The position numbers and the translations under genes were made by a program. The notes under the pieces were generated by a model that was not told where the DNA came from, ran no database searches, and was given only the letters and a program-made list of their open reading frames with translations. From the NCBI GenBank assembly GCA_037447605.1, contig CM074805.1, positions 3,939,361 to 4,003,360 of the forward strand: 64,000 nucleotides of DNA, read 5' to 3'. Shown in pieces: positions 1-64,000 of the stretch (position 1 is the first letter of the stretch; each line of letters opens with the position of its first letter). This DNA comes from Zygnema circumcarinatum SAG 698-1b. Taxonomy: Eukaryota > Plantae > Zygnematophyceae.

Positions 1-2110
1 AATTCCTTCCATATCAGACACCTGCGTTCACATGTCTTCTAGAAAATCACAGCAGTTGATCACTGACACACACTTGAACGACTTCACCGAATATTGTCAT
101 CCTCCACAAATGCTGGCAGACAAATATACAGAACATACAATTCATCCTGCGGGTTCAAATTGATGAAACAATGCCCACCTGCAAGCTCATCAAGATAGGT
201 ATAAGAAAAGCCATGGTCTTTCCCGATCCTGTCGGTGCACATGCAAAGCATTCTCTGCCCTGAATCAACCACAACCACATGCATAACACCTCGTTAGCCA
301 CAATTTTGATTATGTCAAAACAGTATCAGATTGGAAGAAAGGGACATTTTGTAACGGGGATGAGCAGTATCGTCCACTTGACAATGCACCAGCACAAGAT
401 TCAATTCACTTACTGATGCCAACGTAGGAATGGCCTGTCTCTGGATTGGCGTTGGCTCTGTATAGCCAGCACCCACAACATTTCTAAGAAGGTACCGCTT
501 GCAACCGAGCCTGCGCACTTCACCAGCATGAGCAGCCACAGAAGACAAATTTGTCAACACTTAACCGCGACTGAAATCGGAAAAAAGTCAGTAACGGACT
601 GCTTCAATTACTCCAAGACATCCTCGTTCAATTTTGAGATACCTGCCAAACTCGACGAGAGACATTGAACTCATCTTGCAGGAACTCGACTGAAACTATT
701 GACTCCAAGGATCGGAAGCTGCATGAACAATGAGGGAAAGTAATTGCGTAACCTTACTTGGTAAGCAGGTCCTCGAATCCCTCTAAAGGAGCTGGCACAC
801 TCTGACCCGATACATGGATTTTGAATTTCTTCCGGAGAATAGCAGCAGCCTGCGGGAAAGAAAGTAAAGGGAGGCATCAGTGAACGACCAATGAATGTTC
901 CGTAATATTATCCCTCGATGTCCCTCAATGTATGGCCTTTTCACGACATACATTCCTTCTCTGCAACTAATTATGGGTGCTGTCCACGACAGTTACGAAT
1001 ATGAGTAAGAAGGAGCCATTACAACAAAAACCGAACCAGAGAAGACACTGTACGACATGACAAGACACAAGCCCTTCTCCATTTGAAGGAAATTAACCCG
1101 CACCTCTATTTTCGCTGAGTCCAGCTTCCGTTGTTCTCTTTCTCCCAGCTTCGACTTTTCAATGACCTTCTTACCCTTGAAGATCGGAATACCGCCAGGC
1201 TCCAGATCTGCACACAGAGAATGAAGAAGTCAAATCACTAAGACACGTTGCAGTAAGACAACGCATTTCGGTTGAAAATGTCAACGTGTAGGGAAAAACT
1301 GACGACAGGAAACAAAACTCAATCATTCAGTATGCAAAAACGAACATTCTGCTTCACTAGGGCTGGTCAACAAAACAGATAATTACCTGGATCCTTTCCG
1401 TTTGCGACCTGCTTCTTCCTCTTCTTTGAAAGGAGTTTATCAAACCCTTCTGTCGAAGATACATTTCTCATCTCTCGATGCAATCTTTTGCGCTGCGGAA
1501 CCTCGTCTGACGCACTTGAGTTAGTTGCCAACTTGTCCACTTCCACCGACGTACCAGCATCTTGAGCTCCTCCGAAAAAGTCCAAGTTCGTTAACAAAGA
1601 GGATGCCGGAGCACCTTCTGTCTCATTATCAGCTTTCCTCTGCGATGACGAAAATCTTCCGAGCATGTTAATTGTTGAGTTCTTGCGTGGCGTCAACAAA
1701 AAACAAAGCATAGGTCCATGCTTTAAGGTACGACAACGACAATACAAATTGTCCTTTTGGAACATTGAGCCAAAACATGCGCCATCAAATTATAAAACGA
1801 ATCACATCTTAACAGCGTTTGGCTCCCATGAAATGCCAAAATCATTCGTGTCACAGAGATTGCAGCTTTCACATTGTATTTGCATAGTTACTGCGTCTCT
1901 CACAAACACGAAGCTTAAGCCTTCAGAACAACAGGAAAGACTCCTTCGCCACGTTCAACAATCATCCAACAATCTCTATTCCTGCAGCCTGACAAACAAC
2001 AAAAAGCATTGAACAACCTCCCTCACCTGGAACTTTCCAATATCGCGCCCAAACTTGGCTCTATCAAAGTGGAGCCCTGCGAACAGAAAGCTCTCAGGCG
2101 CCGTCGCCAT
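1..2110 (-). CDS. RH57: DEAD-box RNA helicase RH57/ROK1/DDX52-like, 5' part (multi-exon; 3' end lies left of the window)
   Basis: Start [28 protein letters not shown] at 2110. Spliced exons give [22 protein letters not shown]-motif [14 protein letters not shown] and motif [16 protein letters not shown] (about 190-260). GT-AG introns. Confidence 0.9.
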
Positions 2111-2691
2111 GGCCACTGCTCCTCCCCTCCTTCTAGCCGAAGCTCCCTCTCTGCGGTCGCCTTGCCCTCCTGCCGCTGCCGGCCCTCCGCCTCCACCTCC
2201 GCCTTCGCCTCCCAGTGCCAGCCTGACTTTAAGCCCTGCTGCAGGGCTCCCTGTCCCTGCCAAGTACGAGGTTTTGAAGGGGTCCAACGCCGATTGCACC
2301 ACGATCCATGCTTCTAGTTTCAGAATCCGTTCTACAGGGAAATCTCTACGGTTTTGTGTGACATATGCCCTCAGGCCCGTAAGCGTTACTACGGACTCCG
2401 TCCAGTGCTATGCTACATGTTCTTTGCTTCAGACGAGAGAAGTTTAGCGTTTCACATTGCTGTTATAGTTTAACAGGCGTTTGTTTGGGTAGGACAACCT
2501 GTGCAAGGGCATCTCCATGTAAATGTGCCCTGTTCAAACAATTTTCCAATCACGGTTTGCCACGTTGGAATTAAATGCTGACGTTTCAGGCTCTGATTGG
2601 CCCCCCACTCCAATGGAGTCCCCTGGGGGAGGGTCGAGGGGTGCAGTTTCTCCACCCATCCCTTTCCGCCGCGGTGCGAGGGACGGGCGCC

Positions 2692-4763
2692 ATGGCGACT
2701 CTGCCGAGCGCAGCCTGCGCCGCCGTGCTGCAGGTGTGCACTGCTTCGCTATTTTTCTGCTGCTCCTGTGAAAATATTTCTCACTGTTTTAACTGAAGAA
2801 GTTTGAAATTGGCCGCTTTGGCCCTTTATATGGCGCATAAACTGAAGCTTTAGTTGTCTAATGGGGTTGGTTTTATTCTCTTATTTAAATGCTGAAGTAC
2901 CTAATCGATTACATTCTCAAACGTGGTTTTTCCGAGCCCACGTTTCCGTAGCACTTAATGAATGGCTTATCGTACGCGAGTCTGCGTAGGCCAACTTTGG
3001 ATGTAAATGTAACACTGATTTTTTATATGCAATCCTTCTGTGCGCAGTACATATTTAGAATCTAGACCTAGCTTGTATCATTTTCTTGATCAAGCTCTCA
3101 CCACCATCTTCAGGGGCCCCAGTAGCTTCTGTACTTTCGTTAGGCTACAAATACAAATGCTCTTTTTCTGTGGTCTTGTTGTCATTCTATTTCTGTTCCT
3201 CCGATTCCTCGCCACTTTGCACTTCGTGTCCTCTTGCTTCGACTATTGGATAAACCACATTCAATGAATTTGTGCCATAGAGTTTTGGAGAATGAGAAAG
3301 AGAGGGAGAGGGATGGAGGGAGGGCGAGAGAGAGAAAGAGAAGGAGAAAGAGGAGACAGAGTGTTTCTAGTCCCTCAAGGAGCTTGTATATTCTGAACGG
3401 CTCATTGCATTTTTCTCCAGAATCCCGTGAAGTACGTTCGACTGCTTCACACATTGAACCGGGTCCCAGCAGTGCATGCGAGGCCTCATGAAAACTCAGA
3501 CCTGAAGTACGCCGTCAACCCCTTCGTTCCTTTCTGCAGTTTGTTCAAATCTTCGAGCTCTCATGGTGCGTTGTTATTCCTATCGTGCTCATGGATAATT
3601 GCCTGCTATTTGATTGGGCTGTCACTTCCCAGTATGAACACAGACTTCCTAGAAACCACTCTTAGAAGATTTCGTAGTGCGGTACTGCGCAAGTGCTGAG
3701 TTCTGGTTTTTGTTGGTGCTCACTGTAGCTGGGTATCAGCAAACCTCTCATCCATATCTTCTTATCAATCAAAATATCAAAGAGATTCTGCTCATTATCA
3801 TCGATTAGTCTTCATAGGCTTTCACCTCAAGTACATCTGAGAAGTGTGCCTTGTAGTTTCAGGGATTTTGTTTGCCAGTGGAGAATTCCCTTGGAGATAA
3901 CCAATCCATTCATTTACTACTTCCGGCTGTGTTAAACCTACATAGCAGGTTTCTGGCTATTTTCCTGCTCGGTAGCTTGTCCTCCAGTGCTCCGCTTGTG
4001 ACAGAAAGGGGGGTTCATGAACTTGTATTATTCTGCAAGGCTGACCTGCTCTTCCGTGAACAGCTGTCGTGGTCGAGAGGCCGTCCGCATGTACGCTGGA
4101 GGGAGCTCTTTCGGTCCGTCTGTCTTGCGGGGTACATGGATAAGCACTGGAGTGGAGGCAGCCAGCAGCTGCCGTGAAGCGCTTCAGAGACACTCAGTTG
4201 CGGAAACGAGCCACAGGGACAGAGTGAGATTCTCTCCCCTCCCTAGTGGTTCCTCTTCTCTTTTTCCCTTTTCCCTTTTTCCTTTCTAAACCTCGTGTCC
4301 TTTTTAGACTAGGTCTGTTTGAGGACTTAGTTGGGCAGATAGCAAGCTAGCTCGAACTACCTAGTTCTTTAGAGCTCCGGGTTTCCGCTTCTATTGTTTT
4401 TCATTAAGTGGGTTCATCAGGTTTCTAATGCATTTAATGAACTTACACTCAATCATCATTGTCCAAACAATCTCCGTCTTGCAGGTTCCCGTTGCTCGGG
4501 GAGGCCGATCTGTCCATTATGAAAGTGAAGACACATTCGTCTACATGGAACCCGGTGAGGAGGAGACCTTTATTTCAGAAGAGGAGCTGCGCACCAAACT
4601 GAAAAGCCGCCTGCAAGAGTGGCCTCGCGCACTCCCCGATGACCTGCGCCGCTTTCCAGAACTTGATGACGCGGTGACTTACCTTGTGGGCTCAGCTTGT
4701 GAGCTTGACTTAGGACCCGGCCAAGGCAACCTTCAATGGTTCCAAGTACGCTTAGAAGGATAG
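2692..4763 (+). CDS. CRR7: Chlororespiratory reduction 7 (plastid NDH assembly factor) with transit peptide; exons about 2692-2733, 4004-4225, 4485-4763
   Basis: Last exon EDTFVYMEPGEEETFISEEELRTKLKSRLQEWP...LPDDLRRFPELDDAVTYLVGSACELDLGPGQGNLQWFQVRLEG* matches the CRR7 domain. Ser/Ala/Arg-rich N-terminal exons join in phase 0. Confidence 0.85.
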
Positions 4764-5610
4764 GGTATAGGGAAAGTTTCAAGGAAGCAGAAGTGTTGCT
4801 TGTCTCACTTCAGTGTGGCTAAAACTTGCGCACTATAGTACAATTCGAATTTAAAGTTAATGTAAAGCATTGCACCGGTTGACCTCCATAAGCATGATAC
4901 ACCCAAGTTGGTCTCACTCTGTTTTTGCATTTGACATTCCCATCCATCTCACATGGGCCACTAAGCAGATGGACGAGGGAATCTGTCGCTTTGAGAAACC
5001 ATCAATAAGAGTGGCCTTGCATCAAGACGACGCAAAAGGGAACACCTATCTGAACAGTTTATGGTTAAAAATGTGACTACTCCTGGCCAGCCTTAAGGAT
5101 GCCCTGCCCGGAAGACTCTGGGTGCCAGCCAATGGCAGCAAAGCAGGGAGATGACAGCAAGCAGACAAGAAAATCTGCCTCTTCCCCTCCGCTAGTCAAA
5201 GGAGGAGCAATTACTGAGCAGGCACACAGGGTCCTGCCCTGTCTCCACACAGGTGCTGGAGCTCTTACGAGTAATTGAACAGCAGATCACATACTCGCTT
5301 GATTCATAACAGCGACTGCAGAAACCTGGCGTGAGCTGATTTCTCAGAGGGAATGCCTCTCACTAGAAGGGTCTCCGCGTTTCTTTCATTGCTGCCTTCG
5401 AGGACTCTTTGGTCAGATATTGTCTTTCCAAGAAACATGGTTTGTGAACTTCTTCACTGGGGATGATCCTCCAAGGACAGCGAACATGTGTGTTACGATA
5501 CAACAGGCAAAAAACAAAGTGAAGTGAAGTCGGTTGGGAGGCTCTGGTCAGCTATAATCCTTCAAACCGCCTTGATTCGTTCTTCCAGGCTTTGATCGGC
5601 CATGACTTGC

Positions 5611-8600
5611 CTAATCAGAGTCCTCAAAAACTTCACCATCATCCGACAATTCGTCGAACGTCCGCATGTCAAGTTGGTAGCGCAGAATACCTCCAATACC
5701 TCCAAACCCTCGACAGAATTGCGATCCTTCTTGTGACTTGTTAGTAACAAACTCGAGAGTGCAGCCGAATTTACGATAACCATCTGCGAACCATTCCAAC
5801 AGGGTCGTTTTCTCCTGAACTTCCAGCTCTGCTTTCGTTTCTTGATCCACAAAATGGGACGAATCTGCCTCTTGTTCCTTATTCAAATGTTTGATTAACA
5901 ACTCTCCAGTAACAGCGTTCTGCAAACAAAAACAAAGATAAGACATCACTGCGTTAGCATCTGCCCGCATAAGTTGCTCCATGATGGAGGCCGCTATAAG
6001 TACATCCTTTCTGTGACTACAATACAATTTACAACAGTACACACCCAACCACTAGTTTTAACTTTAGCCCGGCACTCAAACTCACGCTACAATCATGTTC
6101 CGAGGTTCCTTTCAATGCCCAGCTTAAGCGAGATACAATTCTCCCAAGAATTCCATTGGTTTTAGTGACAGATGAAGAAAGCACATTCCTTTGATGCCAT
6201 CATGGCCGAATTCATTGATCCGCATCCAACTTGGTCCCCATAGCCATAGAAAATCACCTTCAAGGTGTAGCGATTCATATCGAGATTTTCCCACACGATA
6301 AGGGTCTCCACAGCTCCCATTTCCAGTGCCTTTAAGGTATCCTCAACACCGAACACATACTTCCCTGTATCTTGGCTAATCTCGTCAAAGTACTTTCCTA
6401 TTAAGCGTTTCTCCTGCATTGTTGAAAACTTCCCAGACATATTAGAAAACGTAATGAAACCACAACAAGCTGAAAAACAAGGAATTTCACGAGTTGACAG
6501 CCTCAAGGCTATAGGGTAGATTGTCGCTGTCAGGTAGAATTTCACCCAGCCATTCTCTTGAAACTGACTTTTCATATACCAAAGAAGTTCAAGTTTAGAA
6601 GAAACAGAATACATAAAAAACCTTGACCAACAATACAGCTCCGCGACACAGAGGAGTGGTTCCCGCCACGTCTCATCAAAACATCAATCAAATTTAAACT
6701 TTCGCGGCTGCCTGCTCAAGGGAGCATGCTCTCGGATATGAGTAGTTCATCCAAAGCATATAACTGGCCTAGAGAAGGATAGTTAATACATACCTGGATA
6801 AACTTGACATTGGATAAAATTTCTGCTGACAGCTCAATTGCTTGACTGAAGCCATTCTCACCGCCATATGCAACGTCCACTACATTCAGCACCTTGGCCT
6901 GCAAAACGAGCTTCTTCAATCAGGCATGTACAGAAGATTGATTCCAAAGAACGATCGGTAAAACAACCCACAAAGTATAATCCCAGTAGCCAAGAAATAG
7001 GCATAGGCATGGCACAGGGGTAGAATTGAAACTGAATTAGGTGCAACCAAAGCCGTATAGGCCCTATATTGAAAGTCAACTTCTGTGTCTTCGCTACACA
7101 CGCTACAACGTAGATGAAGGAAAATTAGTAATATTTGGTGAATATGCTAGTGAGCAGATTACCATTCCTTAAAACTACAAACATGTATGAACCAATAAGT
7201 TCTAGGAGACCCAAAATGGTCTCTCTTGGTCATACGTAAACAAAAACAGTCGTCTATACGTCAAAACTGTACTCACTTTTTTTATTCATATGCTGTTGCT
7301 TTGCTAGTGACTTTCCTAGGCTTTGCTTACGCAGTTAAGTGAAGAATCAAAAAAGACTCCCTATTGATGAAGACCATAGGCCTAGAAGTAGCAATACCAG
7401 TAGCACCAAGGGCTAGGTACAGATGAGATGCCTATCAGAAAGGCAATTAACACGCACCTGCAATCGCGGATCGAACATGTCTGACTGGCTCAACTCTGTC
7501 TTGAAGTCAGCAGATCCGGCCAGAATGAGACCTGAGACATTGGGTTGCGAGGTCGCAGGATTGATAAAAAACTGAGTAGAAAGCTCAGCCGTTTTACGAA
7601 CATAATTGTGCCTCTTCTCCGTCCTCAATCTTGCAAAACGAAGCGCAGATTGCCCTCCTCGCCCGTGCTTCTTTGGCAAGTCCACTGTGAATTTATGCAA
7701 AATTTCTCGTGAGTTTCCAGTAAGTGTTCCAAATAATGTCCCGTTTCCGTCCATTACAATGAAACCAAACTTCTCGTCTGATTCCAAAAGCTCATTCAGA
7801 GATTCTGTGTGGAACTTGTTGTCACACAAATATAACGAGGCGTTAATTGGTTTGAATGGTTCGAAATCAATTGTAACTTTTTTTTCCTTTCCGTCATCCG
7901 TCACTATTGTGCCTGTATACAGCACAAGTCCGTTGGGGGGCACCTGTCCTCCAGCAGCCCAAAACAAACGCAATATTTCTGCCTGTCAATACTTTTGCTT
8001 CGGCTAATCCAAAACTCCAAAATAATAAAGATGGTACATCTGTACCAGACGTAAGCATCTATGTGCCTCATCGATGTATCGACGATTGACAATCATGGTT
8101 TTCAGAAGTGAAGGCATGAAGCATACTAAGATATGTTTACTTCATGCAGCTCTGCATGAAATTGGAAAATCCCGACCCAGTCTATAGCCAACAAGTAATC
8201 ATCAGCACCGAAAAAACAAAAAGCGAGGATGCCACCTAGGACCCTCATGCATGGCTTCCCATGGCAGCGTCACCAGTGTATCGGCAGTTTATAAGCACTT
8301 ATTTTTCACAAAGAGTCAACCTGGTAAAGCGGACAGCTGCAGAAACAACGCACCTTTCATTGCTGTGGATCTTTTTTTAAAACCGAAAACCAAGACCAAT
8401 CATGGAATCTGAAATTGTAATTGCATCATCTTCAATAATCAAACACTTTTCATCCATGTTTACTTTCAGCTTTCTAATTTCCTCTGCCAATTCACAACAG
8501 AAGCTGCCGGTAGTCAAACCCCGAGAAGGGAACTTCACCTTGTTATATAGCTTCAGCCGCTGCTGTGCAGACGTGATAGCGCCGAGCACTGACTGCCGAT

Positions 8601-8799
8601 TGACTCGATTCTTAATGTTTGATGCGGTTCCAAACTCGTCACCCAACATCTTGGTGACTCGAGCAACCTGATCTCGGGGCGGCATGATAAGCGAAATCAT
8701 TGAAGTGCCGTTACCTCGTGCCGACTCCAGAGCCTTAATCAGTTTTTTAATCTTCCATATTTCTATGTTCTTGTCCTGCTCCTGCCCTCCGTCCGACAT
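5611..8799 (-). CDS. ERF1: Eukaryotic peptide chain release factor 1 (5 coding exons)
   Basis: [35 protein letters not shown] (NIKS region, here NIKN), [13 protein letters not shown] (GGQ), C-terminus [32 protein letters not shown]. Confidence 0.97.
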
Positions 8800-8886
8800 G
8801 GCTCTACCAACTGCCACTCCTCACTCCCTCTCCTTTTGCTGCCACCCCCCTTTCACTCTTCAAACCTACTACAGACGATATACCAA

Positions 8887-9080
8887 CGCAATCCCTCTCT
8901 CGTCGCTACCCCTCCCTCTTCCTCTCTCTCTCTTTCTCCTTTCCCTCTCCTGAACTACTCCCTCCCTCCTCTCCCTCTCTCTCTCTTTCTTCTCTCCCTC
9001 TCCCTCTCCCCTCTCCCTCTCCCTCCCTCCTCCCTCCTCCCTCCTCCCTCCTCCCTCCTCCCTCCTCCCTCCTCCCTCCC
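8887..9080. repeat. CT-rich low-complexity tract including (CCCTCCT)x7 at about 9025-9075
   Basis: Direct reading of the sequence; lies upstream of the eRF1 ATG. Confidence 0.9.
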
Positions 9081-9187
9081 TATCCGCCCACCGTCTGTTT
9101 GCCCCTCCAGCAGGGCCGTCTCCTTCCCCTTCCCGCCGCAACCCAACTTCGGCGCAGGCGCCCCGAACCCTAAAAGGGCCCCCGGTC

Positions 9188-9480
9188 CACGTGGCGCGCG
9201 GGGACTCCGCTCCCGCCACGTGGCGATGTCATCGCGCCGCCGCCCGCTCCATGCAAAGTTAGCTGAAATGTGGGAACAAAACTGTCATGTCACAATTTTG
9301 CGATCATAGAACGCCGCGCCAGACACGCTGGCTACGCATGCCAAGTCAATTTCTCTCCAGATGGGCGCTTACCTTTCTATCCGCTTCCCAATCAAAGAGC
9401 ACCACGTGTGATATAGTTATCCGTCGAACGTGCACTCGTGGCTGTTTAACGGGTTTTCGGACATGAAACCGACACGTGGC
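9188..9480. promoter_or_regulatory. G-box/ABRE cluster in the eRF1-P5CS divergent promoter
   Basis: CACGTGGC at 9188 and 9473, palindromic GCCACGTGGC at 9215-9224, CACGTG at 9403. Confidence 0.65.
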
Positions 9481-9572
9481 AGAAACCCGGGCAAAGCCCT
9501 GAAGGGTGGAGGCTTGAGAAAAGCGTTGGAGCTCAACCTCTCCCTCTCCGCCCTAATCGTGAACTCGCGGCC

Positions 9573-12500
9573 ATGGCGGCCTCCGACCAGTCGCGCGCCT
9601 TCCTCAAGCAGGCGCGTCGCATCATCGTGAAGGTGAGCTCAACTTCACATACGGACTCTCTCGCACAGGTCATTGGCAGCCTTTTGCTAGGCGTGGGATT
9701 TGGAACGCCTGGGCGACGCTTGTACATTTTAGGGTTTGGTTACCGTTAGGGCTACCAAGAGCGTTCGGGTTAAGGCCGGGCGGATTGATACTCAGGAGGT
9801 GTGTTCAAGCACTGTAGGATTTCTTCACTCCAGGTTTTTGGCCCCGCTTATTGCGTCTAAAAGAGTGAGGAGAATCACGACGGCAGAGCCATGGTTGTAA
9901 AATGCATATCAAGAGCTAGGGAATGCTCTTCATCGGTTTATCGGCATCGAGTTGTGAGCATGAGCCGGCTGTCTCACATTTTTTTGTGGTTTGCAACAGG
10001 TTGGCACTGCTGTTGTTACGAGAGCGAACGATAATCGTCTTGCAATTGGACGCCTTGGAGCCTTATGTGAGCAGGTACAGACTCCCCTTCACTTGGAACT
10101 TCGAGAATGCAGGTCCAAATGTGGTGATTTCGGCGTCAATAGGACTATTTTGACAGTGGTGTAAGTTTAAAGTAACTGATACAAGTGAGGCTGGGTAATT
10201 GCGGACCAAGTTCTTTCCTCGTCTTAAACCCGCTTTCCCTCGCATCTCACGCCCCCTCACCCTGCCTTTTTTCCCTACGCCTGTCCTCTTGATCTTCCTG
10301 ACCTCCTTTTGCCCTTTTAACTCACCCCGTAAATGCTGCTTTCCCATGTCTTTCATCAGCTCCTGTCTCGTTCTAGCTTCCGCTAGACTTGTAGAACTTT
10401 AAAGCCGCTTTGCCTGTGAAGCCAGACAGAACCTGGGAGCGATGGGCTAGTTGTAGCGAAGATTCATCACTGGATATTTATTATTTCAGCTGGTAGTGGT
10501 TGAGAATAAGTCCAAAGTACGCTTAGCAGAAGCTCTGCTCAATGCCCTTTCACTGACAAACTGCTTCACGGCTCCTTTCTTGGCTTCAGCGATCGTGCTA
10601 CGTTTGTTCCAGTAGTTGTTCCATTGCGGGAGTGCGGCAGTTGGTCTTCTGCCACGCTGTCTTCAAGCTTTAGTTCTGAGCCAACGTTTCTAATCAGGAC
10701 GTTTCAAAGGTGCAGGTTCATCAGCTCATTCAGGAAGGCAAAGAGGTCATTATTGTCACATCCGGTGCTGTTGGACTTGGGCGGCAGAAACTTCAATATC
10801 AAAAGCTGTTGAGAAGCAGGTAACCCTTGCTAGCCGGAGGAACTCATTTCTTTTGAGGTCCTTAGCGGTGCATCATGCTGATATTTTATTTTACTAGTCT
10901 GAGCACATTGGCATATTGTACTTTTTATATACAGTCAGACTAGCATTTCAGCCAGAAACTTGACTGTCTCAGATGCAAGAAAGCACATGCACAGTTAATT
11001 GCAAACTCGTACAGACATGTGAGGTCAGATTATTTATTGGAGTTTGTGAAGGGCTCCAGTTTTGCAGATTTGCAGAAACCTCAAACGGATTTGGACGGAA
11101 AGCCTTGTGCAGCTATCGGCCAGAGTGGCCTCATGGCGATTTATGACACCCTTTTCGGTCTGGTACTGCTTTTGTCCTCTTTCGCTTACTGCCACTGAAA
11201 AATCCCTTGTGCTGTTTTGCTTTTGCATCGTTGACAAGTTTAGCTGCTTTTGTAATGGCTCAGCTGTCTGTACTCTGTATAGGCAACCAATAGAACAATT
11301 TGGTTGACTTCAAGTTCACTTTAACTAGAAGCGTGGATGCCGTACTGACGTACACCGTCATCACTGTTCCTTTCGCGTTAGAGTGGCAAATAGCATGCAA
11401 TCTGACAGGACACTGTTGAGCGCCATAAGCTAACTTGTCTTACGTCAGAGCTTTGAAATGAGGCTGTCCTGTTACCCTTTCTTGCAAGGATTGTAGCTCC
11501 ATATGACAAATCTATGTGAACCTTTCTCTTTCTTTCTTGGTGCTGGGCATGACTGTGACTAATTTACAGAAAATGTATACCATTGAGTTCCAGCGTCAGT
11601 ATAAATGTTAACAATAAGTGCGACGAAGTTAAGACTCGACCTGTTTTCCCCTTGCTAGTATTAGAGCAGGTCGCTTCAAGTGAGAAAGCTTGCATATTAC
11701 GTAGCAGAAAGATGTGTTTAATAGACGTTTGTTGTTACTTTTGTTCATTGCCTGCTGGGCTTGTACCGCACGTACTTCAGTACTTTCCTACAACTCGGCA
11801 TAATTTTTCGAAGTGAATTATGGACTTCCTCTAATGGAAAAACTGCTGACAGGCTGCTGTCATGTACGCCATTCCAATTTGCTTTAACTGGCTCTAATGA
11901 TTTGACGGTTTTGTAACTTTCTGTTTGCTTTGATATCTGTACAGTTGGACTGTGCGTGCTCTCAACTACTGGTGACAGACAACGACTTTCACAGCCCGGA
12001 CTTCCGAAGGCAGCTTCGGGAAACCGTGGACATGCTTTTGGATCATCACGTGGTGCCCATCTTCAATGAAAATGATGCGATTTCAACAAGGAAGGCTCCA
12101 TATAAGGTATCCCTCACGGCTGAGTGAAGTTCGTCATGCTAGAAGCGCAGTCCACAATGAGAAGGTCTGCCCTCAGCAAACGGATGAATGGCAATTGGCT
12201 AGCAGGTTGTTGAAACCTATGGCCGGAAATTGACACCAGAATTTGAAAATCTCCGAATCTGGAATTCGTATAGGGGAGTGGCAATAGAGTATTCATACAA
12301 ACTGCAAACCCTAACAATAAAATAATTGAACTTCGTTTTTAGAGAACACATGAGCATACATTTGCATTGAAACATTCTGCTAGGTTCTCCAGTCTTCCAA
12401 CTGGAATGTACTGTATGTCCTGTATTCGGGGTATTCTGAAAATGCGGATGCTGTCGGACCCTACAAGGTCGAAGAACTTGCGGGAGCCAAATCCTTAGGA

Positions 12501-15500
12501 GTTCTTCGTCTAGAAATCCATAAATTTCAACGACCGAATCATCAGGTTTTCAATAATATGTTGAAATCCTTCATCTGCGATATATGGTCTGTTCACTTTT
12601 AACGTCTGATAACGGTTTCCTTTGGAGACCTTTAAAATCGCAGGATGAAACCGGCATTTTTTGGGACAATGACAGCCTTGCTGCTCTGCTTGCTTTGGAG
12701 CTCCACGCCGATGCCCTTCTCCTCTTGAGCGATGTGGATGGGCTGTACACTGGTCCCCCCAAAAACCCCAAATCGCAGATCATCCACACATACTTGAAAG
12801 AAAAGCATGACGAGATGGTGACTTTTGGCGAGAAATCGCGAGTCGGTAGGGGGGGCATGGTTGCCAAGGTGGAGGCGGCGTGGATGTCTGCTGCTGCCGG
12901 TGTTCCTGTTGTGATTGCTAGGTGAGTTGCCTGCACTTTCTCTTACGCAACTGAAAACCTCAGGTTCTGAACTGCTAATGTATTGGCTTTCCTAGGGGTT
13001 CTCCCATTGTTTAAATTTCTTCGTCAGTTGATGATTAGTCAATCCTTATTGATTGTGTCGGTGGGGTGGATGGGGCTGGGAGCACAGTGGGTTCGCCCCA
13101 AATGGCCTACTGAGGGTGATGCAGGGCGAGCATATTGGGACTGTGTTCCATAAAGATGCGCCGATGTGGACCACTTCTAAAGAAAATGGTGCCAGCAACA
13201 TGGCTGTCGCGTCACGCAAAGCAAGCTGGGCACTGCAGGTACAATAGAGCTACTGAGGAAGGTGCTTGCATGCGTTCTCTTCACTTGGATTTTCAAAAAG
13301 AGGCCCTCGGGTGTCGGCCTCTTCAAATGGCATATGGAATTGGATCATCTACCCGACTCTCCAAAAAAAATGTTGATTCTTTCAGCGCTTGGAAAGTCTG
13401 AATTTGGTCGTTCTCCTGCAGATCTGATCAAACATGTATCAGCTGTTCTAAATTTACGTATTGCTCTGGAAGGTTATGTGAGTGCTGCATGTCACTGCAC
13501 TGCTTTTCATGTCGACCTTTGAACTTTTGTTTGCACAGAATTACTTCTCCTCCTTGAACTGAGTGCTGGAATCACCACCTGCCTTGCGGTCGAGAGCAAC
13601 AACCTCTTTATCTTGTTATTGTGCAGGCCTTGAGCAGTGAAATGAGGTCAAAGATTTTGCTTGATGTGGCAGCAGCTTTGGAGGCAAATGAGTCCATCAT
13701 TCTGAAGGAGAATCTTGCAGATGTGCATGCAGCAGAGCAAGCAGGCGTTTCTTCAGCCTTGCTTCAGCGCCTCAAGTTGAAGACAGGAAGGGTGAGTGAA
13801 CATGGTTTATTCTATTGTAAGGAAACTGTGAATGAATCGGGTCGTTCTCCTTACTTACAATCTCGCTCCCTCTTTGTCTCTTGCCTCCTATTCTATTTCC
13901 TTCTATAGTGTCCTTCTACCTCTTCTCCTTGCCAGTTTTTTACTCTCCCTCCCTTCTTCGCCTCTCCAATGCCTGTATTTAAGCGTTTGAGAAGGCACTT
14001 GCAGATATGCAGTCGATTTCAGATTTACACATTTGCAAATGCTGCCGATGATCAGCCTGTGGTTGCTGGGGGGGCTGTTGTGTCTGGACAGATAGGGCAG
14101 CTTGCACAAGGGATCCGGTCAATTGCTGCCATGGAGGAGCCCATTGCAAAGCCTCTAAGGCGCACTTTGGTAAGCTCCGCATCATGGAGCAGATCCTTTT
14201 TAAGAGGTTTGAAGGGAGTTATAGGGAAAAAGATTCCAAGTTAATCGTAAATGGCATTCGATACATTGGGGTTACGGATGCTGCCGCTTTCCAAGCTAGG
14301 GCTGCTTTATATGCTCAAAGGTTACATGCACTCTTCTCTATATAGGTCGCCGGTTTTCTTCTAGTTTTGTACATTGTGAGTTCTTTCAAAGTCTAAAGCG
14401 TTTCGAGCCTTTCAAAAGTGCGGCAATCTTCTTGCATGCATCTGCTGAAACCTGCACAATATGAGACTTCCATGCATGCTGATTGCTAGGCGTCTCTTGA
14501 TGGCGTTGTGGGCTGTTACCGTAGTACAGATCACTGAGGGCCTTGAGTTGGAGCAGCAGACCTGGCCCTTAGGGGTGCTTTTAGTCATCTTCGAATCCCG
14601 CCCTGATGCTCTTCCACAGGTATACCTTTAAGAACAAACTTAAGGGCTACTTTTCTTTTGCTCCAAAGCAAAGCCCTACAAACTCGTTGTCACGGAATGA
14701 GTCCGCTGATCACATTGGATCATTTTTTGCGCTTAATGAAGTTCCGGCTGACTGTAGATTGCAGCATTGGCCATTCGAAGTGGCAATGGACTTCTGCTGA
14801 AGGGAGGAAAGGAGGCTTCACGCTCCAACGCTATACTTCATAAGGTACGAAATTGGGGGCAACTTCAAGCTCAACTTTAACTTTCAGCAGGCACAGCCCC
14901 ACACCTTTCATCAGTGAATGTGCTCCATGTGTCTATAACCTCTGAGAGGCTTGTAACCATCTACTTTAGATGTAGCTTTCTTCCGTGCAGTCTTGTTCGC
15001 AAAGCTTCAATTGCCTGTGTTTGTATGATGGTAAACGAAGCTGGCTAATCGCTCGGTCGGTACTCTTTGCCTGTGATGTGGAGTAGCTTTGTTATATTCC
15101 TGCTTGAAATAGAAAAAATAGAGAAAGAGCCGTGGACTCATGTTTTCATATGGGGCTCATATGCAGACAATCACTGAAGCCCTGCCTCCTGAAGTGAGCC
15201 CAAATCTCATAGGTCTTGTCACATCCCGAGAAGCCATCTCTGATCTTCTCAAGGTACATCTCGAAGTTTCTTTGCCTCTTCTCTCCCGATAACGCTCATA
15301 TATGTGGACGTTTCTGTTGGTTTTTCAATATGACGCACAGTGATGCATATTTGAATGCCCTTCCGCCTTTTTTTTAGCCGTATCCCCCCGCATTCACTCA
15401 GCTGCTGTTCCTGCTGGTTGTGCGTCCACCTGTCTGGTGAATGTTTTCATTTCATGGCTGCAACCTTTAATCTCTATTTTTTGAAGGGCAGTGCTTGTGT

Positions 15501-17626
15501 TAATAGAATTCGCGCTTCTAGTCCCCCTATTTAGGCCTGCCCCATTTGGTCCGATTTGACAAAAACTATCTGTTATCTGCTGAAGCTGTGTTGTGTCTCT
15601 TGGTGTACAGTTAGACGACGTCATTGACTTAGTCATTCCTCGAGGCAGCAATGAGTTGGTCTCTCACATTAAGCAGAACACAAAGATTGCCGTCCTCGGG
15701 CATGCAGGTAAGTTGGTCTACGTCTTGCAGGGTTAGCTTTAAAGGATGTGTCAAAAAGGCACCCAATAAGCAAGTTCTTCTTCGATCTTTATGCACCGCT
15801 TTCCTTCCCTCATGCCTTGCTATCTTCATACTGCTGCAAGCCCTCACTTGAAGCCCCTTTCTGTGAGACAGACGGAGTATGCCATGTGTTTGTGGACAAG
15901 GCAGCAAATCTGGAGATGGCAAAGAGGCTCATTGTCGATGCAAAAACAGACTATCCGGCCGCCTGCAATGCCATGGTCAGCCTTCACTTGAACCATGGCT
16001 GCAACAGCAAAGCTCTTTTGCCAGCTATTTTCCACGGCTCCTGCTCTCATATCGCTAGTAGACAGGACTCCGTCTTTCTGTAATTTCTTACTGTACTCAC
16101 AACTTCTCCTTATTGGAGTGTGGTTGCAGGAGACTCTGTTGGTGCATGAAGAATTGGCAGCTTCCGGCGTCCTATCAGAACTCTGTACGGCCCTACAAGC
16201 CAAAGGTGAGGTATTTGGATTCAACCCATTTTAGTTTTTTCCCACTTCATGATAAAGCAGCAGGGCTTTAAAGTTGTAGAGACTTGTGCTGCACCGCCCT
16301 CTCATGTACATGACTCACCCCATGAGCTCATGAACGTGACAGGAGTGAAGCTTTATGGAGGAGAGAGAGCTGCGGAATTCTTAAAAATTCCAAGGGCATC
16401 AGAGCTGCATCATGAGTATGGAGCCAACGAGTGCACTGTGGAAATCGTTAAGGATGCTTCTGCTGCAATCGAGCACATCCACATACATGGAAGGTATGTC
16501 TGCTAGTCTATGCCCATTGTAGCTTGGAATATAGGGGGCCACTACTACAGTCCCAAAGACAACAGTGCAGCTTCAATGTGTAACCTATTTGACGAAGGGT
16601 CTGCAACTTCTTCAGTTTGATGGTTCTAATGAGAAGCAGAGATTTTGTGAGGGAGCGTTTTATCATGGAAACTTTTCGGCGTGCATACATGGCCCTGAAG
16701 ATGGCTCTCTCGCCATGGAGTTTACTTATGCTTCTGACTTGGGCGGGTGCAGTGCTCACACGGACTGCATTGTAACAGACGACACGGAAACAGCAGAGCT
16801 ATTCCTTCGGAGCGTGGACAGGTAACTTTCTGAGGGCAACAGTTCTGACCGGAGTAGATAACTCTTTAGTCGAAACCCGAAGACTCAAATTCAGAAATTC
16901 AGAGTCAGACTTATTTCCCTTAGTATCGAAGGCTTGACATATAGATGCAGCAAGAGATGAGAGTCTCGCCCGCCTGTCCACTCAATCAAAACTTTAGTTC
17001 AAACTCACAAATTGTTTGTTGTTTTCATTGGGGTTTGCAGTGCAGCCGTGCTCCACAATGCTAGTACGCGGTTCTCTGATGGCTTCCGTTTTGGGCTGGG
17101 AGCAGAGGTATGCCTCAAAAAGCAACATGGGAAAATGCCATCAGACACTCGTAGTGATGTCTTTGTTCTTCTATGAGCTGTTGAATTAGATTTATCCATA
17201 TTTTATTCGATACCCACCAATCTGCGGGGATCCTCTGAACGATATTGATGCTGAGAAGTGAGTTGGTGCAGGTTGGAATCAGTACGAGCCGGATTCATGC
17301 GCGGGGTCCTGTCGGAGTGGAGGGCCTTCTGAGCACTCGGTGGTAAGCTTTTGGGGGAAAGGATGGGGACCACTTTGCAGAGCCATTGTGTGGGGCCAGA
17401 ATCGGTGGTGTTTTGTTGTATGCCGTTTGCCTGCAAGGACAGGGACTGTAACTGCAGGTAGAGCTTTCCATGTTTCTCCTCTCATTTCTTTCTTTTGTCT
17501 CTCCTCAGGCTGCTGCGAGGGCATGGCCATGTTGTCAACAAAGACCAAGACATTGACTACATCTTTAAACAACTTAAATTCGATAATGCTGACACCATGA
17601 TGTCCGCCAACGGCGTATCCCACTGA
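9573..17626 (+). CDS. P5CS: Delta-1-pyrroline-5-carboxylate synthase (bifunctional gamma-glutamyl kinase / GSA dehydrogenase), about 20 exons
   Basis: [20 protein letters not shown]|[62 protein letters not shown]|[19 protein letters not shown], ending ...SANGVSH*. Confidence 0.97.
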
Positions 17627-19443
17627 ATGAAATGAGGGGTATGTAGTATGGTTGGCATGTGCTTCGTCGTTCTATATATAGCCTTTTTGGGCGAATAAAG
17701 CCGGCCCTAGAGAGCATGTGTGCTCCCTTAATCATTGTGTTTTTGAAGTTAGCGATTCATGGCCCAATCTGGCCAGCCCCAAAATCTGTGTTACTCGTGT
17801 GTGTCTGTGAGATTCTTTTGTATTCTCAGTTGTTCTGGCAATGCCTTGAAGCTCGCTCAATATAATTGACCAGCTCTTGTTTTGGCCGTTCTTCACTAAT
17901 ACCTTTGGAGTTGCATAGATCGTAAGCAAAAGAAGCCAAAATCTCCCAAACGAAGCCTCCATCTATGCTCTCTCCGTCCAATTTTCCGCCTCTCCCTTTT
18001 GCCCTTTTGCCTCTGCCACTCTCCCCTTCTCCTGTGCCTCCTCTTCACTCTCACAACGCACTCATGGCTGGCTTTGACGTCTCCATTGCACGCCAGCCCC
18101 ACGCGAGTCTAGTCATTCAAGCAGTTATAGAGGACTGTATGTGCCTTTGAATCCCCACTTTGAGGAGCAAAACCTTCATAACATCATTTCTCGGCATCGA
18201 TGAAAACAACAAAGTTTCGTACGGCGCAGGTGCCTGCACGATAATTGAAGCGTTTTTTAACTTCACGTCAGAGCTACAACAGCGGCAAAATTAAGGCACC
18301 ATTTTCCAAATCTTCATCTTGCTCCTTTGAAGGTGTATGAGAGCACGTTCTGTTGCCGATGTGACTGCTAGAAATGATGCATTTCACAGAGGCGAAAAAA
18401 GCGAGCCTGATACTGTACGCAGCTGGAAACGCAAACAGACGACACGTGGCGCAGTTTCCATTTCTGTGCTGAACATGCGAGCAGCCGCGTGTAGCGCGCT
18501 GTACGGCCCGCAGCGCCCCCCGAGCTCGTCCCTCAAAATCAAGCATATACGGTAAAGTCAAATTAGAAAAAAAAAAAATAGAAATATGCGCCTGCGTGGA
18601 AGAGAAGGTAAGGAGAAATAAAAGGTTTGGATCTCCCTATGAGCCGATGATGTCGTCCCCAAGCGCTGACTGCGCTCTGAGTTCAAGCAGAAACATGCAG
18701 TCATTGCACTTCCATTTCATCCAACAGGGTTCAGAGTTCTAGCTAGACTGTTCCTGTGGATTTTCTGATACGAAAACTTTTAAAACGTGAATCCTGCATG
18801 GAGTAAATTTCCTTTGCTCCATGTCATTTCTTGAGTAGGATGTAGATGTGCTGCTGAAATATCGTTTTGTTACGACCCTAGTTGTTCAACTGAAATGAAG
18901 GACAACACTTGTGTACACTGACACTTTGAAATTTCAGTTATTCTTTTTCTGGAGGGATTTGGAAAGCATTTGATCTGCTCATAAAAAAGCACACGGCAAC
19001 ATTTCCATAGCCAACTAATCAGACTGAAGCGAAACGAGCTATAAAGCATGTAAGTCGAGCAACAGCGTAAGCCCCCAGTTTAGCACCAAAGCTACGAAAA
19101 AAAAACGAAAAATTGAACTACCTTCAGGAGGGGGGATGCCCTAAACCTTGGAAGGAAACGACTCTCTTGAGTCTGCCTTGCTCTGAGATTAACAGCTACT
19201 CCGGCTCGTGTCCTAGCAAATCCATCAAATGTGAAATATAAAGGTTAGACAAAATTTACAAGCGCTCAAACTACCGAACTGACGCCGCCTCTACTCTCCA
19301 AATGAACCTACTCGAGGTCGTTATGAACTCGCCAATGTTCCCTTCGCCCCTCTGGAGCCATCGCTTAATGAGAGCCTTTGCTGCAACATATAAGCCAAGC
19401 ATTTCCAGCTCTTGTTGCCCCTTTCTCATCGTGGAAAGGTCTG

Positions 19444-22294
19444 CTACATGCGTAGGGGCTTAAGTCCTAGAGATGCTCGAAGTCGATTTGCCTCTGCAAT
19501 TTCTGGATCTTGGTGGTCAGTTCCATCGGCAGCTTTCTTCTGCTTCTTCTCCTTCTCTTTCTTGTTTCTCTTCTTGTCATCGTCTACAGTGGCATCCTCC
19601 ATGTGGACATCCCCTTTTCCTCGCCTGCCCAAGAACACGCATTCACCATCATCACAACCACCCCATTTAGAGTGACTAACGAACCAATAACAAGAGGTCT
19701 GGAAAAGGAAACTATTTAACTGCCAGCACAGAATGTCATCCAGACAGTGCAGGGCCTGTCTCTAGGCAGAAATGGCACGGGATAAAAGCAATGGCCAACA
19801 TCCCTCAGGCGGTCCAAATACTGCTTTTACTGAAACCTCCGAGGGGAATTTGTTCATACCTCCGTCGATCTCCATCAGGGCTTTCACTCCGATGCCGCTT
19901 CCGTCTGTCTGGGGACTCCTCCTCTTCCCGATCTCGTCCTTTCCGATCGCGATCACGCTCGCCATCCCTATCACGATCCCGATCTCGACCTCTGTCCCGG
20001 TCTCTACCTCTGTCGCGATCGCGGCTGCGCCCATATTCCCTCTCACGATCCCTATCCCGATCACGATCCCTGTCTCTCTCCCTATCCCGATCCCGGTCAC
20101 GGTCACGGTCACGATCCCCACCTCGATCCCGATCACGATCTCTATAAGTGTCTCGATCTCGCTCTCTGTCCCTGTCGCGATCCCGGTCCCTGAAATCCCG
20201 TCCATCCAGCACGAGTTTTGTCACATCGTTGACCACAACCAACAAAAAGGTCGAAGAGAAATGTAACAATATGCCGCCCATCATACTTCTCACTGCACAC
20301 TGTCAGTGCAGAGACACCTGGCAGAGCGACATAAAAGCTTTAGGATGCCCATGCAAGTTCGCCCTTTGCTCCTATGCGCCTTCCAACATCTCCAGCAGCA
20401 GAGCTGTTATAGAAGTACGCATACAGGGCAACAGGGTGGCAGCTCATGGTCCCGTGGACTGCTGTGGGCAGCTGGGGAGAGCTATGCCAGAATACCAGGG
20501 AAGGTGCATCCACGGAGGCTTCTCTGGAACATACTCATTTAGACAACACGGACATGGCGAATTGAATGCAGCAAACATGTAGAACAACCAATCAAGTATG
20601 TCGCGGGGAGCACAATTGCCTTCAGAAGGAGTCCGAATGATCATGCGTGTCTGTTTCCAAATGCAGAATGGTTCAGCCCATTCCAAAACTGCTGATAAGC
20701 AGAACGAGGGATACCTGTAATCTCGGTCCCGCCGATGTCTGTCCCTCTCCTTCTCATGATCACGATCCCTTGCAGGACTCCGTCGCGGTTCCTAGGTACC
20801 CAAACGCCGACACCCCTCTTACTCACAAGAACAACACTATTCCCGCAGTAATTCATGTTCTCTAAATATGTCTCCATACTCCAAACAGCATGCTGATGCA
20901 AGTCCTAACTTCAACACAGGATTTCCATAAGATAGTTAGCTGCTGGCTCATGGAAGCTCATGCAGAATCAACCATTTTCTGACAAAAATATGTCAATGGA
21001 TTAGGTACAACCTCCGAAATCAATGGATTCCGCATCTAACAGACGAACAACGATACTACATCTATCGGTGTTCCTCCATCCATCTTCATCCCCTCTCCTG
21101 CCTAGTAAAGTCTCGCACAACTCACCCTGTCCACCTCCATCGCATCCCGTCCTGCCCTACCATTGGCCGTCTCTTGCTCTTCTTCCTTTTCCTCTTCCTC
21201 TTCCTCTTCAAAGTCATCTTCCAGGGCACTCCGTCGAGGCTCAAGCTGTCCCGAGCTCTCGAGCGTCCATCTATGAACAAAGACGTCGGTGAGAACAAGC
21301 TCATCAGTACTTAAGAGAAAACAATTTCGTGCATCCAATTTCGCTGTGAAAAGGCTTCAATGTTTCTATTCCATTCAAGAACGGGAATTTTGCCAAGCTT
21401 ACGTGCCTTTTGGGAATTCGAGGAAGCGCAATGTCGCAACAGTAGTCTTTAGTGAGCAGAATGTCCACAAACTCGTCTACGTGTGCCAAACTGGACTCTG
21501 TACAAAAGCATGATGAATATTTGGTTAATGAGGACACGGCTGACATCAATTGTTGACCATGATCTAGCTGCACACAGTGAATCCTTCAACGCCCATTCTC
21601 TTCCCCAAAATTTATCCTTACTTCCATCGCTCAGCTTTTCTCGAAGCTTGCGATAATCGTTGTAGAGGGGCTCCAAATACTGGTACACATCCAGTGGCTT
21701 TCCAACAAGGCGGAGATAAAAGGCGCCAAGAATACGTACATACCTGCAGGAGGCAGTAGAATTCGGCCCTTACCAACATGCAGTAGCTATGCAAACACTT
21801 GACTGCGATCTTGAAGCACCAACAGCAAGATCAATAGCAACATGACAAAGGTCTGCTCAGGTTAAAGGTTTGGGATAACACATACTTGTAGTCTTCATTC
21901 TTGATAAACTCCACCACAATTTCCTTCTCTGGCTGTATCTGCAGCATCTTCAGTGTAAGGCACATAAACGGAGTCGCTTTACGGTTTCCTCCAAATGTCC
22001 CACCAAAATGATCAAGCTCCATGGCCTTGTCAACGAGTGTCTCAGCTGCAACCAAACGTAAAGCAGCTGATAAGCTTCTAGAGTCCCTTCCTTTACTACT
22101 TTGTCTCTAAACAGTTGGTTGTCAATCAGTAGAGCCAGGGCCATTCCAGCGGGCCCTCCTTTACCTGTCAAGCCAAAGCACTGCTCCTTCCAGTACGTAT
22201 TCTGATAAATCTTTGAGCGAAGAATTTTCTCTACAAGATTCTGAGGGTTCGTCCCGTGCACGCTCTTGGCGCGCGGATCCGTCCTGTTGGCCAT
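19444..22294 (-). CDS. PRP38: Pre-mRNA splicing factor PRP38 with C-terminal RD/RE repeat domain
   Basis: [64 protein letters not shown], poly-E, RDRDRDRE repeats, end [16 protein letters not shown]. Confidence 0.95.
19945..20200 (-). repeat. Coding RD/RE dipeptide repeat (CGGGAT/AGGGAT-like hexamers) inside PRP38
   Basis: ORF 19805-20293 reads [14 protein letters not shown]; the antisense SR-rich ORFs are its mirror image. Confidence 0.9.
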
Positions 22295-22703
22295 GGCTGG
22301 CCCTCCCCTGTCCCCCTCCAGCAAGTTTTTAGGGTTTCTTGGCACCGTCTCCTGAACGGCGTCCCTGCTCCTCCGCCTCTCCCCTCTCCATGGTCGTTAG
22401 CTGCTACGCTGCCGTTGGACCCAACTGTAACTGGAAAGAAATTGGCGCGATTTTCAATTCTTTTCAAACAGCAACACAGAACGCGTGCATGGCCGTCGGT
22501 AAATTGGACGGCCACTAAAACTCAAGGTGTTTGGCTTGATGCTAAATTTGTTGAATTTTCTCGAACTACGCACGGCGTTGCATGACTTCTGACGGCCTGG
22601 AACCGAGGGTGAAGGAGTAACCTTGGAACCCATTGACATTGTTAAGCCTGGAAGTACAGTAGAGTGATTTCAGAGAAGGGAAAATGGCATTCCAGAACAT
22701 TAG

Positions 22704-22826
22704 CTTTTTTCTTGCGTCTTTTAGGTCCTATGTGACCAGTTCCTCGTGGTACTGATGTTGTTTTTTGTCCGTGTACCTTCGATGACGTCGACATCGTGAG
22801 ATCAATGCCAATTCATTTCCATTCTC
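22704..22826 (+). mobile_element. Copy A of a short dispersed repeat (putative SINE/LINE 3' end)
   Basis: Shares CCAGTTCCTCGTGGT...TTGTCC.TGTAC...CATCGTGAGATCAATGCCA with copies at 33011, 33181 and 49208. Confidence 0.6.
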
Positions 22827-23728
22827 AGTATTGTTATTCTGATTTCGACTATGTGGCTCCTAACTTTTAATAACTTCTGCAGCTACTTTGAATCTAGTTT
22901 TCGATGTTTAGTTGATGCATGTGGATAATACTTCTGGAAATGACCTTGGTTTTCGGATATGATGTTGATAACGTAGCGCGAATGCAAAAATCAAATCCCC
23001 GAAATACTTATTGACGGCTGTCAAGTCATGGACAGTACCTGTGTTTGGCTAGAAGATTGAACTCAAGTTTGAAATGTCTTTGTAATGTTCTGCTTTAAAC
23101 ACCCATGCATGTATCATGCTTTTCGTCATGTCGAGTATTCCATTATATCCTTGGTGCACATCACAGTAGCGTTTCGTAAAGCGCTAGCTGAATAGACTCA
23201 AACGACCTGAGTTTGCAATCTTGGTTTATTTCACAGATAATTAAACCAAGTTTGCCATCGAAGAGGAAATATTAGAACATAAATGTTTGATAGAGTGCTT
23301 TTAAGTAGAATGTAGAGAGAATATACCAACTGAGTGTAGGTAAATTGAAATCGAAATTGATTAGATATTTGCTTATGCTTGTAGTTTGTTGGGAGAGAGA
23401 GCTAATAGTTTGCATACTGTAGTGTACGCGTGCTTACATCAAGTTCAGAGGCACCCAAGAAGTGTAAGCACACAATGGAAGAAATAAGACGTTTTACATT
23501 GATAAGCTGCATACAACGTTCAACGTTCAACGTTGCATGTTATCACATCATACAGTGACCAAAAAGGGAATTGCTGCACAATAGGATTTTGTTGATCGGG
23601 CCAATCCAGAGGTTACTGTGGAAATTCTCATAAGCACTGTACAATGAAGCCGCAAATGTAGCTCTGCAAAAGGGTCAATCATCGGAACTAATACTACACA
23701 GATTTAGATGTCATACTGCTCACTGAAT

Positions 23729-24526
23729 TTAACTCTTATTGACGGCGTCTTTCACCTGCTCCCCGAGCTTCTTTGCGCTCTCGGTGACATTGTCAACGGC
23801 CTCCTGCACCTGACGGCTGGCATTTGTCACGGCGTCTTGCACGTTCTTGGTGGCATCACTCGCCGCATCCTGCACCTGGCCGGCAGCATCACTTGCTCCC
23901 TCCTTCACCTGGTCAGCCGTGTTGGAAACATTTTCCTTCGTGGTTCCAGGGCCCTTGATGAAACTTTCGCGCAACTGCTGGGCTCCTTCCTTGAGGTCAT
24001 CATCCTGCAATCGTATCAAATTCGCAAGTTAATTTCCTTATCCTATGGAAAACATTTAATGCACATGGGAGACGCATCAACAGAAAAATAATAGAGAAGG
24101 TATTGGTTGGGAAATTAACAACCATCAGCAAACACTTCTCAAAACCGTGCATCATTCTCGTTTTCCATTTCAGGTGCGATTCCTGACATGTAAGACTTCA
24201 CAAACGCGCAGCTTCTCCTATTGATGTGAAGCTGAAGTTTCTCTTTAGCAAAAGAATATTTTCTAGTCATAAACAAGAGCAACGGAAATTCTGCACTCAT
24301 TCAGCACTCATTCAAAAAATCACCAGCCACAGCCATGACACGCATTTGCATTAAAAAATGTGCCTTTACAGAATGGATGTACCTTCTTCGCGGCCCGAAC
24401 CACCACACAGCGTCGGCTAACGAGAGAAGGTCGCAGACTGCTGCCCTCAGTAAACTTCACAGTCCTGGTTGCGAAGCTTGCAGGCGCCGTCACGAGCGTC
24501 AGAGATGCAGCATTGATAGCGGCCAT
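23729..24526 (-). CDS. Plastid-targeted LEA-like (group 3/LEA_4-like) hydrophilic protein; exons 24526-24383 and 24004-23729
   Basis: Transit peptide MAAINAASLTLVTAPASFATR...RRCVVVRAAKK, then amphipathic A/Q/D/K/V repeats (QVKEGASDAAGQVQDAASDATKNVQDAV). Minus-strand TATAAA at 24646-24641. Confidence 0.8.
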
Positions 24527-24734
24527 GGTTCCAAATCTCGAGCGGAGGAGAGTTGCAGGATGCGGAACAGCAGAAAGTGAGCTCCAAATATCAGTTTGCT
24601 CAAAAGCCGCTTCTTCCTTCTCCCCTTCCAGCGGCACCAATTTATAAGTTTGCACTCCAATACTAGAACCAATACGTTTCTTTTCTGACGCTTGGGTACT
24701 GCTTCCGAGATCACTTCGCCAAGCTGGCAACCAA

Positions 24735-25012
24735 TTACGTCACGTTTTGGGCCGTGCGAAGCCTCGTCGGTCGGTGCACACCCCCTTCTTACGACCACGT
24801 GGCACCGTTCTGTGCTGTCACGTGTCATCTTTCCCTGTACGTCACCCACGTGGCAGTTTTTTCTTGCAAACAAGAAGGTGAGCTGGCGCAAAGGCCAAAC
24901 GAGCAGGCGACACGTGTCGGCGCGCTGGCTGCTGGGGTGCGTCATCACAGACGTGACTGACGCCACGGTGAATCCAGTTTAAAAGTTTGTCGGACCGTCC
25001 GACTGACGTCAG
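24735..25012 (-). promoter_or_regulatory. ABRE/G-box plus DRE/CRT cluster upstream of the LEA-like gene
   Basis: Nine ACGT cores in about 275 bp, four of them CACGTG (24796, 24819, 24847, 24911). Minus-strand A/GCCGAC near 24766, 24770 and 24916. Confidence 0.75.
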
Positions 25013-25467
25013 TTAAGCTGAGCGTAATGCCACATGGAGAGGGCGACCAGTAAAATGCGGAGGGCCAATCAGGACGAAGCTCTGGCTGCTTCCACAAAAT
25101 AGCTTTAGGCTCCAACGGTCCAACTACGGATCACATGGTGGCCGCAATTTGGCTGCATTCGCCTCTTTCATGAACAATGTTGGGGTTGCAAGTTTTTGGG
25201 CTTTGACAACATCCATAGCACGCGACTTGTCAACGTGCACAACAACTTGTCAATGTCAAACAACTGCGAGTTAAACAGCGCTGCAGAGCAGCGCAAGCAA
25301 CCTCCTAGAGAGTCAGGTCGATTTGGACTAATCTTTGCCAGATTATATGAATAAAATGGCGTGGATGCGAGGCATGTGCTTTGTTCGCCGTTCGTCCCAG
25401 CGCTACTAGCAAACAACAACGTGTGGCGTTGAGCTGGTTCCTCAACGCCACGAGATGATGCCCTAAC

Positions 25468-27854
25468 TCAGTACCCTAACTCCACATACAACTCCGCGAG
25501 AGTTGCGACTGAGGCCGCCAGAGCCGCTGTGGCAAGTATTCTCCTTGGCTGCCTCGATCGAACCTCCAGCATAAGGCCCGTCAATGCACCGGCGGAGCAT
25601 CCATTCACCTGCAAACCCTAACCCGAGCAGCACATGAGCTACGAAATTTCTCGCAGAGACCCAGGTGCCACGGGAGGGCAAGGAGGGCATTGTTTTTCTA
25701 AGTGCCCGCACATTCAGATACAGCAAGGAATACGATGGAAAAAGCAACTCATAGGAAACACCAGCACAGTTCACCGTGCAATCCCGGAACCCCAGTTCTC
25801 AGCAAACAATAGCAACCTTTGCAGCCGGGCTGGGTCCAAATGCTTTACCCAATCACTCCGCCCCCGGGAATTTTCAAACCCGCATCTCAATCCAAAAAAG
25901 ACAGCAGCAACGCCACCTGCAATAACCACCCCCTGCGAGTTAATGAGATGTCTCTGAAGCATATTTTCGTCACTATATGCCCAGTCCCTCATACATACGG
26001 AGCAGCGAGACGGCAACTTCAAATCATTTAAATTTACTGGCAGCAATTCAGAGAACACAGGCGCGGCAGTACATGTCCTTTGCAGTATTAACTCACCATA
26101 AACTCCGCCACTTCTCACGATGTGCTTTGCCTGCATCCCACATCGCAGCCACGAAAGTCCCCGTTACCATTATAAGTTGAGTGGAGGTAATTCCACGGAT
26201 AAAGCCACCAGAATCAATCACAGACCCTCTCGCCCATTCCAGGAGTTTAGACTCAACTCCAACGAGCGCTCCAACAATGCAAATCCCATTTGCTGTTTAG
26301 GAATAGTGCAACAAAGGCAAACCTTTGTGACGTTTCCAAAAAAGTTGACGTGTTATGCATCTATAGCTTTCTTATCAGGTCGAAACGACATTGCTGTCGA
26401 TATAAAAACTCACCACATATGTCACGTTATGTGCCAGTCCTTGGCCTGCAACAGTGCACAGACTCGAGGTTAGTCCATTCCATGCACTGGTTCTCGTCCC
26501 ACCCCCTCCTCCCTCACTCCGTCCCCTCTCCTCCTCTCCTCCCTGGTAAAGGCCATGTCTGCTTGAAAAGCTAGGCCATAGAATCGGTGGAAACTGCTGA
26601 GGGTCAACGAGCTCTGCCATATAAAATGGATTGCAGCATAACCAACTTTGTGTACACGCTCAACTGCCTCTGAACTTAGATTACGAACAAGCTGTATACA
26701 GAAATATTTTCCATGATTGATTGAAACGCCTAATGTTCAACATTTCATCGAAAGCAGAGAAAGATCATAGCAACGAAAGAGAATGGGACCTCCCACCTGA
26801 CTTGCTGGCCTCATATGACCCCATAAACAGACCAAATGTGGCGCCCGCCTGCAGGTCAGCAGAGTACGAAAGAGTCATACAGTTGTAGCTTGACTTCTGA
26901 TTATTGCCTCAGATAAAGCAACGTAGGAGAGAAAGGGAAGTGTGAAACATTTAGTAATATCCCTGAAAAATTCTTCATTCTTCTTTTCATGGCTGATAAG
27001 CATGACATGGAAAATTCGTCCACCGGGGCCTGTAAGAGAAAACAAGTAAGTAAATTCAAGTTCATTGCTTCCTGCAGACAGCCAATTACTGCGAATAGGG
27101 TTGTGTAGTTTGCTTGAGACGCCTGCTTCACCTGCGCCACTCCTCAAGCTACGAGTGGGGATCTTCGCCAACAAAGTACCTGTCAAATGATTTTCAATCG
27201 ACCGTTTTCAATGATTAAATCGACCGTTGAACGAGAATAGAGTGCATGGCTTCTGCATCCACGAAGAAAAACACGTTCCTGAATGCATGTGTAGAGGAGA
27301 TCCACATACACATTTTTCTCCAAAGAGAACTGCACATAGGACGAACTTAAATTTGATGGGATCAATTGGTGCCTGGCAGATAGAGGTAGAAAGTGAGAAA
27401 CTTTTTTCGGGAGAATTGGGGAGGCTGCAAAGTTCAACGACAGTCTTCTGGAGGTCAAAGAAGATGAAAGCTCGAAATGCACAACACCTCGTCAGTTGGG
27501 AACCTGATACATGCTGAAAAAGTGCAGGCTCGTTACACTATACAGTACATTTCTTTGGCTGGTCGGAAGGAAAGGAAGTGCAAACAAGCACTTTCCGCGA
27601 ACTGGCTTCTCATCCATCTCGATGGAAGCAAGGCAAGAAAAAGAACTAAGTTTACATTCTCCCGATTCCATTCAGACATGCTGCTAAAGCTGAAGAGCTG
27701 CGAAGAGACCATGGAAGGGAGAAGGTGGCCAGTCTTGCATGCATAATCTTACGATTGAAGTACGAGCGAAGGCTCCAACAGCTTGAGAAAGACACGGAGG
27801 AGAGGGCTCCCTTGCTGCATTCATCCTCCTCCTGCCGCCATCGTCAGCATCCAT
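25468..27854 (-). CDS. Tim17/22/23 (PRAT) family protein, OEP16-4-like; about 6 exons (not called by the ORF track)
   Basis: Hand-spliced: MDADDGG...PPCLSQAVGAFARTSI|AGATFGLFMGSYEASK|HGL...HNVTYV|AKHIVRSGGVYG|GVAAVFFGLRCGFENSRGRSDW|VNGCSAGALTGLML...LAELYVELGY*. The C-G...R-G..D-W-V-N..GA..G pattern is typical of the family. Confidence 0.8.
26135..26175 (+). promoter_or_regulatory. snRNA-type USE (ATCCCACATCG) plus TATA-like box (TTATAA) at Pol III spacing
   Basis: Perfect RTCCCACATCG at 26135-26145; TTATAA starts about 24 nt downstream, at 26170. Confidence 0.45.
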
Positions 27855-28509
27855 GGATGCCAGAGGTCATATGCTACCCTTCAGCGAAGCACAAATCGAC
27901 CAACTCTCCAAAAAAAATAATCTCTCCTGCAACTTTTAAAGAATGTTTACAGGGCAATAACCTCTGCAGACATTACTGTATGCTGCTGTATGGTGAAGAC
28001 TCTCGTCAAAATCTGATAGAAACAATGGCAGTGCCAGGTGCTGCTCTGGTTTGCTCGCCCTTATTGCACTGGGAGCCCAGATCCACTGGACGAACATAGA
28101 GATCAAGATTCCGGGTTGACACTGTACTCTGCTTTGACGAGAGATCAACTGACGCTTGTAAAATCAACCAATGTCCGCCAATTCCCGGGTTTGTGAATCG
28201 AGATCCACGGTTACGAAGTTCTACTTTCTAATCCAGGATTCCGAATCAACCAAGGTTGAAATTGGAATAAATTCTGTTGATCCATGATCCACCTGAGCTG
28301 CTTGCAAAGCAATGCAGAGCCAAGAAAGGTGTTGCCATCTGGTATTTGCATGGACTGCGTTCGCATGAAAAGCTTTCAAATGACTGTGCTATTATGTTGT
28401 CTTTCATTGGAAAAGGCTTGCCCTGGTTGCAGTATTTAGACCGTGCACAGTAGCAGATAGTACTCCAGTGCTGTACGTATCTGCGGAATTTTAATCGGCT
28501 GCTGCTGCC

Positions 28510-31500
28510 ATGGCCAGACACGTGAGGAGCTTTCTGCGGGGAGGGTCATGGACAGTAGAGCTTCAAGAATTAAGAAAAGCTTGGGCCAGTCGCCCTTACA
28601 GCGGCAAGGCAGCGGGCTCTGAGGTCGATGTGGTCATTGTTGGCGCTGCTCGGACGCCGTTCGGGGCATTTCAGGGGAGTCTGGCAACAATAGGAGCCTG
28701 CCAGTTGGGATCTGTGGCGCTGAAAGGTGCAGCTCCGAGCTCCTTCTGGAAGCAGGGGCCAGAATGAGGATATGTATGATCGTCGATATCGTCTGACTAT
28801 GATGAAAGTGGTTAGCAATGCCTGTTAGAAATTGTTGAATGTCTGTTATATAGGAGAGTTGATAACAAGCACGGAGGAAGTCGCAGGATTTTTAAAGTGG
28901 CGTACTGTCTTGATTCCTAAGCCTAATTTTTTTTGCAATAAGATATGCAGTGTTGGTGTTATGTTTCAACGATACTAGAATCTGTTGGCTTTCTGTGGAA
29001 GCTGTGTTAAAAATTATGCTGAGGTGGAATTTATGAATAATTTAGTGTGGTCGATGTATGCACGTATTGACATCGACGTATTAATGCGTAGCCGCAGGTT
29101 TGCTTCAAGAGGTTTGTTTTATTGTTATTGACTTAGCTGCTGCAAGAAATTTACTCTCGTACTTCCTGAAACGATGTATTTTTATTGACATGTGACAACA
29201 GCGTCCCGTTTACATATCTGCTATTTATTCCGTGGATCTCCTTCTATCTGCCATTTTTCGTAGGAGCAATGCAACTCGGATATGTAGTTTCGGTGCACTT
29301 CTGGAAAATTTGATTGTTGCAGTCTGAAACCTAGTCGAGTCATGCACAGAGTGTGTTTAGGAACCTGTAACAGCAGAGGATTGAAGGAATGCTGTCTCAT
29401 TTTCCTTGTAGCTTAGATTGCTTTGTTGGTATGCGCGGCGACGAGCTTTTCAACCTGAGTCATGCAGCTGTTCCACTTCTACTAGCCTCGAAACTGTATG
29501 TACGCAGATTGTGAGGAGGAGAGAGATAGGAAAAGAGTCACGAGGAGAAAGACGAACAGAGGGGAGGTGGTGTTCAGATGTGCGGGACACGGACAGTAGG
29601 GGTCTGTTTTGAACTTTCCTAGCTTCTAAAACTGAATGGCCAGAGAGTTTAGACAAAGTGCTGATAGTACCGATAATGGTTCCGTGTTTATAGGTGCACT
29701 TGAGCGAGCAGGAGTGAAGGCAGAAGCTGTGCAGGAGGTCGTGATGGGAAATGTGATCAGCGCAGGCCTTGGTCAAGCGCCAGCCAGGCAGGCTGCTTTG
29801 GTGCGTATCACAGTCCCCTGGGCCGGCCCATAATTCCCTAACGTCGACAAAAAATACATGCTTGGTAGTCTTTGCGAAAATCAAAGTCTTTGAAAAAGGG
29901 TAACCTATGCTTGTACTTTTTTCTACAATGCATGTTGGATATACAAAAGGCCTTTTATATTTTGACACCATCTTTTGGACCACTGGCAGATTACCCTCAC
30001 TCCCAGAGAATCCTTTTTTGACAAGGTAGTTATGACTGTTCCAGGGTGCAGGGTTGCCACCATCAACAGTCTGCACAACCGTCAACAAAGTGTGTGCCTC
30101 TGGAATGAAAGGTGAGAAGCAGCTGTCACTTTGGAAATTAGTGAAGGTGGGAGCTGTCAGCTGTCAACATCTGAGTCAGTCGTGGTTCCTCAGTACGGCC
30201 AATAGCAAGTCAAGATAATAGATCTTAATGCTTATGGTCGTTATCGCAGTATTTCCAGTCGTTCTATGTAACTCTTGATCCTTTTCCAAAAAGGCACTTC
30301 AGATGCATTCCTATATTTTCTGTAAGATGTCCCGTTCATCTGTGCTTACGATACCATGGGGAGTTCAGGATGTCGAAGTGCGGCACAGTAATACTCCCAA
30401 ACACCAACAATTTGGCAATGCCCAGAAAAGGCACACAAATAGACATTGGATCGCTAATATATGTCTTTGTTTGGCATTGTTCTGGCAGCGATCATGTTGG
30501 CTGCACAGAGCATATCCCTCGGGCTCAATGAGGTGGTCCTTGCGGGAGGCATGGAGAGCATGTCCAATGCCCCGCACCTCCTTCAGCGCGGCTATCCTTC
30601 CCGCAAGGTCGGCCCATTGGCACTGCGGGACAGCCTTGAGTGGGACGGCCTTTGGGACACACACAAGGATTGCCACATGGGGAACATTGCGGAGGCAGTA
30701 GCACGGGAGATGGATATTTCAAGGAGCGAACAGGTGACCGTCCTTTTTCCTGAAATGGCGAAAAGTAGTGAACAAGCCCTAATTCGAACTTGCAAATTCA
30801 CTTTGTCGTGGGACATTGCCATTGGCTTGGAAATAAGAACGCTTGCCATTTGTTTGGGGATTTCTTTAGCATCCAGTCAGAAGCGACAACTCGTTTTTGA
30901 CTGTGGTCAGAATGCAGATGAAGATGCCTTTCCTGGCCATGTTCTGTCGTGTTTATAGGACCTCATGCTTGGCAATGTGCGCAGGATGACTATGCCATAG
31001 AAAGTTATCAGCGGGCAGTATCTGCTCAAGCAAGCGGCATTTTGGCCACCGAGATTGTGCCGGTGGAGATAAGTGGTCGGAAAGGACGTGCTTCCTATAT
31101 GGTATCGCAGGACGAGGAGTGCTCGAGGGTGAGCAGTCAGACCTGGTATTGCTCTTCTGCCCTCTGCCCAACCATGGCGGTAAAGGTGGATTCATTATTT
31201 TCTTTTCTTTCTTCACCGAGCACTTCTAATGTGCCAAACTGCTCAAGAGAGATTGGCTTGCAGACATGATTTCACAGACACCATATAATCTCATTCCTGT
31301 TACGAGGACGGATTTTGAACAGTATGAATTTTGCTGCTGCTCCGTCTTTTTCGATCTTTACACGTTTTCAGATGGTGTCAGCATTGTGTGCGAAGGCTGG
31401 GTTTCGTCCTTGCTGCAGTTTGACCCTGAAAAGATGACGAGCTTGGAGGCCGCATTTGAAGGGGGGGGAACAATAACGGCTGCAAACTCTTCAGCTATAA

Positions 31501-32553
31501 GTGATGGAGCAGCTGCCTTAGTGCTGACATCGAGACAATATGCAGAGCAGCATGGCCTACAAGTGTTGGCACATATCCGTGGATATGCCGATGCGGAACA
31601 GGTATGATTTATGTGTATTGCTGGAACAGATTACTTCTAATGCTGTTTCTAATGGAATTGTGTTTCTTTGATGACGCTTGGGTTGCTTGGGTTGATGAGT
31701 TGCTTGGGTTCAGTATAGGATGGCAGTTTAGAGTGCAATGCAGGTTCAACCTGCTTTTTTGTCGACCTTCCCATCTCTCATCAGTCATTAGGTGTTGCCC
31801 CACTGCTTGCAGGCTCCTGATAAGTTTCCAACCAGCCCAGCGAAGGCGATTCCGCGAGCACTGAAGCGTGCTGGTTTGGAACTTAAGGATGTGGATATCT
31901 TTGAGATAAATGAAGCCTTTTCAGTATGTCTTCTCTCTTCCTCTCTCGAAACATTTTCTGAATGAAGTAACCGGAAGAAGGGAGATCAAAATACTCAGTC
32001 ATATGGGGCTTGATCAGTTGGAAACGTGGTTGAAAAATGTGGTTTTGAAGACCGTTCTAAAGTGCTCCTAACCTCAGTGCTTCTTAGCCCCCAGCAGTGT
32101 AGGAATCGACTTAATTTTGTTGCCTGCCGTGGCAAGGTTGGTCACAGACTCCACTAACTTGACTCACTCTCTACTCTCTGACTCATACTGTATACCACAC
32201 GGTCTCTCACTTTCCAGGTAGTGATGCTGGCAAATAGCCGTTTGCTGGGTCTGGACGGAGCTGATGTTAATCTGAATGGAGGAGCGATCTCACTGGGCCA
32301 TCCGATTGGCGCTTCGGGAGCGCGGATTGTGATGGCACTGATCACTGCGCTTGCCGTGAAGGGCAAGGATGTGGGAGTGGCGGCTGTATGCAATGGGGGA
32401 GGGGGGGCCTCAGCCCTCGTGCTGGAGTGCCATAAAACCTTCCGACTCGAGCAGGTCGGGCACCACAGCTGGGGCGTCATGCGGCCTGCCTCAGAAACAC
32501 AGACAGAAGCAGAAGATGTTAAGAAGGCGGAGGGGGACACAGGGAGTGTGTAA
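28510..32553 (+). CDS. AACT: Acetyl-CoA C-acetyltransferase (acetoacetyl-CoA thiolase, thiolase II) with N-terminal presequence, about 8 exons
   Basis: [32 protein letters not shown] (catalytic Cys), [37 protein letters not shown]. Confidence 0.93.
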
Positions 32554-33010
32554 GGAGAGTGACGGTGCATGGAGGGGTTCCATCGTGACAGAGGCGAAGG
32601 TTACAGTTGGGGGGCATGTGAAGCAGGGGGCATGTGAAGCAGGGGAATCAATGGCATGAAGTAGGAGTTTTTTTGTACACGCGGTTGCCCCTCGTTTGCA
32701 TTGATCGGTAGAGAAGTTTTGTCCTATCCACAATCATTTGTCTGTTGAATTGACCTGGAGCTTTTACTCTTGGAGCAGTAGTTCACATCCGGGTGCCGTG
32801 TTGTGTTCGCCTTGTGTTTGTTTCTTGCCATGTTTGTTATCTTATTGGAGAAACGACGTGCTCAAGTTCTTGAACTAACTGCTCGGCGTTCTCTGTGAAT
32901 GGTTAGCAACCAGCACTGGCAGCCAATGGTTGGCAATCATTCCAACGGTTGGTCCAATGGTCTGTGGTATTTGACCTGTATTGTAATTTTTCAGTCAGTT
33001 TTGCATTTTG

Positions 33011-33310
33011 ATTTTGTCCATGTACATTTGATGGCATCGCCATCGTGAGGTCAATGCCACATCCCTTTATCATTACAGTTTGCTTTGGTACCCTGTAATG
33101 ATGGTGCTTTGCACCTACTTGTCCGCATTTGTGAGCAAGCATATTGAGAATTTGACATCTAGTGTTTCACGTTTTCACCAATTCCTCGTGGTTCCCCGTG
33201 TTAATGTTGTCTATGTACATTTGATGGCCTCGCCATCGTGAGTTCAATGCCACTTCCATTCTCTTTCATAAAAAAAAAAAAAAAAAAAAAAGGGGAAAAA
33301 AAAAGAAGAA
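33011..33310 (+). mobile_element. Copies B (33011-33065) and C (33181-33310, with A22 tail) of the short dispersed repeat
   Basis: TTGTC(C/T)ATGTACATTTGATGGC(A/C)TCGCCATCGTGAG.TCAATGCCAC occurs twice; C ends in A22 at 33270-33291. Confidence 0.65.
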
Positions 33311-33801
33311 ATGAACTCTAGTAAATCTCTAGAAATGGCGACGGCAACTGCCGACATGTAGATGGTACGGCCCTCCCAATTGTACGGAATTCTTGTCCGG
33401 CCATGCCATGGCGGGTGCAGGTATGCTGGAGGGCGGTCGAGCTGGGGGAGGAGGACGAGGAGGAGAAACCAGGAGGACGGCGAGGCAGGAGGCGCACGTA
33501 GAAGAGGAAGGCTGCGCGGCTCTGCGGCCCGGTATGTTGTGGATGCAGGAGGGGGTTGGGGGGAGGGGAGGGATGCGCTCTCTCCGTAGGCTATATTTGG
33601 GACGACTGCGGATTGCAGCGCTTGTTGGCAGGCGGATTTTTAGGGTTATTATGGTGATTTTCTGGTCGGGGAATATGGATAGCATGTTGGCATCACTACG
33701 TCTTTGTTCCAAGCCTGAACACCTTCACAATCTCTGCCAAGTCTTGAAATCCTCAGATCCAAGGCATCCTCTCGTCTATTCGTCGCGGGCTTGGTGGAAC
33801 C

Positions 33802-34751
33802 ATGTGGTCAGCGATGCCCTTGCACCGGAACACGGCCCCGTATGATTCGGATGCTGAGCGGCATTCGAGTTCCGACACAGCGGCTGATGCAGAATCTGGG
33901 CCCTTAGTGAAGAGGCCAATATCCAATTTCTCATCTTCATCCGTGGACCAGACAGTGCATGCTATCCCTTTAGTGATCTTCTTCAGCGCTTTCGTTCTTT
34001 GGGCGTGTCACAAGGGTAAGTGGTAGTTGCTATGCTCGCATTCCGTCTCCAAATCCATTACTAGGATGAGGTGCTGCTTATTTGTGAACTGCAACTTTCG
34101 CTAGATTTCCAGGCTCCATGAGATAGGCAGGTACAAGTTAGAGGCTTCCTCGTTATGTCGCCATAAATTGTACTCTTGCTATCTGCGGGATTCCATGCTA
34201 AAGTCATCCTGAAGCGTTTGAATTGATTCGGTTGTGATCTTTGCTGTTGCCAATAGCGAACGTGATTTTTTTTCGTTTATTACTGCGGGTGGTAGAACTG
34301 TCTAGAGTTGTTAGGTTCTAAGCAAGCTGCGAAACGCTGCCAAATAGTCGATTACTCTCTGATTCTCTCACGAGCCAGTGGTTGTAGGTCACAGTTGCTC
34401 TTGGCGTTTCGTTTCACGGGCTAGCCTTACATGTGGTTTTCACTCTGACAAATTGCAGATGTGGACGTCCCACAGTCGTTGTTACAAGGGATTGATTCAA
34501 AGGCCGTAATGGAGGTAGCAATGCAACCGCCTCCTGTTGTCAACTCTGACACAACCGGTGGGGGTGACGACGTTGCTGCTGAGAGTAATGCCATCATTAA
34601 TGAAGTTCCTGACAAGACATCCGAAACAGCAGCTCGAAGAAGATTATATGCAATAACAGAGCGGTATGGGCACTCCAAGGCCAGTGCAGCACGTTACAGC
34701 AACCTGGGGTACAAGGAGATGTCCGCAGATATAAAGCGGGCAGTGCTCTAG
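33802..34751 (+). CDS. Small uncharacterised single-pass membrane protein (plant family with a 'VHxIPL' hydrophobic segment); termini uncertain
   Basis: Exon ...PYDSDAE...QTVHAIPLVIFFSAFVLWACHK|gtaag splices to the ...gcag|DVDVPQS exon near 34459. Confidence 0.55.
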
Positions 34752-37700
34752 CATTGCCGATTGGACACTTGCGGAGAAGTAGGGGAGTTGAGATCCATGG
34801 AGGCAAGAGGCCAGCCAGAAATCGTGACGATTAACGACTTTGGAGTGATTGGTCTACACCGGCTGCAATTGTCCCATTCACGCTTTACCAGGCCGGAGTC
34901 AACTTCATGCAGTTGGTAACCTGTCATTGTCTGCTCGGACCCTGTTAAATGTGAGTCTGCTGATAGCTTCCTCAAAGGATTAAGTCGGCTATGTTCCTAT
35001 TCTGGACGGCGTAGGAAGTCTTATTTAGTTGACTTTTTGCGGGGCAGCATAGGGCGACCATGGCCAAGTTTAAGATCACAATCGACGGGGGAAGTACTCA
35101 GGCGCTTGGCTGTGAGAGAGCCTACCTCCATTTGATGGATTGGGCCACGACTTGAACGTTGTCTCTACTTTAATTATTGCTTGTTTTTTCAAGGTTACAG
35201 CCTGCAGAGGCCATGGCTGTAGCACACAACACTAGTGGCTGGAAGGAGATGGTAAGGACGAGCTTAGTCTTGTCTTGCCAGACTGTAGGCACCGTTGCAG
35301 GTCGGAAGTCAATATTAATTCTGCAGTTCTTATTTGAACATAGTAACGGAGGCGGTGGATGGAACGGTGATACAGCTGTGGACTCTGAAAATGTCTTGCA
35401 GGATGGTTGTTTTTTGGGGTTGGGCGGGGTGTCGTTGGTTTTTGGGGCTCTGAAGGTTCTTCGTACTTATTTCAACAGAATTTGGTTAGATGTTAGCTGA
35501 GGGGAAGAAACTGAGGAAAAAGCAAACAGAGCATGATGAGGATGCTTTCGGGCCCTTGGAACCATCTGTGGGCCGCAGAGCTTGGAGGTCAAAAGTCAGA
35601 CACAAGCGCTAAGGGAATCAGGCGCAACTGGAACCGCAACAAAAGGCTTTTTAGGAACGAAGGCCTCCTGTGCAATAAGCGAACCGGAACACGTTCGAAG
35701 CCCAAGAGTACTGTAATGGCATCAATTTTACTTGGTTGTACCGAGAGCGTTTGTGGACACCTCCGGCTGAGTTTTCATGGTTCAACTTTCAACTTCATTC
35801 AACTTTGCTGTCGACGTTCAACTTTGCTAATGTAATTTCACAGGGTCACTACTTCGTACTCAAATAGAAACTCACGCAATCTACTGAAACCATTTAAACG
35901 CCGACATGCGGCACCCGGCCAACGGCTCGCGCAATGCAAGTCACAAGCAGCTTTCCACACTAAAAGTATGCATTTGTGGTTTGAGGCTTCGGGAGGTGAC
36001 ACGTGGCCTTCACGCTGGCTTGTTTTTCCATTCAAACCGGTTGAAGCGAGTTGGCTGAAAAAATACAGCCAAAAATTATAGAGTTAGTACAGGCACCACT
36101 GTGCACACAATTTGTCTATCTGCTTGCATTAAAACGGATAGACTTTTTGCGCAGTAAGAAACATGATCGTCCAAAATTGGTGCTTACACTTTTACTTAGC
36201 TTCGTTTTGAACTTTTCGTCTCAATGTTCTTTTTCGAAGTTTCATTTTTTGGGGTTGCACCATGAAACGAACCCTCGAGGATTCAGGATCAGCTAAATTG
36301 AAATTGGGAGTTTTCGCATCGAATGACGTTTGGCCATTGGACACTGCAGCTGTGGCTTTCCCAACTGTCCACCCACACCGAAAATTACTATACCCTAAAA
36401 CCAAGCGTGTAGCAAGTACCAGCCTATGGTTTAAGTAATTGGTCAGAGGAGTAGTGTCCGAAAGGCTCGGAGACATTCGCAACATCAGAATCGATAACCC
36501 AACTTTGTTGACGTAATTTCAACTTTTCCTGCGTTGTCGGGCAACTGCCATACCATTTCCGATAGCGTTTACACTAGTTCAGATCAATTACCCCAACGAA
36601 CAACCAAAAGGAAATTCTTACAACCAAACGATGGCCGACACCATTTTCTACTGAGATTTCAGGTCTGAATAGAATTTATGTCCTTTTTAACTTCCCAAAC
36701 GTCTCGCTTGAAATGCCAGGATAACCTAGGTGTTAGCATCGCGAGTTCCGAGCAAGCAAGTGTCTGCACCCCGTTCCATGGTGTGGCCCAGAAGAGCCCT
36801 GAAATAATTCATCCTTGGCAGCAGTGCTGCACGAATGAAGTCGCAAGCTCTGGAAAGCAGAAACAAGGTAGCGGGCGAGAAACTGACACAAGGTACAAGG
36901 AAGCAGTGTGCGAAAGAATAATAACAAGAGGGCATATCAGAGGGAGAGTGCAGAGTGTTATAAAAACAACTTTGCACTCTTGTTCGGGGAAGACATAGAA
37001 CCAAGTGGTGTTGGAGATTCCAAGTACGATGACGCCCTTGCAGAAGGGTGGAGGGGGTTTTCAAGGAGAAGGAAATACAGACATTTCCTCCCTCCTTGTG
37101 GAACCTCCGCAAAGGAGGAGGAAAGACAGACATTTCCTCCTTGAGACCCCGCACATTCTGCACATTTCAAGGACCAACCACCCTCTTCACAACACAAAAC
37201 TGAGTCAACTCAGCACAAACGTTTGAATCCATACAAATGAGAGCTAACACTAATATTAGAGGGCTCCAGACACCAAAAAATTCGGCACTTCTGGAATCGA
37301 CACCAGTTCGCGGAAAAAGTCGTAATAACGAAGTATTATTCCTTCGAAACAAATTCCATTTCAAGTCTGAAACCCCCTAATTGAGCTATCGCAACTCAGT
37401 CCCACCTCCATGACTCGCACAAAACATTCAGAAAGGACGAGGAGCAGCCACCCGCCCATTAGTATGTCAACTGCAAGCAAGAACAAAATTATAAAGAGTA
37501 ACCAATTGACGCATACTGCCGACTTTGTTCGGAAACCATATCCAACAGGACCAAGTCCAGAACATGACTTGTTTTTTTGTGGAACAGGAAAAGCAAAAGC
37601 AATAGCACTAACAACACGCTCAGTCTCAGACCAGCCTTCCATGTTCAAAAATTTATTATCTTCCAGTACCGTTCAACGAAGCCCACAAGAGAGCGAAAAC

Positions 37701-38445
37701 CTTCTGCCTATCACACAGGTGGTTGCTCCACCGCCCGGCCCGCCCTCCTTCACCCATTTGCTGAGCCCGAGCACTTGCAAAACTGTGCGCACAGATATCA
37801 CAGGCTCTCCTGCAGCGAAGGGTTCCCTTATATGTACAAACAAACTCTGCAGAGTATTCAGCCGCTAGTGAAGCTACAGCAGGACTGTAACGAGCTACTC
37901 TTGCAGGACCCACTACAACTACAAGTACAGTACAGCTTGGGAGTTTCAATAATCAGCGCAAGTGGCAGCACATCACATAGCGGCAACAAAGGGCACCTAG
38001 CTAACAAAAAGGGCCTTACCCGTCGGAACAGGGTAGAGCCCTCTCCGCGGTTATGCATGAGACCCCTTGACGGCCTCATGGCGCCAACGTCGCAGGTTGG
38101 TACAACAAGCCAGGCCCGCTGGCATGACAGGTAAATACCGCCATGTAAAACTGTCAGAAACTTGGTCAACCCCTGACTAATCAGCCAACTACAACTGAAC
38201 CTTTCCAGCCACAGCATACATCAACCCAAACTGCCACTGCTGAAATAAGCAGAGTAGACAGCTAGCTGATGGCTCACCATGGGCCAAGGTCCTGAAGGGA
38301 CAAGCCAGCAATCACGTCCGAATGGCAGCTTTCCCGAAGCTGCGTAGCAACACATGCCGAGGCATTTTTGCTGAGTTATTCACAACAAATGAACAATGGT
38401 CGTTCACACCTGCAGCAACCACTGCCTGCACTTGCAGTCAGGGTA

Positions 38446-40283
38446 TCATCCCGAGAAGAAGGCACATGCAGACTGGTTGGAGCCTGCAAAAACTGCCAGG
38501 TTTTCACGATCAAACATCGTTGCAAGGGACAAGTAAAGGAGATGGTGCACAGGAAGCCTCGTCCTCAGGGCTCCAATCCCCCTCCAAATCAGCGTGTTCA
38601 TTATAAATTTCTCCAGCTCTCCGCTTGAACTCCTTCAACTCCTGCTCCACGAGAAACAGTCTCTGCATTCCATAGCATCGAAAAAAAACAGTCAGTCAAC
38701 CGATGCGAAACCCGTACTTAAAAAACTAGTAGAGCATGATGCAATTCAGGCTGACAGGCAAAAGAATTCGATGCAAGCAAACGCAAGTGGTGCCATTTCT
38801 TATAACCTTTAGGATCAAACCAGTTTTTGCTGTCTCGGCTTAACGAGCAGCCATCTCACAGCTTAATGAAGAATAACACAGAATTACAAAGATGCAATAG
38901 CCATCTCTTTGGAAATCACCTTGAGTATATCACAGCAAGCAAGAAAGTCAAGCAACAAGAGAAACATTCGCACGATTAACAAGGATAATCAAACTTCACC
39001 TCTTGGAGAGTCATGTTCTCTTCTTGAAGGTGGGCGATCTCAGTCTCCTGTTCTTCGACTCTTGCCTGTAAAAACCTGTTGCCATTCCTTCCTTCACAGT
39101 CAGCTCCACCTGGACTGTAAAGCATGTCAAACCTTTGCCACCCATCATCCTTTCTGTCCTCTTCTTGTTGCTCATGTTTGACAATCGGCTGATTATCGAC
39201 CTGATGCACCTGCTCCACACTGTCACTGCTTGTTGTTCCATCAGCAGATTCGGCACTGGTCTCCTTATCCACTGCCACATCACTACCCCCTGATGATTCC
39301 AAATCTGGACTGCACCGGAGTCTGATGCAACCATTCATTGATCCATAGGGGTCAACATGTAACTCCTTTGCCTCCTCCACCAACTGATCACCAGCTGTTC
39401 CAGACGCCCATGGACTGGGAGAAACGGCTAGAGCTGGCAGGGTAGGAGAGACAGCTGGCGCCATAATACCTAGCTTGTTAGCTCGCATAATAAATGATGT
39501 TGTATTTCGGGGAGCTTCAGGCACCGACGTCAGGTCTGAGGAACGCTTGAATCTCTTGTTACGGTGAAAGTACTTCTTCGTGTTTTTTTGGTTTTGGCGG
39601 CTCAGGTCATGAAGCCTTGGGGGCCTGAACTCCATATTCTTCCTGTGACCAGGCCCGGGAAGTATAGCACCTTCTGTCGGATCGGCATCCACCATTTTGC
39701 GCTTCTGGTGCGTGTAGTTATACGAGTTGTTATACGTATTGTTGTATCTCTTCCGTTTCGCGATAGGGCCGCGCTGCCCTGGCTGCTGAGTTGAGACATT
39801 CGATCTGTATCCAGGGTCGTCCGAGAGTAGACCATCTGGCGGAAAGCCTGCACCCTTAGCCCGAGGAGGTTGGCCTCTCCAGGGCTGCTTCCGAGGGAAC
39901 TCTCTTGAGGCCCGTGGAAAACTCGTCACTGCCTTTCTCGCCGCAGCACTTTCTTCCAGTGTCCGGTGCATCTGGAGAGGACCAACCGTCGGCAGCATCC
40001 CTCGCTCATAGCGGGCCATAGGAGGCTTCATATCCAATATGTCGTGATAATAAGGTTGCCTCCCTGATGGATGGAAACCAGACACATCACTTAAACCTGC
40101 AAAAACGGTCACAGAGAGTTTCAGCTATGAAGAATTGACAGAAGCAACTCGCATGATCAAAACGATAACTCAAATAACAAAATCAAACAACGCCTACAAG
40201 ACAGCGAAGCAACATGCCCAAAATCACAAATAATCTTTACCTGGCGGATGATCACATGGTTGCATCATCATAGTGGCTATCAT
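38446..40283 (-). CDS. PRLI-interacting-factor-A-like protein (basic region, APRNTTSFIM motif, acidic region, C-terminal coiled coil); exons about 40283-40232, 40096-39000, 38662-38446
   Basis: PEAPRNTTSFIMRANK, VDPYGSMNGCIRLR, QRFDMLY and IAHLQEENMTLQE|RLFLVEQEL match the recalled motif order of this plant family. Confidence 0.8.
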
Positions 40284-41188
40284 TCCTCCGCCGAAAAAGG
40301 TGGGTTGTGTCTCAAGAAGTTGCTGCAGCACACGTAAAACACGAACATGGAGTCAGCCCCGCTTGGCGAACATCTTAGTCTGTAAAAAACTGCGGGTGAG
40401 AAGCAAAATTCACGACGAAAGGATGAAGGTAGAAGAAAGACATCTCAGCCATCTCATCTCATCTCATCTCATCTTCAAGTATCTGGAAGTACTAAAACAT
40501 ACGAAGGTGAAGTATGAAAGAGACAGTCAGCATCCGAGCCTCGAACGTATTGTACCTCCCTTGCAATCCATGACATACAGAAAAGCAGCCAGCCTAGGAC
40601 CCTCGGACGATACACGTCAAGCAGTTCACTATGCATCATGAAAAAAAACGTTGTCTTCTTTACCGAAGGGACCAGTCAGACTATGAACACACCGCACACC
40701 GCATGCACAAAAAAAACCGATAGCCAACACAATCCACAAAAAAAAAATTACATGCAAAAATACAAACGAAGGAGGCAGCACAATACAACATCTCACCTAC
40801 CTAAAGTCCCCTCTTCTCCGAGTCTCATTCATCAGAAGCAGAAAAAAACTAAACAAACAGAGCATATCCTTACCTTATCTCAAATTTCTCGTCTCAAGAA
40901 CCAGACGCTTTCGGGAAACCTAATCCCTGAAAGCCAGAAACTCTGCAGTTTTCGAACGCCCGTCCAACTGTAGACGCCCGCTTACAAATATGCAAACAAC
41001 CTCTTCAATATCAAGAACGTGCTGCACAAGTTATTGAAAATATTTAAGCAAACGTCTCTCTTCCCGGAATCCCTTCCCTTTCCCCTCCAGGTCAGCGCGA
41101 GCTTGCCTGCTCAACCAAGGTCTGCCTGGCTGTTTTCAGGGCCTGCCCTCCGTCATAGTGGAGCCACTAACGCCCCTCGGCGAACGAC

Positions 41189-41400
41189 AGCCGTTGGATC
41201 CCTCTTGCCCCCGCAGGATCGGCTTTTCCACGTTCGACTTAGATCGAATTCCAGCCGTTGGATCCATTTCGCACGTCCCCTTTATATGCGGATCGACTCG
41301 CAGCCGTTGGATCAGTTTGCCCTCTTCGAATGGGATCGCATCTCAACCGTTGGATCAGTCCGAGCCCTTTTTGTTTGGGTCGCATCGCAGCCGTTGGATC
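41189..41400 (-). promoter_or_regulatory. Five MSA-type elements (GATCCAACGGYT) around a TATAAA (41286-41281)
   Basis: CCGTTGGATC is identical at about 41191, 41255, 41304, 41347 and 41391; its reverse complement fits the MSA consensus YCYAACGGYY. Confidence 0.75.
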
Positions 41401-41461
41401 CGTCACGTCACGTCCCCTCCGTGTCAATTTGGATGGGAAATCGCGGAGCGGCGCCAATCAC

Positions 41462-41655
41462 GGGCCCGCCCGAGCCGCGGGCCCGGCCCGGGCCGGCCCG
41501 GCCCGGCCCGGCCCGGCCCGGCCCAAAGCGAAGCGAAGCGACTGCTCGGGTCGGGAAACGGCCGGGAGGAGCGAGGGAAGGGAAGGGAAAGGGAAGGGAA
41601 GGGCGAATCAATGGCGGGGCAATCGAACGAATGAATCCACTGACTGACTGACTGA
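41462..41655. repeat. GC-rich simple repeats: (GGCCC)n, (GCGAA)n, (GGGAA)n, (GACT)n
   Basis: Direct reading of the sequence. Confidence 0.85.
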
Positions 41656-42224
41656 ACAATAACACGAACAACAATGAACATGAGAGGAAGGAAGGCTGGA
41701 AGGTACCGTACACCTATACTTTCTAGGAAGGAGGGGGACCGTGGAATGCCTTGGACTCGGGTAACAAGTAACAACGCAACGGCCGTTCCTTTCTCGCTTG
41801 CTAAGGTTGGACAGTTCATAACAGTACTGTACTTGGATGGCCTAGAGAATCCGCAATGATCCGCCATGGAGATATCTACACTTCCAAAAACCAAATGAGG
41901 AAACTCGCGAGCAACTTTGACGCCTGAGGGGCAACAGAGAAGGGGTAGATCATGAATGTCGTAAAGGGATAATATGGCTCGCAATTTGCTATTCTTGTTT
42001 TGTTTGATTTTTTGATTCTTGGTGTTTGTGTTTGTTTGTGCTTCAAGCGCTCGTGAAGACGGTAAACTGCACGTGGATTTTGGACATGGAACATGAGCAT
42101 CGATTGGAAATATCCTTCTATTGCTTGTCTACATGAAGTCTTCCTTCGGGCAGTTTGCAGTCTAATTGTTTCCTTTGGCAATGCAGTATATAAGGAACCG
42201 ACCAAAAACACCACCAATAGCAAA

Positions 42225-45200
42225 TCACAGCAGGAGTGTGTCGGAGTCGCCCTGTGGCCCAGAAACATCCCTCCGATTCTTCTTAGAGGATGGAGCGGGT
42301 TGAATATGGTCTGTGTCGAGCCTTGTCGTGCCATCAATTCTTGTAACTTGTATGACATTGTCAGCGAAGCGCTGGAAACTCGAGTTGTGACTGATGCATA
42401 TGACTTGGCTTTCAGAGCATATGAGTGTCTTGATAAGGTCTGCAACAAGCTGTTGGTTCTGCTCGTCCAGCGCTGCGTCCACTTCATCCATGAGATACAC
42501 GCAGCTGCACTCTAGTTTGGCCACTGTCAGCGTGAAAGCCAAGCTTACCAGCGTCCTCTGTCCGCCTGCAAACGCGAACATGGGAGGGCCAGAAGCATGT
42601 CATGTATGTTATGTGTTATGCATGTGTTTCGTGGTAGATGACAGTGAAAACAAAGGCAGATATAGTGAAATTTGAAAGTTGGAAAGGTGGACATGGAATT
42701 GATGATTCACTCCCAACCGCCCCCAACGCCAGTTACGCCAAGAAAATTATTAGGTAGAATTGAGGACGAGGTTTACCTGACAACTCGCTCAGACTGGTCT
42801 TCCACTCCTGGGGAGAGGGAGCTTCTCCCTTAGCGGTGTTCGCAAAAATGAACCTCACTCCATTGTCGACCTCTGGTCCAAGCTTTTGCAAATCGAAAGT
42901 CTTGTTGGGAAGTAGATGCTTGCAGCATCGGACAAAGGAGGCTCTTACTGCCTCAAATGTTGAGTCGTTGACCGCTTGCACCTGTCCATTTAACATTCTC
43001 ACCACTTATGAACCATTTAATGGCAACAAATTTCGTATTTTTCGTTTAAAAAAGAGGCAAAGTCATTTCTTCATTTCAAACAGACGGACCTTGTGGCGGT
43101 TTCTTTCAATCCCTTCATTCAAAGAGTCAATCGACTCCACGATGGAAGCAGCCCTTTCTTTGAACGTTTCCAGTTTGGCGATACGCTCATTGAGGGCTAC
43201 TTGTTCATCAAGTGACAGCTGTTGCAGCTCAGACCTGTAAGAAAAATGCAGTTCATTCTTTACACAGCTCGCAAGTTTACTTGAAGCAGACGAGTTGAAC
43301 TAGATTTTTAAACATTCGTGAGCCTTTTCTTCGCTACTTCCTCTGACAGAAATTCAAGATTCATTATCTATCTGTCAATGTTGAGAAAAAAGGACGATCG
43401 TGAGTACAGAAAGAATGCCAAACATTCCTAACCACGAGGGCGGCTGTTTACCTGAGAGCCTGCTGGTCTGCTTCAAGCTCACGGAATCTGAGTTTACAAG
43501 CCGTGTACTGTTTCTCGTTGAGAATTGGTAACGGATTATTGAATTCAGATGTAAGCGGACCCTGCGAGTTCGACAGAGGCTTAGAGCTGAGCATATTTCA
43601 GAGAAAACCGAAACACTAAACCTTTGCCGGAAATATTTCTAGTCGTGCATGCGATAGGGTTTAAACTGCGATAACCTCACACGCTAACAACGCTGTTTCC
43701 CAGGGATATGCGAAAAATGAAGTATTGGCGACTGACCTTGTTCCCCTCACATTGAGGCAACCCCTCCAGTTCCTTCACAATGGAATCGCGCTGTCCCTCG
43801 AGCTGAGTAAAAGTCTCCTTTTCCCTTTCCAGCTCGGCCGTTAGAGTCACAAGCTCACGGTGAATCGCATGGAACTTTTCAGCCATGGCTGCTGTCTGTT
43901 CATCGTGCTTCTTCATGGCTTCCTTCTCAAAAATAATCTCCTCGTCGACTTGTTGCAGTTCAGACTTCAACTTTTCCAAGTTCATTGTCTGGACATCGAC
44001 TTCCTTTTGCAAAGATTCAGAAGTCGCATTGCCGGCTGTAGCTTGGAGCCTTTGTTTACGCTCCTCACATCTTGCCTTTTCCCATAACAGTTTGTTTCGA
44101 GTTTCCTCTATGGCAGCCTCATCCCCCTTTGCACCTTCAATGGCTGCGGCGATGACTTCGACTCCGCTGCAGTTCACAGCGATCCGTTTTTCGTGCTCCT
44201 CCAGCCTCCCCTCCATCCTTGAGACTTCCTCCTTTAGGGCTTCCATGTGCAGGCGTGTCCCTTTCAATGCGGTTTCATGTCTGGCCAATTCAGAGTGCAA
44301 ACATTGAAGCTGCACAGACATAGGTAAACTTAAACGCCAGTGGGCCCTTATCCCTGAATAGCATTGCAGTCAGCCGAATGAGGAACTTCTTAGCTAATGA
44401 ATATTGTCCATTGACCCGTTTTTTTTGTAATGGACTCACTTGTTCCTGTCCTGCTGCAGCTTTGAGTTGAAGGTCCTTTTCCTTGCGGGCTTGCAAACTC
44501 CACATCTCGACTTCGCCTTGCGCTCTCTCTTTCTCCTGGACAGGAACCCGACCATTGGCGATTTCGTTGAAATCGCAATAGCTTCCATTGCCTTTTCAAA
44601 AGCCAAAAGCCATGGTTCAAGTAGTTTTCCCAACATCCCCACAGACACTCGGGCATGTATTCCATAAGCATTGATAAACGCTAAGTCGAATATGCTTACC
44701 TCAATAACCCGCTGAAGCTGAGTCCGGAAGTCCTCCAAGCTCCCTTCAGCCGCATCGTGCTCAAGCTTGAGGCTCATATCGTTGCTCGCATGTTCACCTC
44801 TCCACCCCCCAACAATCGACCCTCTGCGATTTATGGTACCATCTACAGTAACGCTCCACACATTGTGGTCCATAGCAAGCACTTTTGCCGTTTCATCATC
44901 TTTGGCAATCACATAACTCCCAAAGGCCTTTTTAATGGCCGCTTTGAAGGTGTCTTTGTATTCGATCAAATCCTCAGGAAGAGTAACGGCGCCCTCTGGC
45001 AATCGACTTTGGGCTTTCCTTTGGTACTCCTGTCTGTCGGTGATTTTCAAGCAGTCAAGCGGCCAAATGCGAGTGAACGCAGCATGCGAAGTTCGAGTAT
45101 CCCATAGCTCCAGTAGTCTCTTGGATGCAAGGCTGTCTCTTACCACACAGATGCTTTTTAGCGAGCCTGAATGCACACAAAAGGGTTTGCTTTCGATGAG

Positions 45201-48200
45201 ATGTGCCAGCTTGACCAGGTTAGGAAATGCTGAAGGTATTGCACCAAATGCACGTGAATTCACGCGTTCCAGTTCGCCTGGTGTCGAGAGAGACGAAACC
45301 ATGCAAGGGAACAAGCGGAAGAGAAATGCCAATGTGTGCTGCACCTGCAATGACGTTAAGAGCTTCCAAGTTTCTCCTCTTGTCGGCAGTCATGCACGCC
45401 TCTCTGAATTTAAAGAGAGTGTGAAGAGGCCACGCCGGAAGGCTCGCCTCTTCTCTGTCCACCTCGCCAAGTTGCGATTCTAGCATCTTAGCGCGTTTGT
45501 ACTCTTCGTTCATCACTTTCGTTAATCTCATGTACTCTGAAATGGCCTTGTCGACTTTGGAAGTCCAAATAGCTAACTGCTGTGCTGCAGACGTTTGGCA
45601 TGTGTGGTAGCCCTCCACTTCTTGCTCCATGCGCTTGATTTCTTGCTGACTTTTTTCCACCGCACGTTTGGCATCCTTCTCATCCAAAATGGCCTGCTCC
45701 AGCTGCTCTTTCCCAACCTTTACGCTGTTTTGGATCTCTTGTATGTAGTCAACGGTGAGGATTTCATCGTTGCCACGCATTCCCGATTGAGATGCTTCGG
45801 CTTCAAGTCTGCAAACCAGCAGTCTTTGGTCCTCTAATTTTACATTTGCTTGCATAATTCGCGCCTCCAGGTACACCAAGTTGTGACGGCATCCTTCCAG
45901 TTCCACAGCAGCTGACTTAAAATGTTCAGCTTTTTGTTTCAGAGCAGCTATTTGCTCTTCGGCCCGTGCAATATCTCGGACAATGCAAGAACGACGCTTT
46001 TCCATGGTTGAGACGTTGACACCGACTTTACCTTTGCAGTTCTTCTGAAGAGTACTCAGTGCATCTTGTTCAGCCCTAAGCTCTTCGATTCTTGCCTCCA
46101 TAGAGCATAAACTCCCTCTCTTTACTACCAAGGCATCCGCCACCTGTGATTCAAGTTGTTCCTGAAACGTTCTCATCTTCCAAACTTGGTCTGAAATCTC
46201 ATACTCTACCTGCAAGGGGTGAATTCTTTCGTGAGGATGCAGCATTCAGTCTGCAACCTGGATTAATGGCAAACTGGCTCCTCACCGCCAGCGTTTAAAA
46301 AAGGAAAAATGCTAAATAGAGGAAAAAAGCCTGATGCCCGTCTGCCTGGTTGGAGATAACAATCCTGATGAAACTGCCTCACCTAATCCTTATCCTTTAT
46401 CCTTAACCTTCGGAGAACCAAAAGATCTTTCAAATGCCTCCCAATGGTTTCCACTCTCTTACCTCATTGCTGCGAGCCATTGCTTTCAGTCTTGTGTTAT
46501 CATTGGCAATCGCTCTGTCGAGGAGGGCTATGTTACGATTTATTTCCTTCAAACTCTTTTCCGTTTTCTCAACTGTTTCAACTGCTTGTCGGACTTCTTC
46601 ATTCCACCGACCTGCGAGAGGAGATCGGCGTCGATGTCATCCTTCCTGATGTGGCAGAACTCCGTTACAGTGAAAGAACAGCATGTATGCATGTGGTGAA
46701 TTCCTTTTAGGCAATGAAGTTTGCTCTATAGTCTACGTTGTGCATGTCCTATTCAAGTACTTCCACAACATACAAGAGATAATATATACAGTCAAAGGCC
46801 TGGTCAGAGTTTGACGAACTCCAACGCGCTAGGATCTGATAGCCTGGATACTGTGTGTGCTTCTGAGTTCTTCTGGTATGCTTTTTATGTTGCCCACGAA
46901 TAGCTCATGCAAATTCACCATGTTCGATCGCCCGGTCTCACCGGCTCCAGATGCCACACCAATAATCGCAGCAATAAGCTTAGGGCTATTGTTATCCGCA
47001 AGCTCCGTTACTTTCGCTTGTTGAAGTATTGCTGATGAATCTTCTAGAAGGAGGCGAGTTTCTCGTAGAAATTCCTATCGCAAAATACAAGAAATTCAGG
47101 AAAATCACAGTTGGCTTCAAACCCAACAAGTGGACGCCTTATATTGCCTGCCTTCGAAAATCCTCATCCGTCCAGCAAACGTTGATGACATTGAATTTAC
47201 ATATTAGTATGCACGCTTACAGAAAATAGACCTGAATGCTTTCTGGATATGGTTTTCGGCTGTAACGCTGTGACGCTTATCAGTACGTGGAAATGAAATG
47301 CACACATGAGCCCTCTCACCAGGGGCGGGAAGGAGATAGTAAGGGGAGGTTCATAATTTACCTTGATTTCCTTTCCGGATTTCAGTTTTCCATCGATTCT
47401 TAACTGACGTGAATAGTCGGGCATTAGCCTTGCAGATAAAACATGCGTTTCAATTTGAGCTTTCTTCGTCGTCGATGGAGAGACCGAAGAGCGAACCACG
47501 AGCTCCACTTCACAGACTTCACCGCTACTGGACGATATGAGTTCAGACATTTGCTGTACCCGTAAAGCTCCGGGCCGCACACCAAGAACAAAGCAAATTG
47601 CGTCTGCAGAATGCTCCAAACCAGTCAGGAAAATATGCGATGCGCCTCCAACCAAACAAAGCCACATCAGAGAAAATGTTATTCCAGAAACGCTGCGATT
47701 TCCGTTGGGATATATCTCAGCTGAGAAATGAAAGTGTTGATGAAATAATTGTCTGATGAATAGATTTCCAAGAATTTAGATACAAGTCAGGCATTGTAAC
47801 CGAGAGGTATGAATGAACGAAAAAATGCACGAATCTGAAAGGAGCGTCAGTTAGAGCTGAAAATCAAGGCGTTACCGATGATATTTGATTTGCCGCTTCC
47901 ATTGGCGCCAGCAATCAGATTGAAGCCCTTAGTGAACGAAATCTTTTGCCGATTGCCTCCAAATGACTTGAAGCCCAAAATGCTGACACCAGTAAGCAGA
48001 GTTAGGAGTCACCGAGGACTTCCCCTGGTTGCTTGACTCCAAAAAAATTTGCAGACACATTACATGAAACAAATCGACCGATCCAACATGTAAAAGTGAT
48101 GCCGGTAATGCACGTAAAGACGGCAGCCTCAACAAGCTACTGAGAATGGAGGAACCATATTCAAGTGAATCACGATGCAAACATGAGCAAACCTGACAGA

Positions 48201-48221
48201 TTCAATGAAGGCGCCGTCCAT
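42225..48221 (-). CDS. Divergent structural-maintenance-of-chromosomes (SMC) ATPase, SMC2-related, roughly 1,200 aa in about 13 exons
   Basis: Spliced head MDGAFIESVSILGFKSFGG...[19 protein letters not shown] (Walker A), Q-loop ILQQAKV, two long coiled coils, hinge AIKKAFGSYVIAKD...VTVDGTINRRGSIVGG, signature WKTSLSELSGGQR, Walker B YLMDEVDAALD. Confidence 0.9.
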
Positions 48222-49207
48222 TATCTTGTCCGCCCGAGTTACCACGTCACAAATTGCCTCTGCTTTCCAATGCAACGCCTGTGAGAAGGCAGCAAACCTC
48301 CAATCTATCACTGCAAGTGATCGGCGGTCTACAACAGGCTCCAGCAGTGCATCAGCAGTTGCCGTTCTGCATGGAGCGCCTGTTGCCGCGGAACACAAAC
48401 CCAGGCAGCGAGAAAACGACGATTCTCAAACAAATGCGATATTTCGTCCAGTTCAGAGAAGTTCCGAGAGCTGGGAATGCTTGAGAGTTGGTGATATACA
48501 AAAGAACAACAGAAGTGCTGGCCTCCCTCCGCGCGCCGCACTTCCGACCGTCGATCGACCGGAGGGCCCTCTTGCACGTATGCAAGCTTCGCTCCCGGCG
48601 GGCGGGTTGGGGCTCGACGCGACTGTTCGTGTGGTGCCTACTGCGTTTGTGGGTAGGTGGGCTCTTGTTGCTCCTATTTTCCTATTCCTATTCCTGTTTT
48701 CCTGTTTTTTCTTGTGGCTGATCGTCCGTTGCTTCAGTCTGTTATTGCTCATGTTGATGGTTCGTGGCGAGCCCGGAGTTCGCCCTGATTTGACCCTCTC
48801 TCATGGACGTTGCTCGCCGCATGTTTGGGGATGTTTGTGTTGGCCGATCCGACACGTCACCATAAAGGCTTGGCTGCTCGCGATGCGGCCCTTCGCAAGG
48901 AGCCATTGCGCATATGCCCACCGTGACGTGACGCGGCCGACGAGTTTGTTCCTATGGCTGTTGCGATATTTGGTTGCCTTGACGCCCGTTTGGATGCCTC
49001 TCGTCCTCCGGCGATCCTCGCTACTTCGCCCTTCAGTGTTGCCCCCCTCCTTCCGCGTGAAGCCGCGGTAGTCGGTGACCGTGTCGGTGGCCTTCCGCCG
49101 CTCCCTCCGCGCGATGTGATGTGCCGCACATCGATCGGTGACCTTCGCGGCTGCTTCGAGGGAGGGCTTGAAGCGGTGTTGAGCCGAGGCGTAGCTTTCC
49201 GCTCCTA

Positions 49208-49305
49208 CCTTTTTTCTTTGTCCTTGGGTCCTTTGCGGCCAGTTCCTCGTGGTTCCCCATGATGATATTGTCCATTTACATGATCGTGAGATCAATGCCA
49301 CATCC
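49208..49305 (+). mobile_element. Copy D of the short dispersed repeat (internal hairpin deleted); short copy E at about 49736-49753
   Basis: CCAGTTCCTCGTGGTTCCCCATG...TTGTCCATTTACATGATCGTGAGATCAATGCCACATCC; the upstream T-rich stretch also aligns with copy A. Confidence 0.6.
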
Positions 49306-49752
49306 TTTGCTGGCCATTGCACTAGCTCATACTAAAGGTTGGTTTGAATGGCATTTATCTCCATGTCGGGAGCTGCCCTTATTAGCGAGTTGGGGTAGAC
49401 TAAATAGAAGCTTGGACCTCCTTGAACAACTTCATACATATTTTTGTTCGAAAATTCTGAACTATAGACGCTTAAGAGCAAACGAGACACCTCCATTCTG
49501 ATATACTATCGCGAGTTTAACACAACTTCATTTTACACCTTCCCAGTAGAACGAAGCCTTCATCTTTGAACATTCCTTTCGTATATGTCATGGATGACAT
49601 AGCCCTCACGAGCAAGCGCATGGGATGGGCATGGGCCTCTGCGCCATCACATGCATGCACATGAACCAGAAACTCACCATGCCCATTACTCACCCTGCCC
49701 GACTCGATCACAATTCCCGTCGCTCCCCCCGGTTGTTCCTCGTGGTTCTCCA

Positions 49753-49911
49753 TACCGTACGGTTTTTTTATCAAACCCTGAGTCCAATGCCGAGGGCAAG
49801 TTCCCCCTCGGCCGCATCCATCTGAACGAGCCGTATACCGTACGGTACCAAACATAGCCATGACCGTACACCCGTATAGGTCCCTACTCCCTGGTCTCCG
49901 CCGTACAGTAC
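49753..49911. promoter_or_regulatory. GTAC (SBP-box/CuRE core) cluster upstream of the DIV-like MYB
   Basis: Six GTAC cores in 155 bp, including TACCGTACGG at 49753 and 49836. Confidence 0.55.
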
Positions 49912-50225
49912 GAGACATACCGTTGCAATCATTTTTTTGACAGTCCAATGTCGCGGGTCGGATTGCTGCCAGCTGGGGAGATTCTATGTTGCGAATCTGA
50001 CTGTTGAACAGAAGTTTGGAGCAGGAGCATGGACCGGGCCTCGTCATCCCGGGAGGATATGTTCAAACGTTGGATAAAGGCCATAGTTTGCCAAAGGTTG
50101 GCCCTTTCTCTCCTGCAGGCTACAGACGGAGGCAGGGCGCAGCAAGCAGCCCTCTGCGCGCTGCTCCGGTGCAGGCCAGTCCCGGAATAATTTGAAGAAT
50201 GAAGGAATTATAAGCTTGTATCGGC

Positions 50226-52453
50226 ATGCAGACAGGCGGGAAGAGGGAGGCCAAGTCTCTCTCGTCAGACGGCGAAGGCAGTTCTCCGCAGCAGTCAGAT
50301 GATGCGAATGTTCCGCAAGGAGGGGTTGACGATTTAGGCCTTCTGCAGCAGGCTAGCTCTGATGAGGACCAGTTTATGGTTGAAGAAGCGAGTTGTTTGC
50401 CGCAGGATGGCAGTCAGACAGCAGGTACAGAAGGGGATGCTCCACTCTCAGCAGGCGGACCTCCACAGTCCTCCAGCTCTCGAGCAAGTCATCCCTGGTC
50501 GCCTGCAGAAGATAAGCTTTTTGAGAACGCCCTGGCATTGCACCTCGAAGATGTCGATGACAGGAAATGGGAGAAGATTGCAGCACAGGTCCCAGGGAGG
50601 TCGGTGGAGGAAATACGGCAGCACTACGAATTGCTAGTGGAGGACATCACTAACATAGAATTTGGCAGAGTCCAGCCTGCAATGTATGCATTAAACGGCG
50701 GGGCAACGACTCCAATGCAGTTGGAGAATGGAGTTGACTCGGGAGGCTCGTTAGACATGACCATGGGAGGCAGTCCAGGCGGGAAAAGGAATGGAGGGAC
50801 GGTAAGCAGTAAGCAGCAGTCACAGCAAGGGGGCCAGCAGACTTCCTCTGCGCAATCAGGGAAGGGTTCAGAGCAGGAAAGGAGAAAGGGCATTCCATGG
50901 ACAGAGGAGGAACACAGGTCAGTCTCCTGTCCCTATCCTGACTGCAGTCTCTCTTCTCAACTGCTGGAGCCATCTCATTTTGCAGGATGCCCTTCTCCTA
51001 AGCATTTGCCAGTGGTAGTCACATGAGATATCTGAACAAGCAGGACTGTACAAATTCATTTTACCCGCCAAAATGATGTGACTAACAAGAGATTCCTGGC
51101 TATAGTCATGACAAGCATCAGAATAAGGGGTAGAAGATTCCTGACAGCACCATATCTCTGCGTGCATTCAAATAGTCCACGAATTGGGATCCCTGTAGAA
51201 TGCTCAAAACATGCCTTTGTTTTGACCCGAAGTGTGATGTTAGAGACCTGTAATCGCATTAGGGTCAAGTCTTCCAAGCACTTCAGTAATTAGTGGCTTT
51301 ATCACAACTCTGACATTTGTTGCGCAGTGGATGGACCATTCTTGTTTGCAATGTTTACCGTGCATCGGTGCAGATGGTGTAGAAATTTGGTATCAACTCT
51401 GCTGCTTATCTATACACATAGTATTATGAACGGCTTTTTTATTACATATGACATGAGTATTGCTCATAGGAGTTGTGGAAACCAGTACGAAGCACCAGTT
51501 TGTCAAAACTCTCTTCGAAAGGCTTTCCCTTATGTTGCTGCTTTCAACCTTCACATTTGACGAGGCTTTTAGTGAAAGCATGCCATCGCATGAATGCCAC
51601 AGCTTTCGAACTAAAGAAGCACGATGCCTTTGTGGACAGAGCTTGTCAGTTTACCAGATTATGCATTATTAGATATGTCCATCCTACTTTCTGGGCATAC
51701 ATCGCTGAAATTGGACTACCTGGTGATCTGGGTGATCTGTTTTGAAGACTGGTGTCTGTGTTGATCTGGACTGTCCGCACTCGGCTGTTTACTTGCATAG
51801 CTTGACTGGGTACCTTCAAAGGATACTAGAGCGAGTGCATTCTTTTTTGTATGGCGAACGCCATCATTCCTTCAATATGCTTCTACAATCTGCATCTTGA
51901 GTAATTGTTAGCTGTGAAAACTGGGCTAGTCTGATGCAAGAAAGGAGGCATGCAAAAGTAACGACGATCTCACAGCTATACATACTGCTGTTGCAGGCTA
52001 TTCTTATTAGGGCTCGCCAAGTTTGGCAAAGGCGACTGGCGGAGTATTTCCCGGAACTTTGTCATTTCGCGAACACCCACCCAAGTGGCCAGCCATGCAC
52101 AGAAGTACTTCATCCGCTTGAATTCTATTAACAAAGATAAGCGTCGCACCAGCATTCACGATATCACGAGTGTCAACAATGGTGACTCCGTCCAACAGGC
52201 ATCAGGACCAATTACAGGCCAGCCAGCAGTTGTACCACAAGCCATACCTCAACCTCCTCCCGGCCACCCTGCAAGCATGTATGGGCCCCCAGTGGCGGCC
52301 TCCATGGCTCATGTGCATCCCATGATGAGCATGGGTCCCCCTTCAGGCCACATGAGCTATGGCCCACGAGCGCACATGGGGCAGCCGGTGATGGGGAGCC
52401 CCGGATTCCCCATGTCCAACATGGGATACGTACCACAAGCCATGCATCACTAA
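50226..52453 (+). CDS. DIV: DIVARICATA-type two-repeat MYB/SANT transcription factor; exons 50226-50918 and about 51996-52453
   Basis: [14 protein letters not shown]...[37 protein letters not shown]|[39 protein letters not shown]. Confidence 0.95.
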
Positions 52454-53409
52454 GAATGATGTAGGGGAAGTGCAGTTATGTCGCAGTGCTGATTAGGTTT
52501 TGGCTTTCTGTGGGACTGGCAGATGCTTAGCTGCAGTAGGACAATTTATTGTGTCACGAGCATTTTATTGGATTAGGTCTCGTCCTCCTCGTCTCCCCGC
52601 CGCTTCAGGGAGGCAGGGCGGCTTGATTGGCTCCAAAGTGAGGGGATTCCGTAGGACTAAGGCTACAAATAAGCATTGACCGCGTTACGACTACTTATTG
52701 GCTTGGAGCTTCAGAGGCGTCATTCTCCATGGGAAGGTGGTGTAGGTAGGGCCGAGAGACCGATAGAGAGCGCCAGAGGTAGAGCAGAGGCAGAGGCAGA
52801 GGCAGTGGCAGAGGCAGGCCCTGCTACAGGCTTGAAGGTTGCTGAACAGCAAATTATTTTTTCCTCTTGTAGAGTATGAGACCTGTATCAATGGATGCCT
52901 TACTTGGGCCAGATGCCGCCTTGTAGGAACTGCAGCCAAGGAGCCCTACTTCTTCCATGAGCCGGTTTTGGGTTTGTTTGATCTGTGTATATGTATGTCT
53001 CAGAAGTTTCTGCTTATTTCTTGGATGTGCGGTCTATGTTTGTGCTGCAGTAGATCCTGGGGAAGTGTTAGTGTGCATGTGGCCAGTTCAGATTTGGGTT
53101 GAATGCAGAACTGAACTACGAGTGTGTTCACACGGGACAAGCGAGGACATGGAAACAGCTATGCTTCAATCCCAGAGTTCAGCATCCATCAATCGAAACG
53201 AGACCCACCCAGACAGGACTAAACCCTCAAAAGAAAAAGTGAAGCCAAGAGCTGAATCACAGTCACAGCATATTCTGATGCTGTCACTGCTGCAACCATC
53301 TGTTCTGAAGTTGATTTAAGGCTTTACCAAAATAAGGACTTTTAGGAAAAGAATAGTAGTCGCTTGTCATCTGGCTTTACTAAACTGTAAGACAGGCCAC
53401 GAGCATACA

Positions 53410-53780
53410 TCGCATAGCCCATGCCCCGCATGCATGCATGTCCCCATGAGCCCCATGTATGCATGCTGGGATGACCCCCTATGCATGCTGTGGTGACCCC
53501 CAAGCATGCATGTTGCCGTGATCCCCATGCATGCATGCCTCGTGACTTCCATGCACTGATGTCCCCACGACCCTCATGCATACATGCCCGCATGACCCAT
53601 GCACCTATGATCCCCACACATACCATGTCCCCATGATACATTCATTTCCGACGCCCCTGCATGCATGTCCCCATGACCCCCCACGCATCCATTCCCCAAA
53701 CATCCCCAAGCCTCGCATGCCCCCCACGACCCCTTAAGCATTATGCTGCCCATGACTCCCTCCCTCCCGTGCATGCATCG
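53410..53780. repeat. Degenerate minisatellite rich in RY motifs (CATGCATG) alternating with GA(C/T)CCCC
   Basis: Ten CATGCA hexamers counted; unit of about 20-25 nt; lies between the convergent 3' ends of DIV and MMT. Confidence 0.8.
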
Positions 53781-54370
53781 GTGAAACACGTCGTGAACCG
53801 TGTGGAATACAGCTTACGCTTTCGCGGAAAAATAAGCTTAGAGTCACATAAACAGTTAAACCTAATCAGATGCCACTATGTCACCTGCTGTCAACGAGGC
53901 CGCTATACCTCCTATCCCTCAAAACTTGGTCAAATCTGCAGCAGCTCAAGGACAGCATCTCTCGAGCCCAACGGGCCTTCGCTGAGCTGCTTATCAACTA
54001 ATTCTTGGCAGGACATCTTGTGACTCAGTGTCACAGCTCACTTTTGAATCGATTCAAAATGTTCGAGGCAATAGTGAAAACCCGCGTGGCACGAAGGGGT
54101 TAGCAGAAACTGCGTCCCAGCTGCCTCTGTCAACTTTACACTCGCTTACAAACCTGCCTGAAATGAAGCCGCGATCGTTTCTAATCCTAAGAGAGCACCA
54201 ACAACCTGAACAGGTTACGCCGCAAGGCAAGACCTCCGTTCCCATCGCATTCTTCATCTCAGGACGTACTACTAGGAGGTGAGCTCGGGGAGTTGCCACT
54301 CCCCTTTCCTCGTAACAGGCAAAACAACTTCAGTAGTGGTGGCTCGCTTAGAAGGAGCAGAGAGTTGACT

Positions 54371-57300
54371 TCAAGTGCCCTCACTCGAGGCGAGGAAAAG
54401 CTTGTAAAATTCCTCCAGCCTTACCAGCACCTCTTCAAATTCCGCTTGCTCGAGAGAGATCACAAAGCGACAGTAACCGGGTACGGAGGTCCAAGAGCTG
54501 CAGTTCACCGCGATTCCAACAGAACAATAGAGAGCATCGTGGATGCTCTCTGAGTTCAGCACAACGGTCTTCAGTTCCGCTGAACTGTTTCCTTTCTCAT
54601 CGCTGCTTTCAGGAAGCCTATATGTAAACGACCTCCCTTCAAAAGCAACCGGTCGAGCAAGTAAGAAGAGTCCAGCTGAGGGCAGAAGTGGTTCCCAGCC
54701 ATTTCGGGATAGAACCTGCAACAATGATACTCTTGTCAGCGTGGAGTAGACACTGTAAACATAAAAGTACTGATATCAGGTGCTCACATTAAAGGTGGGC
54801 TGTGCTCCTTTCAGCTAGCTGCACATACCTCCGCGAGGACCACTGCTCGTTGTTGAAGTGTTTTTCGCCGAGCTGAGAGTGCCTCTCGCAGGGGATTATC
54901 ATCCTGCAGAATGCAAATAACGGCCAATTCAAAGACTACTCACCTCCTTCAAATTCAAATGCAGGGTTGAGTAGATTGATATCCTCTGCAGCCCGTTTCT
55001 CATAGAGACTTGCCTGGTTGAGAAGTGTTAGAAGCTTCTTTGCAGTGTAACGTGTTGTGAGATGCGGCTTGCTGCCGGGTGCCATCTGTTGCAGTACTTC
55101 CAAGAAGTATGAATCACCAATAACGGCAAAGCCGAAACCGAGCCCCCCTGCAGAGAGCTGGTAGAGAGGCCAAAAGGACAGACTTGCGTCAGGATTGGCG
55201 GAGCAGCAAGTGGTTCAGAAAGAGTGCAGAAAAGTCCATGCAGGAAGTACAGGTGGTTATGAAGTGCAGAAAGTAAATCTACCCACCTCTTTAGAAATAT
55301 CCCCCAGAATAGCCAACGCATAGTTCGACCGGATGCCTTCTGTGAAGTATTTTCCCAAGTCAAGCTTCTCCAGATTTCCTTCAAACTCCAAACCTGTGTA
55401 GGAGGTTTCTAAAACAACGCGAACTCCGTTTTGTACACATACATCCAGGAGCAGCGAAAGCTCAGATGTGGAATAAAGGGCCCCGGAAGGGTTGACTACT
55501 GGTGCAGATAGCATCAGCCATGGGCGAGATATGCCCTTTAGCGCTGCTGCAAGCTGAAAAAAGTAAACCAAACTTGAAAGAAATTCAGCAGGTTGAGAGC
55601 CCTTAGGGCTTTCAGGAATGTTCACCCATTTGAGTTTCGCATTGCGTCGCAGAGACAGCTCTGAACTGGAACACGAACGATAAATTGTACACGAAAGGAT
55701 AAAAAGCAAGGAGGCATAAACGGGATACAGAAGCGAACAGCTCCATTGGGATGTGAAGAGTGAAATCTTCGCTGCCACTTCTAGGGGAGTTGGTTTGCAG
55801 CATACCTGAGATGGAGTCAGCTTGAAGTTATCCTTCACCTCTGTTGTGATCGTGCAAGTCTTTGCCCCAAAGTAGTGAGCAGTAGCTACAAATGCTCCAC
55901 TGAAAGCCACCGGATGGAGGAGAGTTCCTCCCTCTTCAGAGCATGCTGCCATGAGACGTGACAAGAGGGAGGCGGAGCCATCACTCACAAACACCTCCTT
56001 CACACTCTTCCCTACAATGCCAAAACGATTTGACACGAGCTGTGCCAGCAAACCCCACATGAAAGGGGTTAGTGGAAGAAAGTAGAGGAAACAAAATAAG
56101 AGGTCAAAGAACAACATTGGACGAATCAGATCATTTTCAAAATGGGTTGCTGCAAATGAGGATGAGTTTTGCTAGACGGGCTAAGGACAAGACCGTTCTC
56201 CATGACAATTCTTAGGATTGAGGGTAAATAGAAAACCAAAGGTGTGCCATTTGTAGAGACTTCTTTCAGAAATTTCTTGAATTATCCGAGGCTTTCCTCA
56301 CCTGGGAGAGTTCGGGTCGTGGATCCATTTCAATGTCTGAAATGTTCTGTCTGCCAAAACCCTCAAAGAGATACTGCTTCACGGCTGCAGGAGTAGGCAA
56401 AGCATTTTCGCCACAGTCCATGAAAACTACGTCTCGTTCATTTATGAAGGGCTGGCGGGTTGTTGAAATTGCGGGATGATCGAATGCAGCCCTAATGCAA
56501 GCTGTAGGGCCCACAAATCGTTCAGCAAAGGCAGCATCCTCTTCAACCGGAGTCCTCTGCACGAAAATGAAAACGAAAACTCCTCTTCACACTTCACTCA
56601 GCATGCACTCGACACAATGATGATGCAATCAGCTTAATAACACATAGAGACTCTGGGTGGACAGACAGCAGCTGTCCTGGAATGACAAATACGTAATAGG
56701 AAGGCTAATCCCTTTAACCTGCACATTTCCAAGGCAATTTTACTGCCTTTCTGCCAAACGGAGCTGGCCAGCAGGTTGCCAGCTTTCCAGAGGTCGAATC
56801 ATATGCAAAGAGGGCTGAAAGGGAGTCATTACTGTTGCGAGAGTGTGCTTTTCCGGGATCTGAAAGCTAAGCAGCTCATTAAAGAGGCACCCATAGTAAA
56901 GCTGCGGCATGGAAGGTGCGCGAGTGTAGGTCAGCTCTCCCGCATTGGCAATGGCCTGCAGTAGTGTTCGACTTTCTGATAGCACGAAACCCACTTCGAG
57001 GTCAGTGTAGACCTGGAATCACCCCTCTCCACCCATCGCAAACACACCCATCAGAATTCATTCGTACGGCGTGGTTGGGTAACCTTCGACCTTCCACTCG
57101 ACTCTTGTCAATATCTCACAAAGGAACCCCTTTGCTGCAGAGAATGGCCGGCGAAACAGCAACTGTGAAGAGTGAGATTACTAGAAAGCACTTCAGACCT
57201 TACCTGATTTTTCACTAGGCCACATATTATTGCAGCGTGTGGGGGCAGAGCATGCTCTGCCAAATACTGCAGCACGCCATTGGTAGGCGGCCTGCTAGAT

Positions 57301-60300
57301 AATTCCAAATGCTCAGAAATGTCTACAAAGAGCCGTGCTCCAATCTCCGCCGACATCTCTAGGAGCTGCTGGAAGGCCATAGTCGCTCTCATCTCAAAAT
57401 CCGGCAGACTCACTATGATGACCTGCGGCTTTAAGGAGCGGCCAAGTTGCAGGACCAGGTCTGTGCGGGGGGGTGCTTCCAGGACGACAAGGGGGGCCTG
57501 GGGAAGGAGATAAGGAGAGAGAGAGAGGGAGAGAGACAGAGAGAGGACTTTAAGTTTAGGTTAGGAAAGGAGAATCTATGAGGTAAGGTCCAATAATAGA
57601 GAGGTTGGGGATCGCGGGAGGTACGGCCTGGGTAATTGAGAAAGAGTGGTGTCTGAGTATATGCTGGCAGGTAAAGCAGAGAAGGTTTACCTCTGATGGC
57701 ATAGAGGAGACCCAATGGCGAGGTAGAGAGCGAGTGAGTGACGTTTCTACAAGCGCCAATTTCGGAGAGTAGAGGCGCAGAATGGCCTCTATCGCCACTG
57801 CTCGGGACGGGACAACTAGCAAGTTCTGCACTTCAATAAATGCCACAAAGATCACTATTTATAAAGTTTCAGGGACTCATATTTTGCATTTTCTGCACTA
57901 AAAACCTGCCAAAAGTAGAGGGAAGAAGCAGAGCGAAAGAACTGCACCTGTACTGAAAGAGGGATCCGAAAGTAGAGGCGGAAGAAGGAGGCGATAAGGC
58001 TTCTAAGCCGCTCATTTCCTGCCGGGGGCTCGCAGGAAAAGTGGGCTTTTGCTTGAAGGGTGTGGGCAAGGTAAGCCAGGAATGCAATCTTCTCGTCTTC
58101 TACTGCCTGACTGCTGAAGGAGAGGTCGAGCGCACTGCGAGTAGCATCATGTCCCGGCGCCGAAAGAAACCGGAAGATGTTCTTTACCTGTGCAGCAATT
58201 TAGCAACAAAACGCACCCCATTGAGGAGCATGTCATTCACGGCTATCTCCTTCATTGGTTCAATAAAAAAAAATGGTCCCGAGGAATGTGAGAGACTCTC
58301 ACATGCGTGGGCTGCTGCAAGCGGCACTCGTACACAGCCAAACCATGAGCTATCGCTCCTCCTGCCTTGCTATAAGCATAGGCTGTGCGTGCACTGATGG
58401 GCTCCTCCTGCCCAGGTCCCATATAGAACTCGAATCTATGGCGGCTGCTTCTCTCTATCTCCACAAGTGCCTGAATGTCTGTGTCTGCTGCCTGCCAGCT
58501 TCAGCAGCCACCCCTCAATTGCAGCCCCACTTGATATCCGTTTTGCTTTGAAGGTATCAAAAAGTCATCCCCTCAAAGATTCGACTACAAACGAGTCCAT
58601 CCGACAAGAAGTCCTTCGCATTCTTTAGGTTTTCAAAGTTAACTATAAGGGTTTCGGCTCTAAACAACTCTGAACGCATGCTCGAGAGTTCAGTTTCTGG
58701 TCATAGAGGCTTCGCTGTTGGTCGTAGCAACATCGTGGGTTTCTCTATGTTTTGAACATGTGTGAGAGTGCACAGTGCATTTCACACACAGGTATTACTT
58801 AGATGAGGGCAAAAAATAAATTTGAAACATCTTCAGACAAATTTGGATTTGAGAGCTAAATGGCAATGAAAGAGTTTTAGAATTAGGATGCGAGTAGCGT
58901 TTTGCGTAGGAAAAACTCAAGCGGGATTCATAAGTGTATCGCTAAAAAGGTGCAAAATTGCAAGTGCAAGGCCGAGTGGGGAGTTCTTGGGCAGCTGAAA
59001 AAACCTCGGAGCACCAAAAGGACTAGAGAATGTTGTCTCCATCCATTCAAATATGGGAACGGTGACCAATCGACACAAAGGTTATGAGAATTTCGTATGC
59101 ATCCTTTATATGGGTATGTTTCTCAGAAAGCGCAATTTTCAAACACTTTGACCCGCCACAACTCACCTGGTTCACCCTTGTCTGCCACAGCATTTTTATA
59201 TGAAATCCGCGACGTTTAAAAAGCCGCTCACAAACTGCCTGTCCAGGTCGGCCTCCCATATTGAGGATGATAGCTCCTGAAGGTTTTACAACTTCAATGG
59301 CTTCTTCTACCGCTCTTGCAATGAGCCCAAGTCCAAACTGATCCTCCACAAACCCCTGTAATACTCCGATTCACACCAAACCATGGATTCAGAAAAGGAT
59401 ATCGGGTTTTACTCGTGCCATGTTCTCGCTGCTACTTCACGACCATAATCCCGGTGAAGGAAAGCGAAAAATACCTGTAGACCGCAATAGTTGCTGAGGG
59501 CGTAAAGGAATTCTTCGCTCATTGTCTCGGAAACAATTTTAAGAGTCACCTTTGGATCTGGACTTAGTACCTGCGGCAGGGAACATCCAAGGAATACCTC
59601 TGCAAATGTTTTCAGAAGTTGTTAACTACAGAAAAAAAACTTTACTTCTCACCCAGAATGGCATTCCCCGCAATATAGTTGAGCGAGGAATACCTGAGGT
59701 ATACAGCCGACGACTCGGTCCAAAGGTATCTTTTTCTCTCGAATGAATTCGAGAAGGTCGGAGACATAGAACTCCACTCTATCAAGCAGGGTTTTTCCTT
59801 CCCCATCCACTATCGGCGTTCCGTCGGGGTTGAGAGCATTGAGGTACAAATTGATCCAGGCAACCTTGATAGCTCGTGGATTAATATCCAGTCCATACAC
59901 CTGCACCTCAATTCTAAGACTGTAAGGTCTAGCTCGGCCCACAAGCAGAGACTTCTGCATTGCTCCGAAACTCCGAACTGCCTTTTCCGACCTAAAGCTT
60001 ATGATAAAAACACTCCAATAGTCAACTCTTCGACTTCATTGTCACCTCCCGGAGGAGAAAGGAAAGCGATCACACCTTTCGAGGGCTCCACCTGTCCGCC
60101 ATAGCAATGGAAACCCAGCCATTCCCACAGCCAAGCTCTGCCATATCGCGATCTTGGAATCCTGTGTCAGGAAGGCGGCACAGCCCCTCATAGAAGGTGA
60201 ACGACCAGTCCTCAGGGATAAATATGCTTGACATTTCCAGCAGAGTTAAGCTCTGGCGACGATGCTGGCCGTTCCCTCCAGTGCTGTCATCTGCAGGAGA

Positions 60301-60815
60301 ACAAATAAACGTAATAATTGTACCGGGGGTTCAGTTATCGTTATCAAGAAAGCGTCTTGTATCCCAAAACGAGATAGAAGCTTAGTGGAGAAAATGGGAA
60401 AGGAGTTCGTACCTCCACCATCACCGAGTGGAAGCTCATGAATGTTGAAGTTGTATTTGGCCACAGCCTCACTGTCATCACAGTCGCTCTTCACAAACTG
60501 CTCCACAGCAGCAAGGAACCTGCACTTCGCACAGCTCAACATTCATCAGACTGTGGTATCCTGCAATACGTGTTGAGCATTTTGCATACAGAAATGACGT
60601 CTGTCCCACATTTCATTCTGGAACCTGATGAGAATTCTTTTGACACAATCAACTGCTTTTCTTGCTCTTAGAGTTATCTGTTAGAAAAAAAACACCCAAT
60701 CATTACACTAGAGCTTGAAAATCCGCTGGTATTGTTGCGAGCAGATAAGATAGTCAAAGGAACGAGAAGCTTCTCTACAGGAAGCAACGGAAGCGAGGGA
60801 GTGAGAGAGAAAGGG

Positions 60816-60848
<33 letters not shown>

Positions 60849-61652
60849 GTGAGAGAAACGAGGCAAGGGAAGCAGTCAATGCCTGCGAGCTGCAGATCTT
60901 GTAGAGGGATTTTCCAGTTTCTCCAGCAGACCTTTGAATTCGGCATACGCCTGCACAGGAGAAGAGCATGCTGTAAAATGTGAAGGTCAAGAAAAACTTA
61001 TAGAGTTTCAACTGATTTTGTTGATGCGACGGCACAGTTTGCTGAAGCACTAACTACAAGCGAGAGAACAGCCATGTATGAGACTTCGTTCGAAACGAGA
61101 GAGGCATCATGGCTGCATATGGAGAGACTTCCATAGGACAGGTGAACAAGCACGGACAGTTGAGCTATACGTTGAAGACGACATTAACCTTCAACTTCTA
61201 CTCTTGCATGCATTTAGTACATCAGTAAGGGTGATTCGGTTTCTATTAGTCCATCTAAGAATAAGCATTATTCTGCTTTAACTGCTGTATTTGAATCCTG
61301 GCAAGGCTTCGAGTGGCGTTAGAAGGTCCAAAAGGTAGATCATCCCTCAAAAAAAATCCCTCCGAAACAGCACTTGCTTCTGCTGTCCAAGCAGCATTTG
61401 ACAGGATCCCTGACTGCTATGCAGGCTATACTTGATGGAAGCGGCAAGAAGTTCAACACTGACAGCACAATGACAGTTGTCAAAAGTTAGATACAGTCGC
61501 GACTGTAATACAGGGCGGCGGAGAAGCAAGTAAGATGGGTGCCAGAAATACGCGGGCCGGAGGAAGAAGCAACGAGGGAGTACCGCGTTCCCAGACTGCT
61601 TGCAGGTGTTCAGGAAGGCGTGCAGCTGCTCCTGCACCTCCTCCCCCGCCAT
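54371..61652 (-). CDS. MMT: Methionine S-methyltransferase (SAM-MTase domain fused to an aminotransferase-like domain), multi-exon
   Basis: MAGEEVQEQLHAFLNTCKQSG, EDWSFTFYEG, AELGCGNGWVSIA, YGLDINPRA, VEDQFGLGLIARAVEE, NMGGRPGQ, PSRAVAIE, AIICGLVKNQ, NCSSWTSVPGYCRF. Confidence 0.96.
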
Positions 61653-61703
61653 CAGCGCAGACGCGGAGGAGTTCCGGGAGGAGCAGGCCGGAAGAAATGC
61701 AAA

Positions 61704-61983
<280 letters not shown>

Positions 61984-62289
61984 GCGAGAGCGCGCGAGAG
62001 ATGAGCCAAAAGCAGAACAGAGCTGATGAGAGAGAGCGAAAGCGACAAACGATTCTCCGCCGGCCAGCGAATGAAGGCGGATGCGGTACGGATGAGGCGG
62101 CGGTTACATGGGATATGTTTGCCGTTGCGTGCAGGAACGACGATTACCGTAACTATGTCAAAGAAACGGTTCTTTTCTGGGCCCTTCAGCCAGTCATGGT
62201 GCGCCACGTGACGAGCGCACAACGGTGTTGAAAGCGACCAGGTAGAAAAGGGAAGGTGCCAGCGGCACCCGTAAGGATTATGGATTTTG

Positions 62290-62951
62290 TGCATACGTGG
62301 CGATCTGTGATTTGATGAGGTTATAGTTAATAGCTTACCGTACGGCTGGATCGCGCCCATGACCGCCGCGTCCAGTAAAGATACCGTACGGCCGAGATAC
62401 CGTACGGAGGGACCTCGTTTAATCCGGTGGCGATTCGTACGGCACGGAAGTGGTGAGCAGCAGTTTTAAGCTCCGTGTGAACAGCCATTCGAGGGAAGTG
62501 TGAACGCATTTGCGATGGATGACGACACCGTTGACATACCTACCGTTGACTGGCTTCTGCCTACGTGACGAATATATCCGTCGCAATTTTCTTCTGTCTT
62601 GCGGACGTGGCATGACGTGGACGGGCGATGCCCAATGGGAAGCCTCTGCGCAAGGTCCGCTCCAAACGGAAACTTTCTGCGCCCACCACGTCGGATGATG
62701 ACTGGACCTCGGCACGGCCGTACGGATACTTCTCATATTCATTGACCCGTGCAGAATATGTGCGTACGTGGCAACCACGTGGCGATTTTTATGCCGTTGC
62801 CGGCGGCGGTTCCGGCGTAGGTCCGCGCGTGACGTGACGCCGCACGGCGGCCGGAGAAGCGCGATGGGCGGTCCCCACACGTGCGAAGGCGCCAGGCGGG
62901 GGGACTAATTTTAGGGTTTTTTCGCTATGGCGGGAAGAGGCGGCGTATAAA
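62290..62951. promoter_or_regulatory. Divergent promoter region: ACGTGGC x4, TACCGTACGG x3, plus-strand TATAAA at 62946
   Basis: ACGTGGC at about 62295, 62605, 62766 and 62777; TACCGTACGG at 62336, 62382 and 62398. Confidence 0.6.
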
Positions 62952-63711
62952 GGGAGCGGCTTCAGAGAGCTGGCCGTTTGCTGGGGCTGGTGCTGGGCGA
63001 GAGGGAGGGAGAGCAGGAGGGAGAGGAGGAGAGTGAACGAAAGGAAGGGTTTCTGCTCGCGAGGGAAGGGGAGGAGGCAGTGGGAGGCTTCCATGACGGA
63101 GGAGAAAGTTGCAATCGGCTCTGTGATAGCGCGGGCCTCAACTATTCTGCTCAGTTTGAACGATGCGATCGAGCGGGCTTTGAAGAATGAGCTCTCGAAT
63201 AAGAGTTCCCTTCGGAGGAGGTGCAAGCCGCATCTTCCCGTGTAGATCTCGTGATGTTGTCCAGGTCCTGTCGTGAGTCGGAGGAATGCACAAGCACAAG
63301 CAGGGAATGGATTTGAGGTAGCATTGGTAGGATTAGTTGTCGATTAGTCGTCTGGGGTACCGTGGAGATTGAGGTGGATGATCTTCTGAAGTTACTGGCT
63401 AAATGTGTTGGACTTAAACGACGCTTTTTTCAACCTTTTGCATGGAAGGTGTTGCTACTTGATTGGCTTGTGTAATCTAATCTTTTCTGCTCGACATGTT
63501 ACGTGGGTGGATCAGGCAGTCTTTAGTTCATGAAGGGAGCGTTCTCCAAGGGATATATTCTGGCGGTGTTTCAATAGATCTTATGTGAAATTTGCGTTAA
63601 GTAACGTCCTTTTTTTTAGTGTCGTTAAACTTTCTTTAAATCATCGTACACAACTGACACATTCTTCGCATTGATTGCAGCCACGGTGCGCCTCTTGAAC
63701 AGACGAGCATT

Positions 63712-64000
63712 ATGGCTTCCCCGAGGTAAGCAAATGACAGCACTCTTTGTTCATCGTTGGCGGTTGCATACAACTGTTTGATATCAAAATTTGTTTTAGT
63801 ACGAAATGTATCCTAAGCCTTTTCATCCTTAAAACGCTCGCTCCTCACTGTCGAACTTCAACTCAGAGAATTTTATACGAAGCATTTTGACGACCCCACT
63901 TACTTCGCTGTGTTGAGGGGCACTCTCTGATGCGTGTCTCAAGGGAGCTTCTGATAAGAAAGTTAATTCATAATCCTCCGAATCGCAGTTAGTTCTGGTC
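63712..64000 (+). CDS. Probable first coding exon (MASP...) of an unidentified gene that continues beyond the window
   Basis: Clean exon ttgcag|CCACGG...ATGGCTTCCCCGAG|gtaagc at 63681-63725, downstream of a TATA-containing promoter. Confidence 0.4.

Follow-up and report, generated by a model that had tools for sequence, protein, structure and literature searches.

The 64,000-nt stretch of DNA analysed here (the window) holds a minus-strand gene of an alga whose product, judged by homology, belongs to the 'PRLI-interacting factor A' family, which spans the streptophytes and is represented in Arabidopsis by AT5G19900. Profile comparisons indicated that its local similarity to HEXIM, the 7SK-dependent inhibitor of P-TEFb (CDK9-cyclin T), is real and statistically supported and is centred on a PYNT-type motif. 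As the match covers 25 columns and no specific similarity was found elsewhere, the resemblance as read from sequence is one of short motif and architecture, and may stem either from common descent or from convergence. A HEXIM-like mechanism for this 'PRLI-interacting factor A' protein is the likeliest explanation of these observations, though we put it somewhat short of an even chance, and a plant HEXIM-like regulator is at this stage a good lead, short of demonstration.

The gene, its transcript and its plant family

The gene has three coding exons and a product of 430 aa. Translation starts at an ATG at 40283-40281 (minus strand, as are all features below), with an in-frame stop 48 nt upstream within the spliced mRNA, and ends at a TGA at 38512-38510. 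A 5'UTR exon (40874..41000, running on past 41000) is separated by an intron (40323-40873) from the exon at 40241..40322, which contains the remaining 5'UTR and coding exon 1 (coding 40283-40241; 14 codons plus 1 nt), and RNA contigs of four runs join 40874 to 40322. Coding exon 2 (39000..40096, aa 15-380) carries all conserved motifs and is followed by the coding part of exon 3 (38510..38662), comprising aa 381-430 (38662-38513) and the TGA. Both coding introns have GT..AG borders, and both joints (40096/40241 and 39000/38662) were seen in spliced RNA contigs of four runs. The first part of the 3'UTR (38278..38509) is followed by an intron (38119-38277; joint 38118/38278, four runs), after which the UTR resumes below 38118. 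These contigs came from runs X1, X2, X4 and X5, which belong to three studies of the same organism, and the gene is expressed. The initial annotation had placed the lower limit of the gene at 38446, which was wrong: that position lies 64 nt past the stop codon and marks where an ORF of a different frame ends.

A first search recovered 30 streptophyte homologs, with P0001 as the best match (E=5.4e-91), and a second, word-indexed search with the family alignment added one protein only. An exhaustive profile search yielded 262 clusters at 50% identity with E<=0.001, the best 150 of which were inspected, down to E=4e-16; scores with the family profile reached 380 bits. Members were found in Arabidopsis, Brassica, Kalanchoe, Cuscuta, Sphagnum, Marchantia (two paralog types), ferns, Chara, Closterium and Mesotaenium. 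The family name is carried by the Arabidopsis protein P0211 (AED92763.1), which we take to be the product of locus AT5G19900. The locus also appears in a paper under the name 'PRLI-interacting factor A'.

Homology between the algal protein and AT5G19900 with its orthologs is full-length, although the algal N-terminal region is longer and identity to land-plant members is 30-45%. The blocks in common are PPxLxxL-basic, APRNTTSF, an [ST]P cluster, YGSMxGLIRLR, RFEMxY and LEEENLTLKERL, and across the family APRNTTSF, YGSMxG.IRLR, RFEMxY and LEEENLTLKERL are invariant or nearly so. The description of the product as an uncharacterised plant protein held up, since the family is known by name only and literature searches found no functional study of AT5G19900 or 'PRLI-interacting factor A'. 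Interaction data linking the family to CDKC or CYCT were likewise not found in the accessible literature, in searches that extended to CDKC/CYCT interactomes and to HEXIM in Arabidopsis or other plants.

Protein layout and the PYNT-type motif

Direct reading of the sequence recovered every element that had been listed for this protein, from the basic tract to the coiled coil, in the order claimed. The AlphaFold2 model has a mean pLDDT of 55.7 and shows disorder over most of its length; the protein is predicted to be largely disordered. At aa 128-148 (39696..39758) lies a bipartite basic cluster, KRKR...KRK, which looks NLS-like, and the protein is probably nuclear. It is followed by the basic tract KKYFHRNKRFKR (aa 188-199, 39543-39578), which overlaps a predicted alpha-helix (aa 176-196, 39552..39614; exon-2 residues 161-181 in the AlphaFold2 model, block pLDDT up to 90). 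The motif APRNTTSFIM (aa 209-218), the counterpart of the HEXIM PYNT-type motif, lies exactly where the initial annotation had put it, at 39486..39515, and forms the core of both the Pfam HEXIM match and the hhalign alignment described below. Next come a plant-specific [ST]P-rich stretch (aa 227-244, 39408..39461) and the plant-specific invariant motif VDPYGSMNGCIRLR (aa 262-275, 39315..39356), which keeps V, Y, G, S, M and G without exception throughout alignment A1.

An acidic, Ser-rich region predicted to be disordered (aa 277-333, 39141..39311) combines 16 D+E against 4 K+R with low pLDDT, and ends at WQRFDMLY (aa 334-341, 39117..39140), an F-x3-Y element ahead of the coil whose R and F are nearly invariant among homologs. 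The first part of the coiled coil (aa 354-380, 39000..39080) is an AlphaFold2 helix with pLDDT 92-98 (exon-2 residues 338-364), and the second part (aa 381-400, 38603..38662) continues the conserved block LEEENLTLKERLxLxEQExxELRRR across the splice junction. The coiled-coil sequence IAHLQEENMTLQE|RLFLVEQEL thus straddles the RNA-confirmed exon 2/3 junction. The protein probably dimerises through this C-terminal coil.

Within APRNTTSFIM, the residues A, P, N, T, T, S and F were invariant in 31 homologs, and the HEXIM inhibitory-motif positions Pro, Asn, Thr, Thr, Phe, Leu/Ile and Met are all present. The human HEXIM1 motif is 202-PYNTTQFLM-210 (PMC12901311), which bears out the version of it that had been given in the initial annotation, and the F-x3-Y element and EN-containing coil given alongside it are both seen in a consensus built from 34 HEXIMs. 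In HEXIM1 the motif masks the CDK9 substrate site while the coiled coil binds cyclin T, the two acting synergistically, and the inactive mutant PNND alters the PYNT Tyr together with Thr205 (PMC6245832). The PYNT Tyr had been noted as Arg in the algal protein, and this is so at the Tyr203 position. Arg occupies that position in 85 of the 100 fetched family proteins with a canonical P-x-N-T-T, and Tyr or Phe at this place is confined to a handful of angiosperm paralogs and an RAP[FY]ND subfamily. Aromatic variants in the family include APYNTTSYIM and APYNTSSYLM, the subfamily pattern being RAP[FY]ND.SFLM.

Similarity to HEXIM and its competing explanations

Pfam HEXIM (PF15313) was the only family other than coiled coils to match the algal protein, at 17.7 bits (E=0.0044) against a gathering cutoff of 29 bits, with exon-2 residues 164-205 (aa 179-220) aligned to profile positions 7-49 of 142. 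The same profile matched 24 of 125 family members at E<=0.1 (best E=2.2e-5); none of the individually scanned members reached 29 bits, and for the Arabidopsis member the match was absent at E<=1. An independent HEXIM HMM gave 20 bits at most on plant proteins. Comparison of the plant alignment A2 with 34 Pfam-verified HEXIMs by hhalign gave a probability of 89%, P=2.3e-6 and a score of 51.8, with an alignment spanning only 25 columns around A-P-x-N-T-T-x-F-[LI]-[MI]. This score is more than 10 SD above the shuffle controls, of which column shuffles gave 13.0 +/- 2.6 (maximum 21.6) and block-reversed shuffles 16.1 +/- 3.2 (maximum 26.5). The HEXIM set consisted of genes found in metagenome contigs with a degenerate DNA pattern that fixes PYNTTQF[LFI]M, so that the motif columns of the HEXIM alignment could not vary, and the hhalign score may be too high for this reason. 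As a precaution, three vertebrate-like loci (L020, L025 and L033) were excluded from the alignments.

With the motif removed, hhalign left no specific similarity to HEXIM: the 50 columns upstream scored 6.0 (null 5.8 +/- 1.3), and the downstream, coil-containing part scored 26.4 versus 22.5-26.1 for reversed HEXIM columns. In the ESM Atlas, the nearest Pfam-annotated cluster by protein-language-model features was HEXIM for both the algal protein and AT5G19900, at 0.76 each, scores below 0.9 serving as leads only. PDB searches with the family profile, and with phmmer from a PYNT-bearing member, returned generic coiled coils only, with no HEXIM1 chain and no match of any kind to the PYNT-type region. 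The profile comparison that had been proposed as a check on HEXIM homology was significant in terms of P, but within 25 columns only and with Pfam scores below threshold. As for the proposed remote homology itself, the local similarity at the motif and the parallel order of elements stand, whereas the profile comparison gave no HEXIM-specific signal for the basic tract or the coil, and the Tyr is replaced by Arg.

These results could also be explained if the resemblance were a coincidental or convergent short linear motif and the family a disordered nuclear scaffold or adaptor for other partners, with the invariant YGSMNGxIRLR and A-P-x-N-T-T-S-F as docking sites for plant-specific proteins. 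We consider this less likely than not, slightly behind the HEXIM-like mechanism. The disappearance of HEXIM similarity outside about 25 columns, the sub-threshold Pfam matches of all individually scanned members and the lack of a HEXIM counterpart to YGSMNG all point this way, and the order of basic, acidic and coiled-coil regions, common in nuclear disordered proteins, counts for it too. So does the most comprehensive HEXIM survey we found, from which any green-plant sequence is absent. The family name records an interaction with PRL1 (presumably of two-hybrid origin), and for this reason PRL1, a WD40 protein in the spliceosome-associated MAC/NineTeen complex, is a candidate partner. On the other hand, the motif match lies far outside the shuffle controls and coincides with the segment that is best conserved in each family. 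The two families are also alike in protein size and in where the motif stands, with a helix ahead of it and an acidic region and a terminal coiled coil behind it. Both the all-family Pfam scan and the language-model features, neither of which depends on the proposal in the initial annotation, picked HEXIM.

The sequence directly after the motif suggests another role. A conserved block, LVSPxPxTPAxLPTPxxSP in the consensus of A2, gives the 45 aa that follow the motif a median of 4 [ST]P sites in the plant family versus 0 in HEXIMs, and this cluster may comprise sites for proline-directed kinases. It is conceivable, though improbable in our estimate, that the protein is chiefly a substrate or phosphorylation-regulated client of such kinases (CDKs or MAPKs) rather than an inhibitor, with PxNTT as docking site and the adjoining cluster as phospho-acceptor region. 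The conservation, plant specificity and position of the block argue for such a role, but disordered proteins often contain [ST]P clusters, and a substrate function would leave the coiled coil and the acidic region unexplained. It also overlaps with inhibition, because an inhibitor can itself be a substrate.

A reading of the C-terminal coil as CM1-like (centrosomin motif 1), with the family tethering or activating gamma-tubulin complexes, is highly improbable: although the best PDB match of the family profile was a CDK5RAP2 CM1 construct (8rx1, E=0.011; alignment of EtqiahLeEeNltLkerLflveqe with ENQITELKKENFNLKLRIYFLEER) and Pfam Cnn_1N (PF07989) matched 36 of 125 members (best 3.2e-5, profile positions 2-48), the same segment matches many unrelated coiled-coil families (Csm1_N, Shugoshin_N, bZIP, DivIC, GrpE, GAS) at similar sub-threshold scores, which argues for generic heptad similarity. 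Cnn_1N scores of individually scanned members were 19.2 bits at most (gathering threshold 28.5 bits). The Phe of CM1 ENFNLK is essential for gamma-tubulin complex binding, and the aligned position is Leu in the plant family consensus. CM1 is moreover usually located near the N-terminus of long coiled-coil proteins.

Under a HEXIM-like mechanism, a dimer would be anchored on a cyclin T-type partner by the coiled coil together with the F-x3-Y region ahead of it. The substrate site of CDKC, a CDK9-type kinase, would be filled by the invariant A-P-x-N-T-T-S-F-[IL]-[MI], which follows a short basic helix. Occupation of CDKC by the motif would hold back or modulate Ser2 phosphorylation of the Pol II CTD, and the basic and acidic regions might serve as a gate, possibly via RNA or phosphorylation of the adjacent [ST]P sites. 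We tentatively favour a role as a CDKC/CYCT regulator, with confidence below the halfway mark; binding or inhibition of CDKC/CYCT by the protein is conjectural. That streptophytes from algae to flowering plants share a dimeric coiled-coil module of HEXIM type, inserting P-x-N-T-T-x-F into CDKC, we consider somewhat unlikely. Such a module would amount to a step of P-TEFb sequestration or inhibition so far unrecognised in plants, perhaps gated by RNA or [ST]P phosphorylation, and would either have been inherited from before plants and animals diverged or have evolved convergently to fit the same surface of the kinase.

Significance and comparison with the animal system

The step that chiefly controls Pol II pause release in animals is the liberation of P-TEFb from HEXIM/7SK. 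In plants the kinase is present as CDKC;2 with CYCT1, and we know of no inhibitor for it. HEXIM itself is held to have arisen among animals and their nearest unicellular kin (Chivu et al., PMC11482795), although those authors also describe 'HEXIM-like' proteins from non-holozoans, among them the glaucophyte Cyanoptyche. If the family is HEXIM-like, AT5G19900 and the two Marchantia paralog types would give plant biologists concrete and easily testable candidates, and the regulatory principle would either have originated much deeper in eukaryote evolution or represent a striking convergence. If it is not HEXIM-like, there is still a streptophyte-wide, uncharacterised, putative nuclear protein with three invariant motifs that deserves a function.

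An Rfam scan of the whole window returned no RNA family and hence no 7SK; to our knowledge, plants have no 7SK-like RNA, and we know of no 7SK, LARP7-type partner or P-TEFb interaction for the plant family. No profile similarity to the bipartite arginine-rich RNA-binding motif of HEXIM, KHRR-PS-KKKR, was found in the plant basic tract, although the 45 aa upstream of the motif are basic in both, with a median of 10 K+R in plants and 14 in HEXIMs (13 in the algal protein). Between the motif and the acidic region, the plant proteins contain an insert of about 46 aa that is not in HEXIM and holds the [ST]P cluster and YGSMNGxIRLR; for the YGSMNG motif, the best-conserved plant motif after PxNTT, the hhalign alignment contained no HEXIM counterpart. 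Nor did hhalign pair the plant F-x3-Y element with that of HEXIM (Tyr271).

The coil of the plant family did not come out as specifically HEXIM-like in the profile comparison. It shares heptads with Asn with the C-terminal coil of HEXIM, and it also shows the pattern E-x-x-I-x-x-L-x-x-E-N-[FL]-x-L-K-x-R-[IL] of CM1 in CDK5RAP2 and centrosomin, from which it differs in its position within the protein and in the type of protein.

The order had been proposed to be that of HEXIM, and the elements are indeed collinear, including a predicted helix before the motif, but the similarity is significant at the motif only. HEXIM1 has its helix alphaL at aa 171-194, ahead of PYNT at 202 (PMC12901311); the gap from helix to motif is 14 residues in the AlphaFold2 model of the algal protein and 7 in a modelled HEXIM (helix 89-112, P119). 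Median size and motif position are about 300 aa and 115 in HEXIMs and about 320 aa and 111 in the plant family, compared with 430 aa and 210 in the algal protein. The largest net acidic charge in 40 aa downstream has a median of 9 in plants and 8 in HEXIMs, and the residues that follow F-x3-Y at the C-terminus number 90 and 124, respectively, at the median. The plant family and HEXIM run parallel in the order of helix (predicted in the algal protein), motif, acidic region, F-x3-Y and C-terminal coiled coil.

Gene structure and transcripts

The gene lies on the minus strand, with coding exons at 40283-40241, 40096-39000 and 38662-38513 and a stop codon at 38512-38510; both coding introns have GT..AG ends, and the product is 430 aa. 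The exact joints of this model recur in contigs from four public sequencing runs, drawn from three studies of the same organism, which indicates that these runs include RNA-derived sequence and that transcription and splicing follow the model. The initial annotation had placed the gene at 38446-40283, of which the upper limit is the ATG start, whereas the lower limit falls 64 nt past the stop codon. Reading the protein, we recovered all the elements it had named, in their order (basic tract, motif, Ser/Asp/Glu-rich region, WQRFDMLY and coiled coil), with the motif APRNTTSFIM at exactly 39515-39486.

After splicing, the ATG is preceded by an in-frame stop 48 nt upstream. The same run contigs revealed a 5'UTR intron (40323-40873, minus) and a spliced 3'UTR intron (38119-38277, minus), the latter lying 232 nt past the stop. 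An exon junction at that distance behind a stop codon is a classic trigger of nonsense-mediated decay, and the mRNA may therefore be regulated by this route. An RNA contig of run X1 continued about 2.1 kb further downstream of the 3'UTR intron (below 37800), and this extension contained no long ORF. One contig of run X4 carried an alternative joint inside exon 2 (39074-39467, minus) with GT..AG ends, skipping 394 nt; this length is not a multiple of 3, so the reading frame is shifted, and the skip takes out an [ST]P cluster, the YGSMNG motif, the acidic region and RFDMLY. The isoform is probably minor or unproductive.

A streptophyte protein family

A homolog search with the protein returned 30 proteins, all streptophyte (Mesotaenium, Chara, Closterium, Marchantia, Riccia, Selaginella, Diphasiastrum and ferns), the best being 56% identical. 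When 1.84 billion representatives were searched exhaustively with the family profile, 262 clusters reached E≤0.001, and 182 reached E≤1e-10; among the best 150 of the 262, every species-named cluster was streptophyte, and named members included Sphagnum and the angiosperms Kalanchoe, Cuscuta, Brassica, Syzygium and Helianthus. The Arabidopsis member (P0211, AED92763.1, 494 aa, chromosome 5) bears the source name "PRLI-interacting factor A", under which locus AT5G19900 appears in a paper; our literature search found no functional study under either designation. Precomputed Pfam annotation was absent for every family member among the matches listed.

Alignment of the homologs showed that A-P-x-N-T-T-S-F and V-x-x-Y-G-S-M-x-G are invariant and R-F-E-M-x-Y nearly so, and that the coiled-coil block Q-E-x-x-I-A-x-L-E-E-E-N-L-T-L-K-E-R-L is conserved. 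The HEXIM-like motif is followed, ahead of the acidic region, by two conserved plant-specific elements, the [ST]P cluster LVSPxPxTPAxLPTPxxSP (39408-39461, minus) and the invariant YGSMNGxIRLR (39315-39356, minus), and neither matched any Pfam family.

The replacement of the PYNT Tyr by Arg, as initially annotated, was borne out in the algal protein, and 85 of the 100 retrieved family members with a canonical P-x-N-T-T share it. APYNTTSYIM is found in two Kalanchoe paralogs and APYNTSSYLM in one lineage, while a paralogous subfamily with RAP[FY]N[DN].SFLMRVR (P0087, P0098-P0101, P0103, P0111, P0115, P0144 and P0153) carries an aromatic residue there; its sole species-named member is from Sphagnum, and it was not seen among the named angiosperm matches. 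Since Arg, Tyr and Phe all occur, this position is variable in plants. In the inactive HEXIM1 mutant PNND, Tyr203 and Thr205 were changed together (PMC6245832).

Similarity to HEXIM

Exon 2 gave a single Pfam match, to HEXIM (PF15313; E=0.0044), whose 17.7 bits fall below the cutoff of 29 bits; it pairs exon-2 residues 164-205 (aa 179-220) with profile positions 7-49 of 142. A HEXIM match at E≤0.1 was obtained for 24 of 125 family members (best 2.2e-5), all individually scanned members stayed under the Pfam threshold, and the Arabidopsis protein had no HEXIM match at E≤1. The coil region matched Csm1_N, Cnn_1N, Shugoshin_N, bZIP, GrpE and other unrelated coiled-coil families with similar scores, which we read as generic heptad similarity.

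Scanning metagenome and metatranscriptome contigs with a degenerate DNA pattern for PYNTTQF[LFI]M retrieved 88 HEXIM loci, which make a useful collection of natural HEXIM sequences; most ORFs ran uninterrupted from Met to stop. Once three vertebrate-like loci had been set aside as a precaution and kept out of the alignments, 73 of the 88 loci had complete ORFs with a length of 230 aa or more; judging from their sources, the samples appear to be mostly invertebrate-associated or marine. None of the contigs was judged to be human. The resulting HEXIM alignment (A3) holds 34 non-redundant ORFs, all of which pass Pfam HEXIM. The human HEXIM1 motif is 202-PYNTTQFLM-210 (PMC12901311).

Aligning the plant family profile with A3 in hhalign gave a probability of 89%, P=2.3e-6 and a score of 51.8 over 25 columns only, a score that may be inflated because the search pattern itself made the A3 motif columns invariant; the Pfam model is free of this bias. 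The alignment pairs "~P~APRNTTSFIiRAKksGG" with "GrpiAPYNTTQFLM~dH". The similarity is well above controls built by shuffling or reversing A3 columns: 150 column shuffles scored 13.0 ± 2.6 (maximum 21.6), 150 shuffles keeping reversed 10-column blocks 16.1 ± 3.2 (maximum 26.5), and full reversal 26.1. With the motif removed, the 50 upstream columns scored 6.0, the null level, and the downstream part 26.4 versus 22.5 for the reversed alignment, which appears to be the level of a generic coiled coil. An independent A3-derived HMM scored plant proteins no higher than 20 bits, in two collinear weak stretches at motif and coil. The proposed remote homology is partly supported, by local similarity at the motif; this similarity lies below the Pfam cutoff with none detectable elsewhere, and for these reasons we do not file the plant family as a HEXIM family member.

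In the ESM Atlas, the nearest Pfam-annotated cluster was HEXIM for both the algal protein (behind three streptophyte clusters) and AT5G19900 (first named cluster), at scores of 0.76, which the tool's calibration ranks as leads only. The HEXIM PYNT region is absent from all PDB chains, ruling out structure-based comparison.

Functional interpretation and comparison with HEXIM

Our best-supported working model, held tentatively and with every functional step inferred, is that the plant family works like HEXIM. The protein would form a dimer that offers its P-x-N-T-T-x-F segment to CDKC, a kinase of the CDK9 type, while its coil would dock on cyclin T. HEXIM1 uses the motif to mask the substrate site of CDK9; its coiled coil binds cyclin T and acts in synergy (PMC6245832). 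Common descent of the two families is doubtful. It is possible instead that the motif is coincidental or convergent and the protein a nuclear scaffold acting with PRL1 or other partners. That it is mainly a substrate of proline-directed kinases, a reading that overlaps with HEXIM-like action, seems unlikely. A CM1-like gamma-tubulin-complex binder is highly improbable: the coil (39000-39080 and 38603-38662) resembles CM1 of CDK5RAP2/centrosomin (PDB 8rx1, E=0.011; Pfam Cnn_1N, best E 3.2e-5 in the family), but several unrelated coiled-coil families resemble it equally well.

The supplementary files of a HEXIM survey include a glaucophyte entry and no Chloroplastida entry (Chivu et al., PMC11482795). 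No paper connecting plants or AT5G19900 with HEXIM emerged from full-text searches, and a review from 2025 on co-transcriptional regulation in plants leaves HEXIM unmentioned; as far as checked in the literature and Pfam annotation, the link is undescribed. An Rfam scan of the whole 64-kb window at gathering thresholds gave no match, hence no 7SK.

The plant family shares the single most conserved element of HEXIM; its position is the same in both, and so are its structural and charge surroundings. From the plant alignment, AlphaFold2 predicted a mostly disordered chain with a helix at exon-2 residues 161-181, 14 residues ahead of the motif, and a terminal helix, predicted with confidence, from residue 338; for a HEXIM it predicted a helix at 89-112, 7 residues ahead of PYNT, then disorder, then helices at 168-283. 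By NMR, helix alphaL (171-194) precedes PYNT in HEXIM1 (PMC12901311). Family medians for plant versus HEXIM were 111 versus 115 for motif position, 10 versus 14 for K+R in the 45 aa upstream, and 9 versus 8 for the largest net acidity in the 40 aa downstream. F-x3-Y lies at +106 versus +60 from the motif, and 90 versus 124 residues from the C-terminus. The 46-residue difference in offset corresponds to a plant-specific insert, which holds the [ST]P cluster (median 4 sites versus 0 in HEXIM) and the invariant YGSMNGxIRLR.
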